Shown piece by piece: positions 1-64,000 of a stretch of DNA of 64,000 nt. Within the stretch, counting starts at the first letter, position 1, and each line of letters begins with the position of its first letter. Location of the stretch: positions 775,318 through 839,317 of the forward strand of contig CAWHEV010000009.1 in assembly GCA_963828485.1 (NCBI GenBank), read 5' to 3'. A program made the position numbers and the translations under genes. The notes under the pieces are model-generated. The model saw only the letters and a program-made list of their open reading frames with translations, did not search any database and was not told the origin of the DNA. Source of the stretch: an uncultured Chloroflexia bacterium. GTDB lineage: Bacteria > Chloroflexota > Limnocylindria > QHBO01.

Positions 1-115
1 CGCCGAGGGCGGCACCGAACGCATCGCGGCCACCGGGTCGGGCGAAGACGCGTAGCGCCGGGACATCGCGTCGAGCCGTCCCGCCGACGGCCGGCGCGCT
101 GGTAGGATCCGCGGC

Positions 116-682
116 GTGACGTACATGAGCTCCGAGTCGCCATTCCGCCCGGTGCGCGTGGAGGTCACAACCTCGAGCTTCCGCGTGCGTGGCACGGTGC
201 GAACCCGGTTCGACCGCGTCGCATCGGTGCTCAACAACCTCGACCTCTCCCACCTGACCGTGGAGCTCGCGACGATCAGCGAGCTGTACGACCCCGAGCG
301 GGGCAGGCGGGCGGAGTCCGTGATGATCTCGCTCGACGAGATCCTGTTCATGGTGGCCGACATGCCCGAGGAGCGGACGACCGACGCCATCATCGTGCCC
401 AAGCACCCCATCGGCGCGCTGCTCGGCATCCCGCCCTTCGAGCTCGAGGGCACGATCTTCGTCCCCGAGTCGGTCGACTCGGCCGCCACGGCGATGACGA
501 TGACGCCCGACATCTTCGTGCCGATGGTCGACGTCGAAGTGTCCTGCTGGATCCGCACCGAGCTCAACGCCGTCTACCCGGTGCTGGCCTTCCACCGGCG
601 GCTGGTGCACGTGATGTCGTTCTCGGAGGACGCCCGCCCGGATCCCCTCGCCGGGGTACGACCGCCAACCGAGACGGGATGA
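116..682 (+). CDS. hypothetical protein
   Basis: 188-aa ORF with protein-like composition and no recognisable motif. Confidence 0.35.
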   Translation: MTYMSSESPFRPVRVEVTTSSFRVRGTVRTRFDRVASVLNNLDLSHLTVELATISELYDPERGRRAESVMISLDEILFMVADMPEERTTDAIIVPKHPIGALLGIPPFELEGTIFVPESVDSAATAMTMTPDIFVPMVDVEVSCWIRTELNAVYPVLAFHRRLVHVMSFSEDARPDPLAGVRPPTETG

Positions 683-694
683 CGCCGACGCGGC

Positions 695-1450
695 CTACGG
701 GCCGCGGTCGACAATGGGCTTGAAGCCCACCTCTTCACCAGGCTCGGCAGCGTCGAGGATCGCCTCCACCACGCGTGCGGCGGCTGCCTGGTTCAGGCGC
801 AGCACGCGGCCGTAGGCGTTGGCCCACCACGGCGCGTTGTCGGTCGTCACGACCTCCTCGGACGGCTCCTCGAGCACGACCCGCGAATGCGGATGCGGGA
901 ACACGATGGCCGCGCGCAGGTGGATCTCCGGCAGGGCCATGTCCTCGACCCAGCGCTGGATGCCGAATGTGAGGGCCGTGGCGTCGGTGCTCGGATTGGT
1001 GCGGCAGCGGATCCAGCCATGACGGCTGTGCGTGTCGTACTCCCAGGTCTTGCCGCGGATCCGGTATCGGCCGTGCCACTCCCGGACGGTGATGACCCGC
1101 GTGCCGCCCGGGCCAACGAGCATTCCATCCAGGCGCGCAACGTCGCGAACGGGAAGGCGCGGCTGGACGATCAGGGTGTAGTCGTCGCCGAAGATCGGCG
1201 ACAGCAGTGCGATGAGCGCATCGGCGCGCCGGCGGGCGTGGTCCGGCCGCATGACCCGCAGGAGCCACGCCGTGCCGACACCGATCCCGATCGCGGCCGT
1301 GCAGGCCAGCAGGCCGACGCGTACGGGCGACGCGGGGCCGATGAAGGCGAGGAGGATTGACACGGCGCCGACGCCGATCATCGCCAGGGCCACCATGCGA
1401 GGCCGTCGACGCGGATCGTGGTGGAGTGCCTCGGGCCGGATCACGTGCAT
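695..1450 (-). CDS. membrane-anchored hypothetical protein, possibly NERD-like
   Basis: N-terminal TM helices. Central stretch DVARLDGMLVGPGGTRVITVREWHG resembles the NERD core (EIDhlvv..G.fviEvK.w.G) with the E/K positions substituted. Confidence 0.3.
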   Translation of the reverse strand: MHVIRPEALHHDPRRRPRMVALAMIGVGAVSILLAFIGPASPVRVGLLACTAAIGIGVGTAWLLRVMRPDHARRRADALIALLSPIFGDDYTLIVQPRLPVRDVARLDGMLVGPGGTRVITVREWHGRYRIRGKTWEYDTHSRHGWIRCRTNPSTDATALTFGIQRWVEDMALPEIHLRAAIVFPHPHSRVVLEEPSEEVVTTDNAPWWANAYGRVLRLNQAAAARVVEAILDAAEPGEEVGFKPIVDRGP

Positions 1451-1482
1451 GGGACCGGACTCCCTTCGACTAGGCTGGGCCG

Positions 1483-1974
1483 GTGACGATGACGATCACC
1501 GCTCGCGTGGATCCAGCCGGGGGCGGTGTCGAGGCCTCGGCGTCGACCGGTCAGCCGATCGCCATGAGCGCCGACGGCCCCGGCAACACGGCGGCGCTTC
1601 CAGAGCCGATGGAGGTGCTGCTGGCTGCCCTGGCGGGCTGCACCGCGATGGACGTGGCGAGCATCCTGCGCAAGAAGCGCCAGCGCGCGACCACCTACGA
1701 CATCGAGGTCAGTGGACAGACGGTGGAGGAGCCGCCCCGCGTCTTCAGCTCGATCACCGTGGAGCACCGCGTCAGCGGCGATGTCGGCTCGGAGCCATTG
1801 CGACGCTCGATCGAGCTGTCCGCGACGCGCTACTGCCCGGTCAACGCCATGCTGTCGGCGGTCGCCCGGGTCGAGCATCGCTACCTCCTCGTCGACGCCG
1901 CCGGGACCACGCATGAGGCCACCGTGGCGGTTGTGGGTCCGAACCGCGAGGTCCGGGTCATCCCAGGCGCCTGA
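1483..1974 (+). CDS. OsmC/Ohr family peroxiredoxin-like protein
   Basis: LLAALAGCTAMDV and RYCPV motifs typical of OsmC; 163 aa. Confidence 0.8.
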   Translation: MTMTITARVDPAGGGVEASASTGQPIAMSADGPGNTAALPEPMEVLLAALAGCTAMDVASILRKKRQRATTYDIEVSGQTVEEPPRVFSSITVEHRVSGDVGSEPLRRSIELSATRYCPVNAMLSAVARVEHRYLLVDAAGTTHEATVAVVGPNREVRVIPGA

Positions 1975-2364
1975 TCACGACGCGCTGCGCAGCTCCTCGT
2001 TACCGCCGATCGCCTGCTCGACGGCGTCCCGGAACGTGTCGAGGTCGAAGGGCTTGGGGACGACGGGACCGAGCGGTTCGAGCTCCGACAGGCGCTCGCG
2101 GCTGGCTGCCGAGACGAAGATGGCCGGGATGCCCGGCCACGCCGAGCGCAGGAGCTCGGTGATGTCCCCACCATCGCCATCGGGCAGCATCACGTCGATG
2201 ACCATCAGGTGCGGCAGGGCCACCTCCATCAGGTCGCCGAGCTCGACGATCCGGGTGCAGGTGACGACGGTGAAGCCCATCTCTCGCAGGAGATCGGCTT
2301 CCAGGGCGGCGATATCCGGGTCGTCCTCGAGGACGTAGGCGCGGGGAGCTTCGGACATGATCAT
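1975..2364 (-). CDS. stand-alone response regulator receiver domain (CheY-like)
   Basis: Single REC domain with acceptor Asp context VIDVMLPDGDG and a KPF motif. Divergent from ku. Confidence 0.75.
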   Translation of the reverse strand: MIMSEAPRAYVLEDDPDIAALEADLLREMGFTVVTCTRIVELGDLMEVALPHLMVIDVMLPDGDGGDITELLRSAWPGIPAIFVSAASRERLSELEPLGPVVPKPFDLDTFRDAVEQAIGGNEELRSAS

Positions 2365-2537
2365 CGGCGATCAGTTTCCCGCCGGTCATCGGTCAGGTCT
2401 ATGACCCATGGGGGTGGTACCGATGGGGTACCCCGGTCGGTTTGCCCCCGCGGTGTACCATTCGGCCCGCGTTCGGAGCACGGTCCGCCAAGGCACTGGC
2501 GGAGGCTTGGAACGCCGTACGGGAGCACGGCACACAG

Positions 2538-3431
2538 ATGGCACGATCGATGTGGCGGGGGGCGATCCAGTTCGGCCTGGTCACCATCCCGGTCAAGCTC
2601 TACCTGGCCACCGAGACGGGGGGCATCGGCTTCAACCTGCTGCACGCCACCTGTCTGAATCGCATCCAGATGAAGGTGTACTGCCCGCATCACGACGAGG
2701 TCATCCCGCGCTCGGAGACCGTCCGCGGCTACGAGTGGAGCAAGGGTAAGTACGTCGTCGTGACCGACGAGGACATCGACTCGGTTCCTCTCAAGACGAT
2801 GCGCGCGATCGAGATCGAGATGTTCGTCAAGGCATCGCGCGAGAACGAGGGCACCCAGTTCGTCAAGCAGGCCTACTACCTTGAGCCCGAGCAGATCGGT
2901 GCCAAGGCCTTCTACCTGCTCAAGTCGGTGCTCGGCGAGCAGAACAAGAGCGCCATCTGCAAGATCGTCCTGAAGGATCGAGAGCAGCTGGCCGCCCTGA
3001 ACCCGTTCGCGAAGACGATGCTCCTGACCACGCTGCATTGGCCCGACGAGGTGCGGGCGCTCGACGAGCTGAGCCTCCCGGAAGACGAGATGGACATCAA
3101 GGCCTCGGAGAAGAAGATGGCCGAGCAGCTCGTGGCCAGCATGACCGGCGAGTTCGACGCCAGCGACTATGCCGATGGATACCGGCAGGCCCTCATGGCG
3201 GTCATCGAGAAGAAGGTCGCCGGCGAGAAGCCCGAGCCGCAGGAGCGCGCCGAGCCGACGAACATCACCGACCTCATGGCCGCGCTCGAGGCATCGGTGG
3301 CAGCGGCCCGGACGGACCGCAGCGCGGCCTCGAGCCCGAAGAAGGCGACCACCAAACGCAGCAGCACCAGGAAGAAGGCCGCTGCCGCCGCCTCGGAGGA
3401 GCCCGTCAAGCGCCGTCGCAAGACGGCCTGA
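2538..3431 (+). CDS. ku: Ku protein (non-homologous end joining)
   Basis: MARSMWRGAIQFGLVTIPVKLY N-terminus, Ku core and a Lys-rich C-terminal tail. ATG at 2538. Confidence 0.9.
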   Translation: MARSMWRGAIQFGLVTIPVKLYLATETGGIGFNLLHATCLNRIQMKVYCPHHDEVIPRSETVRGYEWSKGKYVVVTDEDIDSVPLKTMRAIEIEMFVKASRENEGTQFVKQAYYLEPEQIGAKAFYLLKSVLGEQNKSAICKIVLKDREQLAALNPFAKTMLLTTLHWPDEVRALDELSLPEDEMDIKASEKKMAEQLVASMTGEFDASDYADGYRQALMAVIEKKVAGEKPEPQERAEPTNITDLMAALEASVAAARTDRSAASSPKKATTKRSSTRKKAAAAASEEPVKRRRKTA

Positions 3432-3443
3432 CGTCCACCGGTC

Positions 3444-4136
3444 GTGCCCGGCGAGCAGCTCGGCCTTCCGATCGAGACGCCCGGCGCGTCCGAGCGCCTG
3501 CCGTCCCGTATCACGCCGATGCAGCCGTCGGCCGGTGCCGCCCCATTCGACGATCCCGCGTACCTCTTCGAGCCATGGTGGCCGGGCGTGCGTGCGATGG
3601 CGTGGGTCGAAGGGCAGGAGCTGGTCCGGCTCCGCGCCGCCGGACTCTCCGATGCCCTCGTCACGTTCGCAGAGCTGACCGAGGAGCTGCCCGAGCGGCT
3701 CATGGACGATGGCGTGGTGCTCGATGGCTGGCTCCTGGCGCTCGACGAGGGCGGATGGCTCGACACCGAGCTGCTGCGGCGACGACTGACCGGGGATCGG
3801 CGCGCCGGCCGCCCGGCCTTCGTGGCCACCGATCTTCTGTGGAGCGGTGGCGTCACCTGGCAGCGCCGGTCATTCGCCGCTCGCAGGCGCCGGCTGGAGG
3901 ACGTGCTTCGCGACGGCGACCGCTGCGTCGTCTCGCATGCGCTCCACGGTGACGGCACCCTCCTCGCCGAGGCGCTCGGCCGCTTCGGGATCGAGGGGAT
4001 CTCCGCTCGGCGGCTCGATGCCCGCCATCGGAGCGGACCCGCCGGCGAGGCCTGGCTGCGCCTCCCCGTCCGCCCGGCGCTGAGCACCGAGCGCCCCCGG
4101 CTTGCCCTCATCCAGCGCCTGCCGTTGAGCGCCTGA
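3444..4136 (+). CDS. LigD ligase-domain-like protein with degenerate catalytic motifs
   Basis: Follows ku by 12 nt. Ligase motif I appears as FEPWWPGVRA instead of EPKWDGYR. Motif V reads EGISARRLD (K to R) and motif VI reads WLRLP (K to R or P). VLDGWLL and DLLWSGG are retained. Only 230 aa. Confidence 0.6.
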   Translation: MPGEQLGLPIETPGASERLPSRITPMQPSAGAAPFDDPAYLFEPWWPGVRAMAWVEGQELVRLRAAGLSDALVTFAELTEELPERLMDDGVVLDGWLLALDEGGWLDTELLRRRLTGDRRAGRPAFVATDLLWSGGVTWQRRSFAARRRRLEDVLRDGDRCVVSHALHGDGTLLAEALGRFGIEGISARRLDARHRSGPAGEAWLRLPVRPALSTERPRLALIQRLPLSA

Positions 4137-4153
4137 GCCATCGTCACCGGCGC

Positions 4154-4804
4154 TCAGCGAGCCAGGAGCTCCTGGGCGTGCTCGAGCTTGGTCCGCGGAT
4201 CGGCGACCAGGCCCGGCCAATCTGCCAGGGCGGCGGCCAACCGATCGAGCTGACCGCGAGCCGCGGGGTCGTCGGCCGAGGAGAGCATCAGCTCGAGCTC
4301 GACAACGTCAAGCACGCCGAGCGGCTCGCCACCGCTTCCGATGACCGTCACCACATCGAGGCTCAGCGTCCCGAGCCGCTCGGCGCCGAGGTGCACGCCG
4401 CGCTCGGTTCGCAGCTGCCGGAGACGGAACTGCTCGCCCAGGGTCTCCCCATGGCTCAGCCGCGCGAGCATCTCGCGAGCCTCGCTCGCCGGCCAGTCGA
4501 CCGGCCGCATGGAAGAACTTGCGGGCCCCTCGATCTCGGGACGGCTGTGCAGCCAGGCATCGGCTCCCCCGGCCGCAGGCGCCGGGCCCTTGAGCGAGAC
4601 GATGAAGCCACTCCCGCGATCCCGCAGGCGGCACGCCCAGCCCGCCGAGCGGAGGCGGCCGTCCGCGGTGTCGAGGTAGATGTCGATCTCGTCGACGGTC
4701 GCCGCCGGGCCGAGCCGAGCGTCCGAGAGCGTCGACGCCGTCGCCAGCCCTGCGAGCACGGTCGCGTCAGCGGCGAGGAACTTTGCCTCGACCTCAGTCG
4801 CCAT
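4154..4804 (-). CDS. CYTH-domain protein (triphosphate tunnel metalloenzyme family)
   Basis: MATEVEAKFL start (ExExK motif) and beta-barrel CYTH-like periodicity. Overlaps the upstream WYL gene by 11 nt. Confidence 0.7.
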   Translation of the reverse strand: MATEVEAKFLAADATVLAGLATASTLSDARLGPAATVDEIDIYLDTADGRLRSAGWACRLRDRGSGFIVSLKGPAPAAGGADAWLHSRPEIEGPASSSMRPVDWPASEAREMLARLSHGETLGEQFRLRQLRTERGVHLGAERLGTLSLDVVTVIGSGGEPLGVLDVVELELMLSSADDPAARGQLDRLAAALADWPGLVADPRTKLEHAQELLAR

Positions 4805-5825
4805 AGCGCGCCGCAGCGGTGCGTGCCGACTCGGCGATCGCCTCGCGCAGCTCGGACGGCTCGATGACCTCGACCGCGCCACCCCACGAGAGCACCCACG
4901 ACTGGATCTCGACGATCCCGGCCACCGTGACCGCGAGCTCGAGCCCGCCGTCCGGGAGCTCGGTGATCACCTGCGACCGATGCCAGACGGCCTCGCGCAC
5001 CCGGTGCGCGACGGATGCGTCGAAGCGCAGGCGGATCCTGACCGCCGGCGTGCCCTCGGACGACCAGATGCCCCACGAGTTGGCCAGCCAGGCGTCCGGA
5101 TCGAAGTCGTCGGGGATCTCGTAACGGTCCGTGGTCAGCGTCGCGCTGCGGATGCGCTCGACCTTGTAGGTGCGCATGGCGCCAGCCGGCTCGTCGTGGC
5201 CGATGAGGTAGACGCTGCGGAGCGCCGCGTCCGGCTCGAGGAAGTAGGGCCGGACGCGGGTCCTCTTCGGTGCGGCCGTCCCGGGGTCGTAGTCGATCTC
5301 GACCACGCGTCCCTCCGCCCAGCCGCGCGCCACGGCCGAGAAGGAGCGGGTGAACGGCTCGTCCGGGTCGTGGGCCCCGATGGCGAGCACCGTGGCCGTC
5401 ACGTGGCGCGCGATCGGCTGCGGAACCGCATCGGCGAGCTTGGTGAAGGCGCTGACGACGGCGGCGTCGTACTGGTCGGACCACCGCGCGATGAGGCGCG
5501 AGGCGAGGAAGAGGACGATCGCCTCCGGGACCGACAGGTGCAGCGGAGGAAGGAAGAACTTGCGATCGATGCCGTAGCGGCCGCGACCGGCCTGGAAGAC
5601 CGGCACGTCGAGCTCCTCCTCGAGTGCCCGGATGTCGCGATACACGGTGCGCGTCGTCATCCCGGTCAACCGGGCGATCTCGGCGACCGGTACCCCGGCC
5701 TCGCCGCTGCCCTTCGTGTAGAGGATCGACGCGACGTTCAGGAGCCGTGCCAGTCGGTCCCGTTTCCGGCCGGCGCGGTCCTCCGCGGCACCCCAGCCGG
5801 ACCACTCGTCGTCGATCTCGGTCAC
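4794..5825 (-). CDS. HTH-WYL-WCX transcriptional regulator (PafBC-like)
   Basis: N-terminal HTH (GMTTRTVYRDIRALEE), central WYL-type domain (RPYFLEPD...VYLIG) and C-terminal WCX-like region. GTG start at 5823-5825. Confidence 0.75.
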   Translation of the reverse strand: MTEIDDEWSGWGAAEDRAGRKRDRLARLLNVASILYTKGSGEAGVPVAEIARLTGMTTRTVYRDIRALEEELDVPVFQAGRGRYGIDRKFFLPPLHLSVPEAIVLFLASRLIARWSDQYDAAVVSAFTKLADAVPQPIARHVTATVLAIGAHDPDEPFTRSFSAVARGWAEGRVVEIDYDPGTAAPKRTRVRPYFLEPDAALRSVYLIGHDEPAGAMRTYKVERIRSATLTTDRYEIPDDFDPDAWLANSWGIWSSEGTPAVRIRLRFDASVAHRVREAVWHRSQVITELPDGGLELAVTVAGIVEIQSWVLSWGGAVEVIEPSELREAIAESARTAAARYGD

Positions 5826-5833
5826 TTCGATGC

Positions 5834-6922
5834 CTATGGCGTGAGGAACAGGAAGGCGATGGCGATGATGGCGTACACGCTCACCAGCTGGAGGCCCTCC
5901 ACCCAGTTCGACTTGCCATCGATGGCGATATAGGCCGCGATCAGGACGCTCACTGCCACGGCGACCACCTCGAGCGGCGTGAATACGAGGGTCAGCGGGT
6001 TGCCGACGATCAGGCCGAAGAAGACGAGCACCGGCACGGCGAAGAGGGCGATCTGGGTGGCCGAGCCGATCGAGGTGATGAGGCTGAAGTCCATCTTGTT
6101 CTTGTAGGCCAGCGTCACTCCGACCACGTGCTCGGCCAGGTTGCCGATGAGCGGAATGAGGATGATGCCGATGAAGAACTCGCTGATCCCCAGCGACGCC
6201 ACCGCCGGCTCGAGCGTGTGGACCAGCACCTCGGAGGCGAACGTCAGCGCCGCGGCCGAGGCGAGGAGGACGCCGAGAGACAGCCGCCAGCTCCAGTCCG
6301 GCACCTCGTCGGGTGCATGCTCGGTCGTCGGAGAGTCCGGTGAGCGAAGGAAGAACCAGGTCTGCGCCGCGTAGGTGACGAGCAGCAGGACGGCGACGCC
6401 CACGGTGAGGGCCTCGATCTGGAAGAACTGTGGATCGTCGGGTCCGGTTCCCTCGCCACCGCCGATGAGGAACGCGAACGTCGCGGGGATGACGAGGCCG
6501 ATGGTTGCCAGGATCAGCGACGCAGCGTTCATCCCGGTCGCGCCCGCGTCGTACGTCTGCACCCCGTTCTTCAGCCCGCCGATCAGGAGCGACGCTCCGA
6601 GCACCAGCAGCAGGTTGCCGATGATCGAGCCGGTGATCGTGGCGTGCACGACGTCGATCTTGTTATCGAGGATCAGGAACGCGGCGATGATGATCTCGCC
6701 GATGTTGCCGACCGTCGCGTTCATGATGCCGCCGACCTTCGGCCCGGCCGCCATGCCGAGCTGCTCGGTGGCGTGCCCGAGCGTGTAGGCGAGCCCGAGG
6801 ATCGCGATCGCGCTCACCCCGAAGGTGAGCGTCTCATCGGCCCCGGTGATGCGGAGCACCAGGGTCAGCGCCGTTCCGCCGATGGCGAGGGCGTAGGCGA
6901 TCATGCCGAACATCGGCGTCAT
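5834..6922 (-). CDS. Ca2+/H+ antiporter (CaCA family, ChaA-like)
   Basis: Polytopic membrane protein with two alpha-repeat GNxxE-like motifs (GNIGEIIIA and GNLAEHVVG). Confidence 0.8.
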   Translation of the reverse strand: MTPMFGMIAYALAIGGTALTLVLRITGADETLTFGVSAIAILGLAYTLGHATEQLGMAAGPKVGGIMNATVGNIGEIIIAAFLILDNKIDVVHATITGSIIGNLLLVLGASLLIGGLKNGVQTYDAGATGMNAASLILATIGLVIPATFAFLIGGGEGTGPDDPQFFQIEALTVGVAVLLLVTYAAQTWFFLRSPDSPTTEHAPDEVPDWSWRLSLGVLLASAAALTFASEVLVHTLEPAVASLGISEFFIGIILIPLIGNLAEHVVGVTLAYKNKMDFSLITSIGSATQIALFAVPVLVFFGLIVGNPLTLVFTPLEVVAVAVSVLIAAYIAIDGKSNWVEGLQLVSVYAIIAIAFLFLTP

Positions 6923-6937
6923 CCTAGCGCCGGCCGG

Positions 6938-7678
6938 TCACCCCTCGGGTGATGCGCTCGGATCGGGCGAGGCCGATGGACGCGCCGACCGAGTCGGCAC
7001 CGGGGTCGGGCTCGGAGCCGCCTCGCCGGGGAGCTGCTCGATGATGGCCCGGTTGAGGGCGTCGTCCGTGCCGATGAGCAGGAAGACCAGGTCGTCGCTG
7101 GCCCACGTGTAGATGTGAGTGCCGAGCGCGGTGGCGTTGTCCTCCGGCCGGGTCCAGACGAGGTTCCCGGCCACCGTCTCGAGCGTCCATGGCTCGCGGT
7201 GGAGTCCGGCGATTCCCACGTAGCGGCCGGCCGTGGCGAGATGAGGTTCGAGGTCCTCGGTGGCGACCGGCTCGCCCTCGACGCGCATGGCGTACAGGGA
7301 GGTGCGCGGATCGGGCACGTAGGCGAGCACCAGTGACGAGAACCGGTCACCGATCTCGCCATAGGCGATGGCGACATCGCCCGGCGTCAGGGCGAACTCG
7401 TCGAACGGCGCCACCACGATCGCCACGCCCCCGGCCTCGGTCGGGATGAGCGCCGCCAGCTCTTCGTCGGGCTCGTTCGTGAACCGCGGGCTGGGTTCAG
7501 GCGTTGGCGTCGGGGCCGGCGTGACGGGAATCGGCGTCTGCGTTGCGCTTGCCGCCCCGCTCTCCGGTGGCGTCGGGCTCGGGGTCGTGCCCGAGCAGGC
7601 GACCAGCGCGGCTCCGACGAGGAGGACCGATGTGGCCGCCCCAAGCAGGCGCGGCGACACGAGGCGCGACACGATCAT
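6938..7678 (-). CDS. Pro/Thr-rich lipoprotein
   Basis: Signal peptide with lipobox LVACSG followed by a Pro/Thr/Ser-rich linker. Confidence 0.55.
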   Translation of the reverse strand: MIVSRLVSPRLLGAATSVLLVGAALVACSGTTPSPTPPESGAASATQTPIPVTPAPTPTPEPSPRFTNEPDEELAALIPTEAGGVAIVVAPFDEFALTPGDVAIAYGEIGDRFSSLVLAYVPDPRTSLYAMRVEGEPVATEDLEPHLATAGRYVGIAGLHREPWTLETVAGNLVWTRPEDNATALGTHIYTWASDDLVFLLIGTDDALNRAIIEQLPGEAAPSPTPVPTRSARPSASPDPSASPEG

Positions 7679-7696
7679 GGGCCGCGCGATGATACC

Positions 7697-10600
7697 TCAG
7701 GCGGCCCCTCGAGCCTCCCTGGCCAGCACGTCGTCGCGTCGACGCCGGTGCCCGACGTGCTGACGGTGATCGATCACGTGCGCCAGGGCGCCGACGACGT
7801 CCAGCCGGAACGTCGTCGGGTCGCGGCGAAGCGCGTCAAGCGCCTCCGCCCGACCGACGCGCGGGCGTCCCGTGCCCGTCACCAGCTCGTCGTAGGCGCT
7901 CGTGACGCCGATGACGTGCGCACCGATCTCGCCGCGCGCGCGAGCGGCACGGCGGCGGCGCCTGGCCCCACCGGCGACCAGGCGCCGATGGGCCTCGATG
8001 AGGCTGGCCACGTCCTGCAACGAGGGGATCGGCGCGAGCTCGGCCACGCCGGCCTCGTCCAGGGTCTGAAGGCGCGCGGCCAGCTCGATGCAACGCGTCT
8101 CGTCGCGGTCGAGTTCGAGCTGCTCCGCCACCGCCCGAGCGAGCCGGCCGACGCGGTCGACGTGGCCGCGGCTGACCGCGCCACCGGACTCGACCGAGCG
8201 CGAGATGGTGAGGAGGGCGTCGCGGACCGAGCCGTCGCCTTCGTCGGCATCGGCAGCCGCGAAGCGGGCGGCCCTCTCGACGAAGTGCTCGACCGCGTGC
8301 TCGTCATCCCCCTCGCGCAGCGCCGCCGAGGCGAGCTCCTCGAGGGTCCCGCGCAGGTCCCCGACGTCGGGCGTCAGGCCGTCGGCGCGGACGACCCGAT
8401 CGTTGCCGGCGCGCTTGCCGTAGTAGAGGGCGGCGTCCGCCGCCGCGACGAGCCCGGCGCGCGTATCCGCGTCGGCCGGATAGCTCGCGACGCCAACGGT
8501 GATCGACACCGGCGCATGCTCGCCCTCGGTCAGGGCGGCTACGGCTCGCCGCACCCGGTTACCGACGCGAGCGGCCTGCTCGGCCGTCGTGCCGGGGAGG
8601 ATGAGGATGAACTCGTCGCCGCCGTAGCGATACACGCGGTCCTCGCTGCGCGCCGCGCCGTAGATCGCGTTCGCCGCGCGGTGCAGCAGGGCGTCGCCGG
8701 CGGGGTGCCCGTGCCGGTCGTTGTAGGCCTTGAAGCTGTCGAGGTCCATCATCAGAACCGAGAAGCGATGGTCCTCCGGGCGATCCTTCGCCTGGGCCGA
8801 ATCGACGAGGTTGGCCAGGTCACGCTGAAACGCTCCGTGGTTTCCGAAGCCGGTGAGGGCGTCGGTGTCGGCCAGCTTGCTCACGGCGTGGTGCGCGTCG
8901 GCGTTGCGCAGCGCAATCGAGGCCTGCGCGGCGAAGAGCTGAACGAGCTCGAAGTCGCTGGCGCTGAAGTAGACCTCGGGCCCGCCGACGCGAGACACGT
9001 TGACCGCGCCGAGCACCTCGCCGTCCGCCATGAGCGGGACGATCACGACGGCTTCCGGGTCCTCGGGCGTGCCGGGGATCTGCAGCGATCGCGGGTCGCT
9101 CAGGGCATCGTTGGCGAGGATCGGCTGCATGTGCTCGATCGCCCAGCCCATGAGGCCGCGACCGAAGGGGATGACGTAACGGCCGACCTCGTCGGCATGG
9201 TGCTCGCGCGTGAGCACCGGCTGCAGCACCCGCTGCTCGTGGTCGGCGCGATAGATCGAGAGGTTGTCGTACGCGACCACGTCCCTGAGGCCGTCGGCGA
9301 TCGTCTCGAGCACTCCTGCCTGGTCGAGCGTCGCCAGCAGGCGCTCGTTGATCTCGAGCAGGCGTCGCTGGGAGTCGGCACGGCGCGCCAGCTCGGAGGA
9401 CTGGGCGACCACCTGCCGGTAGCTCGTCGCATTGGCCATGGCCTGCGCCGCGTACCCGGCGAAGATGCTCATCGTCTGCAGGTCGTCGGTGGTGAATCGG
9501 TTGAATCCGAGCTGGCTGAGCACGATGACGCCGAGCGCCCTGCCCTCGTACAGCATCGGGACGACGAGCATCGACTCGGGGACGTCGTCGGTGCCGTCGA
9601 TGGTCTTGCCCCGCTCGTCGTCCAGCGCGTCGTTGACGAGGAGCGGCTCGCCATGCTCGGCAACCCAGCCGGTGAAGCCCTCGCCGATCTCGACCCGCAA
9701 GAGCGCCGCGGCCTCTTCGGGATCGGCGTCGAGCATCTCACGGGTGAAGGCGATCGGGTCGCAGGTGCGTCGCTCCCAGTCGACCTGGTAGATGCGGATG
9801 TCGTGGTAGTCGGCGAGCGGCTTCGCCTCGGTGACGATCGCCTCGGCGATGGCGCGCACGTCGGTCAGACGGTTCAGGCGTGCCGAGAGATCCTGAATCG
9901 AGCGCATGCGGGCGGCCTGGTCGGCAAGCGAGCGGTACAGGCGCGCGTTCTGGATCGCCACCGCGGCCTGGTCGGCGAATGCCTGCACCAGGGCGACCTC
10001 CTCCTCGGGCCACGTTCGCTCGTGGCCGTGATACAGGCCGAGAATCCCGAGCGTCTCGTCGGCCCCGACCAGCGGAACCAGGCAGGCGGTCCGGATGCCC
10101 TCGGCGGCGTACGTCTCCCGAAGCAGGCCCACGTCCGGGTCGGAGTCGGCCCGTTGCGTCGCATACGGCCGGCGCTGGCGGATGGCCCGCAGGCCGATCG
10201 TCTCATCGTCGGGCCGCAGGGCTGCGACCCGGTCGAGGAAGTCCTGGCTGAGGCCGTGGTGGGCTGCGACTTCAAACGGGCGTTCGCCGGCGCTCGTCAG
10301 CCACAGCCCGGCCTTGTCCGCGTCGAACAGCGAGCGGGTCAGGTCGACGACGTCCCCGAGGACCGCCGCGAGATCGAGGGTCCCGGTCAGATCCTTCAGG
10401 ACGGTCCGCAGCGCCCGTGCGCGGGTCACCTCGCGTCGCACCCGGGAGACCAGCGCCGCACTGGCCAGGGATGTCGACAGCGTCGCCGCCAGTGAGCGAA
10501 GGAAGGTCGCCGACAGCTTGCCCGCGGATGCCTCGTCGAGCAGCAGCGCCCCGACGGCGGAGCGCCGGGTGGCCAGCCGCACGACGACCTCGCCGGACGC

Positions 10601-11071
10601 GGTCGTCATCTCGGCGGTGGGAAGTTCCCGAGACGAGGGCGGCGGCTTCGCGAAGCCGGCGTGAGCCACCAGGTGGAGCGAGTCGCCGGTGACGGTATAC
10701 AGCGCCGCACGGTCGACCTCGGCCTCGGTTCGCAGCGCCTCGATCACCGCGCGCGCCACCGATGCAGCCGTTGGCGAGCTCGCCAGCCCGAGCGCCAGGT
10801 GCCGGAAGATCGCCAGCTCACGCTCCGCGCGATCGGGCTCCGGGCGGGCGTCGGTCTGTCCCTCGGGACCCACCTCGACCAGGAGACGGACGACGTCCCC
10901 ACGCCGGAAGCGCCGATCGCCCCTCGGATTGATCCGATACGCGGTCAGCCGCCCGGCGTCGGTCCAGGCGCGGATCGTGTTGGGATGCACGCCGAGCAGA
11001 GTCGCCGCCTGGGCGACCGTCAACAGCGTGTCGGCATCGTCTCGGGCCACGCGTACCTCACCTCGGTTCAC
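7697..11071 (-). CDS. multidomain signalling protein: HTH (MerR/excisionase-type)-GAF x3-GGDEF-degenerate HD-GYP
   Basis: N-terminal LTVAQAATLLGVHPNTIRAWTDAGRL HTH; repeated GAF-like blocks; GGDEF motif RYGGDEFILI with an upstream RSED I-site; C-terminal HVDRVGRLA...VTSAYDELVT, HD-GYP-like but lacking the HHE.DG.GYP core. Confidence 0.8.
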   Translation of the reverse strand: MNRGEVRVARDDADTLLTVAQAATLLGVHPNTIRAWTDAGRLTAYRINPRGDRRFRRGDVVRLLVEVGPEGQTDARPEPDRAERELAIFRHLALGLASSPTAASVARAVIEALRTEAEVDRAALYTVTGDSLHLVAHAGFAKPPPSSRELPTAEMTTASGEVVVRLATRRSAVGALLLDEASAGKLSATFLRSLAATLSTSLASAALVSRVRREVTRARALRTVLKDLTGTLDLAAVLGDVVDLTRSLFDADKAGLWLTSAGERPFEVAAHHGLSQDFLDRVAALRPDDETIGLRAIRQRRPYATQRADSDPDVGLLRETYAAEGIRTACLVPLVGADETLGILGLYHGHERTWPEEEVALVQAFADQAAVAIQNARLYRSLADQAARMRSIQDLSARLNRLTDVRAIAEAIVTEAKPLADYHDIRIYQVDWERRTCDPIAFTREMLDADPEEAAALLRVEIGEGFTGWVAEHGEPLLVNDALDDERGKTIDGTDDVPESMLVVPMLYEGRALGVIVLSQLGFNRFTTDDLQTMSIFAGYAAQAMANATSYRQVVAQSSELARRADSQRRLLEINERLLATLDQAGVLETIADGLRDVVAYDNLSIYRADHEQRVLQPVLTREHHADEVGRYVIPFGRGLMGWAIEHMQPILANDALSDPRSLQIPGTPEDPEAVVIVPLMADGEVLGAVNVSRVGGPEVYFSASDFELVQLFAAQASIALRNADAHHAVSKLADTDALTGFGNHGAFQRDLANLVDSAQAKDRPEDHRFSVLMMDLDSFKAYNDRHGHPAGDALLHRAANAIYGAARSEDRVYRYGGDEFILILPGTTAEQAARVGNRVRRAVAALTEGEHAPVSITVGVASYPADADTRAGLVAAADAALYYGKRAGNDRVVRADGLTPDVGDLRGTLEELASAALREGDDEHAVEHFVERAARFAAADADEGDGSVRDALLTISRSVESGGAVSRGHVDRVGRLARAVAEQLELDRDETRCIELAARLQTLDEAGVAELAPIPSLQDVASLIEAHRRLVAGGARRRRRAARARGEIGAHVIGVTSAYDELVTGTGRPRVGRAEALDALRRDPTTFRLDVVGALAHVIDHRQHVGHRRRRDDVLAREARGAA

Positions 11072-11173
11072 GACGCTCAGGGCAAATGGAGCTTTCGTTA
11101 GGAACCGTGCAGCAGATGCTAGAAACGGGAAGAGGCGGCGGCGATGCCCATTTGGTACCTGGCGGGCGGTACT

Positions 11174-11894
11174 TCAGCGGAGCATGGCCGTCACGAACGC
11201 GCCGATGCCGCCGATCGCGAGCAGCGCGACGGCCAGCCCGAGCCCGATCACCCCGCCAGCGGCCGCCCGTCGGTTCCTGCCGCCGAGGAGTCGCATCGCG
11301 TCCTCGAGCGCCAGGGCGCTGATGAGGTATCCGCCGTCCGGCGGACGGAGCGCCACGGCGCCATCCGGTCCGCGCTCGACGCGCGCGATCACCAGCAGGC
11401 GATCGGTGACGTTGATGCTCCTGGTGATCGAACGCGCGCGCGGTCGCCGGCCCGTGACGCTCGGCGAGGCGCGCCACCGCGGTCGCATGCGGATCCTCGA
11501 GCTCATCGGGGCTCCCGCGCCATACCTGGGGGATGGTGATGAGCGGGTCGGCCGCATCGGCCGGATCGATGCTCAGCGACCCGGCGTGATCCCACAGCTC
11601 GAACGAGCGAGTCTCGCGCATGCGCTCCACGCTCCGCCACGCGCCGCCGACCTCGACCTCGACATCGCGGTGGAAGGCAACGAGGCGCTCGCCGTCCCCC
11701 GCATCGAGCGGATCTCGACAGCGGATGCGACCGATGACTCGTATGGGCCGGCTGGGCAGCTCGCCGTCGTCGACGAGCGTCCCGACCGCCCGCTCGGCCG
11801 GGCCGGCGAGCCTGCGAGCGATCCCCGGCTCGGCGGCCGTGGCCCGCAGCACGAGAAGCGAGATCATCGCCACGACGACGCCTGCGACGACCAT
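11174..11894 (-). CDS. hypothetical membrane protein (apparent frameshift)
   Basis: N-terminal TM segment (MVVAGVVVAMISLLVL) in one frame and a C-terminal TM segment in the adjacent frame. The two join within a gcgcgcgcg run near 11433-11441. Confidence 0.3.
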
Positions 11895-11926
11895 CCCGAT
11901 GAAGACCGTGGCCGGACCCACCGCCG

Positions 11927-12400
11927 CTAGCCCGCCTCCGCGATGTCGGCCGCCGCGCCGTCGCTGACTCGCAGCAGGTCCGGCGGCGAGATGGCGAAGA
12001 CCGCATCCGGCAGGCCGGCGGCCGCCCAGACGGGATCGTGCCCCAGGAGGTCGCGGTCGACCACGACCCGCACCGAGCCCGCATGCGCGAATGGCGGGAC
12101 GCCGCCGATGGCGTAGCCGGTCGCCGTCCGCGCCTCGTCGCCGTCCGCCTTGCGCACCTCGGCGGCGCCGACGGCGGAGGCAAGCCGTTCGAGGTCGACC
12201 CGGTTCCCGCCGGACACGAGCGCGACGAGCGGTGCGCCGTCGGCGATGAAGACGAGCGACTTCACGATCTGATCCACGTCGCACCCCACCGCTCGCGCCG
12301 CATCGGCCGCGGTTCGCGTGCCCTCCGGGAATCGCTCGACCGCGATGTCGAGTCCAGCTTCTCGGGCAGCGGCGACCACGCGAGCCACGTTCGGGTGCAT
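11927..12400 (-). CDS. YbaK/aminoacyl-tRNA deacylase family protein
   Basis: Characteristic YbaK/ProX-like sequence (GYAIGGVPPF, SGGNRVDL). Confidence 0.75.
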   Translation of the reverse strand: MHPNVARVVAAAREAGLDIAVERFPEGTRTAADAARAVGCDVDQIVKSLVFIADGAPLVALVSGGNRVDLERLASAVGAAEVRKADGDEARTATGYAIGGVPPFAHAGSVRVVVDRDLLGHDPVWAAAGLPDAVFAISPPDLLRVSDGAAADIAEAG

Positions 12401-12449
12401 CGACCGATCATACGGTGAGTGCTAGGCTGCCACCGAACAAGCCAAAGAG

Positions 12450-12540
12450 ACGACAGGGGAGCGCGACAGCGCTGAGAGTGCGACGCCAACGCGTACGCAG
12501 ACCCTCGAACCTGATCCGGGTCATGCCGGCGAAGGAAGTC
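12450..12540 (+). ncRNA. TPP (THI-box) riboswitch
   Basis: GGGGAGCGCGACAGCGCTGAGAGTG...ACCCTCGAACCTGATCCGGGTCATGCCGGCGAAGGAAG matches the conserved CUGAGA and ACCC..GAACCUGAUC.GG.UAAUGCC.GCG.AGGGAA cores. Lies immediately 5' of the thiamine pyrophosphokinase start. Confidence 0.75.
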
Positions 12541-12541
12541 G

Positions 12542-13237
12542 ATGAGCCCGCTCGCCGTCTCGGCCGAGACCGTTGGAGGACCGATGCGGGTCGTGATCGT
12601 GGCATCCGGAGAGCTGGCGCCGGCGGACGCTCGCTGGCTGGATGGCGCCGACCTCGTCGTTGCCGCCGATGGCGGTGCGAACGCCCTCGATGGCGTCGGT
12701 CGTCGGCCGGATCTCCTCGTCGGCGACCTCGACTCGGCCGATCCCGCACTTGTCGAGCGACTGGCGGCCGACGGCGTCCGCGTCGAGCGACATCCGGCAG
12801 ACAAGGATGCGTCGGACACCGAGCTTGCGATGTCCGCAGCGCTGAACGCCGGCGCGACCGAGGTGATCCTGCTCGGGGCCCTGGGCGGCGCCCGCATCGA
12901 TCACGAGCTCGCCAATCTCCTGCTTCTTGCCGACGACGCACTTGCGGGCTGCACCGTTCGAGCCATTCGCGACACGACGACGATCCGGGTCCTGCGCGGC
13001 GGCGAGCGGCTGGCGATCGAGGGCGAACCGGGCCACATGGTCACGTTGCTGCCGCTCGCCGGTGACGCAGCCGGCGTGACGACCGATGGCCTCCGCTGGG
13101 CGCTCCGTGACGCCACGCTGCGGATGGGGCGGACGCGAGGGTTGAGCAACGTGGTCGCATCGACGCCGGCATCGGTCTCGCTCGAGCGCGGGGCGCTCCT
13201 CGTCGTCGAGACAGCCAACGAAAGGAGCAACCCATGA
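12542..13237 (+). CDS. thiN: thiamine pyrophosphokinase
   Basis: GDLDS motif, a KDASDTELA block typical of thiamine pyrophosphokinase and a C-terminal thiamine-binding domain. Confidence 0.75.
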   Translation: MSPLAVSAETVGGPMRVVIVASGELAPADARWLDGADLVVAADGGANALDGVGRRPDLLVGDLDSADPALVERLAADGVRVERHPADKDASDTELAMSAALNAGATEVILLGALGGARIDHELANLLLLADDALAGCTVRAIRDTTTIRVLRGGERLAIEGEPGHMVTLLPLAGDAAGVTTDGLRWALRDATLRMGRTRGLSNVVASTPASVSLERGALLVVETANERSNP

Positions 13238-13824
13238 CCACCACATCCCCCTCGCGGGGCTGGCGCACCGTCGACATCGTGGTCGGCGCGGTGATCGCCG
13301 TCGCCTTCGGGATCGCCTTCCTCGCGTGGAACTGGTTGGCGGCGGCCACCATCCCGCTCTTCGCATTCTTCCCGCCCGCGCAGGCGGTCCTCAACGGGCT
13401 CTGGCTGCTGCCGGCCGTCCTGGTCGGTCTCATCGTGCGCCTGCCCGGGGCCGCGTTCTTCGGCGGGTTCGTGGCGGCGGCCGTGTCGGTGGTCCTCGGC
13501 TCGGTCTACGGGGCCGATGCCCTCGTGTCGGGCCTGGTGCAGGGGATCGGGGCCGAGCTCGGATTCGCCCTCGGCCTCTATCGACGCTGGACGCTGCCGT
13601 TCGCGATCCTGTCGGGCGCGCTCGCCGGGTTGGCCGCGACGATTCACGACGTCCCGATCTACTACCGTGGCGCCGGTGCGGACATCTGGCTCGTCTACGG
13701 GATCGCGTCGCTGGCCAGCGGCGCCATCGTGGCCGGCATCGGAGGCTGGCTGCTGGTCCGCGGCCTCGTGAAGACCGGAGTCCTGGGCGAGTTCGCGGCG
13801 GGTCGCGAGCAGCCGTCCGTCTGA
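13234..13824 (+). CDS. ECF transporter S component (YkoE/thiamine-type)
   Basis: Roughly six-TM small integral membrane protein. Sits in a riboswitch-controlled operon ahead of a duplicated ECF ATPase and a T component. ATGA overlap with thiN. Confidence 0.7.
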   Translation: MTTTSPSRGWRTVDIVVGAVIAVAFGIAFLAWNWLAAATIPLFAFFPPAQAVLNGLWLLPAVLVGLIVRLPGAAFFGGFVAAAVSVVLGSVYGADALVSGLVQGIGAELGFALGLYRRWTLPFAILSGALAGLAATIHDVPIYYRGAGADIWLVYGIASLASGAIVAGIGGWLLVRGLVKTGVLGEFAAGREQPSV

Positions 13825-13834
13825 CCGCACCGGG

Positions 13835-15317
13835 TTGGTGGTGCGGGCCGTGATCGGTGAAGGCGGCCCGGTCCGAGTCGAGGCGAGGGGCTGGGGCCTT
13901 CGGCATCCGGGCCGCCGATCCTGGGCGCTCCGCGGCGTCGACCTGATCATCGAGCCCGGCGAGCGGGTCCTGCTCCTCGGGCCCTCGGGGGCTGGCAAGT
14001 CGACGCTCCTCGCCGCGCTGGCGGGCCTGGTCGATCCTTCGGGCGGCGCCGTCACCGAGGGCTCGATCGTGGTCGACGGGCTCGACCCGCGCGCCGCGCG
14101 GGACCGCACCGGCCTGCTCTTCCAGGATCCTGAGGCACAGGTCCTGATGGGCCGGGCCGGCGACGATGTCGCCTTCGGCCTCGAGAACCGGTGCGTCCCG
14201 ACCGACGCGATCTGGTCGCGGGTCGCTGCGGCGCTGGCCGCGGTCGAGTTCCCGTACGACGTCGATCGGCCCACCCATGCCCTGTCGGGTGGTGAGCTCC
14301 AGCGGCTGGCACTGGCCGGGACGCTGGCGCTGCGCCCCGGCCTGCTTCTGCTCGACGAGCCGACCGCCAGCCTCGATCCTGACAACGCGGCCGAGATCCG
14401 CGAGGTGCTCATCCGCGTCCTGGAGCGCACCGGCGCCACGATGATCCTGGTCGAGCACCGGGTGGACGAGGCGATGGCACTTGTCGACCGGGTCGTGGTG
14501 CTCGAGGCCGGTGGCGGCGTCGTCGCCGACGGTTCCCCGCGCGCGGTGTTCCGCGAGATGGGCACCGAGCTCGCCGACGCCGGCGTGTGGGTGCCGGACC
14601 AGCCGCCCGCCGGCCCGGGCGTCCGCGATCGGCCGATTCCCGAGACCCTGGTGATGGCCGATGCGGTCTCGTTCCGCTATCCGGGCGCGTCGTCGGACGC
14701 GGTCTCTGGCATCGACCTCCGGGTCCGCTCGGCGGAGGCCCTTGCCATCCTCGGCGCCGAACGGCTCGGGAAAGTCGACCCTTGCGCTGCTGATTGCCGG
14801 GCTCCTCGCGCCACGGACCGGCAGCGTCATCGCCGGTGAGGCGCTGTCGGCCGGTCACGGTCTGGAAGACCTGGCTCGGTGGCCGGCGCGGGACCTCGCC
14901 CGGCACGTCGGCACCGTCTTCCAGGACCCCGAGCACCAGTTCCTCACCGGATCGGTGCGCGACGAGCTGCTGCTGGGGCCGAGGCGGATCGGCCTCGACG
15001 CTCGGTCGGCCGAGCGTCGTGCCGACGAGCTGCTCGAGCGTCTCCATCTCGGACGGCTGGCTGCGGCGAACCCGTACACCCTGTCGGGCGGGGAGAAGCG
15101 GCGTCTTTCGGTGGCGACGGCCCTCGCGACGGCCCCGGCGCTCATCGTCCTCGACGAGCCGACGTTCGGCCAGGACCGGCGAACGTGGGGCGAGCTCCTC
15201 GGGTTGCTGGCGGCGCTGCGCGATTCCGGAAGAGGCGTGTGCTTCGTGACCCACGATCGCGCCTTCGCGCGCGCGCTCGCCGACCGCACCTTCTCGCTAT
15301 CGCGCCCGGCCGGCTGA
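13835..15317 (+). CDS. ECF transporter duplicated ATPase (YkoD-like, two ABC domains), apparent frameshift
   Basis: First ABC domain is intact (GPSGAGKST, LSGGELQRL, LLLDEPTASLD). Second domain continues in the +1 frame. gccgaacggctcgggaaagtcgacc near 14775-14790 would encode GANGSGKST if one nt were removed. Confidence 0.75.
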
Positions 15318-16121
15318 TGCGGTTGCTCACCCCGGTCGTTCCCGATCCGGCCGCGCCACTGGCGCGTGCGAACCCCGTCGCGAAGCTGGCTGCGGCGCTC
15401 ATCCTGATGGTCGCCCTCTTCGCGTCGATCGACGGAGTGACGGCGCTCATCATCCTCGCCGCCCTTCTCGCTTCGCTGCCGCTCAGTGGCATCCCCGTGT
15501 CGACCCTCATCGGTCGCGCGTGGCCGCTCGGGCTCCTGGCGATCTCGATCGGCGCGTTCAATGTCCTCTTCGCCGCCGAGCAGGTCGGCCCGACGGTGAT
15601 CAGCGCGGGACCGATCCAGATCGGTGCGCAGACCCTGCTGAACGGGGTGGGCCTCGCGCTCAGGCTGCTGGCGATCGGGACGGCCGGGCTGCTGGCGACG
15701 GCGACCAGCCAGCCGACCGACGTGGCCGATGCGCTCATCCAGCAGCTGCATGTCTCGCCGCGGTTCGCCATCGGCGCGCTGTCCGCCCTCCGACTCCTGC
15801 CCGTTCTCGCCCGCGAGCGGCAGACCATCGCCATGGCTCGCCGCGCGCGGGGCGTCGATGCCGGCCGCAACCCGGCGGTCGCGCCTGTGGCTCTTCGCGG
15901 GTCAGCTCATGAGCCTGCTCGTCGCCGCCATTCGCCGCGGCAGTCGCATGGCGCAGGCGATGGAGGCTCGTGGCTTCGGCGCCCGGCCCTGCCGGACCGT
16001 CGCGCGGGCTCAGCGCATGCGGCCCGGCGACTGGGGCCTCATCCTCGGCGCGTTCGTGCTGGCGGGCGGCGCGATCGCCATCAGCGTCGCGCTCGGCACG
16101 TGGCGACCGCTCATCGGATGA
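15317..16121 (+). CDS. ECF transporter T component (EcfT/CbiQ, YkoC-like), apparent frameshift
   Basis: ATG overlaps the ATPase stop (TGATG). N-terminal and central regions are in one frame. The conserved C-terminal ...AMEARGF... block follows in the next frame after about 15866-15880. Confidence 0.7.
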
Positions 16122-16137
16122 CGGCTGAGGACGATGG

Positions 16138-17127
16138 GTGTGCGCGCGTACCATCGGTCTCGTGTCCAAGTCCGAAGAGGTCCGATTCCGGGCCGGCAAC
16201 CAGTCGCTCGCCGGGACCCTGGTGCTTCCCGACGGTGACGGCCGGCATCCGTGGGTGCTCCTCGTCGGCAGCTGGCTGCCGCGAGACCGTGATGGCGCGT
16301 GGGATCGCGCCCGCCATCCGGGCTGGTTCGCAGATGCGGACCTCGGCGACCCGCCGGGCCTTCTCGCGCGCCTCGCCGATGCCCTGGCGGGTCGCGGGGT
16401 GGCGAGCTTTCGCCATGACCCGCGAGGCTGTGGCGCGTCCGACGGTGCCTGGGAGACGACAGACCTGTTCACCCGCATCGACGACGCGCGCGACGCGATC
16501 GGCGCGATGCGCTCCCGGCGCGAGCTCGACCTGCGGCGCGCGGCGATCGTCGGGCACGGCGAGGGAGCGATCGCGGCCATCAGCGCGGCGATCGCTGACC
16601 CGGCCATCGGCGCGGTTGGCCTGATCGGCGCGCCGGCCCGCTCGTGGCGGGACGTCCTGCGGCGAGGCGTCGCCGAGCGGAGCCGCACCGGCACGGACCG
16701 CCAGCACCCGATCGTGACCTCCTTCGACCGCGGCAGCGAGGACCTCATCGAGCGAGCCGAGCGGCGCGAGCCGAGCATGGACCTGGTGGTCGGAACCGAG
16801 GTCGTGGCGCTCAGCCTTGCGGCGACCGAGCAGGCCATCCACACGCCGGCGCTGGCGCTCGTGACCATGCTCCACCGCAACGTGCTCGTCGCCCACGGTG
16901 GTCGCGACGCATGGTCGGATCCCGACGAGGCCGGCCTGCTGGCCGCGAACCTCGCGAGCGCCGGGACCGATCCCGTCGTCCAGCTCCTCGACGGTGCCGG
17001 CCACGACCTCGCCGAGGTCGACGATGAGGGCATCGGCCGTCTCGCCGCGGCGATGATCTCCCGCATGGAACCGCGAGAGCTGCCGGCGGTGCTGGTCGCC
17101 ATCGAGCAGATGGATGGGGATGGCTAG
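16138..17127 (+). CDS. alpha/beta hydrolase fold protein
   Basis: Alpha/beta-hydrolase-like organisation with a nucleophile-elbow-like IVGHGEGA. The canonical Ser position appears to be Gly. Confidence 0.5.
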   Translation: MCARTIGLVSKSEEVRFRAGNQSLAGTLVLPDGDGRHPWVLLVGSWLPRDRDGAWDRARHPGWFADADLGDPPGLLARLADALAGRGVASFRHDPRGCGASDGAWETTDLFTRIDDARDAIGAMRSRRELDLRRAAIVGHGEGAIAAISAAIADPAIGAVGLIGAPARSWRDVLRRGVAERSRTGTDRQHPIVTSFDRGSEDLIERAERREPSMDLVVGTEVVALSLAATEQAIHTPALALVTMLHRNVLVAHGGRDAWSDPDEAGLLAANLASAGTDPVVQLLDGAGHDLAEVDDEGIGRLAAAMISRMEPRELPAVLVAIEQMDGDG

Positions 17128-17136
17128 ACTGCGAAC

Positions 17137-17601
17137 ATGACTCGACTGAGCGTCGGCGACGAGGCGCCCAAGTTCACCCTCAGCGCGGACGACGGCAGCG
17201 AAGTCAGCTCGGACGGGCTTGCCGGGACCAGGTACGTCCTCTACTTCTATCCAAAGGACGACACCCCTGGGTGCACCGCGCAGGCGTGCTCCCTTCGCGA
17301 CGGCTGGTCGCGGGTGATCGACACGGGAGTCACCCTGTTCGGCGTCTCGCCCGACAGCGTGAGGAGCCACGCGAAGTTCCACGACAAGTTCGCATTGCCG
17401 TATCAGCTCCTGGCTGACGAGGGCCACCGCCTGGCCGAGGCGTACGGGGTCTGGATCGAGAAGAACTTCGCCGGGCGCAGCTACTACGGCAACGAGCGGT
17501 CGACGTTCGTCATCGGCACCGACGGTCGCATCGAGCACGTCCTGGCCGCGGTCAAGCCGGCGGAGCACCTCGACCAGCTCATTGACGCCCTGGCAGCGTG
17601 A
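17137..17601 (+). CDS. bcp: peroxiredoxin Bcp (thiol peroxidase, AhpC/TSA family)
   Basis: YFYPKDDTPGCTAQACS peroxidatic Cys motif; 154 aa. Confidence 0.85.
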   Translation: MTRLSVGDEAPKFTLSADDGSEVSSDGLAGTRYVLYFYPKDDTPGCTAQACSLRDGWSRVIDTGVTLFGVSPDSVRSHAKFHDKFALPYQLLADEGHRLAEAYGVWIEKNFAGRSYYGNERSTFVIGTDGRIEHVLAAVKPAEHLDQLIDALAA

Positions 17602-17705
17602 ACGGCGGCTGGCGCGTCGCCGCGGCGACCTTCCTGGTCGCCTCGATCCTGCTGCTCGTCGTGCTCGGCATCTTGGCGTTCGCGGCACTGCTGTGGCCGA
17701 TCTGA
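17598..17705 (+). CDS. possible 35-aa hydrophobic peptide
   Basis: GTG start overlapping the bcp stop (GTGA). Encodes VNGGWRVAAATFLVASILLLVVLGILAFAALLWPI, a single TM helix. Confidence 0.2.
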   Translation: MNGGWRVAAATFLVASILLLVVLGILAFAALLWPI

Positions 17706-17765
17706 CGACGCTGGTGCTGGCACGGATCCTGCGTTCGAGCGCGGGTACCGCTCAAGGAGAAGAAC

Positions 17766-17913
17766 CGTGCTCTGGACGATCCTCGTGATCCTCCTCGTCC
17801 TCTGGCTGCTCGGGCTGCTGGGGAGCGTGGGTGGAGCCTTCATTCACCTGCTGCTGGTGGTCGCGGCCGTCGTGCTCGTCTACCAGCTCCTCACGGGTCG
17901 CCGGGCCGTCTGA
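17766..17913 (+). CDS. lmo0937-family small membrane protein (apparent frameshift)
   Basis: VLWTILVILLVLWLLGLLG in one frame and SVGGAFIHLLLVVAAVVLVYQLLTGRRAV in the next. They join at a run of five G at 17819-17823. The combined sequence matches the conserved roughly 48-aa lmo0937-type protein. Confidence 0.5.
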
Positions 17914-18067
17914 CCGACGCCCGACGAACGGCTCCGCCCTGCGGGCCGGTGTGCGCAAATCGCGCCACTTGGCCCGTGCGGCGGAGCTTCCTGCTGCCCG
18001 GCACCGGGTCGGCGATGACCCGACGCGGACGGTGGCGGACGACTGACGCTACCATCGGCGCAGCCCG

Positions 18068-18787
18068 ATGCCTGACGACACCCTGCCGACCCCCGATCGC
18101 GTCCTGGTCGTGGCGGCCCATCCCGACGACATCGAGTTCGGCGCCGCCGGCACCATCGCTCGCTGGGTGAAGGAGGGCTCGCGCGTCCGTTACCTGATCG
18201 CGACGCGCGGTGACAAGGGCAGCGACGACCCGCACGCGGACGTGGCCGCGCTCGCCGAGCTGCGCGAGCGTGAGCAGCGGGCCGCGGCCTCCGAGGTGGG
18301 GGTGAGCGGCGTCGACTTCCTCGACGAGCCGGACGGCCAGGTCGAGGCAACCCTGGCGCTGCGCGAGCGCATCACCCGGTCGATCCGGGCCTTCCAGCCG
18401 GCCGTGGTGATGACTCACGACCCGACGGTCCTGTTCGTGAACAACGAGTGGGTCAACCACCCCGACCACCGGGCCGTCGGGCAGGCCTCCGTGGACGCCG
18501 TCTTCCCGACCGCCCGCGATCCGCTGAACTTCAGGGAGCACCTCGACGAGGGTCTCGAGCCCTGGAAGGTCGGCGCGCTGTTCCTGTGGAGCACCAACGA
18601 GGCGAATCTGCTCGTCGACATCGGCTCGACGCTCGACGACAAGATCGCGGCGCTGGAGCGGCACGCGAGCCAGTTCCGCTCGTTCGACGAGATCGGCCGA
18701 TGGGTCCGGCGCCGCAGCGAGGAGCTCGGCGAGCGCGCCGGGTACCGGGCCGCCGAGGGATTCCGCCGGGTCGTGCTGGCCACATGA
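18068..18787 (+). CDS. PIG-L family (LmbE-like) deacetylase
   Basis: AHPDDIEFGAAGT N-terminal motif and the HPDH motif. Confidence 0.8.
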   Translation: MPDDTLPTPDRVLVVAAHPDDIEFGAAGTIARWVKEGSRVRYLIATRGDKGSDDPHADVAALAELREREQRAAASEVGVSGVDFLDEPDGQVEATLALRERITRSIRAFQPAVVMTHDPTVLFVNNEWVNHPDHRAVGQASVDAVFPTARDPLNFREHLDEGLEPWKVGALFLWSTNEANLLVDIGSTLDDKIAALERHASQFRSFDEIGRWVRRRSEELGERAGYRAAEGFRRVVLAT

Positions 18788-20812
18788 GGCACGTTCGGCG
18801 GCTGCCGATCGCTCGTGGTCGCGGCGTGCGTCGTGGTGGCGTCATGTTCGTCGGCGGAGCCGACTCCCCAGCCGACGACGTTCCCGCTCGCCGGCCCGGA
18901 TGCCGCCGCGAGCGTGGCCGAGGCGTACCTGGCCGCCTGGTCCGCCGGCGACCACGAGGCGATGTACGAGCTCATCGATCCCGAGCAGCGCGAGCGCTAC
19001 CCGTTCGAGCGGTTCCGCGATCTTCACGCCGCGTTGGCCGAGATGACCGAGGCGGATGCCGTATCCGCCACCGCGACGGGTGCCACCCGTCGCGTTCGCG
19101 CTGCCACCCGAGGCGCGGCCGGCCCAGTTCCCGGCGCCCACCGCCACGCCGATGCCGACGCCGGACCCATCGGCCAGCCCTGATCCCTCTCCCACCCTCG
19201 AACCCACGCCCGCCCCGAGCATCGACCCGAATGCGCCGCTCGCAGGCCCGGTTCCGGCGCGATCGGTGCCCTTCGACCTGGCCGTCGCGTCGGGCCGCTT
19301 CGGCGACCTCGCCCTAGAACGCGCGCTGACGCTCGTCCACGGACCCGACGGCTGGCTGCTGCGCTGGAGCCCCGAGGTCATCTTTCCCGAGCTCGGGCCA
19401 GACGGCCAGCTCGTCCTCGAGCGCGACCTCTCGGCGCGCGGCCGGATCATCGGCGAGGGCGAGATCGTGTGGGCCGAGACACGGGACGATGGTGCCCGGG
19501 TCTACCCGCAGGAGGCTCTCGGAGGGCAGGTGATCGGCTACGCCACCGAGGTCACGGCCGAGGACCTCGAGACGCTCGCGGCCGAGGGGTATCGGACCGG
19601 CGATCTGGTCGGTCGGTCCGGCCTCGAGGCCGGCGCCGAGGAGCTGCTGCGCGGCACCCCCGGCTGGCGGCTGGTCGCCGTCGGCGAAGATGGCGCACGA
19701 ACCGTCCTGTACGAGACAGAGATGGTCCCCGGCGCCGATGTCGCCATCACGCTGCGGGCGGAGATCCAGTCGGTCGCGCAGCAGAGCCTCGCCGCGCGCG
19801 GGGCCGGGGCCACCGCAGTCATCGATCCCGCCAGCGGAGACGTCTGGGCCCTGGCCAGCACCCCGCGGGTTCAACCCGAACTCGATGACCATCGGGACCA
19901 CGCTGGCCGGCGAGCCTCTCGAGCCCGCCGGGCAGGCCCAGGTCTTCAACAAGGCGGTGCTGGGCGTCTATCCGGCCGGCTCGTCTCTCAAGCCGTTCAC
20001 CCTCGCGGCTGCGCTCGACGCCGGCGTCGTCACCCCGTTCAGCACCCGGACGTGTCCGCCGGCGTGGCAGTACAACGAGACATTCACGTTCCACAACTAC
20101 GAGGACCACACGCTGCCCGGCCAGGTGACCCTCGCCCAGGCGATGGCGTTCAGCTGCAACACGACCTACATGCCCCTGGCGTTCGAGGTCTACCAGGCGC
20201 AGGAGACCGCGCTCACCGACCTGCTCTTCGAGTTCGGGTTCGGCGCCGCGACCGGCATCGGCTACCTCATCGAGGACACCGGCATCGTGCCCGATGACGC
20301 GTGGCTGGCCTCCAACGGTCGCGGCGGCTACACCGGCTTCGAGCAGGTCCAGCTGGCCATCGGCCAGGGCGCGTTCCTGGGAACTCCGCTCCAGCTGGCG
20401 AACGCGTTCGCCGCGATCGGCAACGGGGGGACGCTGTGGCAGCCTCGGATCGTGGTGCGCGCGACGCTGCCCGACGGCACGGTCGCGCACGAGGTTCCGC
20501 CCACCGAGATCCGACGCATCTCGATGTCGGCCGAGGACCTCGCCTACGTGACCGATACGCTCCAGGCGGTCGTCACGCTGCCGTACGGCACGGGGACCGC
20601 GGCGTTCGCGCGGCTTCGGGATCCCCGTCGCCGGCAAGTCGGGGACGGCCGAGACCGGCGCGCCGGACCCGCACGCCTGGTTCCCCGCGTTCGCGCCGGC
20701 GGACGATCCGAGCATCAGCGTCGCGACGGTCCTGCTCAACATCCCGCTCGGGACCGGCGGCGCCGATGCCGCGCCGCTCGTCCGCCAGGTGATGGCCGCC
20801 CACTTCAACTGA
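18784..20812 (+). pseudogene. penicillin-binding protein (PBP2-like transpeptidase with MecA_N/NTF2-like N-domain), disrupted by about four frameshifts
   Basis: Pieces are spread over three frames. Lipoprotein signal MRHVRRLPIA/VVAACVVVASCSS (shift near 18812). NTF2-like AEAYLAAWSAGDHEAMYELIDPEQRERY (shift near 19085). Transpeptidase VIDPASGDVWALASTP followed by FNPNSM... (shift near 19866). SxxK/SSLKP, SCN and GTG blocks, then KSGTAE...AHFN* (shift near 20610). Confidence 0.7.
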
Positions 20813-21915
20813 CGGCCGCGCCCTCGACCGCCGGGGCGCGGTATGGCTGTACCTCGATCTCCGTGGCCTTGATCGAGACCCAGATCTCCACTCCTTCGGT
20901 CATGGCCATCTCGCGCGCCGCGTCGTCGGTCACTTCGGCCGTCAGCGGCAGCGGATGTCCGATGAGCACCCTCGCTCGATCGCCAAGGTGCTCGATGCGC
21001 TCGATCCTGGTCGGCCAGGCGTTGCGAGGGCTTCCCTGCGGCTGGCTCAGATGCACCGCGATGGCCGATGCGCGAATCACCGCCAGGACCGGGCCGGCGA
21101 TCTCGTGGTCGGCGACCCGCAGGCGATGCGAGCCCGTGTCGATCACCCCGGCGCCTGCCGTGCCGGTGACGAGATTGGAGCCGGTAAGGTCGGCAACGTA
21201 CGGCGTGCGCGGACGGCGCCGAATCTCATCGACCGTGCCCGACTGCGTGACCGAACCGTCCTCGAGGATGTGGATCTCATCGGCCAGGAGGAAGGCGTCG
21301 GTCGGGTCGTGGGTGATGAGCAGCCGTGGCCCCTCGAACGCGCTGAGGTGCTCCGCCAGCGTGCGCCGCAGCTCGATGCGCGTCGTGCACGTCGAGGGCG
21401 GCCAGGGGCTCATCCAGGAGGAGAAGGCGTGGCTCGGTGACCAGTGCCCGAGCCAGCGCCACGCGCTGGGCCTGCCCGCCGGAGAGGCTGCCCGGCTTGC
21501 GGTCCGCGTGCCCATCGAGCCCCATCCGCCCGATCCACGTGGCCGCCCTCGCTGCCGCCTCCGCACGCGCCACACCGCGGCTGCGGAGCCCGAAGGCGAC
21601 GTTCTCCGCGACGGTCAGGTGCCCGAAGAGCAGGTAGTCCTGGAAGACGACGCCGACGCGCCGAACCTCCGGCGCGAGGTACGTGCCCGCGCCCGGGTCG
21701 TCCAGCGTCTCCCCGTTCAGCCGGATCCAGCCCTCCTCGAGCCGAAGGAGGCCGGCGAGGGCCGCCACGGCGGTCGACTTTCCGGCGCCGTTCGGCCCGA
21801 GCAGCGCGACGGTGCGTCCGGGAGCGATGTTCAGCGACACGTCGAGCCTGAACGTCGGACCGCGGCGCAGCGCCATGCGTGCGTCGAGCCCGATCGGTGC
21901 CGCGTCTCGAGTCAC
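20805..21915 (-). CDS. modC: molybdate ABC transporter ATP-binding protein ModC (apparent frameshift)
   Basis: Walker A GPNGAGKST, LSGGQAQRVALARAL and LLLLDEPLAALDVH in one frame. The TRIELRRTL... plus C-terminal TOBE/MOP domain follow in the next frame (junction near 21385). GTGA overlap with modB. Confidence 0.75.
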
Positions 21916-22724
21916 AGCGCGCGCACCCACCGCTCGCGAAGGACGATCAGGACGGCGAGTGAGATGGCGACCATGACCAGGCTCAGCGCGACCGCCGCGT
22001 CCCGGTTGCTCTCCAGGGCGAGGAAGACGGCGAGCGGCAGCGTCTGCGTCCGTCCCTCGAGATTCCCGGCGAAGGTGATCGTCGCCCCGAACTCGCCGAG
22101 GGCTCGCGCCCACGTCAGGACCAGGCCGGCAACGAGGGACGGCATGATCATCGGCAGCGTGATCCGACGCAGGACCGTCCAGCGACCGGCGCCGAGCGTT
22201 GCGGCAGCGGCCTCGTAGCGCGAGTCGAGGTTGCGCAGCGCGCCCTCGACGGTGATGACGAGAAACGGCATCGCCACGAACGTGTTGGCCAGGATCACGC
22301 CCCAGATCGAGAAGGGGAGGAGCAGCCCGGTCGAGTCGTAGATCGGACCGCCGATGAGACCGCGTCGCCCGAGCGCGAAGAGGAGCGCCGCTCCGCCGAC
22401 GACGGGCGGCAGCACCAGGGGCAGAACCACGAGGCCTCGTACGACACGCCGCCCCGGGAAGGCCACGCGTGCCAGCAGCCAGGCCAGCGGCAGCCCGATG
22501 ACGAGGGCGATGGCCGTGGCGGCGACCGAGCTGACGATGGAGAGGCGAAGCGCCGCAACCACCACGGGCTCTGCGAGCAGGCTCGGCAGCTCGAGCCACG
22601 GCGTTCGGGCGAGGAGGCCGATGAAGGGCAGGGCGAAGACCGCGATCCCGATGAGGCCAAGCACGACGAGCGCGGCGGGCGGCCGCCCTCGCCACGCACT
22701 CTCGTCGCGGCCGCGGTGGGTCAA
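21912..22724 (-). CDS. modB: molybdate ABC transporter permease ModB
   Basis: ABC permease with EAA-like loop ARALGEFGATITFAGN. Overlaps modA and modC. Confidence 0.8.
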   Translation of the reverse strand: MTHRGRDESAWRGRPPAALVVLGLIGIAVFALPFIGLLARTPWLELPSLLAEPVVVAALRLSIVSSVAATAIALVIGLPLAWLLARVAFPGRRVVRGLVVLPLVLPPVVGGAALLFALGRRGLIGGPIYDSTGLLLPFSIWGVILANTFVAMPFLVITVEGALRNLDSRYEAAAATLGAGRWTVLRRITLPMIMPSLVAGLVLTWARALGEFGATITFAGNLEGRTQTLPLAVFLALESNRDAAVALSLVMVAISLAVLIVLRERWVRAL

Positions 22725-23515
22725 GGAGAGCCGAAGCCGTACTGGTTCAGGATCGCCTGGCCCTCGTCGGACAGGATGAAGCCCACGAACGCCGATGCCG
22801 CATCCGGGTTCGGGGAGCGCGTCAGCGCCGCGATCGGATACTCCGCCACCACGTTGACGTCGGCGGGGATGTCGATGCCCTCGACGTCATCGGCAAAGTC
22901 GGGTGCCTGCACGTCGGTCACGTAGACGATTCCAGCGTCGAGCTCGTCCTCGGCGATCTTCGTCAGCAGCGCCCGGACGTCTGGCTCGTTGGTGTCGATG
23001 ACGGGCGTCACGCCGGCATTCTCCAATGCCTGACGGCCGAAGTCACCACACGGCACCTCCTCGGCGCACAGGCCGATGAGCAGCGAATCATCGGCGAAGT
23101 CCTCGAGGCCGGTGACCCCTGCCGCATTCCCGGTCGGGACCGCGATCTGGAGGGCATTGGTCGCGAAGATCTCAGGGCCCTCGGCCTCTCCGGCCGCGAC
23201 CACCTGGTCCATGTTCGAGGCGTTGGCCGACATGAAGACGTCGGCCGGGGCGCCCTCGAGAATCTGCTCGCGCATGGCCGAGCTGCCGGCCAGATTGAGC
23301 TGCACGTCGAGGCCCGGATGCACATCCTCGAAGGCCACCTCCACCTCGGCCAGGGCGTCGGTGAGCGAGGCCGCCGCGAAGACGAGGAGGTCTCCTTCGA
23401 CCTCCGGTGCCGTCGACCGGGCTGGTTCCGTCGAGGCCTCGGTGGTGGCGCAGCCCGCGGCAGCCAGCACGACCCCGATCGCTACGAGGGATCGAACCTG
23501 CGCCATCGCAATCAC
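22721..23515 (-). CDS. modA: molybdate-binding periplasmic protein ModA (lipoprotein)
   Basis: Signal peptide with lipobox AAGCAT; ModA-type solute-binding protein (LVFAAASL..., GIVYVTDV). Confidence 0.8.
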   Translation of the reverse strand: MIAMAQVRSLVAIGVVLAAAGCATTEASTEPARSTAPEVEGDLLVFAAASLTDALAEVEVAFEDVHPGLDVQLNLAGSSAMREQILEGAPADVFMSANASNMDQVVAAGEAEGPEIFATNALQIAVPTGNAAGVTGLEDFADDSLLIGLCAEEVPCGDFGRQALENAGVTPVIDTNEPDVRALLTKIAEDELDAGIVYVTDVQAPDFADDVEGIDIPADVNVVAEYPIAALTRSPNPDAASAFVGFILSDEGQAILNQYGFGSP

Positions 23516-23871
23516 CTCATGGGGAGCGGCGAGAGTCTAGTGCGCAATGGGAACGCGCGGCGATGCCAGCTTGCATGAGGTGGGGCTAACGGCCACGCAG
23601 GCGCTGTCAGGGCCGCCATCTCGGCGGATCTGTGGTGTCAGGCGGGCACACCGGGCACGCAGCGGAGCGACGTTGGCCGTTGGTCCCACCGGGTGCAAAT
23701 CAAACGCCCTGGGAAGCGCAGACCCGGAGGCGTGCGCGCGGCCGCTCAGTCGCCCCGGCCGGCAACCAGGGCTGCGTCGCCTTGCGCCGTTCACGAGCGA
23801 ACGGGTAGCATCGGTGCTGCCGCTCCTTCGAAGCCCATGGACAAGTCCGCGCGGAGAGCGACGACGACGCA

Positions 23872-25845
23872 GTGATCAGCGATACCGCGATTCCACTGAG
23901 GTTCCAGACTGCCGAGGTCGGCGTCGACTGGCTTCAGTGCAATATCGAGTGCCAGGAAGGCTGCCCGGTCAACACGAACTGCCGGGGCTACCTGATGCTG
24001 GCCGCCGAGGGGCGCTTCGAAGAGGGATACATCCTCGCGCGTGATCCGAACCCGGTCGCCGCGATCTGTGGATACGTGTGCTCAGCGCCGTGCGAGAAGG
24101 CCTGCCGCCGCGCCGACATCGACAAGCCGCTCGCCATCCGCGCCATGAAGCGCTTCCTGGTGGACTGGCACTACGGCAACAACATGCCCGACCACGTCGT
24201 GGTCGCCCCCGCCACCGGCCACAGCGTGGCCGTCATCGGCGCCGGTCCGGCCGGGCTCGCCGCTGCCAAGGAGCTCGGCAGCTGGGGCCACGAGGTGCAC
24301 GTCTACGAGGCGCTGCCCTCGGGTGGCGGCACGACGCTCATCGGCGTGCCGGCCTTCCGCCTGCCGCGTGACGTCATCGAGCTGGACGTGAACTGGGTCG
24401 CCAAGCACGGCGTCCAGTTCCACTACAACGTCGAGATCGGGCGGGACATCACGCTCGAGCAGCTCCGCCAGAAGCACGACGCGGTCGTGGTCGCCACCGG
24501 CTGCATGTACCCGGTGGCCATGAATGTCCCCGGCGAGGAGCGCGACGGGGTGATCTACGGCGTCGACTTCCTCAAGCGCGCCAACCTCGGGCAGCCGCAA
24601 TGGGTCGGCGAGCACGTCGTCATCATCGGCGGCGGCTACACCGCCATGGACTCATCGCGGACCGCCCTGCGGCTCGGCGCCAAGACCTCGACGATCATCT
24701 ACCGCCGCGGGCCGGACGAGATGGTGGTCGACGAGGAGGAGCAGCACGAGACTCGCTTCGAGGGCGTGCAGTTCGAGTTCTTCGCCTCGCCGGTCGAGGT
24801 CACCGCGGGACCCGACGGGCGGGTGAACGGGATGGTCTTCCAGCGGACGCGCCTCGGGCCCCCCGACGCCAGCGGACGGCGCAGCGCCGAAGCGATTCCC
24901 GGCAGCGAGTTCACCGTTCCGTGCGACATGGTCATCCCGTGCACCAGCCAGGCATCGGACAACAACGTGCTCGGCGAGTTCGGAGCCAAGCTGAACCGCC
25001 ACGTCGGCGTGACCGACACGCGCTCAGTGGTCGAGGGCGGCAGCCTGAGCTCGTGGCGCAGCGCGCCGCTCAACGGAACGACGCCGAAGGACGCCCAGGG
25101 GCGGCCGCTCAACTCGCTGACGTTCGACTTCAACCGCGGCAACGTCTCGATCAACGCCGACACCTTCGGAACGTCGTCGGACGGGATCTTCGCGGTCGGC
25201 GACTTCGTGACGGGCCCGGCCACGATCATCGAGGCAGCCGGCCTCGGGCGTCGAGCGGCACGCTCGGTGGATCGCTGGCTGGCAGGACTGCGCGGCACCG
25301 ACCTCGAGGAGCTGCCGGTCATCAATCGCGCTGTGATCACCCAGAGCCTCGAGCACGACATGCCCCGCTTCTACGAGGCGACCCATCGCCAGGAGATCCC
25401 GATGGCCCCGCCGGAGCTGCGCCGCGACTTCAAGTCACTGGTCGAGGTCGGCTACGACACGCGCGGGGCGATCGCGGAGGGCACGCGCTGCCTCCAGTGC
25501 AACCACAACATCAACATCGATGGGCCCCGCTGTATCCTGTGCGGGCTCTGCGCCGACGTCTGTCCCGAGGGCGTGATCTACATGATCGACAAGGCGCAGG
25601 TCGGCGGCGACGACCCGGAGCAGGGCTTCTTCCAGTCGTGGCCACGCGGGATCGCCATGATCATCGACGAGGAGCGGTGCATCCGGTGCAACCTGTGCGT
25701 CGAGCGCTGCCCCACGAACTGCATCACCATGGACCGGCTCGAGCTCGAGCGGTTCACGCCTGACGGGAAGGTTCTGTTGGAGAGCTACAAGGACAACGTG
25801 CTCGGGCAGGTCGGCCAGCAGGCCGGCATGGCGGCGGACCGATGA
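23872..25845 (+). CDS. GltD-like NAD(P)H-dependent FAD/Fe-S oxidoreductase with C-terminal 2x[4Fe-4S] ferredoxin domain
   Basis: N-terminal Cys clusters ([10 protein letters not shown]...C and [13 protein letters not shown]). FAD fold [14 protein letters not shown]. Second dinucleotide fold [13 protein letters not shown]-terminal [26 protein letters not shown] and [16 protein letters not shown] overlap with the cytochrome b6 gene. Confidence 0.8.
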
Positions 25846-26585
25846 GTGACATTCCCGGCCAGGGCGGCAACCCGATCACCCGCTGGGTGAAGGAGTCGTC
25901 GGCATGGCGCAGCCTCTTCCGGCAGCCCTACCCGACGACGAGTCGGACGCGTGCGCTGGCCGTGATGAACAACGTGTTCCTCCACCTGCACCCGGTGCGG
26001 GTGAAGCGCCACGCCGTGCGATACACGTACACGTTCTGCCTGGGCGGCATCAGCTTCTTCCTGTTCCTGGCCCTGACCGTGACCGGGCTGTACCTGATGT
26101 TCTTCTACGTGCCGTCCATCAGCCAGGCCTACCAGGACATCCAGGGCATCGAGGCCTCGGTCGCCTTCGGGTCGTTCGTGCGCAACATGCACCGCTGGGC
26201 AGCGCACCTCATGGTGCTCACGGTCTTCCTGCACATGATTCGCGTCTTCTATCACGGGGCGTACAAGCCGCCACGCGAGTTCAACTGGGTCATCGGCGTG
26301 CTGCTGCTGTTCTTCACGCTGGCGCTGAGCTTCACCGGGTACCTGCTGCCGTGGGACCAGATCGCGTTCTGGGCCATCACCGTCGGGACCCAGATGGCGA
26401 CGTACGCGCCGCTGCTGGCCAGCGAGTCGAGCTTCTTCATCCTGGGCGGCATCTCCGTCGGGCAGGGCACGCTGCTGCGCTTCTACGTCGCCCATGTGAT
26501 CTTCTTCCCGCTCATCGCGGCCATCCTCATGATCGTCCACTTCTGGCGCATCCGGAAGGACGGCGGGGTCAGCGGACCGGTATAG
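25842..26585 (+). CDS. cytochrome b6 (N-terminal half of split cytochrome b)
   Basis: Cytochrome b N-terminal domain with conserved haem-ligand His-containing helices ([24 protein letters not shown]); 247 aa. Confidence 0.85.
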
Positions 26586-26600
26586 GGAGCCGATGCACCG

Positions 26601-27218
26601 ATGACGATCGAGAAGCGACCCAACGCGACCGCCGACAAGAACGCGCCGACGCAGGCGCCTGAGCGCGCGCCGATCGTCGCGCCCGGCACCGGGCCGAAGC
26701 TGCCCGGGCCACCCGGCGTGCCGGGCACCGAGCGCTTCCGGCTCCTGGCCTACGTCAAGCAGGAGTCGATGGTCCGTGTCGACAAGCGGCCCGACGAGAC
26801 GGTGCTCACCTGGCCGCACCTGCTGCGCGCCGAGTTCCTCATGGCCATGCTCATCACCGGGCTGCTCGTGGTCACCTCGGTCTTCATCGTCGCGCCCCTG
26901 GAGGAGATGGCCAACCCGGCCGTCACGCCGCACGTGGCGAAGGCACCGTGGTACTTCCTCGGGCTCCAGGAGCTGCTGAGCTACTTCAACCCGACGGTCG
27001 CGGGCGTCCTGATCATCCCGGTCTACCTCGGCGGCCTGATCGTCATCCCGTACATCGACCGCTCGCCGTACAAGGCCGCGCGTGATCGCAAGATGATGTG
27101 GGTCTTCTTCCTGTGCATCATGATCGGCGGCCTGATCGTGACCTTCATCGGCTCCTTCTTCCGCGGACCGGGCTGGCAGTGGGTCTGGCCGTGGGACGGC
27201 CTGTTCTTCACGCTATGA
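26601..27218 (+). CDS. cytochrome bc/b6f complex subunit IV (C-terminal half of cytochrome b)
   Basis: PWYFLGLQELL (PEWY-like motif) and three TM helices typical of PetD/QcrB C-terminal domain. Confidence 0.8.
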   Translation: MTIEKRPNATADKNAPTQAPERAPIVAPGTGPKLPGPPGVPGTERFRLLAYVKQESMVRVDKRPDETVLTWPHLLRAEFLMAMLITGLLVVTSVFIVAPLEEMANPAVTPHVAKAPWYFLGLQELLSYFNPTVAGVLIIPVYLGGLIVIPYIDRSPYKAARDRKMMWVFFLCIMIGGLIVTFIGSFFRGPGWQWVWPWDGLFFTL

Positions 27219-27871
27219 CCCAGCACGCGTCGTACGGACCCGTCCACGGCCCGCCGACCGGCGAGATCAGTCGCCGCGGGTTCATGCGACGCATGCTCGG
27301 CGTGGGTGTCGGGCTGCTGACTCTCGAGTTCCTGGGCGGCACGATCGCCTTCCTGTGGCCGAACCTCACCGAGGGCCTCGGCGCGCAGATCACGCTGGGC
27401 AGCGCCGATGAGATCAACGCCGTATGGCCCGATTGGGCGAACGGACTTCCCTACATCTACAACCAGGCGAACCTCTTCTTCGTGAACGTGCCCGCGGCGA
27501 AGGCACGCGTCGACGGCAACGGCACGGTCACCAGCCCGATTCCTGATCCCGGGTCGGACCTCAGCCCCGAGCTTCCCTTTGCGGATCGCTCGGCCATCGC
27601 GCTCTACCGCAAGTGCCCGCACCTCGGCTGCCAGGTCCCGCAGCTCTGCGAGCAGAGCCAGTGGTTCGAGTGCCTGTGCCACGGCTCGCAGTACACCATC
27701 CTCGGTGAGAAGCGCGGCGGTCCCGCCCCGCGCGGGATGGACCGCTTCGAGGTCGTCTTCACCGATGGTGCCTACGTCGTGGACACGAGCGAGATCGTCT
27801 CGGGCCCCCCGCCGGGCACGGTCACGTTCGACCCGCGCGGTCCGGGCGACACCGCACACTGCGTCGGCTGA
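27215..27871 (+). CDS. Rieske [2Fe-2S] iron-sulfur protein of cytochrome bc-type complex
   Basis: Twin-arginine signal RRGFMRRMLG; Rieske boxes CPHLGC and CLCHGS. ATGA overlap with subunit IV. Confidence 0.85.
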   Translation: MTQHASYGPVHGPPTGEISRRGFMRRMLGVGVGLLTLEFLGGTIAFLWPNLTEGLGAQITLGSADEINAVWPDWANGLPYIYNQANLFFVNVPAAKARVDGNGTVTSPIPDPGSDLSPELPFADRSAIALYRKCPHLGCQVPQLCEQSQWFECLCHGSQYTILGEKRGGPAPRGMDRFEVVFTDGAYVVDTSEIVSGPPPGTVTFDPRGPGDTAHCVG

Positions 27872-27874
27872 TCG

Positions 27875-28687
27875 ATGCGCCTGAAGACGCTCGGCGTCCT
27901 CCTCATCGTCGCGTTCGCGGCGTTCACGATGCTCTACTGGTTCACCGACGCCGCGCGACGTGAGTCCATCGCGGTCGAGCAGGAGGAGGAGCTCCTCGAG
28001 TTCGGCGAGCTCGTCTTCAGCAACTCGGAGACCGAGCCTGCCGCGGCCGGCTGCGCCCGGTGCCACGGCGATGACGGCATGGGCGGCGAGATTCCGAACG
28101 ATCCGGACGGGCGCCTCGCCCCGAGCCTGCACACCGCATCCCTGGCCAACAAGCTCGCGGTCAACCCCAACTACGTCCACCTGGCCGTCAGCTTCGGCGG
28201 CGTGGTCGTCTCGGGCAACGTCAACTCGCCGATGCCGGCCTGGAGCGCGGAGGTCGGCGGACCGCTGAACGTCCAGCAGATCGACGCGGTCGTCGCGCTC
28301 GTCACCGAGTGGGCCGAGGCGGCCGGCGAGGAGCCGCCGGAAGACATCCCCGACACGCCCGAGGCCGGAGCCGAGGTCTTCGCGTCCGCCGGCTGCACCT
28401 CGTGCCATGGAGCGGATCTGACCGGCAGCACGGCCGGACCTGACATCTCGACCATCGGATCGGGGCTCGTCGACCTGTCCGGGTTCACCGAGCCCTCGCA
28501 GCTCGAGCAGATGGAAGCCGACTTCGCAGACGATCCGCGCAACTTCCTGGAGCTCTGGATTCGCGACTCGTCCGCCAACTACAACGACGGCGACGCCACC
28601 GGCATGCCGCCGCATCCCGAGGATGCGCTGTCGGACAGCGCGCTCCAGGCCCTGATCACGTTCCTCCTGACGCAGACCGGCGAGTGA
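27875..28687 (+). CDS. membrane-anchored dihaem c-type cytochrome
   Basis: N-terminal TM anchor and two CxxCH motifs (CARCH, CTSCH). Confidence 0.8.
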   Translation: MRLKTLGVLLIVAFAAFTMLYWFTDAARRESIAVEQEEELLEFGELVFSNSETEPAAAGCARCHGDDGMGGEIPNDPDGRLAPSLHTASLANKLAVNPNYVHLAVSFGGVVVSGNVNSPMPAWSAEVGGPLNVQQIDAVVALVTEWAEAAGEEPPEDIPDTPEAGAEVFASAGCTSCHGADLTGSTAGPDISTIGSGLVDLSGFTEPSQLEQMEADFADDPRNFLELWIRDSSANYNDGDATGMPPHPEDALSDSALQALITFLLTQTGE

Positions 28688-28697
28688 GGGCGAATCG

Positions 28698-29285
28698 ATG
28701 AGCACGACGACGTATCCGACCTACAAGCCGCGCGGCGGGATCAACCGGCTGATCGGCTGGTCCGACGACTTCATGAGCTGGCTGCTGTTCGGTCACGAGA
28801 CGTGGCTGATCGCGGTGCTCAAGGCCGTGCCGCTCTTCCTGTTCCTGTACTTCACGCTCTTCTACGTCTCGAACTACATCTACTACCTCGTCACGGTCGA
28901 GATCCCGTTCCTGCGCTTCAGCGAGGACGTCGGATTCCTCATCGCCAACGGAGTGGGCATGACGGCGTTTGCGGTGCTCATCGTCCTGGCCCTGCTGGTG
29001 CAGGCCTCGCGCGGTCGCCGTGGCATCGGCTGGACGTTGATCCGGCTCTTCGTCGGCCTCAACTACCTGGCCACCGTGCTGTTCATGATCCCGGTCATGG
29101 CATTCAATCTGGCCGGCGGCTCCGTGTGGCCGGTCAACATCACCCTCGAGGCGGTGGCGTTCGGGATGGTCGCAGCTGGCCTGGGGGCGGCGGCCTGCGT
29201 CTACCTGGCCTTCGAGTTCAGGCGGATCACCGGCCGTGAGGCGGCCGCGGCGGCCAGCCGCAGCACCGAGCTCGCCCGCCGCTGA
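28698..29285 (+). CDS. hypothetical polytopic membrane protein (possible extra subunit of the complex)
   Basis: Starts 11 nt after the cytochrome c stop. About five TM helices and no recognisable motif. Confidence 0.5.
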   Translation: MSTTTYPTYKPRGGINRLIGWSDDFMSWLLFGHETWLIAVLKAVPLFLFLYFTLFYVSNYIYYLVTVEIPFLRFSEDVGFLIANGVGMTAFAVLIVLALLVQASRGRRGIGWTLIRLFVGLNYLATVLFMIPVMAFNLAGGSVWPVNITLEAVAFGMVAAGLGAAACVYLAFEFRRITGREAAAAASRSTELARR

Positions 29286-29287
29286 GT

Positions 29288-29620
29288 CGGTCGCTGCTGG
29301 CCCACGTTGCCTGGTCGGGCGTCGTCCTCGCCTGCGCCCTGGTCGTCATCGGCCTCGAGCTGGCGGCTCCGTGCCCGCCCGGCGGACCGCTCGCATTCGG
29401 GGACTGCGACCGTGTTCGGCCCTTCGCGATCGGGGTCGTGGCGCTCGGCGCCGTCCTGTACGTCATCGGCCTCTCGGCCGTTCGCTGGTGGACGGGGGAC
29501 CTCCGTCGCCGGGGCGTCGCCGATGATCGAGCCGCGAGGGACTGGTACCTGCTGGCGGCCGGGCTCGGCCTGCTGATCGCGCCACTCCTGGCGTTCACTC
29601 TCGCATCGGCCCTTCGCTAG
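29288..29620 (+). CDS. small hydrophobic membrane protein (start uncertain)
   Basis: TM-rich frame open from the previous stop. First canonical start is GTG at 29438; an upstream TM helix (SLLAHVAWSGVVLACALVVIGL) lies in the same frame. Confidence 0.3.
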   Translation, partial: RSLLAHVAWSGVVLACALVVIGLELAAPCPPGGPLAFGDCDRVRPFAIGVVALGAVLYVIGLSAVRWWTGDLRRRGVADDRAARDWYLLAAGLGLLIAPLLAFTLASALR

Positions 29621-29629
29621 GATGGGCGC

Positions 29630-31078
29630 ATGACGATCGCCAGCGCCGACGACCTTCGGGCAAGCCTGTCCGGCGTCGCGACCATCACCGATGCCGGTCT
29701 CGCCGTCCATGATGAGGTCGCTCTGCGCGGTGACCTCATGGACGAGCTGGCCTTCGAGGCCGTCTTCAATGCCGATGCCGGCCTGCGCGACGCGGCTCGA
29801 TGGGTGATCTGGAGCGCCTCGCAGGCGATGGGCTGCGGCTCGGCCTCGATCCACGATCTGTACCGCGCTCGGGGCCGCGGCGACGTGCCGCCGGCGGCCT
29901 TCACGGTGCCCGCCGTGAACGTTCGGGCGGCGACGTACCTGACCGCGCGCCAGGCGTTCACGGCCGCGGTCGAACGCGATGCCGGAGCGGTGATCTTCGA
30001 GATCGCCAAGAGCGAGATGGCGTACACCGACCAGCGCCCGGCGGAGTACACCGCCGTCATCCTGGCCGCCGCGATGCGGAGTGGCTGGCGCGGCCCGGTC
30101 TTCCTCCAGGGCGACCACTTCCAGTTCAACGCGACGAAGTGGGCGGCCGACCCGGAGGGCGAGATGGAGGGCCTCCGCGACCTGGTGCGCGAGGCCATCG
30201 GCGCCGGGTTCTTCAACATCGACATCGACAGCTCGACGCTGGTCGACCTCTCGCAACCAACGGTGGCGGACCAGCAGCGGGTCAACGCCGAGAACACCGC
30301 CGAGCTGACGCGGCTGGTGCGCTCGCTCCAGCCCGATGGTGTGACCATCAGCATCGGCGGCGAGATTGGAGAGGTCGGCAAGGCCAACTCGACGGAGGAG
30401 GAGCTGCGCGCCTATGTTGACGGCTACCTGAGCCGGTGCGACGGCGTCGAGCCGATCAGCAAGGTGAGCGTGCAGACCGGCACGTCGCACGGTGGCGTCG
30501 TGCTACCTGACGGCACCGTCGCCAGCGTGAGCATCGACTTCGACACGTTGCGCCGGCTGTCCAGCGTGGCTCGCGACGAGTACGGCATGGCCGGCTGCGT
30601 CCAGCACGGCGCGTCGACCTTGCCGGAGGACGCGTTCAACAACTTCCCCGAGAACGGCACGGCCGAGATTCACCTCGCCACCGGCTTCCAGAACATCCTG
30701 TACGACGACGGCGGCCTGCCGGCGGACCTTCGTGCCGAGATGCTGGCGTGGTGCGTCGCGAACTGCGCCGACGAGCGCAAGGACGGCGAGACCGAGGAGC
30801 AATTCCTGTACAAGACGCGCAAGAAGGCGATCGGGCCGTTCAAGCGCCAGCTGTGGACGCTTCCCGCCGATGCGGCCGACGAGATCGGCTCGAACCTGCG
30901 CTCCCGGTTCGGACACCTGTTCGACGAGCTGGGGATCGCGGGCACGCGCGACCACGTCGAGCGGTTCGTCGTGCCGGTCGCCGTCCCGCGGCCGCTGCCG
31001 GCGGCGCTCGGCGGGGGAGGACCCGCGGCGGTCACCGCCGGGGCATCGGTCTTCGAGGACGACGGCTCTGGGGAGTAG
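29630..31078 (+). CDS. class II fructose/ketose-bisphosphate aldolase family protein
   Basis: LQGDHFQ, ISIGGEIGEVG and QTGTSHGG resemble class II aldolase metal-binding and phosphate-binding motifs. Starts 10 nt after the preceding gene. Confidence 0.55.
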   Translation: MTIASADDLRASLSGVATITDAGLAVHDEVALRGDLMDELAFEAVFNADAGLRDAARWVIWSASQAMGCGSASIHDLYRARGRGDVPPAAFTVPAVNVRAATYLTARQAFTAAVERDAGAVIFEIAKSEMAYTDQRPAEYTAVILAAAMRSGWRGPVFLQGDHFQFNATKWAADPEGEMEGLRDLVREAIGAGFFNIDIDSSTLVDLSQPTVADQQRVNAENTAELTRLVRSLQPDGVTISIGGEIGEVGKANSTEEELRAYVDGYLSRCDGVEPISKVSVQTGTSHGGVVLPDGTVASVSIDFDTLRRLSSVARDEYGMAGCVQHGASTLPEDAFNNFPENGTAEIHLATGFQNILYDDGGLPADLRAEMLAWCVANCADERKDGETEEQFLYKTRKKAIGPFKRQLWTLPADAADEIGSNLRSRFGHLFDELGIAGTRDHVERFVVPVAVPRPLPAALGGGGPAAVTAGASVFEDDGSGE

Positions 31079-31086
31079 GCCTTGGC

Positions 31087-31821
31087 TCAGGCCATGCCGA
31101 CGAGCTTCTGCAGCATCGGCTGATCCGCCAGCACCACCAGGCGCCGCGCGTTCGCCGGCGACAGCTTCGACAGCGCCTCGAGCGCCCGTCCCATCTCGTC
31201 GGGGCCGAGCTCGCCCATCAGCGTCCACAGCCGCGAGACGGCGTCGTCGTCCAGGGTCGAGAGCGCGGCGAAGAGGCCCTCGATGGCGCGCGCGTCTCCG
31301 CGCACGAAGGTCTCGACCCCGTGCTCGAAGCGACGGACGAACTCGAGCAGCGCATCGAGCCGCTCGCCGAGCCGCCGCATCTCCGGATCCGCATCGCTCG
31401 CCGCCGCGCCGTTCGCCTCGGTCGCGCAGCGCTCGATCACCGGCAGCACGGGTGCGGTCTCGCGCTCGCGTCGCCCGGCTGCGACGCGTCGGAACCACTC
31501 CCAATGGTCGTCCACCACGACCCACGCCGCGGCGGCCGGCCCGCGCTGTCCCGAGCGGCGCGGTGCGGTCGCCCGCTCGACGAGCCCCCACTCCTCGCAC
31601 TGGCGCAGGGCGAGGCTCGTGGCCCGATGGCTCATGCCCAGCGCCCGACGCACCTCCGGCTCGGACAGGGGTCCGTCGCTGACGAGCAGGTAGCCCTGGA
31701 CGGTGGCCGTGGATGGGGCGACGCCCCACGCGGCGCCGATCTCGCCCCAGGCTCCGGCGAACGACCGTCGGAGCTCCTCGGCGGCCGAGCCGAGCTCGGT
31801 AGCGACAAACGTGCTACTCAC
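31087..31821 (-). CDS. winged-helix transcriptional regulator (MarR/GbsR-like)
   Basis: HTH region SEPEVRRALGMSHRATSLALRQCEEWGLVER. Confidence 0.45.
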   Translation of the reverse strand: MSSTFVATELGSAAEELRRSFAGAWGEIGAAWGVAPSTATVQGYLLVSDGPLSEPEVRRALGMSHRATSLALRQCEEWGLVERATAPRRSGQRGPAAAAWVVVDDHWEWFRRVAAGRRERETAPVLPVIERCATEANGAAASDADPEMRRLGERLDALLEFVRRFEHGVETFVRGDARAIEGLFAALSTLDDDAVSRLWTLMGELGPDEMGRALEALSKLSPANARRLVVLADQPMLQKLVGMA

Positions 31822-31905
31822 GCAAGCATGTTAGCCGAGGCCGCAGGAACCGAGAAGCCCCGGCTGCGGACAGCCGGGGCTTGATCGGGGAGGAGCTTCA
31901 GTCGG

Positions 31906-32331
31906 TCAGTGAGCGCACCCGCCGGCCTTGGCCGGTGAGCCATCGGTGTTGAACGACGAGCCGCACGCACAGCTGCTGACCGCGTTCGGGTTGTTGATCG
32001 CGAAGCCGGAGCCCATCAGCGAGTCGACGTAGTCGATCTCGGCCCCGTCTACGTACTGCTGGCTGAACTGGTCGATGACGACCGGCACGCCGGCGTGATC
32101 CTCGAGCTTGTCGCCATCGTTGAACTTGTCGTCGAAGGCGAGCCCGTAGCTGAAGCCGGAGCAGCCGCCGCTCTTCACGAAGAGTCGGAGGTTCGCATCG
32201 GCCTTGCCCTCGCGGGCACGGAGCTCGAGCACCTTCTTCGCGGCAGCCTCGGTGACCGATACGAGCAGCTCGCTCGAGGGAGCGGGCGAGGTCAGCGAGA
32301 TCGGCTCGCGAGGAGTCTCGGACATCGTCAT
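31906..32331 (-). CDS. Fe-S cluster assembly A-type carrier (IscA/SufA/ErpA family)
   Basis: GGCSGFSY and C-terminal CACGSSF motifs, plus a short N-terminal extension. Confidence 0.75.
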   Translation of the reverse strand: MTMSETPREPISLTSPAPSSELLVSVTEAAAKKVLELRAREGKADANLRLFVKSGGCSGFSYGLAFDDKFNDGDKLEDHAGVPVVIDQFSQQYVDGAEIDYVDSLMGSGFAINNPNAVSSCACGSSFNTDGSPAKAGGCAH

Positions 32332-32744
32332 TGCGGTTCGGTCTCCTGGTCAGGCGCCCCGTGGCGCGTCGGTGTCGGTTTACGCTTCGGAAAGTATAGC
32401 AACCCCCGCCCGTCCGCCTGCAACGGGACTTCCGGCAACTCGGCCCGGTGCCTTGCGGGCTGCAAACGCGGCTCCGATGCTACGGGAGATGCTGGTGGCG
32501 TTGCGTCAGACACCAACGACGATGGCCCATGGCCACCCCGACGCTGGTGGCGCACGCCCCCGAGCCCTTGGTCGAGCGTGAAACGGGCTCCGATGGCGTC
32601 TCCGACGCGGCCGCGTACCGCCTTGGGCGTCCGTGATTGGCAGATGACGATTGCGCATCGACCGGCGCAGGCCCGCACTCACTCGCTGGTCCGGATCCGA
32701 CCGCCCGATCGGTACACTAGGCGTCCCGCACGAGGGACCCACCA

Positions 32745-33944
32745 GTGAAGCTTGCGAGCCGCATGGAGCGCATCGGTACCGAGACCGCCTTCGAGGCGGC
32801 GGCGCGGGCGCGCGCGCTCGAGGCGACCGGGCGCCACGTCATCCATCTCGAGATGGGAGAGCCCGACTTCGACACGCCGCGCAACGTGAGCGAGGCAGCG
32901 GCAAGTGCCCTGCTCGACGACGGCGCCACCCACTACACCGCGGCGACGGGCATCGCTCCACTGCGGGAGGCGATATCGGCCGACGTCAAGCGCTGGAAGG
33001 GGATCGACGCGACCCCCGACCAGGTCGTCGTCACGCCGGGCGCCAAGCCGATCATGTTCTACGCATTGCTCGCCCTGATCGAGGAGGGCGACGAGGTCAT
33101 CTACCCGAACCCCGGCTTCCCGATCTACGAGTCGATGGCCCGTTACGTCGGCGGGACCGCCGTGGCCGCGCCCCTTCGCGAGGCCGACGACTTCCGCATG
33201 GACGTCGAGGAGATCGCGAGCCTCATCACGTCGCGGACGAAGCTGCTGATCACGAACTCGCCGCACAATCCGACCGGCTCGATCCTGACCGATGCGGACA
33301 CCCGGCGCCTTGCCGAGCTGGCCGTCGAGCACGACCTCGTCGTCCTGGCCGACGAGATCTACGCGCGGCTCCAGTACGAGGGCGAGCCACTCTCGATCGC
33401 GACCCTGCCCGGCATGGCGGAGCGGACGATCACCCTCGATGGCTTCTCCAAGACCTTCGCCATGACCGGCTGGCGGCTCGGCTACGGCATCGTCCCCGAA
33501 TGGCTGGCACCCGCCTTCAGCCGCCTGGTCATCAACAGCGTGTCGTGCACCAACGCGTTCGCGCAGCTCGGCGCGGTCGAGGCTCTGTCCGGGCCGCAGG
33601 ACGCCGCCGATGCGATGCGCGCCGAGTTCATCGCGCGCCGGCAGCTCATGGTTGACGGGCTCAACGCGATCGCGGGCGTCTCGTGCGTCATGCCTCACGG
33701 CGCGTTCTACACCTTCCCGAACGTGAGCTCCTTCGGACGCAGCTCCAACGAGATCGCCGATCACCTGCTGTACGACGCCGGCGTGTGCGGCCTGTCGGGC
33801 ACCGCCTTCGGGGCGCACGGCGAGGGGCACCTGCGCTTCAGCTACGCCAACTCGCGTGAGAACCTGGCCGCGGCCGTCGAGCGCATCGGCGAGTCGCTGG
33901 CGAAGCTGGAGCGCACCGGCGAGCTCGTCGGGGCATCGGTGTGA
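32745..33944 (+). CDS. PLP-dependent aminotransferase class I (aspartate/aromatic aminotransferase-like)
   Basis: SKTFAMTGWRLGY Lys-PLP motif; NSPHNPTG. Confidence 0.8.
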   Translation: MKLASRMERIGTETAFEAAARARALEATGRHVIHLEMGEPDFDTPRNVSEAAASALLDDGATHYTAATGIAPLREAISADVKRWKGIDATPDQVVVTPGAKPIMFYALLALIEEGDEVIYPNPGFPIYESMARYVGGTAVAAPLREADDFRMDVEEIASLITSRTKLLITNSPHNPTGSILTDADTRRLAELAVEHDLVVLADEIYARLQYEGEPLSIATLPGMAERTITLDGFSKTFAMTGWRLGYGIVPEWLAPAFSRLVINSVSCTNAFAQLGAVEALSGPQDAADAMRAEFIARRQLMVDGLNAIAGVSCVMPHGAFYTFPNVSSFGRSSNEIADHLLYDAGVCGLSGTAFGAHGEGHLRFSYANSRENLAAAVERIGESLAKLERTGELVGASV

Positions 33945-34119
33945 GGAGCATCACCGCCGGGTTCTCCCCTCGGGTAACCAACGGAGATCGAGCTGTCGAG
34001 ATCCGGAGCTCGATCCTCGGCCGATACTCAACGCGGTTACAGACGCCAAACGAGTCAGCGATGCGTCGCCGTTGGTTATCGGTCCGGGTATCGCCAACCT
34101 TCGGCCATAGCCCGAGCCC

Positions 34120-35103
34120 GTGACAAGGCCTCGCGTTCTCGTCACCCGCGTCATCCCCGACGAGGGCCTCGATCCCGTTCGCGAGGCCTGCGACGTCGAC
34201 CTGTGGGAGGACGAACTGCCGCCGCCGCGCGATGAGCTGCTGCGCCGGGTGAAGGGGGTCGACGGCCTGCTGACCCTGCTGACCGACACGGTTGACGATG
34301 AGCTGCTCGATGCCGCAGGCCCGCAGCTCAAGGTGGTGAGCAACTTCGCCGTCGGCTTCGACAACATCGACGTCGCGGCGTGCACGCGGCGAGGCATTCC
34401 GGCCGGCAACACGCCCGGCGTGCTGACCGAGACGACCGCCGACCTCGCGTTCGCCCTGCTCATGGCCGCCGCGCGCCGCATCCCCGAGAGCGTCGCATAC
34501 GTCCGGGACGGGCGGTGGAAGACCTGGGGGCCGATGCTGCTCATGGGCGTCGACGTTCATGGCGCCACGCTCGGGATCGTGGGCTTCGGGCGCATCGGCC
34601 GAGAGATGGCGCGTCGCGGGCGCGGATTCGGGATGCGGATCGTGTACCACGACGTCCACCCGGCCACGCCGGCCGAGGAGGCCGAGCTCGGCGCCCGCCG
34701 CGTCGAGATGGACGAGCTGCTGAGCGAGTCGGACTTCATCAGCCTGCACGTGAACCTGACGGATGAGACCCATCACCTCATCGACGCCGATGCGCTGCGT
34801 GCCATGAAGCCGACCGCCGTGCTCGTGAACACGTCCCGCGGCCCCGTCGTCGACGCGGACGCCCTGACCGATGCGCTGCGCGCCGGCGAGATCTTCGCCG
34901 CCGGGCTCGACGTCACCGAGCCCGAGCCGCTCCCCGCCGACCATCCGCTCGTTGGCCTGCCGAACTGCGTCGTCGTGCCGCACATCGCATCGGCTTCGGA
35001 GGTGACGCGTGGGAAGATGGCGGCGATGGCCGCCGCGAACCTGCTTGCCGGGTTGCGGGGCGAACGCCTGCCAACGCCGATCAACGCCGAGGTCTACGAG
35101 TAG
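34120..35103 (+). CDS. D-isomer-specific 2-hydroxyacid dehydrogenase (glyoxylate/hydroxypyruvate reductase-like)
   Basis: NAD-binding [15 protein letters not shown]; catalytic region ([17 protein letters not shown]). Confidence 0.8.
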
Positions 35104-35107
35104 CGAA

Positions 35108-35338
35108 GTGCCCGACTCCCCGATCAAGCTGCCCGACGTATCGAAGCCGCACAAGTACGAGCATCAGCCGCCGCATCGGCCGTCGCACATGCCGAAGCGG
35201 CTCACGCCGCCTCCCGAGCGATCCGAGCCTCCGGACCTGAGCCTGTTCCTCTACGCCGGGCTGGTGCTGCTGTTGATCCTGGTGCTCCTGGCCATCCCGT
35301 ACGCCATCGGCTACCTGCTCTCGGTCGTGCGCCTCTAG
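35108..35338 (+). CDS. possible small tail-anchored membrane protein
   Basis: GTG start; Pro/His-rich N-terminus and one C-terminal TM helix (LFLYAGLVLLLILVLLAIPYAIGYLL). Confidence 0.2.
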   Translation: MPDSPIKLPDVSKPHKYEHQPPHRPSHMPKRLTPPPERSEPPDLSLFLYAGLVLLLILVLLAIPYAIGYLLSVVRL

Positions 35339-35392
35339 CGGTTTCCGAGCAACCCTTGCCGTCGGACCGACGGCTCCACCCATAGGAGGAAC

Positions 35393-36898
35393 GTGGTGGC
35401 GACCATCATTCCGCGCTGGGAGTGGCGCGCCTTCGGCACCGCATTCGGTCCATCGGAGGACGCGTTTGCCTCGTTGACGCCGACGGGTGTCCAGGAGAGC
35501 GACGAGCTGTACCTGCTGCCGGCGCCCGGCGCCCGAATCGGCGACAACGTCAAGGTCCGGGACGACCTGATGGACATCAAGGTCCTCCGCGAGGTCAATG
35601 CCGACGGCCTCGAGCAGTGGACGCCGGTCATGAAGGCCAGCTTCCCGCTCCCCGCCGCGGGGGTCCGCGCGGTGTTCGAGGCGCTGCGCCTCGAGACGCC
35701 GCCCCTCGTACGCGACTCGTACACGCTTGACCAGTTCACGTCGGACCTCGCCACGACGAGCGGGCTCCGTGCCGTGAACGTCCACAAGCGGCGCGTGCGC
35801 TACTCGGTCGGCGGCTGCACCTCGGAGGTCTCCGATGTCGTCGCCGACGGAAGGCCCATCCGAACCGTGGCCATCGAGTCCGAGGACGCCGCGGCCGTCA
35901 TCGCCGCCGTCCGCTCCGTCGGCCTTGGCGACTATGTCAACACCAGCTATCCGCGAGGAGTCGCCGATCTCATCGATGGGGTGCCGCAGCGCTATGCCGT
36001 GATCGACGTCGGCACGAACTCGATCAAGTTCCACATCGGTGAGCGCCTGGTCGATGGCAGCTGGCGCCGAGTCGTCGATCGCGCCGAGGTGACGCGGCTC
36101 GGCGAGGGTCTGGCGGAAACGGGCGACATCGCGCCCGCGGCCGTCGGACGCGCGGTTGCCGCGATCGCAGCCATGGTCAACGAGGCCCGCGAGCACGACG
36201 TCCGAGCGATCGCCGCGGTCGCCACCGCTGGCATGCGGCAGGCGCGCAACAGCGAAGAGGTCGTGGCGGCGATTCGCGCTGGGGCGGGAGTGAACGTGAC
36301 CGTCATTCCGGGTGAGGAAGAGAGCCGCCTTGCCTACGTGGCTGTCGCGTTCAGTCTCGGCCTTGGCGACGGACCCGTCGTCGTCTTCGACACCGGCGGC
36401 GGCAGCACCCAGTTCACCCTCGGCCACGGAAGCGAGGTTGAGGAGCAGTTCAGCGTCGACGTCGGTGCCGTGCGGTACACGGAGCGGTTCGGGCTCGGCG
36501 GCGCGGTCTCTCCGGAGGTGCTGCGCCAGGTGCGCGATGCGATCTCCGCGGATCTGGCCTCGATCGATGGCCGCGCGAGGCCGGACGCGCTGGTCGGCAT
36601 GGGCGGAGCGCTCACGAACATCACCGCGGTGAGTCACGGCCTGGCCACGTACGACCCCGACGTCGTCCATGGGACCGTCATCGAGCGCGCGGAGATCGAG
36701 CGGCAGATCGAGCTCTACCGATCGCGAGATTCGGATGCCAGGCGCGAGGTCGTCGGTCTCCAACCGAAGCGCGCCGACGTCATCCTGGCAGGAGCGTGCA
36801 TCGTGATGACGGTCATGGACAAGCTCGGCCAGGACACGCTGACAGTCTGCGATCGAGGCCTGCGCCACGGGCTGCTGATGGAGCGCTTCGGCGCCTGA
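35393..36898 (+). CDS. Ppx/GppA-family phosphatase with about 190-aa N-terminal extra domain
   Basis: C-terminal two thirds match Ppx/GppA (VIDVGTNSIKFHIGE, FDTGGGSTQF, ASH-fold). The N-terminal domain (IPRWEWRAFG...) is unassigned and may be CYTH-like. Confidence 0.7.
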   Translation: MVATIIPRWEWRAFGTAFGPSEDAFASLTPTGVQESDELYLLPAPGARIGDNVKVRDDLMDIKVLREVNADGLEQWTPVMKASFPLPAAGVRAVFEALRLETPPLVRDSYTLDQFTSDLATTSGLRAVNVHKRRVRYSVGGCTSEVSDVVADGRPIRTVAIESEDAAAVIAAVRSVGLGDYVNTSYPRGVADLIDGVPQRYAVIDVGTNSIKFHIGERLVDGSWRRVVDRAEVTRLGEGLAETGDIAPAAVGRAVAAIAAMVNEAREHDVRAIAAVATAGMRQARNSEEVVAAIRAGAGVNVTVIPGEEESRLAYVAVAFSLGLGDGPVVVFDTGGGSTQFTLGHGSEVEEQFSVDVGAVRYTERFGLGGAVSPEVLRQVRDAISADLASIDGRARPDALVGMGGALTNITAVSHGLATYDPDVVHGTVIERAEIERQIELYRSRDSDARREVVGLQPKRADVILAGACIVMTVMDKLGQDTLTVCDRGLRHGLLMERFGA

Positions 36899-36928
36899 GG
36901 CACGGTCCCTCGCCCGGTGCCGGGCTCC

Positions 36929-37732
36929 TCAGGCCTGTGCGGTCCAGACCAGGATGGAGTCGCCCTCGACCTTGATGCCGGGCTTGACCAGGTCGGGCAG
37001 GTCGAGCGGATAGGCCTCCGCGTCACCGCGGTACGCGCCCTCGGCCCGCCACGCGCGGCGGCCGTTCGCCAGCCGACCACTCAGGTCGAACGACGCGCCG
37101 TGGCAGGGACAGCGCAGATCCTGCCAATCGGGCCGGTAGGCCAGCGTGCAGGCCATGTGCGTGCAGACCGATGAGAGCGCGCGGATCGTGCCGGCGTCGT
37201 TGACCACGAAGCCGTCGAACGCGGGCGTGGTGAACCGCAGCGCCGTGCCCTCGGGCACCTCGTCCACGCGCGCGACCTCGGTCCAGAAGCCTTCACCGCC
37301 GACGAGCTGCTCGTCCTCCCAGTCGTCGCCGGACCGCTCGGTGCCGGAGCGCAGCGCGACGCCGATGACGCCGGCCGCCATGCCGGCCGCGGCCCCCAGT
37401 CCGGCCTGGAGGACCTGGCGTCGCGAGAGGCGCCACGTGCTCGAGCCGGCCGGGCCGGGCTGCTCGCGGACGGGAGGCGGCTCGGTGACCGACGCGATGC
37501 CCGCATCGGCCTCGCGCATCCGGAGCCGGAGCTGCTCCACGAATGCCGGGTCGGGCTCAGCGATGTCGGGGGGCTGGGCCCCGGCGGCGAGCTCGGCCGC
37601 GGTGCGGGCCATCTCCGCCTCGTCGCGATCCTCGACCGCATCCGGCGAGGGCCGGCCGTCGCCGAGCAGCGCCTCGAGGTACCCGTCGAAGCGCTCGGCG
37701 GCGTCGTTCAGGCGGCGGTCGTCATCAGCCAT
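36929..37732 (-). CDS. anti-sigma-factor-like membrane protein with extracytoplasmic Rieske [2Fe-2S] domain
   Basis: Overlaps the upstream ECF sigma gene by 8 nt. Cytoplasmic N-terminus, internal twin-Arg/TM segment (SRRQVLQAGLGAAAGMAAGVIGVAL), then Rieske boxes CTHMAC and CPCHGASF. Confidence 0.6.
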   Translation of the reverse strand: MADDDRRLNDAAERFDGYLEALLGDGRPSPDAVEDRDEAEMARTAAELAAGAQPPDIAEPDPAFVEQLRLRMREADAGIASVTEPPPVREQPGPAGSSTWRLSRRQVLQAGLGAAAGMAAGVIGVALRSGTERSGDDWEDEQLVGGEGFWTEVARVDEVPEGTALRFTTPAFDGFVVNDAGTIRALSSVCTHMACTLAYRPDWQDLRCPCHGASFDLSGRLANGRRAWRAEGAYRGDAEAYPLDLPDLVKPGIKVEGDSILVWTAQA

Positions 37733-38240
37733 CGTTCGGCTCTCCGATCAGCGCCGCGCGACGCAGGGCGCGGTACTGGAGCACGCGGGCATTGCCGTTG
37801 CTGATCCCCAGGGCGACCGCGGTCTCGGCCACGGTCTTGCGCTCGAGGAAGCGGAGCTCGAGGACGCGTCGGTAGTGGTCGGGAAGGCGTCTCAGAAGCG
37901 CCTGGACGCGCACGCGAGCCGTATCGTCCGGCTCCGGCTGTGGCTTGCCGGACTCGTCGGCCGGCTCCCAGCCGGGAGCGACGTGATCGGCCCCGACGAC
38001 CGGCAGCCGGTAGAACGCGCGCCAGTAGTCGGCCGTCGCGTTGTGCGCCACCCGGTACAGCCACGCGGCGACCTGCCGCGGATCGCGCGACGTGTCGAGC
38101 TGCTCGACGGCGCGCACGAAGACCTGGGCGGTCAGGTCCTCGGCATCGGGGTGGTTTCCCACCCGCGCGTAGATGAACCGATAGATGCCGACGACGTGAT
38201 CGTCGTAGACCTGCTCGAAGGGTCCCGAACCGGTGGCCAT
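37725..38240 (-). CDS. ECF (sigma-70 family group IV) RNA polymerase sigma factor
   Basis: Region 2 (YRFIYARVGNHPDAEDLTAQVFVRA) and region 4 HTH (KTVAETAVALGISNGNARVLQYRALRR). Confidence 0.8.
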   Translation of the reverse strand: MATGSGPFEQVYDDHVVGIYRFIYARVGNHPDAEDLTAQVFVRAVEQLDTSRDPRQVAAWLYRVAHNATADYWRAFYRLPVVGADHVAPGWEPADESGKPQPEPDDTARVRVQALLRRLPDHYRRVLELRFLERKTVAETAVALGISNGNARVLQYRALRRAALIGEPNDG

Positions 38241-38264
38241 CTCACCGATGCGGTACGACCGCGG

Positions 38265-38768
38265 TTACGCTCGGGGCCGCAGCGGAGCGACGAGGGCGGC
38301 GACTTCCTCGAGGAATCGCGCGTCGGTCTCGTCGAAGGCATCGAGGTCCGAGCCGTCGACGTCGATCTCGCCGATGACCTTGCCGCCATCGAAGATCGGC
38401 ACGACGATCTCGCTTCGCGTGCTCGCGAAGCAGGCCAGGTAGCGGGGATCGGCGTTCACATCGGGCACGATCTCGGTCCTGCCCGAGGCCGCTGCCGCCC
38501 CGCACACCCCGGTGCCGATCGGGATCCTGGTGTGCTCGGTGGCCTCCGGCCCGCTCCATGGCCCGAGCACGAGGTCGGTTCCATCGACCCAGTAGATGCC
38601 GACCCAGTCGTAGTGGGCGAAGCGGGAGCGCAGCTGCTCGACGACGCGCTGCGCCGCGGTCTCGGGATGCGGCGCATCGGCGATCGCTGCTCGCAGGCCA
38701 TTGAGCGCGTCGCCGTGGGCCGCCGGGCGCTCCTCCGCGACCGGGTGGCTCACTGGCGCGCTGCCCAT
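38265..38768 (-). CDS. GAF domain protein (free Met-sulfoxide reductase / YebR-like)
   Basis: YDWVGIYWV...GVCG...IVVPI pattern typical of single-domain GAF proteins. Confidence 0.65.
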   Translation of the reverse strand: MGSAPVSHPVAEERPAAHGDALNGLRAAIADAPHPETAAQRVVEQLRSRFAHYDWVGIYWVDGTDLVLGPWSGPEATEHTRIPIGTGVCGAAAASGRTEIVPDVNADPRYLACFASTRSEIVVPIFDGGKVIGEIDVDGSDLDAFDETDARFLEEVAALVAPLRPRA

Positions 38769-39127
38769 CGCTCCGCCCACAGGTCGATGGCGACGATTGC
38801 CCCTCGCAGCTCGTCGCCCTTGGCCGTGAGCGAGTACTCGACCCACGGCGGCATGGCGCTGATCTCGCGCCGCTCGACGAGGTTCTCGTCCTCGAGCAGC
38901 TTGAGCCGCTGCGACAGCGTGGCGGAGTTGGCTCCGCCGAGGGCGTCCTGGAGCTCGCAGAAGCGCTGCGTCCGCTCACCGAGGGCGCGAATGATGCGAA
39001 GGACCCACTTCTGGCCCAGCACGTTGAGAGCCGTGGTCGCGGCGCATTCGGCGCGCTGGGCGGCCTCGCGCCTCGCGGCTCTCGAGCGAACGGACGTCTG
39101 GGGGGTGGGCACTTGGGCTGCGTCCAT
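38750..39127 (-). CDS. HxlR-family transcriptional regulator
   Basis: LGQKWVLRIIRAL...RFCELQ winged-helix signature of HxlR/YtcD regulators. Confidence 0.7.
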   Translation of the reverse strand: MDAAQVPTPQTSVRSRAARREAAQRAECAATTALNVLGQKWVLRIIRALGERTQRFCELQDALGGANSATLSQRLKLLEDENLVERREISAMPPWVEYSLTAKGDELRGAIVAIDLWAERWAARQ

Positions 39128-39184
39128 CAGGACGCGAACCCTAGCACCGCACCGCCCCGCCCTCAACCGGTGCCCGGCGCGGGG

Positions 39185-39532
39185 TCAGCCCTCGACGGTG
39201 ATCGTCATGTTCATGGACGAGTGGACCGTGCAGGTGATGTTGTAGGTGCCCGGCTCGTCGAACGTCACGTCGATGTCGGATCCGCCCTGCTCGTCGACGA
39301 TCGGATCGTCGTCGGCGACGCCATCGGAGCCCTCGGTGACGGTGTGGCCGGAGGTGTCGGTGAAGGTCACTGTCGTGCCGGCCTGGATCGTCAGCGACGA
39401 CGGAGAGAACTGGGATCCGGAGAGCGAGACCGTCTCGCCGCCATTCTCATCGGGCGCCGATGAAGCCTCGCCTCCGCCGCCGCAGGCGGCCAGGGTCAGC
39501 ACGATCGTGAGCAGGATTCCGGCGAACGCCAT
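39185..39532 (-). CDS. cupredoxin (type 1 blue copper) lipoprotein
   Basis: Lipobox LTLAACGGG; copper ligand pattern GHTVT...CTVHSSM (His, Cys, His, Met). Confidence 0.6.
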   Translation of the reverse strand: MAFAGILLTIVLTLAACGGGGEASSAPDENGGETVSLSGSQFSPSSLTIQAGTTVTFTDTSGHTVTEGSDGVADDDPIVDEQGGSDIDVTFDEPGTYNITCTVHSSMNMTITVEG

Positions 39533-39682
39533 CGGTCGTGATCGGTGCACAGGTGTCTCTCCCGTTGATCGAGGATGCTGGGCTCGGGTCTCAGCGGGTG
39601 TACGCCGAACGTTACCGCCCGCAGAGGTATTTGACGCCCCCCGGCAGGGCACGCATAGTGCGGTGGCCCACCTTCAGCCCCG

Positions 39683-40460
39683 CGTGTCGAGCATGCCGCA
39701 GACCACGATCTACGTCTCGCCCCGCTCCCTCGGGGCACCCGACCAGCGACCGCCCGCGGTCGTCACCACCGACCTCGCGCGCCTCTTTGCGGGGAGCGCG
39801 GCCCTGGCCGGCGTTTCGGTGACCATCGAGGCCGGTCGAGCCGTCGCGCTCATGGGACCGAACGGCGCCGGCAAGACGACGTTGCTGCGGGTGCTGGCCA
39901 CGGCGATCCGCCCCTCGTTCGGGACGGCGCGTGTCGATGGGCTCGATCTCGACCGGGATGCGGGCATCGTGCGCGAGCGCGTCGCCTACCTGTCCCACGA
40001 CACCGGCCTGTACGACGACCTCACCGCTCGCGAGAACCTCGACTTCGCGGCCACGATGCTCGACACGCCCGACCGGGACGCCAGGGTGGCCCGAGCGCTG
40101 GCCGACGTGGGCCTGGCGGGGCGCGCCGACGAGCGCGTGCGGAGCTTCTCAGCGGGCATGCGCAAGCGACTCGCGCTCGGTCGCATCCTGCTCGGCCAGG
40201 CCTCCCTGGTGCTGCTGGACGAGCCGATGGCCGCCCTCGACGACGAGGGCATGGGCCTGGTCGAGCTGCTGCTGGCGGCCTGGAAGGAGGTCGGCGTCAC
40301 GGTCCTCGTCGCCTCGCACAGCACCGAGCGCCTCGAGCCGCACCTCGACGCTCGGGTCGTGCTCGACCGCGGCCTCGTCGCGGAGGTGAGCGGCGTCGGG
40401 GTCATCAGCAGTCCGGTGACCGTCCCGGTCGATCCGCGGCCGGCGGTCGCGTCCCGATGA
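39683..40460 (+). CDS. ccmA: haem exporter ATP-binding protein CcmA
   Basis: Walker A GPNGAGKTT and signature FSAGMRKRL. First gene of the ccm cluster. Confidence 0.85.
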
Positions 40461-41146
40461 GTGCCCTTCGCCGCGAGGCAACGCTCGCGCTGGCGATCGC
40501 GCGCAAGGACGCGCGAGCCGAGCTGCGCGGGCGCCACGCCGTCGTCGGCGCGCTCTTCTTCGCGGCCGTCGTGCTTCTGCTGTTCGGCTTCGCGCTGGGG
40601 CCGGATCGGGCGCGTCTCGCCGCCGCGGCGCCGGGCCTCCTGTGGCTCGCGCTCGTCTTCGCCGGCATCCTGGCGGTCAACCGGCTCCACCTCCTGGAGA
40701 CCGATGATGGGGCGCTCGACCAGCTCGCCCTCTACCCGGTCCCGCGACGGGCCATCTATGCCGGCAAGGCGCTGGGCGGCTTCGCGCTCATGCTGGCGCT
40801 CGGGCTGGTCGTCCTCGGCGCGGTCGGCATCCTGTTCGCCGTCGACATTCGGGCCGGATGGCTGCCGCTCCTGGCCACGATCGTCCTCGGCACGATCGGC
40901 ATCGCCGCTGTCGGCACCTTCTACGCCGGCCTGACCGTTCGGCTTCGCGCGCGGGAGGTGATGCTGCCTCTGCTCATGCTCCCGATCCTCGCGCCGCTGC
41001 TGCTCGCGGCGGTGGAGGCGACGACCGCCTCGCTCGCCGGCGACCCGATGGGGGAGCTCGGGGCGTGGCTGCAGCTGCTCGCGGCGTTCGACGTCATCAT
41101 GATCGCCGCCGGGGCCGCGACCTACGGCTACCTGCTGGAGGACTGA
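40457..41146 (+). CDS. ccmB: haem exporter permease CcmB
   Basis: CcmB-like six-TM protein. ATGA overlap with ccmA. Confidence 0.8.
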   Translation: MSALRREATLALAIARKDARAELRGRHAVVGALFFAAVVLLLFGFALGPDRARLAAAAPGLLWLALVFAGILAVNRLHLLETDDGALDQLALYPVPRRAIYAGKALGGFALMLALGLVVLGAVGILFAVDIRAGWLPLLATIVLGTIGIAAVGTFYAGLTVRLRAREVMLPLLMLPILAPLLLAAVEATTASLAGDPMGELGAWLQLLAAFDVIMIAAGAATYGYLLED

Positions 41147-41859
41147 TGAAGACCCGCATCCTGGGGTTCGTGGCCGCGGCCGCGGTCGCGGTGGCGACCA
41201 TCGTCGCGCTGTTCGTGGTGCCCGCGGACCTCAACCAGGGCGATGCCCAGCGGATCATGTACGTCCACGTCTCCTCGGCCTGGCTGGCATACCTGTCATT
41301 CGGCGTGACCGCCATCGGCGGGGTGCTGTGGCTGTGGAAGCGGGACCTGCGCTACGACGCCGTCGCCCTGTCGGGCGCGGAGATCGGCGTCATGTTCACG
41401 GCATTCGCGATCTGGGGCGGGATGATGTGGGGCCGTCCAGTGTGGGGCGTCTTCTGGCAATGGGAGGACCCTCGCCTGACCACCACGGCGCTGCTCCTGG
41501 CGCTGTACGTCGGCTACCTCCTCTTCCGCCGCCTGACCGATGACCCCGAGCGGCGGGCGACGCGCGCCGCGATCGTTGGCATCGTGGCCGCCATCGACAT
41601 CCCGATCGTCCACTTCAGCGTCGAGTGGTGGCGCGGCCTGCACCAGGGCGCCACGATCGGGTCCCCGGACCGGGTGCTGAACCCGGCGGCACCGATGGCC
41701 TTCGTCGGTACGCTGCTCTTCATGCTCTCCGCGTTCACCCTGACGTGGCTCTACCTCATGATCCGGCGCTACCAGCTCGCGCGCGCACAGACCGAGAGGG
41801 AGCAGTCGGAGCGCCTGGATCGGCTCACCTCCGCAAGAACCGCGGAGGCGTCTCGATGA
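41146..41859 (+). CDS. ccmC: haem exporter protein CcmC
   Basis: WWD motif WGVFWQWEDPRL and conserved His residues. Confidence 0.85.
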   Translation: MKTRILGFVAAAAVAVATIVALFVVPADLNQGDAQRIMYVHVSSAWLAYLSFGVTAIGGVLWLWKRDLRYDAVALSGAEIGVMFTAFAIWGGMMWGRPVWGVFWQWEDPRLTTTALLLALYVGYLLFRRLTDDPERRATRAAIVGIVAAIDIPIVHFSVEWWRGLHQGATIGSPDRVLNPAAPMAFVGTLLFMLSAFTLTWLYLMIRRYQLARAQTEREQSERLDRLTSARTAEASR

Positions 41860-41954
41860 GCGACGTCGAGTTCGTCATCGCCGCCTACGGCGTGATCATC
41901 GGGGGCCTCGCGCTCTACACCGTCATGCTCTGGCGCCGCCTACGGTCGCAATGA
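41856..41954 (+). CDS. ccmD: haem exporter protein CcmD
   Basis: 32-aa single-TM peptide MSDVEFVIAAYGVIIGGLALYTVMLWRRLRSQ between ccmC and ccmE, with overlapping stop and start. Confidence 0.7.
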   Translation: MSDVEFVIAAYGVIIGGLALYTVMLWRRLRSQ

Positions 41955-42421
41955 CGGTCGCGCCGCCCGACGAGCCGGTGCTGCCGCCGCCGCGGAGGCC
42001 ATGGGGCATCGTCGTTCTCGTCGTGGTCGTGGTGGCGGTCATCGGCTATCTCGCCTTCTCGAGCGTCGGCAACGCGCTGGTTTACTACCAGACGCCAACC
42101 GAACTGCTGGCGATGGACGATCCGTGGGGTCGATCGGTCAGGTTGGGTGGCATGGTGCAAGAGGGCTCGCTGCAGCAGGGCGACGGGGGCGAGCTCATCT
42201 TTGTCCTTACCGATGGAGTTACCGACATCACGGTCATGTCGACGACCGTCCCGACGCGCTCGTTCCGAGAGGGCTCAGGAGCGGTCGTGGAGGGCTCGCT
42301 GAACACGCATGGCCTGTTCACCGCGACGCAGGTGATCGTGAAGCACGACGAGAACTACGTCGCGCCCGAGCCCGGCGCCGTCCCGTCGGACCGCGACTTC
42401 GACCCCGGTGAGGACTCGTGA
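41951..42421 (+). CDS. ccmE: haem chaperone CcmE
   Basis: N-terminal TM, OB-fold, and C-terminal haem-binding His in VKHDENY. Confidence 0.85.
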   Translation: MTVAPPDEPVLPPPRRPWGIVVLVVVVVAVIGYLAFSSVGNALVYYQTPTELLAMDDPWGRSVRLGGMVQEGSLQQGDGGELIFVLTDGVTDITVMSTTVPTRSFREGSGAVVEGSLNTHGLFTATQVIVKHDENYVAPEPGAVPSDRDFDPGEDS

Positions 42422-44427
42422 TCCCCGGCATCGGGCACGCGTCGGTCGTCGTCGGCCTGGGCCTGACGGCCTACGCGGCCGTGGCGTTCGTGCTGGCCGG
42501 GCGCGGCGGCGACCCGCGACTGGTGCGCAGTGGACGGCGCGCCGTCATCGGCTCCTTTGCGGCGGCCGGCATCGGCTGCGTGGCGATGATGATCTCGCTC
42601 CTGGGCCACGACTTCAGCGTGCTGTACGTGGCCGAGAACAATGCGACCACCACGCCGCCGTTCATCAGCGCCATCAGCCTGTGGGCCGCTCTCGAGGGCT
42701 CGATCCTGTTCTGGACGCTGTTGGCCACGGGCTGGGCCTCGCTGGTCCTGTGGCGGCACCGCGATCGCCACGCCGCGCTCATGCCGTGGGTCGGGGCCAC
42801 CCTCGCGCTCGTCAACGGGTTCTTCTTCGCCGTCATGGTCTGGCCGGGCAACCCGTTCGCGCTGACCACGCCGGTGGCCTCGGAGGGTCTCGGGCCGAAC
42901 GCCCTCCTCCAGAACCACCCGTTCATGGCGCTGCATCCGCCGCTGCTGTACCTGGGCTATACCGGCCTCGCCGTCCCGTTCGCGTTCGGCGTCGCGGCGC
43001 TGGTGACGCGGCGCCTGGACGAGGAGTGGCTCCGCATCGTTCGTCGCTGGACGCTCGTGCCCTGGACGTTCCTGACCCTGGGCATCACCGCCGGCGCGTG
43101 GTGGAGCTACGAGGTGCTGGGCTGGGGTGGCTACTGGGCCTGGGACCCCGTCGAGAACGCGGCCTTGCTCCCCTGGCTGACGGCGACCGCGTATCTCCAC
43201 TCGGCGATGGTCGCCGAGCGGCGCGGCGGCCTGCGCATCTGGACCGTGGCCCTCGTGATCGCCACCTTCACGCTGACGCTGGTGGGAACGTTCCTGACGC
43301 GCTCGGGCGTCGTGGCCAGCGTGCACTCCTTCACCCAGTCCGCGATCGGCCCGTGGTTCCTCGCCGCCATCGTCGTGGCGCTGGCGGGCGGCCTCACGCT
43401 CCTCGTCTGGCGGCTGCCCGGGCTCGTCGGTGGCGGCCGGCCGTCGGGCACGGTCAGCCGCGAGTCGGCCTTCCTGCTCAACAACGTGCTGTTCCTGGGC
43501 CTGACCTTCGCCGTCCTGTTCGGCACGCTGCTGCCGTTGCTGGTGGCCGCGACCAGCGGGGCCACGATCAGTGTCGGGGCGCCGTGGTTCAACGGCGTGA
43601 CCGTGCCGATCTTCGTCGCACTCCTGTTCCTGATGGGCATTGGTCCGGCCCTGCCGTGGGGAGCGGCATCGATGGCCACGGTGCGCGAGCGGTTCGGCCT
43701 GCCGCTGCTCGTCGCCGGGGTGGTGGCGGTGGCGGCATTCGCGCTCGGCCTGCGAGAGGCCGGGCCGCTCGGCACGCTGGCCCTGGCCGCCGGCGTCGCG
43801 ACGGTCATGCTGGACGAGGTCGTGCGCGGAGCCAGGTCCCGGGGCCGATCCCGCGGAGAGAACCCGGCAACGGCCACCTGGCGGCTCACCACCCGCAATC
43901 GCCGCCGGTACGGTGGGTACACGGTGCACCTCGGGGTCCTGGTCATGGCCGTCGCCGTCGCCGTCTCCTCCGGCATGGCCATCGACCGTACCGTGATCCT
44001 GGCGCCGGGGGAGTCGGCAGCCATCGGTCCCTACACCGTCACCCATGAGCGGCTGGTGGTCGAGCCCCTGGCCAACGATGCCCGGGTGATCGAGACGCGT
44101 GCCGAGCTCAGGTACGCCGGCTCGCGCGCCGGATCGCTGCGCACCGCTCTGCGCGACTACCCGAGCTCGCCGACCGCCATCGCGACGCCGGCGGTGAGCA
44201 CCTCGCTCGGCGACGACCTGTACGTGACTCTGCTGGCATCGGATGCCGCGAGCGGGACGGTGACGCTGCATCTGTTCGTGAACCCGCTCGTCGTCTGGAT
44301 CTGGATCGGCGGGGCCATCGTCGGGGTCGGGGCCGCCTTCGCCGCCTGGCCCGAGCGCAGGACGGTGGCGGTGCGCGCCGAGCAGCCACATGCGGTGCCG
44401 GGCGCCGCCTCGGTCGAGGGAGCCTGA
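42418..44427 (+). CDS. ccmF: cytochrome c haem lyase subunit CcmF
   Basis: WWD domain WGGYWAWDPVENAAL; 669-aa polytopic protein. Confidence 0.9.
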   Translation: MIPGIGHASVVVGLGLTAYAAVAFVLAGRGGDPRLVRSGRRAVIGSFAAAGIGCVAMMISLLGHDFSVLYVAENNATTTPPFISAISLWAALEGSILFWTLLATGWASLVLWRHRDRHAALMPWVGATLALVNGFFFAVMVWPGNPFALTTPVASEGLGPNALLQNHPFMALHPPLLYLGYTGLAVPFAFGVAALVTRRLDEEWLRIVRRWTLVPWTFLTLGITAGAWWSYEVLGWGGYWAWDPVENAALLPWLTATAYLHSAMVAERRGGLRIWTVALVIATFTLTLVGTFLTRSGVVASVHSFTQSAIGPWFLAAIVVALAGGLTLLVWRLPGLVGGGRPSGTVSRESAFLLNNVLFLGLTFAVLFGTLLPLLVAATSGATISVGAPWFNGVTVPIFVALLFLMGIGPALPWGAASMATVRERFGLPLLVAGVVAVAAFALGLREAGPLGTLALAAGVATVMLDEVVRGARSRGRSRGENPATATWRLTTRNRRRYGGYTVHLGVLVMAVAVAVSSGMAIDRTVILAPGESAAIGPYTVTHERLVVEPLANDARVIETRAELRYAGSRAGSLRTALRDYPSSPTAIATPAVSTSLGDDLYVTLLASDAASGTVTLHLFVNPLVVWIWIGGAIVGVGAAFAAWPERRTVAVRAEQPHAVPGAASVEGA

Positions 44428-44432
44428 GGCCG

Positions 44433-44954
44433 ATGCGCTACCTCCGCTGGCTCCTGGTCCCGATCGTGGTCATCCCGCTCGCCTGGCTGCTGTACACCGG
44501 GTTCTCGCGGGATCCGAGCGAGATCGCCTCGCCGCTCATCGGCCAGCCGGCGCCGGAATGGCGCCTGGAGACGCTCGACGGCGAGCTCTTCGCCAGCGCG
44601 GACCTGGCCGGCGAGCCGTACGTCATCAACTTCTGGGCGTCGTGGTGCGTGCCGTACTGCGTCGACGAGCATCCGGTCCTGGCCGAGGCATACGAGGCTG
44701 ACGGCGTGACGATCGTCGGCATCCTCTACCAGGACGACCCGATCGACGCCCAGGTGTTCCTGGCGCGCTACGGCGACGCCGGGTACGCCCACCTCGTCGA
44801 CGAGGGCGGCTGGATCGCCATCGACTTCGGCGTGACCGGTCCGCCGGAGTCCTACTTCGTCGACGCCGACGGGATCCTGCGCGCCAAGCAGTTCGGTCCG
44901 CTCACGACAGCGACCATGGACGAGCACCTCGCCACGATCGGGGTGACGCCGTGA
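44433..44954 (+). CDS. ccmG: thiol:disulfide oxidoreductase CcmG/DsbE with atypical CXXXC site
   Basis: TlpA/DsbE-like fold. Active site reads WASWCVPYC (C-V-P-Y-C) instead of the usual WCxPC. Confidence 0.8.
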   Translation: MRYLRWLLVPIVVIPLAWLLYTGFSRDPSEIASPLIGQPAPEWRLETLDGELFASADLAGEPYVINFWASWCVPYCVDEHPVLAEAYEADGVTIVGILYQDDPIDAQVFLARYGDAGYAHLVDEGGWIAIDFGVTGPPESYFVDADGILRAKQFGPLTTATMDEHLATIGVTP

Positions 44955-45400
44955 GCCGCTGGTTCGCGGTGGCCGGCGTGGGGCTGCTGGTCGCCATCGT
45001 GGGGCTGATCCTCCTGCGTCCGAACCTGGCGATGACCGATGCGCAGCGCGCCGAGGCGCTGGCTGCGGGCCTGCGCTGCCCGGACTGCGCCGGCCTCTCG
45101 GTCGCCGACTCGCATACCGCCTCCGCGGTCGAGATCCGGCGCCAGATCGACGAGCAGCTCGCCGCGGGTGCGACCGACGCCGACGTCCGCCAGCACTTCA
45201 CCGACCGCTACGGCGACTGGATCCTGCTGGCGCCCACCGCTCCGGCGTGGTGGCTGCTGCCCTTCGCCGTCGTGCTGGTCGGCGTCCTCGCCCTCGCGGC
45301 GTGGCTCGTTCGCCGCAGAGCCGAGCCGGCCGAGCCGGTGGCGGTCACGGACGACGAGCGGCGGCTCCTCCACGAAGAGGCTGAGGCGCTCGATGCCTGA
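44951..45400 (+). CDS. ccmH: cytochrome c-type biogenesis protein CcmH
   Basis: LRCPDCAG motif and C-terminal TM helix. Confidence 0.85.
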   Translation: MSRWFAVAGVGLLVAIVGLILLRPNLAMTDAQRAEALAAGLRCPDCAGLSVADSHTASAVEIRRQIDEQLAAGATDADVRQHFTDRYGDWILLAPTAPAWWLLPFAVVLVGVLALAAWLVRRRAEPAEPVAVTDDERRLLHEEAEALDA

Positions 45401-46260
45401 GATCGCCATCCTCGCGATCGGCCTTGCGGTGGCCGGCGCCTTCGCGCTCGTCCCGCTGTGGCGAAGCCCGGCGCCGGAGGCAGCCCCAGACGAGCAGGAC
45501 GCCGCGCGAGATCCGCCACCGGGTGGCCCTCGAGGCGCTGCGCGACGTCGAGGCGGATCACCGCTCCGGGTCGCTCGACGACGCCGCATACGAGAGGCAG
45601 CTGGCGGAGGCCGAGGCTCACGCCGCGACCACGCGGGCGGCCCTGGATGAGGCGTCGCCGTCCACCGCGCCGTCCTCGAGCTCACGGGGCCGCGCCGCCG
45701 CCACGATCGCCGCGGGCGTCATCGGACTCGTGCTTGTCGCCGGCTCCATGGTCGAGGCCACCGGCATCGCCAACGCCACGGTCGTGAACGAGTCCCTGGC
45801 CGCCACGCAGGCCGCGGAGGCGGCACGCCAGGCCCGCATCACGGAGCTGCTGGCCCTGGTTGCCGCCGATCCGACCGACGCGACGGCGCTCTCCGACCTC
45901 GCCGATGCCTACCTCGCCGGATCCACCGGCGACGACCTCGCCCGCGCCGCCGCCGCGCTCCAGCTCCTCATCAACGCCGAACCGGGTCGGGCCGATGCCT
46001 ACGAGCGCCTCATGACCGCCTACCTGCGCGCCGGCGACTACGCGAACGCTCGAGCGGTCCATGACTCCTATGCAGCCCTCGACACGGCGGATCCGGTCGA
46101 GGAGGCGTTCTTCGATGGAGTCATCGCGCTCCGCGGCGAGGACGACGCGGATACGGCGCTCGCGGCGTTCGAGCGGTTCCTGGAGCTTGCGCCCGACGAC
46201 CCGCGGGCCGGCATGATCGAGGGTCTGCGTGACGAAGCCGCTGCGGATACCGGGCCCTAG
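45393..46260 (+). CDS. ccmI: cytochrome c biogenesis TPR protein CcmI/CycH (apparent frameshift)
   Basis: TM N-terminus MPEIAILAIGLAVAGAFALVPLWR in one frame. The downstream EIRHRVALEALRDVEADHRSGSLDDAAYERQLAEAE and TPR-like repeats continue in the next frame (junction near 45495-45510). Confidence 0.65.
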
Positions 46261-46275
46261 CCGCGATCTGAGGGG

Positions 46276-46739
46276 CTACGCCTCAGCGATTGGCCCGAGC
46301 ATGCGCTCCAGGGCGGCGAGGTCGTCGGGGCCAAGGCGATCGAGAAAGTGCTCGCCCACGCCGCGAAGGTGGGTGGGTGTGGCGTCGCGCAGGCGCCTGT
46401 GGCCGGCATCGGTCAGTGAGGCCCATTGGCCTCGCCGATCGGTCTCGCACACGACCCGTTCGACGAGGCCCTCGGCAACCAGGCGGTCGACCAGGCGCGT
46501 GGCGCCCGAGCGCGAGAGGAGCAATGCGTCGGCAAGCTCGCTCATGCGCAGGCGGCGCTCCGGAGCGATCTCGAGCTGGACGAGCACGTCGTAATCGGTC
46601 AGGGCCAGCCCCACCTCGGCGGCGAGCTCCGCCTCGAGCGCGCGCGTGACCTGCGCGTGGGCGCGCAGGAACGACCGCCATGCCGCAAGGCGTGGGTCGC
46701 GGACGGTGATCGTGCGAGGCTGCGAGACGACGGCTGACA
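46276..46739 (-). CDS. MarR-family transcriptional regulator
   Basis: LTDYDVLVQLE...MSELADALLLSRSGATRLVDRLVAEGLVER winged HTH. Confidence 0.7.
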
Positions 46740-46780
46740 TAGTTGCACCGTCAAGGATACAGGTGGGCGACAATCGCGGC

Positions 46781-48829
46781 ATGCCATCCCTCGAATACCC
46801 GACCGCCCCCACGGCCGACCAGGTCGACGACTACCACGGCACGACGATCGCCGATCCGTACCGCCCGCTCGAGGACTCGGACGCGCCGGAGTCACGAGAC
46901 TGGATCACGGCCCAGAACCAGCTCACCGAGCGCGTGCTGGGCGAGGTCCCGCGGCGTCGCGAGATCAGGGAGCGGCTCGGCCAGCTGTGGGACTTCCCGC
47001 GGGCCGGATCGCCATGGCGCCGCGGCGAGCGCTGGTTCGGGATGCGCAACACCGGGCTCCAGGACCAGGACGTCATGTGGGTCTCGGACGCACCCGGCGC
47101 CGAGGGCCGCGTGCTCCTCGATCCGAATACGCTCAGCGCGGATGGGACGACCGCCCTCTCGTCGGTGGCGACGAGCGAGAGCGGCGAGCTGGTCGCCTAC
47201 GCCACGAGCGACGCCGGCTCGGACTGGCGGACCTGGGCGATCCGTCGCGTGTCCAGCGGTGAGGATCTCGCGGACCGCATCGCGTGGAGCAAGTTCTCAT
47301 CGGCCGCATGGACGCACGACGACGCGGGCTTCTTCTACGGTCGCTATCCAGAACCTCCCGCCGACGCCGCGTACGACGCGCCGAACCTGAACATGGAGCT
47401 GCGGTACCACCGCCTCGGAACCGATGCGGCCGGCGACTCGCTCGTCTTCGCGCGCCCGGACGAGCCGGAGTGGGGCTTCGAGCCGAAGGTGACCGACTCC
47501 GGGCGCCTGCTCGTCCTCAACGTCTGGCGCGGGACCGATCCGGAGAACCGCCTGTACGTCGCCGATCTCGCCGAGGACATCGCCGGCACCGTGGTGCGCC
47601 CCCTGATCGACGAGCCCGACGCGTCCTACCTGCCGATCGGCGCGATCGACGGCACCCTGTACCTCCACACCGACCTGGACGCGCCGATGGGCCGGGTCAT
47701 CGCGATCGACCTCGCCGATCCCGGGAGCCGTCGCGAGGTGCTGCCCGAGGGCAGTGACGCACTCGAGCACGTGCAGCTCGTCGGCGGCCGGCTCGCCTGC
47801 CTCTACCTCCACGATGCACATCATCGGCTCGCCATCCACGAGCTCGACGGGACGCACGTCACCGAGGTCGACCTCCCGGCCATCGGCACCCTCGCCGACC
47901 TTGCCGGCGAGCGGGAGGACGACGAGCTGTACGCGACGTTCATGACGTTCGCGGCGCCCGCGTCGGCGCTGGCCGTCCGGATGGCGGACGGCACGGTGCG
48001 CCAGGTCGGCGAGCGCTCGCTGGGGTGGGATCCCGACGACTACGTGACCGAGCAGGTCTTCGCCACTTCGGACGACGGGACACGGATACCGCTGTTCCTC
48101 ACCCACCGGCGCGACGTGACCGCCACCGGTGCGGTCCCGACCTGGCTGTACGGCTACGGCGGATTCCAGGTCGCCATCGGGCCGCTCTTCAAGCCCGAGT
48201 GGCTGGCCTGGATGGAGCGCGGCGGCCTGATGGCCGTCGCCTCGCTGCGCGGCGGGAGCGAGTACGGCAAGGCCTGGCATGACGCCGGGCGCCTGGACAA
48301 CAAGCAGAACGTCTTCGACGACTTCGCCGCGTCAGCGCGGTGGCTGGCCTCGTCGGGCTGGACCGATGCGACCCATCTGGCGATCCACGGCCGCTCCAAT
48401 GGCGGCCTCCTCGTCGGCGCCTGCCTGACCCAGCATCCCGAGCTGTTCGGCGCCGCGGTCGCCGAGGTCGGCGTGATGGACATGCTGCGCTTCCACCGCT
48501 TCACCATCGGCTGGGGCTGGACGAGCGACTACGGCTCGGCCGAGGATCCCGATGGGTTCCGGACCCTGATCGCGTACTCGCCGCTCCACAACATCCGCGC
48601 CGACGTCGCCTACCCGCCCACGCTCGTCACGACCGGCGACCACGACGATCGCGTCGTGCCGGGTCACTCGTTCAAGTTCGCCGCCACGCTGCAGGCGGCG
48701 CAGGCCGGCGAGGCGCCGATCCTCGCGCGCATCGACACCGATGCCGGCCACGGTGTGGGCAAGCCGGTCAGCAAGCTCATCGACGAGCGCGCCGACGTCC
48801 TGACCTTCCTCGAGCTGGCGATTGGCTAG
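46781..48829 (+). CDS. prolyl oligopeptidase (S9A family)
   Basis: N-terminal beta-propeller and C-terminal hydrolase domain with nucleophile [10 protein letters not shown] and catalytic Asp/His. Confidence 0.85.
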
Positions 48830-48834
48830 GCGCC

Positions 48835-49884
48835 TCAGCTGGCGCGCGGAACCTCGATCCAGAAGGTCGATCCGACACCCTCATCCGAGGTGAGCCCGAC
48901 CGAGCCGTCGTGCGCCTCGGCGATGTGGCGGACGATCGCCAGGCCGAGGCCGGCCGAGCCGCCCATGGGTGACTCGGGCTCTCGGGTCCGAGCGCGGTCG
49001 ACCTTGTAGAAGCGCTCGAAGACGCGTGACTGGTGCACCTGGGGCACACCGATGCCGTCGTCCGACACGGTGAACCTGATTCGACCATCGACGGGCTCCC
49101 AGCCGACGCGTACCTCACCGCCATGGTGGCTGTACTTGATGGCGTTGTGAGCCAGGTTCAGCATCGCCTGGCCCAGCCGTTCCGGGTCGGCCATGACCCG
49201 AGCCGGATCGTCCGGAGCGGGCATCGCCCTCACGCGCACCTCCCGGCGCTCGGCGACGGGACCGATGCGGGCCACGCACGTGGCAACCACCTGGTCGGGA
49301 TCCACCGCGGCCATCGAAAGGGTCGTTTCGCCCGACTCGATCATCGTGAGGTCGAGGAGCTCGTCGACCAGCTGGGCAAGGTGGTCGACCTCGCGCTCCA
49401 CCTGGCCGGCGAATTCGCGCATGGTGGCCAGGTCGTCCACGGCCCCGGACGAGAGGCTCTCGGCCAGCAGCTTGATCGAGGTCAGAGGCGTACGCAGCTC
49501 GTGCCCGATGTTCGCCACGAAGTCACGGCGCACGCGCTCCATGCGCCTCAGGGCGGTGACGTCGTGCAGGGACAGGACGAGACCGCCGTCCGCAAGCGGG
49601 TGGGCCTCGACGGCGAACTGGCGGCTCCCGAGGTGTCCGAGTGCTGCCTCGCCCGACGCGTCGTCGCCGGCCAGCGCCTGGCGTGCGACGGCGTCGAGGG
49701 ATGCCGATCCGAACGCGGCGATGAGACTCATCCCGGCCAGCTCGCTCTCGCTGCGCTCCGCCAACGAAGCCGCCTCCGGCCCTGCGCGGACGATTCGCAG
49801 CGAGTCGTCCACGATGATCAGGAGATGCTCGCTGCGGCGCCGGAGCAGCGCTTCGAAAGCCGCGTCGCCGGATGGCTCGATCAC
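48835..49884 (-). CDS. sensor histidine kinase (PhoR/SenX3-like, cytoplasmic PAS-type sensor)
   Basis: HisKA H-box FVANIGHELRTPLTSI; HATPase G-boxes (GGSAGLGLAIV). No obvious TM segment. Confidence 0.8.
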   Translation of the reverse strand: MIEPSGDAAFEALLRRRSEHLLIIVDDSLRIVRAGPEAASLAERSESELAGMSLIAAFGSASLDAVARQALAGDDASGEAALGHLGSRQFAVEAHPLADGGLVLSLHDVTALRRMERVRRDFVANIGHELRTPLTSIKLLAESLSSGAVDDLATMREFAGQVEREVDHLAQLVDELLDLTMIESGETTLSMAAVDPDQVVATCVARIGPVAERREVRVRAMPAPDDPARVMADPERLGQAMLNLAHNAIKYSHHGGEVRVGWEPVDGRIRFTVSDDGIGVPQVHQSRVFERFYKVDRARTREPESPMGGSAGLGLAIVRHIAEAHDGSVGLTSDEGVGSTFWIEVPRAS

Positions 49885-50579
49885 GGAGTCCGCGGGGCAA
49901 AGGCGTAGCCGACTCCGCGGACGGTGCGGAAGTAGTTGTGCCCGTCGCTTCCGCGCAGCTTGCCGCGCAGCCAGCTGACGTGGACGTCCACGGTCCGCCC
50001 GTCGCCGTCGTAGTCGTAGCCCCAGATCCGGGAGAGGAGCTGGTCCCGCGTGAAGATGCGACCCGGGCTGGATGCCATGTGCGCCAGCAGGTCGAACTCC
50101 TTGGTCGTGAGATGAAGGGGCACGCCCGAGAGGGTCACCTCCCGCCTGTCGACGTCGATCCTCACCGAACCGAAGGTGATCTCCTCGCGTTCCTCCGGAG
50201 CGTCCGGCTCCCGGCGATGTCGGCGCATGACAGCCTCGATCCGCGCCAACAGCTCCGGCCGGCTGAATGGCTTGGCGACGTAATCGTCGGCGCCCACCTT
50301 GAGGCCGACCACCCGATCGATCTCGTCACCCTTGGCGGACAGGATGATGACCGGCGTGCTCACCCCCTCGCCCCGCAGCACCCTGAGCACCTCGACGCCG
50401 CTCATGCCGGGCAGCATGACGTCGAGGAGGATGAGGTCGAGCCGATCGTTGCGACCGGCTTCGAGCGCCGACTCTCCGTCGGCCACCGTGGCGACCTCGT
50501 AACCCTCCCGGGTCAGGTTGAACGCGAGCGCCTGGCGAAGGGTGGCGTCGTCCTCGACGAGCAGCAGCCGTCGTCGCAT
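49881..50579 (-). CDS. OmpR/PhoB-family response regulator (PhoP/RegX3-like)
   Basis: REC domain (LLLVEDD, LDLILLDVMLPGMSG) plus winged-helix C-terminal domain. 4-nt overlap with the kinase gene. Confidence 0.85.
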   Translation of the reverse strand: MRRRLLLVEDDATLRQALAFNLTREGYEVATVADGESALEAGRNDRLDLILLDVMLPGMSGVEVLRVLRGEGVSTPVIILSAKGDEIDRVVGLKVGADDYVAKPFSRPELLARIEAVMRRHRREPDAPEEREEITFGSVRIDVDRREVTLSGVPLHLTTKEFDLLAHMASSPGRIFTRDQLLSRIWGYDYDGDGRTVDVHVSWLRGKLRGSDGHNYFRTVRGVGYAFAPRTP

Positions 50580-50583
50580 CGGC

Positions 50584-51294
50584 CTAGTCGTTGAGATCCT
50601 CGACCTGCCCGGTGGCCAGGTACACGACATCCTCGCCGATGTTCGTGACCCGGTCGCCCAGCCTCTCGAGATGGTGCGCGGCGAAGAGCATGTGGGTCGC
50701 CTGGCGTGCGCGGTCGGGAGAGAACTCCATCATCGCCAGCGCGTCGGCGTAGACGCTCCTGTAGAGCTGGTCGATCTCGTCGTCACGCCGGCACACCTCG
50801 CGCGCCTCGGACTCGCTGACATCGACGAGGGCCCGCATCGCGGCGCGCAGCTGCTCGCGGCAGATCTGCTCCATGCGCGGGACCTGCTTGAGGATCGGCG
50901 TCTCCGGCTCCGATGCCAGCTGCTGCGCGAGCTTGGCGATGCTGACGGCGTAGTCGCCCATGCGCTCCAGCTCGGCCGCCGCGTGGTAGAGCGCGAGGAG
51001 CTCGCGGACGTCGCGGGCCACCGGTCCCTGGGTCGCGATCAGCGTGGTGATCTCTGCGTTGATCTCGCGCTGAAGCTCGTTGACGGTGCGGTCGTCCCAG
51101 CGCACCCGATCGGCGAGCTCGCTGTCCCGCTCGACGAGGGCGCGTCCGGCCCGTTCGAGCGCCTCCTCGACCTTGGCGCCGAGGCGGAGGACGTCGTCCT
51201 TCACGCCCTCGAGGGCGCGATCGAACGTGGCTCGAGGGCCGCCATGCTCCTCGGCCAGACCCGTCGCAGGGCTCATCGGTTCGTTGCTCGTCAT
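50584..51294 (-). CDS. phoU: phosphate signalling regulator PhoU
   Basis: Two PhoU repeats with E(D)xxxD metal motifs (ELERMGDYAVSIAK, HLERLGDRVTNIGE). Confidence 0.8.
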   Translation of the reverse strand: MTSNEPMSPATGLAEEHGGPRATFDRALEGVKDDVLRLGAKVEEALERAGRALVERDSELADRVRWDDRTVNELQREINAEITTLIATQGPVARDVRELLALYHAAAELERMGDYAVSIAKLAQQLASEPETPILKQVPRMEQICREQLRAAMRALVDVSESEAREVCRRDDEIDQLYRSVYADALAMMEFSPDRARQATHMLFAAHHLERLGDRVTNIGEDVVYLATGQVEDLND

Positions 51295-52229
51295 CAGCCG
51301 AACCGCCCCGTGATGTAGTCCTCGGTGATCCGGTTTGCCGGCTTGGTGAAGAGCTGGTCGGTCGGTGCCATCTCCACCAGGTGGCCGGCCCGGTCGTCGC
51401 CCATCGTCAGGAAGGCGGTCACGTCGCTGGCACGAGCGGCCTGTTGCATGTTGTGGGTCACGATGACGATCGTGTAGCTCTCGCGCAACTCGCGCATGAG
51501 CTCCTCGATGCGCAGGGTCGCGATCGGGTCCAGCGCAGAGCACGGCTCGTCCATGAGGATGACGTCCGGTTCGACGGCAATCGCTCGCGCGATGCACAGA
51601 CGCTGCTGCTGCCCGCCCGACAGGGCGGTCCCCGGCGAGCGCAGCTTGTCCTTGACGTCGTCCCACAGCGCCGCGCGGCGGAGCGACCGCTCGACGAGCT
51701 CATCGAGGTCGCCACGGAATCCGGCGACCTTGGGCCCGAATGCGACGTTGTCGTAGATCGACTTCGGGAACGGGTTGGGCTTCTGGAAGACCATGCCGAT
51801 GCGGCGACGCACCTCGACCGGATCGATGCCGTCGGCGTACAGGTCGACGCCGTGGTACAGGATCGAGCCGGTGATCGACGCCCCGTCGACCAGATCGTTC
51901 ATCCGGTTGAAGCTGCGCAGCAGGGTGCTCTTTCCGCATCCCGACGGACCGATGATCGCGGTGATCTGGTTGCGTGGAATCCGCAGGCTCACGTCGCGCA
52001 CTGCGCGGAACGAGCCATAGAAGCACGACAGCCCGTCGAGCTCGAAGACCGCCTCGTCATCGGTCACCGCGAATGGCTCGGCGGCGCGGGTCGCGGCCGG
52101 CGCTATTCGCTCGGAGTCGTCCAGCTCACGTTGCGTCACGATCCGTATTGTCGGGCCTTCGTCATCGGTCTGTGGGGGCGCCGGGGGTGCGGTCTGAACG
52201 TTCGTCATCGGCTCACCATCTTCGGTCAT
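51294..52229 (-). CDS. pstB: phosphate ABC transporter ATP-binding protein PstB (start uncertain)
   Basis: [27 protein letters not shown] and [11 protein letters not shown]; roughly 50-aa N-terminal extension. Confidence 0.85.
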
Positions 52230-53129
52230 ATCGGTTCCTGAGCAGGATTGCGGTCGCGTTGACGAGAAGGATCACGACGAGGAGGACGACGATCGCCGCG
52301 GCCGTGAGCGCTCGGAACTCGTCCTGGGGCTTCCCGGACCAGTCGTAGACGATCACCGGCAGGGCGGTGTATGAGCCCGTCAGCATGTCCGAGATCGCCG
52401 TCGACGAGAAGGTGCCGGCGATCGCGCCGACCATGAGGAGGGGCGCGGTCTCGCCGAAGGCGCGGGCCAGCGACAGGATGGTGCCGGTCAGGATCCCGGG
52501 CATCGCGTACGGAACGACGTGACTGCGGATCGTCTCCCATCGCGTGGCGCCGACGCCGAACGCGGCCTCGCGGATGCTCATCGGGACGGCGCGCAGGGCC
52601 TCGGAAGCGGTGATGACCGCGATCGGCAGGACGAGCACGGCGAGGGTCAGGCCACCGGCCACCAGGGAGTTGCCGATCCCGAGCAGGCTCACGAAGATCG
52701 CGAGCCCGAGCAACCCGTACACGATCGACGGGACGCCGGCGAGGTTGCGGATGTTGGTGCGGATCAACCGCGACAGCCAGGTGTCGCGGGCATATTCCTC
52801 GAGGTACACGGCGGCGCCGATCCCGAGCGGCAGAGCCAGCAACGCCACGAGGGCGGTGAGGACCATCGAGCCGATGATGCCCTGGAGGATGCCCGCCCGA
52901 TCCGCACGCGCGTCGAGCGGTGACGCCAGGAACTCGCCCTGGCGCTCCGTGAAGACGGGGATCGCGCGCAGCACGATGTCGGCGATGAGGATGAGGAGCA
53001 CGCCGAGCGCGATCAGCAGCGACAGGAGCAGCAGGCCCTCGAGGACCGTGCCGCGGATGTCCGTGCTGCCCGAGCGGAGACGCCGCTCGACGACTTCGCG
53101 GGTTGCGACGGCGCCAGAGCCGACGGCCA
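52213..53129 (-). CDS. pstA: phosphate ABC transporter permease PstA
   Basis: PstA-type permease with EAA loop. Start ATG abuts the pstC stop. Confidence 0.8.
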
Positions 53130-54071
53130 TCAGTAAGCCCTGCGCACGCGGCGCACGAAGGCGTCGCTCAGCAGGTTGAGCGCCAGGGTGATGATGAAGA
53201 GGAGAAGCCCCACGAAGAAGAGGCTCTCGAAGGTCAACTCGGCTCCCTGCACGCTGTCGGAGCCGATGGCGAGCGCGGTCATGGCGGCGGTCATGGTCTG
53301 GCCCGGCTGGAACGGGTTGACCTGGAAGAGCGAGCCGCCCGTGCCCCCCGCGGCGATGGCGACGATCATCGTCTCGCCGATGGCGCGCGAGACACCGAGG
53401 AGCAGTGCGGCCACGACCCCGGAGATCGCCGCGGGGAAGACGACGCGCAGAGACGTCGTGCGCTTCCTTGCGCCCAGCCCATACGCGGCCTCGCGCAGGT
53501 ACTGCGGGACCGCGTGCATGGCGTCCTCGCTGACCGAGGCCACGAGCGGTGTGATGAGGATCCCGACCGCCAGGCCGGCCGCCGCCATGTTCGAGAGCGG
53601 GGCGCCGGTGAGCGGCTGGACGAGGTTCGGGCTGAGCCAGGTCAGGGCAAAGAAGCCCAGGACGACGCTCGGGATCGAGGCCAGGATCTCGAGGACAGGC
53701 TTGAGGATGCGTCGCACGCGCGGGCTTGCGTACTCGGAGAGGTAGATCCCCGCTCCCAGTCCGAGCGGCGTGGCGACGAGCATCCCGACGGCGCTGATCA
53801 CGAGGGTTCCAGCCAGGATCGTCGCGATGTCGTACAGGCCGCGACGCGGGAACCACCCGTCGGTCGCGAGGGCCGACGTGTCGACGTTGATCAGGAAGTA
53901 GAGCGCGTTCCCGAGCAGCGAGATGACGATCGCCACGCTGATGACGATCGAGAATCCGGCTGCCGCGAGGAAGAAGGTCCGGATGGCGCGCTCACGCGTG
54001 CGGCGCCCTCCGGCGATCTGGAGGTCGGCCACGGTCAGGGGAGGGGTCGGGCGCGCTGTGCCGGCCGTCAT
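53130..54071 (-). CDS. pstC: phosphate ABC transporter permease PstC
   Basis: PstC-type permease (EAAYGLGA...). Confidence 0.8.
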   Translation of the reverse strand: MTAGTARPTPPLTVADLQIAGGRRTRERAIRTFFLAAAGFSIVISVAIVISLLGNALYFLINVDTSALATDGWFPRRGLYDIATILAGTLVISAVGMLVATPLGLGAGIYLSEYASPRVRRILKPVLEILASIPSVVLGFFALTWLSPNLVQPLTGAPLSNMAAAGLAVGILITPLVASVSEDAMHAVPQYLREAAYGLGARKRTTSLRVVFPAAISGVVAALLLGVSRAIGETMIVAIAAGGTGGSLFQVNPFQPGQTMTAAMTALAIGSDSVQGAELTFESLFFVGLLLFIITLALNLLSDAFVRRVRRAY

Positions 54072-54164
54072 CGGTGGGTCATCCTAGCTGGCTGGGTGCG
54101 TCGTGCGGCCGAGCCGGACGAGAGGAGCTCGCCCGGCCCGGCCGGTGGAGGAAGGCGGGAGCGC

Positions 54165-55232
54165 TCAGCGACCGTCCCAGGTCGCACGTGTCTCCTCGAG
54201 GACTTCCGCGGCGAGCTCGACGTAGTCGGCTTCGCTCACCGCGGCGATGCCCTCATCGGAGAGGTAGAAGTCGACGAAGGCAGCCAGCTCTGGTCGTGCG
54301 GCGGCCTCGTCGGTGTTGACGTAGATGAAGAGCGGACGGCTCATCGGGTACTCACCGGAGGCGATCGTCTCGGCAGTTGGCGCCACGCATCCGTCGCCGC
54401 CGTCGACCTCCAGCGACGTGACGGCGTCGCCGTTCAGGTCGGCGAAGGCGAAGCCGACCCATCCGAGAGTGTTCGGCGCTCCGCCGACGTTCTCGATGAT
54501 GACGTTGTCGTCCGCCGCTGTCTGATAGTCGGGGCGCGTCGCCTCGTCGGACTCCCGCGCCTCGGCGAGATCGGCGATGACGAACTCAACGTACGTGTCG
54601 TAGGTGCCCGACTCCTCGCCGGGTGCGGTGATCGTCAGCGACTCGGCGGGGAAGGGCGAGTGGATCTCCCCGAAGTCTCCTGAACCGATCTCGTCGGCGA
54701 GCGCATCGGCGTCACTCCAGTTTGCGAAGCCCTGCGACTCGGGACCGGTGAGCGCGTAGAGGTCGGCGAAGCTCAGGCACGTCACGTCCGTCGTCTCGGG
54801 TGACGTGATCACGCTGATCCCGTCGATGGCGACCTGGAGCTCGATCCAGTTGATCCCCGCCTCCTCGCACAGGGCTGTCTCTTCCTCGCTGATGGCTCGC
54901 GAGGCATCGGCGATGTCGATGGCCCCCTCACAGAACTGGGCGAACCCATCGCCGGTGCCGGGACCGGCGACGGTGTACTCGACGCCCGGGTTGGCCTCGT
55001 TGAAGTTCGCGGCCACGATCGAGCTGATCGGCTCGACCGTCGACGAGCCGGAGATCAAGACCTCTCCGCTGAGGTCGCCGGTACCGGCATCGCTCGACGC
55101 GGCCTGGCTCTCCTCATCGCTCGGTTCGCTCGAACCGGCGTCCGGATCGCTCGAGCAGGCCGCGAGGGCCAGGACCCCCACCATTGCGATGGCAAGTGCG
55201 GGGCGTCGCCGCCCGGTGCTCATCAGGTTCAA
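54165..55232 (-). CDS. pstS: phosphate-binding lipoprotein PstS
   Basis: Lipobox LALAACSS, acidic Ser/Asp-rich linker and PstS PBP fold (ISGSSTVEP...). Confidence 0.8.
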   Translation of the reverse strand: MNLMSTGRRRPALAIAMVGVLALAACSSDPDAGSSEPSDEESQAASSDAGTGDLSGEVLISGSSTVEPISSIVAANFNEANPGVEYTVAGPGTGDGFAQFCEGAIDIADASRAISEEETALCEEAGINWIELQVAIDGISVITSPETTDVTCLSFADLYALTGPESQGFANWSDADALADEIGSGDFGEIHSPFPAESLTITAPGEESGTYDTYVEFVIADLAEARESDEATRPDYQTAADDNVIIENVGGAPNTLGWVGFAFADLNGDAVTSLEVDGGDGCVAPTAETIASGEYPMSRPLFIYVNTDEAAARPELAAFVDFYLSDEGIAAVSEADYVELAAEVLEETRATWDGR

Positions 55233-55313
55233 GGCTTCTCCTCCGATCGGCTGAGCCCCGACCCGCGCACCGCGGGATTGGGCACACGTTGACGGCGACA
55301 GCGTCCGAGGCGG

Positions 55314-55358
55314 CCCTTAACGTGGGCTTAGCGAGGTGTGAAGCGTGGGTTAAGGACG
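55314..55358 (-). promoter_or_regulatory. candidate PHO-box-like direct repeats upstream of pstS
   Basis: On the pstS strand the region reads TTAACCCACGC-TTCACACCTCG-CTAAGCCCACG-TTAAGG, 11-nt-spaced units about 80-125 nt upstream of the pstS start. Confidence 0.3.
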
Positions 55359-55518
55359 GCGAAGCGGACGTGCCGGGGCGACGCGCACGCCGTCGACTGT
55401 CAGGCCGTCGCTCAGGAATCGTGCGCGTGGGCCAGCATGCCTGGTCCCACATGGCCGACGGTCTGCCGCGCCGGTCAGACGCCCGTCATGTCGATGTCGA
55501 GGCCGTGTGAAGCGCGAG

Positions 55519-56517
55519 CTACCCGAGGATCGGGTTGAGCACGAGGTACGCGACTGCCGCGGTCGTCCCCGAAGCCGGGATGGTGAGGATCCATGCCGTG
55601 ACCATCGATCGAGCGACGGTCCACCGCACGGTCTTGAGGCGGTCCGACGATCCGACTCCCATGATCGCGGAGCTGATCACCTGCGTCGTGCTGACCGGCA
55701 TGCCGAGCTGGGATGCGCCGAAGATGACCGTCGCGGCGGTCGTCTCGGCGGCGAACCCGTGGACCGGGTCGAGCTTGACCACCTTCTGGCCCATCGTCTT
55801 GATGATGCGCCAGCCTCCGGCCGCGGTACCCAGGCTGATGGCCGTCGCGGCGGTGAGGATGACCCACAGGGGGACCTCGAAGGAGTCGATCACGCCGGCC
55901 GTTACGAGCGCCAGGGTCATGATGCCCATCGTCTTCTGAGCGTCGTTGCTGCCGTGGCTGAACGCCATGAATGCCGCCGATCCGATCTGGAGTCGGCGGA
56001 AGACGCCGTTCAGCCGCCTCGGGTTGGCCCTCCGGAACACGTTGAAGATGAGCGCCATCATCAGAAGGCCAAAGATGAAGCCGATGATCGGCGAGCCGAC
56101 AAGCGGAACGAGGACCAATGTGACGATGCCCTCGATGTTCCAGGACGAGAAGCCGGCCGAGATGAGCGATGCTCCGAGCAGCCCGCCGATCAGGGCGTGG
56201 CTCGACGAGGATGGAATCCCCAGCCGCCAGGTGAGAAGGTTCCAGGCGATCGCCCCGATCAGGGCCGCAGCCAGCACGGTCAGCGACTCGACCGGTTCGA
56301 TGATGCCCTCGCCGACGGTCTCCGCCACGGCCGTCCCGGTCAGCGCTCCGAGGAAGTTGGCGGCGGCGCTCATGGCGATGGCCCAGCCCGGGGTCAGCGC
56401 CCGCGTGCTGACGCTGGTGGCGATCGCGTTGGCGGTGTCGTGGAACCCGTTGATGTAGTCGAAGGCGATCGCGAGGCCAAGGACCACCAGCAGGGTGAGG
56501 GTGATGCCCTCAAGCAT
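55519..56517 (-). CDS. pit: inorganic phosphate transporter, PiT family
   Basis: N-terminus FDYINGFHDTANAIATSV and duplicated GANDxxN/GSNDAQK motifs. Confidence 0.85.
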   Translation of the reverse strand: MLEGITLTLLVVLGLAIAFDYINGFHDTANAIATSVSTRALTPGWAIAMSAAANFLGALTGTAVAETVGEGIIEPVESLTVLAAALIGAIAWNLLTWRLGIPSSSSHALIGGLLGASLISAGFSSWNIEGIVTLVLVPLVGSPIIGFIFGLLMMALIFNVFRRANPRRLNGVFRRLQIGSAAFMAFSHGSNDAQKTMGIMTLALVTAGVIDSFEVPLWVILTAATAISLGTAAGGWRIIKTMGQKVVKLDPVHGFAAETTAATVIFGASQLGMPVSTTQVISSAIMGVGSSDRLKTVRWTVARSMVTAWILTIPASGTTAAVAYLVLNPILG

Positions 56518-57127
56518 GCTTGGCGACGATACGCTCGATCACGTTGGCGGCATCCTCGCTGGCATCGATGGCTGATTCCAGGAGCGAGTAGACGTCCTTC
56601 CACTTGATCACCTCGACCGGGTCCATCCCGTCGGTGAAGAGATCCGCCATTGCCTGCCGACCGATCCGATCGCCCTCGTTTTCGAGCCGGTGGATCTCGA
56701 TCCAGTGCGGGGCCACTCCCTTGAAGCCCTTGAGCTTCACGAGTGCCTTCACGAGCTCCTCGCATTGCTGGACGATGATCTCGGCCTGCTTCAGGCAGGT
56801 CGGCGTCGGGGCATCGATCCGGTACAGGATGCAGGTGTCCGCCACTTCCTCGATGAAATCGATGATGTCGTCGAGGCGGGTGATGAGCTGGTGGATGTCC
56901 TCCCGGTCGAAGGGCGTGACAAAGGTGTCCTCCAGCTTGTGCCCGATGTCGTGGCTCAGCCCGTCGCCAACCTTCTCGAGGTCGCGCAGCTGGCTGGCAA
57001 GGCGCTCACGCTGGTCATATGACCGGAAGAACTCGTGAAGGGTGCGCGCGCCGGCAAGGACGTTCTGGGCGTCCTCGACGAACATGTCGAAGAACTTCTC
57101 TTCGCGCGGAATGAAGGGAAGGCGCAT
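56510..57127 (-). CDS. DUF47 (PhoU-like) Pit accessory protein
   Basis: Conserved Pit-associated YkaA/DUF47-like protein, co-oriented with and overlapping pit. Confidence 0.75.
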   Translation of the reverse strand: MRLPFIPREEKFFDMFVEDAQNVLAGARTLHEFFRSYDQRERLASQLRDLEKVGDGLSHDIGHKLEDTFVTPFDREDIHQLITRLDDIIDFIEEVADTCILYRIDAPTPTCLKQAEIIVQQCEELVKALVKLKGFKGVAPHWIEIHRLENEGDRIGRQAMADLFTDGMDPVEVIKWKDVYSLLESAIDASEDAANVIERIVAKHA

Positions 57128-57249
57128 GGGTTGTCGATCTCGGTGTCGACGCGCTCGTGCCGCGGCTCCTCCATCGGCTCGGCGCGCGCCAAGCGTACTC
57201 GCTGCCGCCCAGCGCTGTAGCGAGGTGTGACGGGCTACCATCGGCGCTC

Positions 57250-58165
57250 ATGCGACGCGTCTTCCTGTGGATGGCCCGCAACCGCTGGCTTCGCGAGCAC
57301 GTGCCGAATTGGTGGTTCGCCAAGCGGGCCGTGCATCGCTTCATGCCGGGCGAGCGCCTCGATGACGCGCTGGCTGCCGCCGAGACCTTCGCGCCGGCCG
57401 GCATCACTGCCTTCTTCACGCGCCTCGGCGAGAACCTCACCGAGCTCGCCGAGGCAGACGCGATCGCCGCTCACTACCTCGACGCGCTCGAGCAGATCCG
57501 GTCCCGCGGGATGGACGGCGAGATCAGCGTGAAGCTCACCCAGCTCGGGCTCGATCTCGATCCCGAAGTCGCTCGGCGTCACGTCGCGGCCCTCGCCGGC
57601 CGCGCGCGCGAGCTTGGCCTGGGGACGGTCTGGATCGACATGGAGGGGAGCGAGTACACCGAGACGACCGTCGCCATGTACGAGGCGCTGAAGCGCGAGC
57701 ATGCGAACCTCGGGATCTGCCTCCAGGCCTACCTGCGGCGCACCGCCGCCGACATCACCCGGCTCCTGCCGCTCAACCCGTCGATCAGGATGGTGAAGGG
57801 CGCCTACGACGAGCCGGCGAGCCATCGCGTATCGCACGCGCTCGGAGGTGGACGCCAGCTTCGTGGCGCAGTCGATGGCTGTCCTGCAGGGAAGCGCCGG
57901 CATCCTCGGTCTCGGGACGCACGACGTGCGGCTCATCGAGCAGATCGGGTCGGCGGCGGATGCGGCCGGGATCGGTCGTGAGCGGTACGAGGTCGAGATG
58001 CTCTACGGCATCCGCGCCGACGAGCTCGCCCGCCTGGCGAAGGCCGGCTACCGGGCGCGCGTGCTGATCGCCTACGGCGAGTTCTGGTACCCGTGGTATC
58101 TGCGGCGCCTGGCCGAGCGGCCGGCGAACGTCACCTTCGTCCTCCGCCAGCTGCTGCCCTGGTAG
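57250..58165 (+). CDS. proline dehydrogenase (apparent frameshift)
   Basis: PRODH TIM-barrel blocks (ISVKLTQLG, MVKGAYDEPAS) in one frame; (VDASFVAQ..., LGTHD, EVEMLYGIR...LIAYGEFWYPWYLRRLAERPANV) in the next. The agccatcgcg stretch near 57823 carries one extra nt. Confidence 0.7.
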
Positions 58166-58182
58166 CCAAGCCTCCGCCCCGC

Positions 58183-59454
58183 GTGACAGCGCCCGTCGAT
58201 CGCTCCTACCGAGCCCTGTTCAGGGTCCCCACGATTCGGCGCGTGCTCGCCTCTATGCTCCTGGCGCGCACCGCACAGTCGATGGTGGCGGTCGCGCTCG
58301 TGCTGTTCACGCTCGACCGATTCGGCTCGCCCGCATTCGCCGGCCTCGTCACCTTCGCGAGCATCTTCCCGGGCCTGCTCATCAGCCCGATCGCGGGTGC
58401 CCTGCTCGACCGGCACGGACGCATCCGCCTCGTCGTCCTCGACTACGTCGTGGCCCTCGTCGCCCTGATCGTCATCGGCGTGCTGGCCATGCTCGACGCC
58501 CTTCCCGCCGCGCTGCTGGTCGTCATCGCCGTCGTCTCGTCACTGACGTCGATCCTCAGCCACGTCGGCCTCCGCTCGCTCTTCCCGATCCTGGTGCCCG
58601 AGCCGCTGTGGGAGCGTGTCAACGCCGTCGACTCGAACGGCTATGTCATCGCCACGATCGTCGGGCCGCCCCTGGCCGCGGCGCTCGTCGCCGTGCTCGG
58701 CGGTGCCGAGGCGCTGGTCGTCATCGGCCTCGCCTTCGGCCTGGCCGCTGCAGTGCTCTTCCGCGTGCCGGACCCGCCTGCGCCGATTGCCTCGACCGGC
58801 CGCCTGCTGGCCGATGCCCGCGACGGGATCGCCTACACGTGGCGGAATCGGACGCTGCGGGGCCTCGGCTTCTCCGTCACGTTCGGGAACCTGTCGCATG
58901 GGATGACCACGATCGTCCTGCCGCTCATCGTCCTGCAACGCTTCGACCAGGGTCCGGCGGTCGTCGGGCTCGTCTTCGCGGCGTCGGGCATTTCGGGGGT
59001 GGCGTCCGCGTTCCTCTTCGGCCGGATGGACACCCGCGGTCGAGAGTGGGCGCTGCTTGTCTGGCCGGCGGTCGGGCTCGTCCCGGTGGTTGGCCTGATG
59101 CTCGTCGCGGCCGGGGCGCCGGTTGCGATCGGCCTTGCGCTGCTGGTCGCCCACATGGTGCTCGTCGGCCTCCTGCTCGGGCCGCAGGACATCGCCCTGT
59201 TCACGGTTCGCCAGCGCCGGACCGAAACGGCCTGGGTCGGCCGCGCGTTCAGCGTGTCGATGGCCTTCAACTACCTGGGCATCCCGGTCGGCGCGGCCGC
59301 GGCTGGTGTCCTGGCGACGATCTCGATCGAGCTCGCCATCGTGGTGCTCGGGCTGGGTGGCACGATCGCTTCGGCGCTTGCCGCGGCGTTCATGGTCCCC
59401 CGCACCGAGCCGGAAGCGCGCACGAGCGGAGACGTCGCCAGCGCGGAGGGCTGA
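58183..59454 (+). CDS. MFS transporter
   Basis: Twelve predicted TM helices, duplicated six-TM organisation and a GRxxDRxGR-like motif (LLDRHGRIR). Confidence 0.7.
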   Translation: MTAPVDRSYRALFRVPTIRRVLASMLLARTAQSMVAVALVLFTLDRFGSPAFAGLVTFASIFPGLLISPIAGALLDRHGRIRLVVLDYVVALVALIVIGVLAMLDALPAALLVVIAVVSSLTSILSHVGLRSLFPILVPEPLWERVNAVDSNGYVIATIVGPPLAAALVAVLGGAEALVVIGLAFGLAAAVLFRVPDPPAPIASTGRLLADARDGIAYTWRNRTLRGLGFSVTFGNLSHGMTTIVLPLIVLQRFDQGPAVVGLVFAASGISGVASAFLFGRMDTRGREWALLVWPAVGLVPVVGLMLVAAGAPVAIGLALLVAHMVLVGLLLGPQDIALFTVRQRRTETAWVGRAFSVSMAFNYLGIPVGAAAAGVLATISIELAIVVLGLGGTIASALAAAFMVPRTEPEARTSGDVASAEG

Positions 59455-59456
59455 CC

Positions 59457-59771
59457 TCAGCCGACTCCGGCCACGCGAGCCAGGGCAGCGGCGAGGGCGG
59501 CGAGGAGGACGACCAGCAGCACCGGCGCGCGCAGGGCGAGGGCGGCCGCGGCCACGGCGACACCGATGAGGCGCGCGTCGACCACGAGCTGCTGGTCCGT
59601 GCTCAGGGTGGTGGTGGCGACGAGCGCGGCGAGGAGCGCCGGCGCCAGCAGCGCTACCACGGACTGCACCCGGTCCGGGAGCGGCCTGCCGCCCAGGAGG
59701 ACCGGCCCAGCCGACTTGATGATGACGGTGCCGGCCCCGACCGCCGCCACCACCAGCCATGCGTCGCTCAT
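59457..59771 (-). CDS. azlD: branched-chain amino acid exporter small subunit AzlD
   Basis: About 100-aa hydrophobic protein directly downstream of and overlapping azlC. Confidence 0.65.
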   Translation of the reverse strand: MSDAWLVVAAVGAGTVIIKSAGPVLLGGRPLPDRVQSVVALLAPALLAALVATTTLSTDQQLVVDARLIGVAVAAAALALRAPVLLVVLLAALAAALARVAGVG

Positions 59772-60442
59772 CGTCGCGCGAGGCCGATGAGTGCCGCCGC
59801 GGCCGCGGCGATGATCGGCACGCCGGGCGGCGTGAACGGGACGAGGAGCAGGGCGATGGCCGCTCCCAGCACCGCGGCCGCAACGGCCGCGCGCGACTTC
59901 AGCTGACCGACCAGGAGGGCCAGGAAGAGCGCCGGGAAGGCCGCGTCGAGGCCGAGCCTGGCCGGGTCGCCGAGCGCCTCGCCACCGATGGCACCCACGA
60001 TCGTGCCGCCCACCCAGCACAGCCACAGCACGATGCCGGCGCCGACCAGGCGGTGCTGGTCGAACCGCCCCTCGCCCCTCGACGCGATGGCCCACGACTC
60101 GTCGACGACCAGCTGGGCCTGGACGAACCTGCGCAGCGGACCGCCGCTGAGGTACGGCGCGACGCTCACGCCGATGGGCAGGTAGCGCGCGTTGAGGAGC
60201 AGCGCGGCGGCGATCGCGGCGATCGGCTGCCCTCCACTGCCCAGCACCGATGCGGCTGCGAACTGGGCGGAGCCCGCGAAGGTCGTCGCGCTCATCACCA
60301 CTGCGGGGAGCGCGCCCATTCCCCCCGACGTGGCCGAGAGCACCCCGAAGGAGACGCCGAAGAGCCCGACCGCGATGCCGAGCGGCACGGCCGTGACGGC
60401 GCCTCGGCGCAGCTCGAAGCGGATGGGGGCTTCGTCGACCAT
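59768..60442 (-). CDS. azlC: branched-chain amino acid exporter AzlC
   Basis: AzlC-family profile (PLGIAVGLFGVSFG...SAQFA...LNARYLP). Confidence 0.8.
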   Translation of the reverse strand: MVDEAPIRFELRRGAVTAVPLGIAVGLFGVSFGVLSATSGGMGALPAVVMSATTFAGSAQFAAASVLGSGGQPIAAIAAALLLNARYLPIGVSVAPYLSGGPLRRFVQAQLVVDESWAIASRGEGRFDQHRLVGAGIVLWLCWVGGTIVGAIGGEALGDPARLGLDAAFPALFLALLVGQLKSRAAVAAAVLGAAIALLLVPFTPPGVPIIAAAAAALIGLARR

Positions 60443-60531
60443 GAGCCGCCGATGCTACCGGGTCGAATGACGTAGGGCGCCGCGGGCCTTCGGCCGACGA
60501 CGCGGACGCTGCAGGCCGGCATCGTGGATCC

Positions 60532-61497
60532 ATGTCCACGACCAGCCCTGGCGCGGCCTCCGGCATCACGCGGGCGGATCTCGGCATCTTCGTACTGCTC
60601 GGGGCCGTGTGGGGCGGCGCGTTCCTCTTCATGCGGATCGCCGCGCCACAGGTCGGACCGGTCTGGGCAGCGGAGGTCCGCCTCGGCCTGGCGGCGCTGG
60701 TCCTGGTGGCCCTGTTCGGAAGGCGCACGTGGCCCGCGCTGCGTGGCAACCTCCTCGCTGTCCTCCTCGTTGGGGCCGCCTTCTCGGCCGTCCCGTTCAC
60801 CCTGATCGCGTTCGGCTCGGTCACGCTGCCCGCGGGTGTCGGGGCGCTGCTCAACGCCGCCACGCCGATCTTCACCGCCATCGTCTCGGCAGCCTGGATC
60901 GGCCAGCGCATCACGCTCCGATCGGTCATCGGGATGGCCATCGGCGTGGTCGCCGTCTTCGTGCTCGTCGGGTGGTCGCCGCTCCCTCCCGGACCGGAGA
61001 CGCTCGTCGCGGTCGCCGCCGTGCTCGGAGCAGCCGTCAGCTACGCCGTCGGGGGCACGTTCATTCGGAGGAGCCTGCATGGCATCGGCGGGATCGAGCT
61101 GGCGACCGGCCAGCTCACCGCCGGGGCCGTGATACTGCTGCCGATCGCGTTCCTGTCGGGACCGCCCGGCACGCCGGCCGGCGACGGGATCGCCGCCCTG
61201 GTCGCCGTCGCCCTCCTGTCGACGGCCCTGGCATGGCCGATGTACTTCCGGGTCCTGGCGCACACCACCCCGACCACGGCGAGCACGGTGACCTTCCTCG
61301 TCCCCGCCTTCGGGATGGTGTGGGGAGCGCTCGTGCTGGGCGAGCCGATCGGCCTCGGCATGGTTGCCGGCTTCGCACTGGTGGTGGTGAGCCTGGTGCT
61401 CGTCCTCGGCGTGCCGATCCCGCCGCTCGCCAGCGTCCGGGCGCGCGCAGCGAGCGCCATCGGGGCTGCCCGAGCCGCGCGGCCGTGGCCGGCGTAG
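60532..61497 (+). CDS. EamA/DMT-family transporter
   Basis: Ten TM helices with two EamA repeats. Confidence 0.75.
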   Translation: MSTTSPGAASGITRADLGIFVLLGAVWGGAFLFMRIAAPQVGPVWAAEVRLGLAALVLVALFGRRTWPALRGNLLAVLLVGAAFSAVPFTLIAFGSVTLPAGVGALLNAATPIFTAIVSAAWIGQRITLRSVIGMAIGVVAVFVLVGWSPLPPGPETLVAVAAVLGAAVSYAVGGTFIRRSLHGIGGIELATGQLTAGAVILLPIAFLSGPPGTPAGDGIAALVAVALLSTALAWPMYFRVLAHTTPTTASTVTFLVPAFGMVWGALVLGEPIGLGMVAGFALVVVSLVLVLGVPIPPLASVRARAASAIGAARAARPWPA

Positions 61498-61516
61498 CGG
61501 CGCGTATCATCGAACG

Positions 61517-62704
61517 ATGGCCATCGGCATGACGACACAGCGACAGCGGATGCGCGACAGCATCGCGCCGTTCCTCAGCTTCTTCAACGGTCCCTTCTCG
61601 CGCCTGAACCTCGAGCCCGACGTCGCGAACTTCGCGGTCGGCAATCCGCAGGAGATGCCTCTGCCGGCATATGTCGACGCTCTCCGCAGGCACATCGAGC
61701 CGCGCGACAAGGACTGGTTCGCCTACAAGATGTCCGAGCCGGAGTCGCGGCGGATCGTGGCCGACACGCTCACGCGACGGACCGGACTCGACTGGGACCC
61801 CGCCGACGTGGCGATGACGAACGGCGGCTTCGGCGCCCTGGCCGTCGCGCTCCGCACGCTCATCGAACCGGGCGACGAGGTGGTCTTCCTCTCGCCGCCG
61901 TGGTTCTTCTACGAGTTCCTCACGCTCGCCGCCGGCGGTGAGCCGGTGCGCGTCCGGCTGGAGCCTCCCGCCTTCGACCTCGATCTCGCCGGCATCGAGG
62001 CGGCCATCACTCCTCGCACGCGTGCCGTCATCGTCAACAGCCCTCACAACCCGAGCGGTCGCATCTACTCGGGCGACACGCTGCGCTCGCTGGCGGAGCT
62101 TCTGACCGATGCCTCCGAGCGCATCGGCCATCCGATCTGGATCATCAGCGACGAGCCGTACAACCGCATCGTGTTCGACGGGCTCACGTACGTATCGCCG
62201 TCGCAGCACTACGCGCACACCATCATCACGTACTCGTACGGGAAGACCCTGCTGGCGCCGGGCCAGCGCATCGGCTACCTCACCGTGCCGCCGACGCTGC
62301 CGGAGCGGGCCGAGCTGCGCGAGACGATCTTCATCGAGCAGGCGTCGACCGGGTACGCATGGCCGAATGCGCTGCTGCAGCACGCGCTGGGCGATCTCGA
62401 GTCGCTGTCGATCGACGTGGGTGCCATGCAGGCGCGGCGCGATCGGCTCGTTGCGGCCCTGCGTGGCCTCGGGTACGAGGCCTCGATGCCCGAGGGCACG
62501 TTCTACACCATGGCCCGATCGCCGATCCCCGATGACGTCGCCTTCGGCGACATCCTGGCGCGTCACCGCGTGCTCGTCCTGCCCGGAACGATCGTCGAGG
62601 TGCCCGGCTGGTTCCGGGTGAGCCTGACCGCCTCGGACCAGATGGTCACAGACGGGATCGATCGGTTCGCCGCGGCCATCGACGAGGCACGGGCGACCGC
62701 CTGA
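61517..62704 (+). CDS. PLP-dependent aminotransferase class I/II
   Basis: NSPHNPSG; Lys-PLP region YSYGKTLLAPGQRIGY. Confidence 0.75.
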   Translation: MAIGMTTQRQRMRDSIAPFLSFFNGPFSRLNLEPDVANFAVGNPQEMPLPAYVDALRRHIEPRDKDWFAYKMSEPESRRIVADTLTRRTGLDWDPADVAMTNGGFGALAVALRTLIEPGDEVVFLSPPWFFYEFLTLAAGGEPVRVRLEPPAFDLDLAGIEAAITPRTRAVIVNSPHNPSGRIYSGDTLRSLAELLTDASERIGHPIWIISDEPYNRIVFDGLTYVSPSQHYAHTIITYSYGKTLLAPGQRIGYLTVPPTLPERAELRETIFIEQASTGYAWPNALLQHALGDLESLSIDVGAMQARRDRLVAALRGLGYEASMPEGTFYTMARSPIPDDVAFGDILARHRVLVLPGTIVEVPGWFRVSLTASDQMVTDGIDRFAAAIDEARATA

Positions 62705-62722
62705 ATCTTCAGGCCCGCCGCG

Positions 62723-63064
62723 TTACGGAGCGACGCCGGCCTCCCCGGCCGCCACGACGATCAGCGTCAGCCCGCTCCGCTCGAGCACCCGAACCCGGTC
62801 GCCGACGTCCGCACCCGACTCGCACCGCGCTCGCCAGTACTCGCCGCGCACGCGCACCCGGCCGAGGGGCCGGCATGGCTCGACGATCTCCCCGAAGGTG
62901 TCGATGAGGGCCTCCGGCCCGACCTTCGGGCGGGCGCGGCGCGAGATCCGGATGGAGACGGCCGTCTCCACGAACTCGACCGCCGCCCCGAGCAGGATCA
63001 CGGGCAGGCGCCAGCCCTCGGGGACGACGAACGCCGCCAGCAGGATCGAGATCGTGAGGAACAC
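62723..63064 (-). CDS. NfeD-family short membrane protein (OB-fold C-terminal domain)
   Basis: Two N-terminal TM helices and an OB-fold tail (GRVRVRGEYWRARCESG...RVRVLER). Confidence 0.55.
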   Translation of the reverse strand: MFLTISILLAAFVVPEGWRLPVILLGAAVEFVETAVSIRISRRARPKVGPEALIDTFGEIVEPCRPLGRVRVRGEYWRARCESGADVGDRVRVLERSGLTLIVVAAGEAGVAP

Positions 63065-63156
63065 CTAGCGCGTGAGCCGAGCCGGCGCGTGGATGGACAT
63101 CCGGGCCAATTGCCGATTCCTGCCGATTTCTCGATACCACGCTATTCTGCGGCGCT

Positions 63157-63852
63157 GTGCGACTGCTCATCGTCGAGGACGAGCTCGACCTCGCCAACGC
63201 TCTTGCCACCGGGTTGCGCCGCGAAGGCTATGCGATCGACACCGCCACGAACGCCGCCGAGGCGCGCGAGCGCCTCGAGGACGCTCCGTACGACGTCGTG
63301 TGCCTGGACCTCGGCCTGCCCGACGCCGACGGTCGCGAAATCTGCCGCAAGCTGCGCGCCGGCGAGCTGGGGCTGCCGGGCGCCACGCCCCCGCGCGTCC
63401 TGATGCTGACCGCGCGGGACGGCCTCGACGATCGGGTGGGTGGCCTGGACGACGGAGCCGACGACTACCTTGTCAAGCCGTTCAGCTTCGCGGAGCTCGC
63501 GGCACGCGTTCGAGCCCTTGCTCGCCGACCGACGTTCAACGGTGGGGCGACGATCCGACTGGGGAGCCTCGAGCTCGACGCGGCGCGGCACGAGGCACGC
63601 CGCAACGAGCATCGCCTCGACCTGACCCCCAAGGAGTTCGCGCTCCTCCGATACTTCATGCTCCATCCGAGCGAGGTCCTGACTCCGGAGCGCCTGCTCG
63701 AGCACGTGTGGGACGATCGCGCCGACCCCTTCACCAACACGGTCCGCGTCGCGATCAGCACCCTTCGCCGCAAGCTTGCCGAGGCAGGCTCCGGCCAGCC
63801 CATCGAGACCGTCGTCGGGGTGGGATACCGTCTTGCGGAGGGTGTCGGATGA
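63157..63852 (+). CDS. OmpR-family response regulator
   Basis: REC domain (LLIVEDE, VVCLDLGLPDADG, KPF) plus winged helix (TPKEFALLRYF). Confidence 0.85.
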   Translation: MRLLIVEDELDLANALATGLRREGYAIDTATNAAEARERLEDAPYDVVCLDLGLPDADGREICRKLRAGELGLPGATPPRVLMLTARDGLDDRVGGLDDGADDYLVKPFSFAELAARVRALARRPTFNGGATIRLGSLELDAARHEARRNEHRLDLTPKEFALLRYFMLHPSEVLTPERLLEHVWDDRADPFTNTVRVAISTLRRKLAEAGSGQPIETVVGVGYRLAEGVG

Positions 63853-64000
63853 GCCGGTCCCCACTCCGGCGCATCGGCGCGCTCGTCCGATCGGTCCGCT
63901 TCCGGCTCGCGATGCTCGTGACCACGGCCCTGATCGTGACGGCCGGCGTGCTCGTGGTCGGCATGAACCTGGCCCTTGACACGGTGGCCGCCACGATTCC
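63849..64000 (+). CDS. sensor histidine kinase, N-terminal fragment (runs off window)
   Basis: 4-nt overlap with the regulator gene. N-terminal TM helix LAMLVTTALIVTAGVLVVGM. Confidence 0.5.
   Translation, partial: MSRSPLRRIGALVRSVRFRLAMLVTTALIVTAGVLVVGMNLALDTVAATI

Follow-up and report, generated by a model that had tools for sequence, protein, structure and literature searches.

In the 64-kb window, by which we mean the whole stretch of 64,000 nucleotides that was analysed, the open reading frame (ORF) that directly follows ku (positions 3444..4136, plus strand, GTG start) encodes a 230-aa homologue of the nucleotidyltransferase (NTase) domain of the LigD ligase that possesses neither a lysine nor an OB domain. 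The ORF product is a pseudoenzyme, that is, a homologue of an enzyme family that has lost the essential catalytic residues and evolves under purifying selection. We consider it probable that this selected LigD-domain pseudoenzyme is made together with Ku and serves Ku-dependent end joining as an accessory or adaptor subunit without catalytic activity. Two sources portray bacterial NHEJ as a system of two components, Ku and LigD (PMC6379672, PMC5124664), and a lysine-less LigD-like protein that partners Ku or LigD was not encountered in the literature searched. The retention of a dead ligase-fold protein beside ku, or beside ligD in its relatives, in a class of Chloroflexota argues for a non-enzymatic third component of NHEJ.

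The product of the ORF is a true homologue of the NTase domain of the LigD ligase, as the preliminary description of this DNA had proposed from motif layout. It is matched by the NCBIfam LigD model PRK09632 (E=5.8e-24, positions 472-657 of 781) and by TIGR02779 (E=1.2e-17), and it retrieves the Mycobacterium tuberculosis (Mtb) LigD ligase domain (LigDom) in the PDB (1VS0/6NHX) with E=5e-11 when the sequence is compared and E=7.6e-13 when the family profile is compared. The bit scores stay under the respective cut-offs (84.4 versus 989 for PRK09632; 64.1 versus the curated 227.75 for TIGR02779; 23.0 versus the curated 26.2 for PF01068), and in the LigC and minimal-ligase profiles PRK08224 and PRK07636 only the NTase part is matched (3-183 of 275 and 8-189 of 350). 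With the M. tuberculosis LigDom (~450-759; 1VS0, 6NHX, 6NHZ; TIGR02779) the protein shares the NTase fold and the layout of the motifs, of which I, III, IIIa, IV and V match LigD column for column, and a further common feature is the genomic tie to ku. It differs in lacking an equivalent of K481, the aspartate of motif I, the glutamate of motif III, the lysines of motifs IV and V, the OB domain and motif VI, and in having extra peptides at the N- and C-terminus that none of 66 catalytic representatives possesses. Similarly to the ORF product, LigC and the minimal ligases are single LigD-like modules, encoded separately from Pol and PE domains, but they possess KxDG and an OB domain and are catalytically active, whereas the catalytic residues of the ORF product are gone.

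The substitutions were read from a column-by-column alignment to 1VS0/6NHX. Motif I is represented by FEPWWPGVR (3567..3593, plus strand) in place of FEGKWDGYR (FExKWDGxR), the lysine being replaced by W45 and the aspartate by P47, with R50 kept. In motif III (VLDGWLLALD, 3717..3746, plus strand), VVLDGEAVVLD has become VVLDGWLLALD, so that W96 occupies the position of the glutamate next to the retained D94 and G95; this loss had been overlooked in the preliminary description. Motif IV, which is EGVIAKR in Mtb LigD, reads EGISARR (3993..4013, plus strand), with R189 instead of the lysine, and motif V, SWVKxK in Mtb LigD, reads AWLRLP (4050..4067, plus strand), with R206 and P208 at the positions of the first and second lysine, respectively. 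The preliminary description had recognized the last two substitutions correctly and numbered them incorrectly, since what it called motif V (EGxxAK to EGISARR) and motif VI (WLKxK to WLRLP) are ligase motifs IV and V, motif VI being located in the OB domain. Its reading of motif I (Lys to Trp, Asp to Pro) and its statement that every catalytic lysine is replaced agree with the alignment to 1VS0, and these replacements have become fixed in the family: among the best 120 cluster representatives of 746 relatives, W45, W46, P47, W96, R189, R206 and P208 are invariant or nearly so and G48 and R50 of motif I are invariant, and the glutamate position of motif IV is variable within the family. Conservation of these positions in the 120 representatives likewise bears out the earlier view that codon substitutions rather than sequencing errors are involved, and it rules out chance as well. 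With regard to the OB domain, which had been thought not to be present in full, the absence stands and the notion of an incomplete domain does not, because the domain is missing entirely: there is no PF04679 match in the ORF, the protein ends 22 aa past motif V, and alignment with LigDs and with the longer relatives described below indicates that ~115 aa including motif VI have been deleted.

The covalent nucleotidyltransferase superfamily employs the lysine of motif I, and in M. tuberculosis the ligase-AMP is formed on K481 of LigD (PMC8656161). As the window protein contains no lysine whatsoever, a lysyl-AMP intermediate is impossible, and both self-adenylylation and nick sealing by the ORF product are predicted to be absent. 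Lysine is also missing altogether from 108 of the 120 family members. The lysine-free state was considered as a special adaptation and rejected as such, given that the local lysine usage of 1.0-1.7% yields a probability of ~0.02-0.10 for the occurrence of no lysine in 230 aa, and that a neighbouring ORF of 246 aa has no lysine either.

In the AF2 model, the ORF product keeps the fold of the ligase NTase domain (mean pLDDT 87.9, pTM 0.83, residues 21-210 above 90). The input for this model consisted of 110 sequences from two divergent tiers of the family; a set of 40 close homologues gave a pLDDT of 52 and was unusable. A Foldseek comparison relates the model to the adenylation domain of ATP-dependent DNA ligases (TMq 0.72, rmsd 2.6-2.8 Å over ~190-210 residues), and its match to Mtb LigD shows 27-29% identity with E about 1e-10. 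Residues 1-13, with pLDDT below 50, and residues 225-230 are predicted to be disordered.

The exact sequence of the window protein is not on record according to an exact-sequence lookup, and its relatives are numerous. The residue and peptide counts for the ku-linked form, hereafter tier 1, were derived from the best 120 cluster representatives among the 746 relatives found in the protein search; these are 229-256 aa long, show 72-100% identity and come from metagenome-assembled genomes (MAGs) of Limnocylindria/Chloroflexota, and all members of the family come from MAGs of uncultured organisms. When one genome was scanned for each GTDB species, along the lines of the orthologue survey suggested in the preliminary description, at least 141 species of Limnocylindria proved to encode a relative, and 80 loci were collected. 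In 76 loci, from independent assemblies, the ORF is complete, and it is intact in every one of them; its GTG start is present in 71 of 73 loci. The alignment of the best 120 representatives contains 89 invariant columns, including the replaced catalytic positions, and the median pairwise dN/dS is 0.29 for the ORF compared to 0.23 for the adjacent ku. The source pipelines label members of the family "bifunctional NHEJ protein LigD" or "ATP-dependent DNA ligase", which is misleading.

The gene upstream, ku (2538..3431, plus strand), encodes a 297-aa protein recognized by TIGR02772 Ku_bact with 265.5 bits (cut-off 150) and by PF02735 with 137 bits, and has a Lys/Arg-rich C-terminal tail (about 3300-3428, plus strand). 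Its stop codon occupies 3429-3431 and is separated from the GTG of the ORF at 3444 by a spacer of 12 nt (3432..3443, plus strand), exactly as had been noted earlier, an arrangement of the operon-coupled type. This linkage is conserved: ku immediately precedes the ORF in 78 of 80 loci, and the two exceptions are cut by contig ends (hence 78/78 informative loci), and the spacer measures 7-14 nt in 71 of 73 loci. Readthrough from ku into the ORF to give a fusion protein was examined and rejected; the two frames are in register in the window, but the gaps elsewhere are mostly 11, 8 and 10 nt, and since these lengths are mostly not multiples of three, such a fusion is not conserved. On the other side, the end of the next gene, on the minus strand, is 17 nt away from the ORF.

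The conserved order of the locus is a three-domain ligase, a DUF6812-like gene, OsmC, a divergent response regulator, ku and the ORF, followed on the opposite strand by a CYTH protein in 59 of 80 loci and then by an HTH-WYL-WCX PafBC-like regulator in 71 of 80. In the window the latter is encoded at 4794..5825 on the minus strand (PF25583 WCX, 75 bits; PF13280 WYL, 40 bits), and it is a candidate regulator that may belong to the system. Upstream of ku there is a weakly conserved element, TTG-N6-CG-N-TGTA-N3-T, which is not interpretable.

With respect to the question of a functional ligase elsewhere, which the preliminary description had raised for ligD, the answer is divided. No LigD Pol or PE domain is encoded within the 64-kb window or the 80 loci, and an intact Lig1-type ATP-dependent ligase is found upstream. 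Bases 2..52 of the window (plus strand) hold the final 17 codons of a gene for an ATP-dependent DNA ligase of the three-domain Lig1 type, the remainder of which lies upstream of the window: the frame-2 translation, AEGGTERIAATGSGEDA followed by a stop, matches the C-terminus, ...GETERIAAVGEAPPDA followed by a stop, of a syntenic 577-aa ligase in another locus (L005). In this 577-aa ligase the motifs KYDG, DGE, EGLMVKD and WLKLKK are intact, and the protein passes the Lig1-type superfamily model TIGR00574 (252.5 bits, cut-off 217.8). The C-terminal codons at the beginning of the window thus point to a functional ligase located just past the window edge. A three-domain ligase is encoded within 6 kb upstream in 66 of the 80 loci, at a distance of 3-5 kb from the ORF.

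The ku-linked proteins belong to a wider lysine-less family, which was delineated by a profile search over 1.84 billion representatives followed by classification by motif. The clade with FEPWWPG reaches below 50% identity. A second group, tier 2, with FEPxWGG as motif I and a length of 244-290 aa, comprises at least 528 clusters from Limnocylindrales/Chloroflexota and has lost the motif I lysine together with the OB domain. Tier-2 genes stand alone among genes for ABC transporters, cation ATPases and PPK, with neither ku nor ligD adjacent, so the family is not obligatorily linked to NHEJ by position; no tier-2 paralogue is encoded within the 64-kb window or the 80 loci. A long form of 332-379 aa (about 32 clusters; motif I variants FEPSWDG, FEPSWEG and FEPDWDG) retains the OB domain (PF04679), and its motif I lysine is gone. 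In all four loci examined, the long form is encoded 2-5 nt upstream of a full-length LigD (932-994 aa) that passes the LigD, ligD_pol and LigD_PE cut-offs and has an intact VEPKWDGVR motif. DeoC, GBBH-like_N and YbjQ flank the long form and are also found at tier-2 loci, and because of these common flanks tier 2 looks like the same locus from which LigD and the OB domain have been removed. A neighbour-joining tree (calculated without support values) agrees with this, placing tier 2 and the long form as sister groups and tier 1 in a lysine-less clade of its own. Other lysine-less LigD-like representatives carry FEVRWDG, FELDWDG, FEPAWDG and similar sequences. Taken together, the linkage of tier 1 to ku and that of the long form to ligD tie the lysine-less lineage to NHEJ genes in two independent ways.

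Both ends of the protein carry short conserved peptides, which are common to tier 1, tier 2 and the long form and mostly absent from the catalytic LigD-like ligases. The N-terminal peptide, QLGLPI (residues 5-10; 3456..3473, plus strand; family consensus QLDLPI), matches the β-clamp-binding hexamer QLxLxL, and its Q5 and L6 are invariant in the best 120 tier-1 representatives. The pattern QLxLx[LIVMF] at residues 4-5 is found in 114 of 120 tier-1 and 109 of 118 tier-2 proteins and in every long form aligned, and this N-terminal pattern occurs in 0 of 66 lysine-containing ligase representatives. All the DNA retrieved contains 4,382 ORFs of 100 aa or more, and 66 of them show the pattern within the first 15 residues, 65 being members of the family and one unrelated. 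The peptide is kept across tiers that share only ~35% identity, and the adjacent linker varies. In tier 2 it takes the form QLSLRL or QLSLPL, some members having exactly QLSLPL, and in most tier-1 members position 6 of the hexapeptide is Ile, not Leu.

The C-terminal peptide, RPRLALIQRLPL (4092..4127, plus strand), has the core LxxLP[LF] and the family form RPxLALIQRLPL, after which acidic residues follow. It is present in all 120 tier-1 proteins, with R217, P218, L220, L222, I223, Q224, R225, L226 and P227 invariant among these best 120 representatives, and the AF2 confidence in this region is low to intermediate. The interpretation of its RLPL tail as a remnant of motif VI was rejected, since the long forms keep a separate motif VI: in an L-INS-i alignment their motif VI-like segment aligns to LRAPVFLGLRDD of LigD, and the tail lies 25-30 aa beyond. 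The same tail is also found in a family of lysine-containing stand-alone ligases (P0439), and owing to this occurrence it behaves like a portable docking peptide.

These observations can be combined into the following scheme, which agrees with the tentative suggestion of the preliminary description that the protein may be a Ku-associated pseudo-ligase or scaffold. The ORF would have originated from a paralogue of the LigD ligase domain that kept the fold and lost all residues required for lysine adenylylation and nick sealing together with the OB domain, and its product and Ku would be made from one operon. The folded core may act as a structural or a DNA- or partner-binding module, and the disordered QLxLx[LI] and LxxLP[LF] segments at the N- and C-terminus, respectively, may dock the pseudo-ligase to partner proteins; we infer that it binds Ku, DNA, the clamp or a ligase and that its effect on joining is stimulatory, not inhibitory. 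Sealing would be left to a separate ligase, either the Lig1-type enzyme encoded 3-5 kb upstream or LigD itself where the long form adjoins ligD. Such a division of labour has a counterpart in the laboratory, as the ligase-dead LigD K484A of Mycobacterium smegmatis shows a comparable NHEJ efficiency (PMC12848934), and the role of a backup ligase for NHEJ is ascribed to LigC (PMC8068969). Since LigD K484A still serves NHEJ, a ligase module without the lysine can still be of use, and another ligase can seal.

A more specific version of this adaptor role, in which the pseudo-ligase bridges Ku-bound ends to the clamp and the Lig1-type ligase, is conceivable and at present tentative. Clamp-binding peptides conform to the hexameric consensus QLxLxL or to the pentapeptide QLxLF (PMC4564189), and E. 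coli Hda binds the clamp through an N-terminal peptide, 6-QLSLPL-11 (PMC5397184), of which the N-terminal peptide of the family is a near-duplicate in both sequence and position; it is thus a candidate β-clamp-binding motif, proposed from its sequence match and situated in a region predicted to be flexible. Its conservation across the tiers, its disorder in the model, its absence from the lysine-containing representatives and the single unrelated ORF in the background count in favour of this version, as does the precedent of RecBCD, a double-strand break repair machinery that binds the clamp (bioRxiv 10.1101/2025.08.20.671105). On the other hand, the argument is one of sequence resemblance, the Ile prevailing at position 6 in tier 1 departs from the consensus, a link between the clamp and NHEJ was not found in the literature searched, and Ku or LigD would be equally possible docking partners of the peptide. 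Hda and the ORF product have in common a nearly identical hexapeptide, which in both is placed alike at the N-terminus within a flexible stretch (PMC5397184), whereas Hda is an AAA+ protein of replication control and clamp binding by the ORF product is a candidate property. The fullest form of the proposal, a third NHEJ subunit whose Hda-like peptide recruits the clamp while the core, the LxxLP[LF] peptide or both hold Ku or the ligase, such that clamp-assisted sealing by the Lig1-type enzyme replaces LigD, is more speculative still and we regard it as rather improbable in all its parts.

The accessory function favoured here has to be weighed against the opposite one, namely that the dead ligase domain occupies Ku, a 5'-phosphate end or a nick and behaves as a dominant-negative "anti-ligase", for instance to limit mutagenic NHEJ during growth. 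A fold kept without the chemistry would suit an inhibitor, coexpression with Ku is equally compatible with inhibition and assistance, and the PafBC-like WYL regulator and the response regulator that flank the operon suggest regulated deployment. However, it would be unusual for an inhibitor to be translationally coupled to its target, in approximately stoichiometric amounts, in at least 141 species, the long relatives show the corresponding coupling to LigD, and in mycobacteria ligase-dead LigD supports NHEJ rather than blocking it (PMC12848934), all of which makes an inhibitory role unlikely.

Still less probable is that the protein remains an enzyme with non-canonical chemistry, be it nucleotide binding or sensing or catalysis with a nucleophile other than lysine. 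The retention of R50, D94/G95 and D130 and the arginines at the lysine positions of motifs IV and V imply that a phosphate-binding surface could partly survive and some phosphate or nucleotide contact could persist, and H165 and C161 are nearly invariant; against this, the superfamily uses the motif I lysine (LigD K481; PMC8656161) and the window protein has none anywhere, the pocket residues are replaced by two tryptophans and a proline, and the OB domain and motif VI, which are needed for step 1, are absent. Finally, the suggestion that the ORF is a pseudogene, left over from a LigD ligase domain in decay, or else a sequencing or assembly artefact, to which the scores under the curated cut-offs of PF01068 and TIGR02779 and the missing C-terminal third of the ligase domain might be thought to point, is refuted by the intact reading frame in every complete locus, the dN/dS value and the distribution over at least 141 species, and is further contradicted by the 89 invariant columns, the confident AF2 fold and the novel conserved terminal peptides.

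Returning to the non-catalytic accessory role, the closest experimental parallel is M. smegmatis LigD K484A, in which a ligase module deprived of its catalytic lysine still supports NHEJ (PMC12848934), so that the module has a structural role; that protein was obtained by engineering a point mutation into a three-domain enzyme, whereas the ORF product is naturally evolved, separately encoded and devoid of the OB domain. The pseudo-ligase may be viewed as the natural equivalent of this laboratory result, in which end joining persists with a ligase-dead LigD. In eukaryotes, the non-enzymatic NHEJ subunits XRCC4, XLF and PAXX act at DNA ends together with Ku and the ligase, and short peptides at their termini mediate docking to Ku. 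Their resemblance to the ORF product would be a functional analogy, with no relationship in sequence or fold.

The putative docking peptides provide handles on the recruitment of stand-alone ligase modules to Ku-bound ends and on the role of the clamp. If the proposed role is correct, lysine-less LigD-like proteins of other lineages may be comparable hidden accessory factors of NHEJ. For the genomes considered here, the LigD and ligase labels assigned by automatic pipelines overstate the NHEJ ligase capacity.

Among the overlapping reading frames in this region, the forward frame at 3444 is the one that has homologues and a dN/dS below 1. Two other long frames, encoding 326 aa on the reverse strand (3167-4147) and 304 aa on the forward strand (3038-3952), yield Arg/Ala/Pro-rich translations that resemble typical high-GC artefacts. 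The product of the homologue-supported frame (3444-4136), a short LigD-ligase-domain homologue encoded just after ku, contains no lysine, and neither does the protein encoded at 6938-7678 on the reverse strand. Since lysine usage is locally just 1.0-1.7% (Ku, by contrast, has 26 lysines in 297 aa) and a second protein is also lysine-free, this state is largely compositional here and is not taken as a sign of special adaptation.

The surroundings of ku are conserved among the 80 retrieved related loci. The Lig1-type three-domain ATP-dependent DNA ligase, of which the last 17 codons (2-52, +) are present because the window starts inside the gene, belongs to this neighbourhood in 66 of 80 loci, and its syntenic orthologues are 575-579 aa long with every catalytic motif intact. 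Just 3' of the ku operon lie, on the reverse strand, a CYTH-domain protein (4154-4882; 59/80 loci) and a PafBC-like HTH-WYL-WCX regulator (4794-5825; 71/80), so that regulation of the operon may be damage-responsive. Many of the loci have the gene for a Wzy_C (O-antigen ligase-like) membrane protein inserted between the ORF and this pair. Alignment of 76 ku upstream regions revealed a weakly conserved TTG-N6-CG-N-TGTA-N3-T element approximately 70-95 nt 5' of the ku ATG (about 2440-2470 in the window), and no conservation of the GGTACC-N5-GGTACC repeat found at 2417-2433. Several contigs with the Limnocylindria-type operon (loci L007, L009, L049, L050, L053, L065 and L073) bear unrelated names (Steroidobacteraceae, Binatia, Angelobacter, Methylomirabilota), probably through mis-binning or mislabelling of MAG contigs.

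The orphan short paralogues, which adjoin neither ku nor ligD (L086-L088), and the LigD-coupled long form that has an OB domain (L089, L091-L093) occupy the same genomic neighbourhood, with DeoC upstream and GBBH-like_N, YbjQ and PPK downstream, which implies that some lineages lost ligD and the OB domain at this locus.

Outside the ORF family, the motif I lysine is also missing in many LigD-like ligase-domain proteins of 300-450 aa, with variants including FEIRWDG, FEVRWDGLR, FELDWDG and FEPAWDG (cluster representatives P0164, P0170, P0178, P0198, P0201, P0206, P0223, P0230, P0232, P0249, P0420 and P0423). Lysine loss may be widespread among LigD-like modules. The C-terminal ...LPQLPFAAPEP of P0420 and P0423 is similar to the conserved LxxLP[LF] tail of the ORF family.

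Follow-up and report, generated by a model that had tools for sequence, protein, structure and literature searches.

The question raised by this locus is what a Rieske [2Fe-2S] domain is doing in the membrane protein encoded directly after an ECF sigma factor: does it make the protein an anti-sigma factor with a sensor outside the membrane, or is the protein an electron carrier that the sigma factor merely controls? Pairs of ECF sigma and anti-sigma factors are a major route for sensing extracytoplasmic events, although only a minority of the pairs has a known signal. We examined the pair in the 64-kb stretch of DNA analysed here (the window) and among its relatives in genomes and metagenomes. 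The features of the pair are these.

37725..38240, minus strand: ECF (group 4) sigma factor, 171 aa, with Pfam, NCBIfam and PDB matches
36929..37732, minus strand: partner protein and candidate anti-sigma factor, 267 aa, consisting of N-domain, Pro-rich linker, twin-arginine/TM segment, spacer and Rieske domain
37725..37732, minus strand: 8-nt overlap in which the sigma gene ends and the Rieske gene starts, read as translational coupling
37484..37732, minus strand: N-domain, residues 1-83, with three predicted helices (2-23, 36-51 and 62-83)
37349..37435, minus strand: twin-arginine motif W-R-L-S-R-R-Q-V-L with Gly/Ala-rich hydrophobic segment, residues 100-128
36932..37297, minus strand: bc-type Rieske [2Fe-2S] domain, predicted to be extracytoplasmic, residues 146-267
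37148..37165, minus strand: Rieske box I, C190-T-H192-M-A-C195, with ligands C190 and H192 and disulfide Cys195
37100..37111, minus strand: Rieske box II, C208-P-C210-H211, with ligands C208 and H211 and disulfide Cys210

The sigma factor is a minimal one. Regions sigma-2 (Pfam Sigma70_r2, E 1e-11, 44.8 bits against a cut-off of 24) and sigma-4 (Sigma70_r4_2, E 8e-11, 41.8 bits, cut-off 25.7) are the only ones in its 171 aa, as expected of ECF (group 4) sigma factors; it has no regulatory extension, and the NCBIfam ECF superfamily model TIGR02937 scores 68.7 bits (cut-off 42.9). The top NCBIfam model is TIGR02952, for the BldN family, at 97.7 bits; this does not reach the cut-off of 206.45 that would mark membership in that family (ECF121). 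The nearest solved relative is BldN of Streptomyces venezuelae (PDB 6dxo_A, E 4.6e-19), with which the window sigma factor has the 'LQYRA' helix of sigma-4 in common, and region 4 of SigD from Mycobacterium tuberculosis is a weak relative. BldN, which belongs to ECF121, carries an N-terminal pro-sequence that is removed by proteolysis (PMC7826278); no such pro-sequence is present in the window protein, which starts 7 residues before region 2.1.

The initial annotation had described the two genes as overlapping by 8 nt and as probably co-transcribed, and had proposed a survey of genomes for further ECF-Rieske pairs. The open reading frames (37725..38240 and 36929..37732, minus strand) overlap as described, and the survey found a sigma gene immediately 5' of the Rieske gene in all 20 related-genome loci as well as in the window. 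The 8-nt overlap is kept in each of the 16 close relatives (clade 1) in which both start codons can be placed, and this supports co-transcription and translational coupling of the pair. A second, more distant group of metagenome loci (clade 2), whose Rieske proteins are 29-32% identical to that of the window, has the sigma gene directly upstream in 23 of 24 full-length cases; the single exception, L044, has a Rieske gene with no sigma gene in the 1.1 kb upstream. The linkage of the two genes is thus far above chance. Because the remaining clade-2 neighbours vary from locus to locus, the Rieske protein is the only constant partner of the sigma factor, and no other candidate anti-sigma factor is conserved beside the sigma gene. 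Genes of anti-sigma factors in general adjoin those of their sigma factors and are co-transcribed with them, which is the arrangement found here. Conserved co-transcription would be equally expected if the Rieske protein were merely the product of a target gene.

Weaker metagenome matches (L050-L061) were excluded from the family: they are FAD-oxidoreductase-Rieske fusions or short Rieske proteins without the N-domain, and match the window protein at the Rieske boxes only.

The Rieske domain itself is complete. The CTHMAC and CPCHGASF motifs pointed out at the start are there, with every ligand and both disulfide cysteines, as in the [2Fe-2S] proteins of the bc1/b6f type, and the Pfam Rieske model matches residues 150-225 (5.7e-14, 52.2 bits, cut-off 20.3). 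Of 37 family members examined, 34 retain the spacing CxHxxC-12-CxCH, the three exceptions being truncated or frameshifted. The disulfide fits an extracytoplasmic location of the domain. Its AlphaFold2 (AF2) model has a pLDDT of 76-91, with a low-confidence insertion of 15 aa at residues 225-240, in the Pro-loop region. By sequence, its nearest PDB entries are 8hn2_A (3e-10) and, among small Rieske proteins, 9rk4 and 5cxm, and in a Foldseek search the model matched 8hn2_A (TMt 0.72) and PetC3 5cxm_A (TMt 0.80). With PetC3 of Synechocystis (5cxm), the Chlorobaculum protein (8hn2) and kuste4569 of Kuenenia (9rk4), which are small bc-type Rieske proteins, soluble or anchored in the membrane, from outside bc complexes, it shares a compact fold of ~110-120 aa and the CxHxxC...CxCH boxes including their disulfide cysteines; it differs from them in the 15-aa insertion and in its context, the solved chains being Rieske domains of ~100-133 residues, none of them described as sigma-linked. 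Models for subunits of bc1/b6f complexes did not reach their equivalog cut-offs: TIGR01416 scored 36.3 bits (cut-off 97.4), the PetC model 33.6 (cut-off 250) and actinobacterial QcrA 31.9 (cut-off 275). The flanks examined contain no cytochrome b gene; the Rieske gene is bordered there by the sigma gene on one side and by a convergent Ppx/GppA gene on the other.

Between the N-domain and the Rieske domain, SRRQVL is followed by an 18-residue Gly/Ala-rich segment. The motif lies ~100 aa from the N-terminus, which is atypical for Tat substrates, and the dedicated models stay below their cut-offs (Pfam TAT_signal, residues 102-121, 17.8 bits against 22.7; TIGR01409, 8.4 against 16.7). The pattern S/T-R-R-x-[LV]-[LI] is kept at ~92-139 aa from the N-terminus in 36 of 37 family members. 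With a charge of +3 before the segment and a net negative charge after it, the topology is inferred to be N-in/C-out, and no AxA-type cleavage site could be read after the segment; it is predicted to be an uncleaved Tat signal-anchor. Its richness in Gly and Ala recalls Tat signal peptides more than the usual TM helix. The 267-aa protein, as read from its sequence, thus has the usual layout of a single-pass anti-sigma factor, with a helical N-domain of ~85 aa, a linker, SRRxVL with a hydrophobic segment, and an outside domain.

What the N-domain is bears most directly on the question. The initial annotation had supposed that the ~100 aa ahead of the membrane segment are where an anti-sigma domain would sit. 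That there is a genuine, selected domain there is borne out by the differences among family members, which fall mostly at third codon positions (452, against 116 and 153 at positions 1 and 2) in a pattern like that of the Rieske domain (764, against 304 and 268); to judge from these counts, the N-domain is translated, under purifying selection and constrained like the Rieske domain. The family alignment shows the conserved motifs RFDxYLxxLL, EAEMARxAAEL and PDPAFVEQLRxRM. The other half of the supposition, a likeness to anti-sigma domains, found no backing in these comparisons: the N-domain matches nothing in Pfam, NCBIfam or the PDB even at E up to 10, neither an anti-sigma family nor a solved anti-sigma structure, and there is no profile or sequence match to the class I families (RseA, RsiW, ChrR and RskA, including the zinc-binding ZAS type). 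It is not a ZAS domain, since it has no Cys, and whereas class I domains form a three-helix bundle plus a fourth helix, the AF2 model (pLDDT 75, pTM 0.30) has three unpacked helices joined by Pro-rich linkers. A Foldseek search of this model against the PDB returned one meaningless match (E 9.9), which says nothing for or against an anti-sigma fold because the model has no fixed tertiary arrangement. A narrow profile of the N-domain, run against 1.84 billion representative sequences, found 32 proteins, all of the same family or fragments of it, and including frameshifted or chimeric gene calls (e.g. P0140 and P0149). None of the 32 joins the N-domain to another sensor domain or presents a new domain combination, so that these matches give no sign of modularity. 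An apparent F/Y swap between helix 1 of the N-domain and the 'QY' motif of the sigma factor was considered as co-variation and dropped, as the Phe of 'ERF' is conserved in both clades.

In layout the protein resembles RsbN, the anti-sigma factor of BldN (PDB 6dxo/6C03), whose cytoplasmic N-domain of ~91 aa consists of three flexibly linked helices and precedes a single TM helix (PMC6101532). The window protein has the same class III layout, namely an N-domain of about 90 aa whose three modelled helices are unpacked and sit on flexible Pro-containing linkers, a membrane segment near residues 100-140 (here the TM/Tat segment at 100-128), and an outside domain. The RsbN contact motifs A11/F14/L18 and DPEV..QRAxL have colinear counterparts in A12/F15/L19 and DPAF..LRLRM. 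An hhalign comparison with RsbN N-domains was colinear over 64 columns and not statistically significant (P = 0.095), with 3 of 200 column shuffles reaching the observed score and the reversed-sequence control scoring higher (16.8 vs 14.0); HMMER gave no cross-match between the N-domain and RsbN. RsbN differs in having DUF5667 as its outside domain where the window protein has a Rieske domain, in lacking a twin-arginine motif in the sequences read, and in being reported only from Streptomyces and related actinomycetes. For this comparison the RsbN sequence was taken from locus L023, where a frameshift had to be bridged, and was supplemented with full-length homologues; in the Streptomyces microflavus locus (L021) nothing like rsbN lies between bldN and an acyltransferase gene, and an Actinacidiphila locus (L022) was set aside as a source of RsbN on account of its different context. 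A second single-pass anti-sigma factor with a short helical N-domain, RsdA of M. tuberculosis, binds sigma-4 of SigD (PDB 3vep); the window N-domain matches neither PF16751 nor 3vep, and the extracytoplasmic domains are unlike.

Upstream of the pair lie these features, including two copies of a 15-bp element.

38265..38768, minus strand: homologue of free methionine-(R)-sulfoxide reductase (GAF fold), open reading frame extending to 38846
38750..39166, minus strand: HxlR-family winged-helix regulator (Pfam HxlR, 1e-22), start codon uncertain
39185..39550, minus strand: cupredoxin lipoprotein of the plastocyanin/azurin family (Pfam Copper-bind and Cupredoxin_1; lipobox LAAC)
38254..38268, minus strand: first copy of GTAAC-N6-CGTA, straddling the stop codon of the upstream gene and ending 13 nt before the ATG of the sigma gene
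39601..39615, minus strand: second copy of GTAAC-N6-CGTA, in a non-coding stretch upstream of the cupredoxin gene, the likely operon head

Redox-related neighbours had been noted from the outset, and they are present: genes for cupredoxin, HxlR and GAF proteins precede the pair in the same orientation, and ccmA, B, C, E and F are divergently oriented. The cupredoxin gene, which starts at a GTG (39550) or an ATG (39532), is probably the first of the operon, and the Rieske gene is the last one in the window, converging on the Ppx/GppA gene. The GAF product is best matched in the PDB by 3mmh_A, 'Methionine-R-sulfoxide reductase' (E 4.6e-29), with 3ksf, 1f5m and 1vhm also matched, and the PDB relatives of the HxlR-family protein include HxlR, YodB, QsrR and YybR. 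Cupredoxin is conserved in L001-L019 and is encoded by a motif-preceded gene in the clade-2 locus L037; cupredoxin and YtkA-like genes recur near the pair, the YtkA-like protein in clade 2. Since the GAF gene is a homologue of free Met-R-sulfoxide reductase and since cupredoxin and YtkA-like genes recur, the neighbourhood points to a redox, oxidant or copper theme more specifically than was first noted; the reductase homologue, the YodB/QsrR-like regulator, the cupredoxin and the clade-2 YtkA-like protein all fit oxidants and copper. The operon contains no iron-uptake or Fe-S assembly genes.

The 15-bp element GTAAC-N6-CGTA occurs exactly twice in the 64-kb window, where 0.01 occurrences are expected. 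Both positions are kept in the window and in 17 of 19 clade-1 relatives; in L017 the second copy is found beyond the 3' end of the Rieske gene, and in L018 the sigma gene alone is preceded by a copy. In clade 2 the form TGTAAC-N7-CGTA precedes the sigma gene and, in L037, a cupredoxin gene. This pattern looks like that of an autoregulated regulon, and the GTAAC block is the same as the -35 block upstream of rsbN in L023. To regard the element as the promoter recognized by the sigma factor is problematic, because its two blocks are 6-7 bp apart, against 16-17 bp in ECF promoters; to our knowledge, no described ECF promoter has its -35 and -10 blocks so close together. With the canonical spacing (GTAAC-N15-18-CGT), the window has 1 match where 1.16 are expected, which is no enrichment. 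A canonical ECF promoter overlapping the element was rejected as well, there being no conserved block 16-17 bp from either half. The conserved element provides a handle for defining the regulon.

On balance we lean towards reading the pair as an autoregulated ECF module in which the partner protein is an anti-sigma factor with an extracytoplasmic Rieske sensor. The three helices of the N-domain would hold the sigma factor in the cytoplasm, and the twin-arginine signal-anchor would bring the folded, cluster-loaded Rieske domain to the outer face of the membrane via Tat. Loss, oxidation or reduction of the exposed cluster would then free the sigma factor, probably because the anti-sigma factor unfolds and is proteolysed; oxidants, copper, a lack of iron or respiratory-chain redox state are plausible triggers, and the pair may in this sense be redox- or iron-responsive. 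The freed sigma factor would activate the operon from cupredoxin through the HxlR regulator and the free Met-sulfoxide reductase to the sigma and Rieske genes, with GTAAC-N6-CGTA before the cupredoxin and sigma genes as the control point and putative sigma-dependent promoter. A fuller version, in which the exported Rieske domain is mounted on a three-helix anti-sigma head distantly like that of RsbN, the redox state of its cluster, or damage to it by oxidants or copper, sets sigma activity, and the sigma factor acts through the 15-bp element with -35/-10-like blocks one helical turn closer than usual, is offered tentatively.

The principal alternative is that the Rieske protein is an effector, i.e. 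a Tat-exported, membrane-anchored electron carrier that is co-transcribed under the control of the sigma factor and does not regulate it. Its N-terminal 100 aa would then serve in assembly, in cytoplasmic docking or as binding site of a Tat proofreading chaperone, and control of the sigma factor would lie in its transcription alone or with an unlinked factor. The complete bc-type domain speaks for this, as do its relatives, which are electron-transfer proteins (the Chlorobaculum Rieske protein, PetC3 and the arsenite oxidase subunit AioB), the recurrence in both clades of cupredoxin, a typical electron-transfer partner, the adjoining ccm genes for cytochrome c maturation, and the lack of similarity between the N-domain and known anti-sigma domains. 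On the other side, neither cytochrome b nor any further subunit of a complex is encoded in linkage with the Rieske gene, which in the window ends the operon, and the one invariant neighbour in both clades, usually translationally coupled, is the sigma gene. A minimal ECF sigma factor without a linked anti-sigma factor would be unusual, and we know of no Rieske electron carrier in which a twin-arginine motif is preceded by a conserved helical domain of this kind, 85 aa long and cytoplasmic. We regard an effector role as rather unlikely, if far from negligible.

Less probable again is an anti-sigma factor whose Rieske domain does not sense redox state and instead monitors Fe-S supply or Tat export. 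Apo-protein failing Tat proofreading would undergo cytoplasmic degradation and thereby release the sigma factor; in another version, signal peptidase would cleave the protein after export and a site-2 protease would clear the remnant of N-domain and TM segment. Rieske proteins are loaded with their cluster before export, while still cytoplasmic, and cross the membrane by Tat in folded form; this speaks for the reading, as do the near-invariant twin-arginine motif and the likeness of the hydrophobic segment to a Tat signal peptide. It fits less well with an operon whose content points to oxidant or copper handling in place of iron uptake or Fe-S assembly, and, in its second form, with the missing AxA-type site. 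That the two genes stand together by an accident peculiar to the lineage, and are functionally uncoupled, we consider very improbable. All examples found are in Chloroflexota or on unassigned soil metagenome contigs, and L044 does lack the sigma gene; against this, the pair persists amid otherwise changing neighbours at protein identities as low as ~30%, the overlap of stop and start codons is conserved, and the same cis-element accompanies the pair in both clades.

The arrangement favoured here, an anti-sigma factor with a Rieske sensor, would have both parallels and a clear point of departure among known systems. RsrA, ChrR, RslA and RskA are redox-sensing zinc/thiol class I anti-sigma factors, and RsmA of Streptomyces is a [2Fe-2S] anti-sigma factor; in all of them a redox-active centre in the anti-sigma factor governs sigma release. 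Their centre is cytoplasmic, within the sigma-binding ZAS domain (HxxxCxxC) or an HATPase-type anti-sigma domain, whereas the window cluster is predicted to lie in an exported Rieske domain of its own. The literature searched contained no report of a Rieske domain connected with an anti-sigma factor, and the main text of the 2021 ECF reclassification mentions neither Rieske nor Chloroflexi. If the reading is true, this would be the first Fe-S cluster to act as a sensor on the outer side of the membrane in sigma/anti-sigma signalling. A functional pairing would place an Fe-S sensor outside the cytoplasm, provide the first link between Tat export and anti-sigma biogenesis, and possibly extend the RsbN-type (class III) head beyond the actinomycetes. 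The putative sensor also has known chemistry, a [2Fe-2S] cluster of the high-potential type whose redox and spectroscopic states can be measured; if the pairing is functional, the way in which an ECF anti-sigma factor perceives its signal would become directly testable by EPR, by redox titration and by damaging the cluster with copper or peroxide.

Soil metagenomes contain the module in abundance, with 875 matches among the scored candidates; most of the matches listed are at ~70% identity or higher.

Both genes of the pair lie on the minus strand, and their ORFs share 8 nt:

37725..38240, minus strand: sigma gene, 171 aa, with Sigma70_r2 and Sigma70_r4_2 domains
36929..37732, minus strand: Rieske gene, 267 aa, with the Rieske domain at residues 150-225

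The initial annotation, which had paired an ECF sigma gene with an overlapping gene for a Rieske membrane protein, was right in every detail of ORFs, domains and overlap. In NCBIfam, TIGR02937 scores above its cut-off and assigns the sigma protein to the ECF superfamily. The highest-scoring model is TIGR02952 (BldN family), whose 97.7 bits fall far short of the cut-off of 206, and among solved structures the nearest is BldN of Streptomyces venezuelae (6dxo_A, E 4.6e-19). The window is about 70% G+C, and those relatives of the Rieske protein that carry an organism name belong to MAGs of Candidatus Limnocylindria and 'uncultured Chloroflexia'. The best-supported reading, which we hold to be somewhat better than an even bet, is an autoregulated ECF module whose candidate anti-sigma would have three helices as its cytoplasmic head and, beyond the membrane, a Rieske cluster exported by Tat.

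The pair is kept together in relatives, a point on which the initial annotation had staked its proposal. A genome scan placed the sigma gene immediately 5' of the Rieske gene in 20/20 loci. Within clade 1 (the window and its close relatives L001-L019) the block cupredoxin - HxlR - GAF - sigma - Rieske is intact in L001-L019, with the 8-nt overlap in all 16 loci where both start codons could be placed. L020, from a lower-G+C Chloroflexia genome, retains the pair alone out of this block, its Rieske protein being 29% and its sigma 42% identical to those of the window. Scanning metagenomes with the L020 protein as seed added 24 full-length relatives (32-54% identical to the seed), which with L020 make up clade 2; the sigma gene is directly 5' in 23 of them, and L044 has no sigma ORF within 1.1 kb upstream of its Rieske gene. 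Because the other clade-2 neighbours differ (kinase, glycosidase, response-regulator receiver, YtkA-like protein, cupredoxin), the sigma gene is the sole constant partner. Three clade-2 copies are disrupted, possibly as pseudogenes or through assembly errors: the Rieske ORF ends after 148 aa in L047 and L048, and in L049 (2501..3351) the Rieske boxes are in a different frame, with box II reading RPCH.

The Rieske protein divides into four parts:

residues 1-83: N-domain, with three conserved helical segments (RFDxYLxxLLGxGRPSP, DEAEMARxAAEL, PDPAFVEQLRxRMR)
residues 84-99: Pro-rich linker
residues 100-128: twin-arginine/hydrophobic segment, W-R-L-S-R-R-Q-V-L with a Gly/Ala-rich hydrophobic stretch
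residues 146-267: Rieske domain

All intact members of both clades keep CxHxxC-12-CxCH, as well as S/T-R-R-x-[LV]-[LI], placed 92-139 residues into the protein; a TAT_signal match at residues 102-121 of the window protein is sub-threshold. Each Rieske box has a second Cys, and the two form the disulfide pair characteristic of the bc type; from this pair and from the charges flanking the hydrophobic segment we infer an N-in, Rieske-out topology. Cys is absent from the first 90 residues in 35/37 members, L033 and L034 having two each.

Codon differences between orthologues mark the N-domain as a genuine protein domain, since they concentrate on third positions (452, vs 116 and 153 at the first and second; for the Rieske domain, 764 vs 304 and 268). 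The similarity to anti-sigma domains that the initial annotation had proposed to look for was not detectable: there was no match in Pfam or NCBIfam at E up to 10, in the PDB with the single sequence, the clade-1 profile or the two-clade profile, or in the PDB by Foldseek with the N-domain model. AlphaFold2 predicts helices at 2-23, 36-51 and 62-83 with no fixed packing (pLDDT 75, pTM 0.30). Five matches to the N-domain profile (P0140, P0149, P0121, P0128, P0134) were rejected as genuine domain fusions, being frameshifted or chimeric gene calls; one chimeric database call joins a sigma fragment, garbage and a Rieske C-terminus.

RsbN, the anti-sigma of BldN, is the protein on which the 'class III' domain was founded; its cytoplasmic N-domain of about 91 aa has three helices on flexible linkers, and a single TM helix (residues 118-139) leads to a large outside domain (PMC6101532). 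With RsbN sequences obtained from a Streptomyces locus and a family search, each published contact of RsbN has a colinear match in the Rieske protein:

RsbN and the Rieske protein of the window
RsbN contacts A11, F14, L18: A12, F15, L19, colinear
RsbN contacts L43, L46, L50: M41, T44, L48 (T44 is Met in most orthologues)
RsbN Pro-containing hinge: likewise a Pro-containing hinge
RsbN DPEVKVVQRAQL: DPAFVEQLRLRM, colinear

On the sigma side, BldN sigma-4 contacts F137, L138, Q161, Y162 and V165 align with F131, L132, Q155, Y156 and L159 of the window sigma. A profile-profile alignment of the N-domain with RsbN is colinear over 64 columns and not significant (P 0.095); its score was reached by 3/200 column shuffles, and the reversed control scores higher. 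HMMER gave no cross-match between the two domains. The Rieske protein thus has the predicted layout of a class III protein, but no significant similarity to RsbN. RsbN-type domains have been reported from actinomycetes only. The extracytoplasmic part of RsbN, which the 2018 structure paper found to resemble no known protein, carries Pfam DUF5667 (actinomycete locus L023, 5877..7110; proteins P0183-P0302). In the Streptomyces microflavus locus L021 (4634..5292) a convergent acyltransferase-like gene lies 19 nt after bldN and there is no rsbN-like ORF, an absence that may be an artefact because the assembly has frameshifts.

The window contains exactly two copies of a sequence element, GTAAC-N6-CGTA, against 0.01 expected:

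38254..38268, minus strand: spans the upstream gene's stop codon, 13 nt before the sigma ATG
39601..39615, minus strand: non-coding stretch 5' of the cupredoxin gene

Both positions are matched in L001-L016 and L019, and across clade-1 loci both blocks are invariant and the spacer free; L017, a more distant member of clade 1, has its second copy (2070..2085) just 3' of the Rieske gene, not 5' of the cupredoxin gene. The element is strand-specific, with no opposite-strand copy in the window or its clade-1 relatives. Clade-2 sigma genes are preceded by TGTAAC-N7-CGTA(G/A)TAAT, and the element also lies 5' of a cupredoxin gene (L037 221..237; gene 347..793) and, on the gene's own strand, of a receiver-domain gene (L033/L034; L033 3448..3916). 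This looks like the distribution of an autoregulated ECF regulon, with a hint that the clade-2 cupredoxin, YtkA-like and receiver-domain genes are members. The two blocks, which resemble BldN-type -35 and -10 blocks, are the same as the two halves of the BldN-type promoter (CGTAAC-N17-CGTTG) that precedes rsbN in L023, but are about 10 bp (one helical turn) nearer each other. No conserved sequence lies at the canonical distance from either half, and the canonical-spacing form is not enriched within the window. The element could work as an unusual promoter, as an operator made of direct repeats, or in the RNA.

Taken together, the neighbouring genes point to repair of oxidant damage and to cell-envelope proteins of copper or respiratory type. 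The 'GAF' gene (38265..38768, minus strand), with an ORF that overlaps the 3' end of the HxlR gene, is closely homologous to free methionine-(R)-sulfoxide reductase (PDB 3mmh, E 4.6e-29), so its product is probably an oxidative-damage repair enzyme and not a signalling GAF domain. The HxlR-family regulator is similar to HxlR, YodB, QsrR and YybR, the cupredoxin bears a lipoprotein signal, and ccmABCEF is divergent from the sigma-Rieske operon. In clade 2 a YtkA-like gene follows the Rieske gene and overlaps its end (L035 3439..3870; L039 3313..3744).

In the autoregulated module that we favour, the three-helix head would hold sigma in the cytoplasm, the Tat-exported Rieske cluster would be exposed outside the membrane, and sigma would be released or not according to the state of that cluster. 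As signals, oxidants or copper are attractive, both for what the operon encodes and because exposed Fe-S clusters are known to be vulnerable. The main rival, to which we give roughly one chance in four, is that the Rieske protein carries electrons and is simply co-transcribed, its N-terminal domain being left unexplained. The Rieske domain, modelled confidently by AlphaFold2 (pLDDT 76-91, save an insertion at residues 225-240), is nearest by sequence and fold to the compact bc-type domains of Chlorobaculum 8hn2, Synechocystis PetC3 5cxm, Kuenenia 9rk4 and arsenite oxidase AioB; against the equivalog models of the bc1, b6f and QcrA subunits the protein stays far under every cut-off, and no linked cytochrome b gene is present at the locus. 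Less probable again is a variant in which the anti-sigma role is retained and Fe-S supply or Tat export is the quantity monitored. An ECF sigma with a single-pass anti-sigma is a known plan; the sensor domain and export route of our preferred module would be unprecedented, provided that the proposed sigma binding holds. Full-text literature searches found no paper on a Rieske domain in an anti-sigma factor, and the main text of the 2021 ECF reclassification mentions neither Rieske nor Chloroflexi.

Two further features flank the operon. The convergent downstream gene (35393..36898, plus strand) encodes 501 aa with a Ppx/GppA domain confined to residues 221-497, the N-terminal 220 residues having no Pfam match. 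Between the divergent genes, GCGTCAAAT (about 39625..39640, minus strand) is a second conserved block, 11-16 nt 5' of the GTAAC copy there, and recurs at the same position in L001, L003-L007 and L009-L016; because its other strand reads ATTTGACGC, it may be the -35 (TTGACG) of a ccmA promoter.
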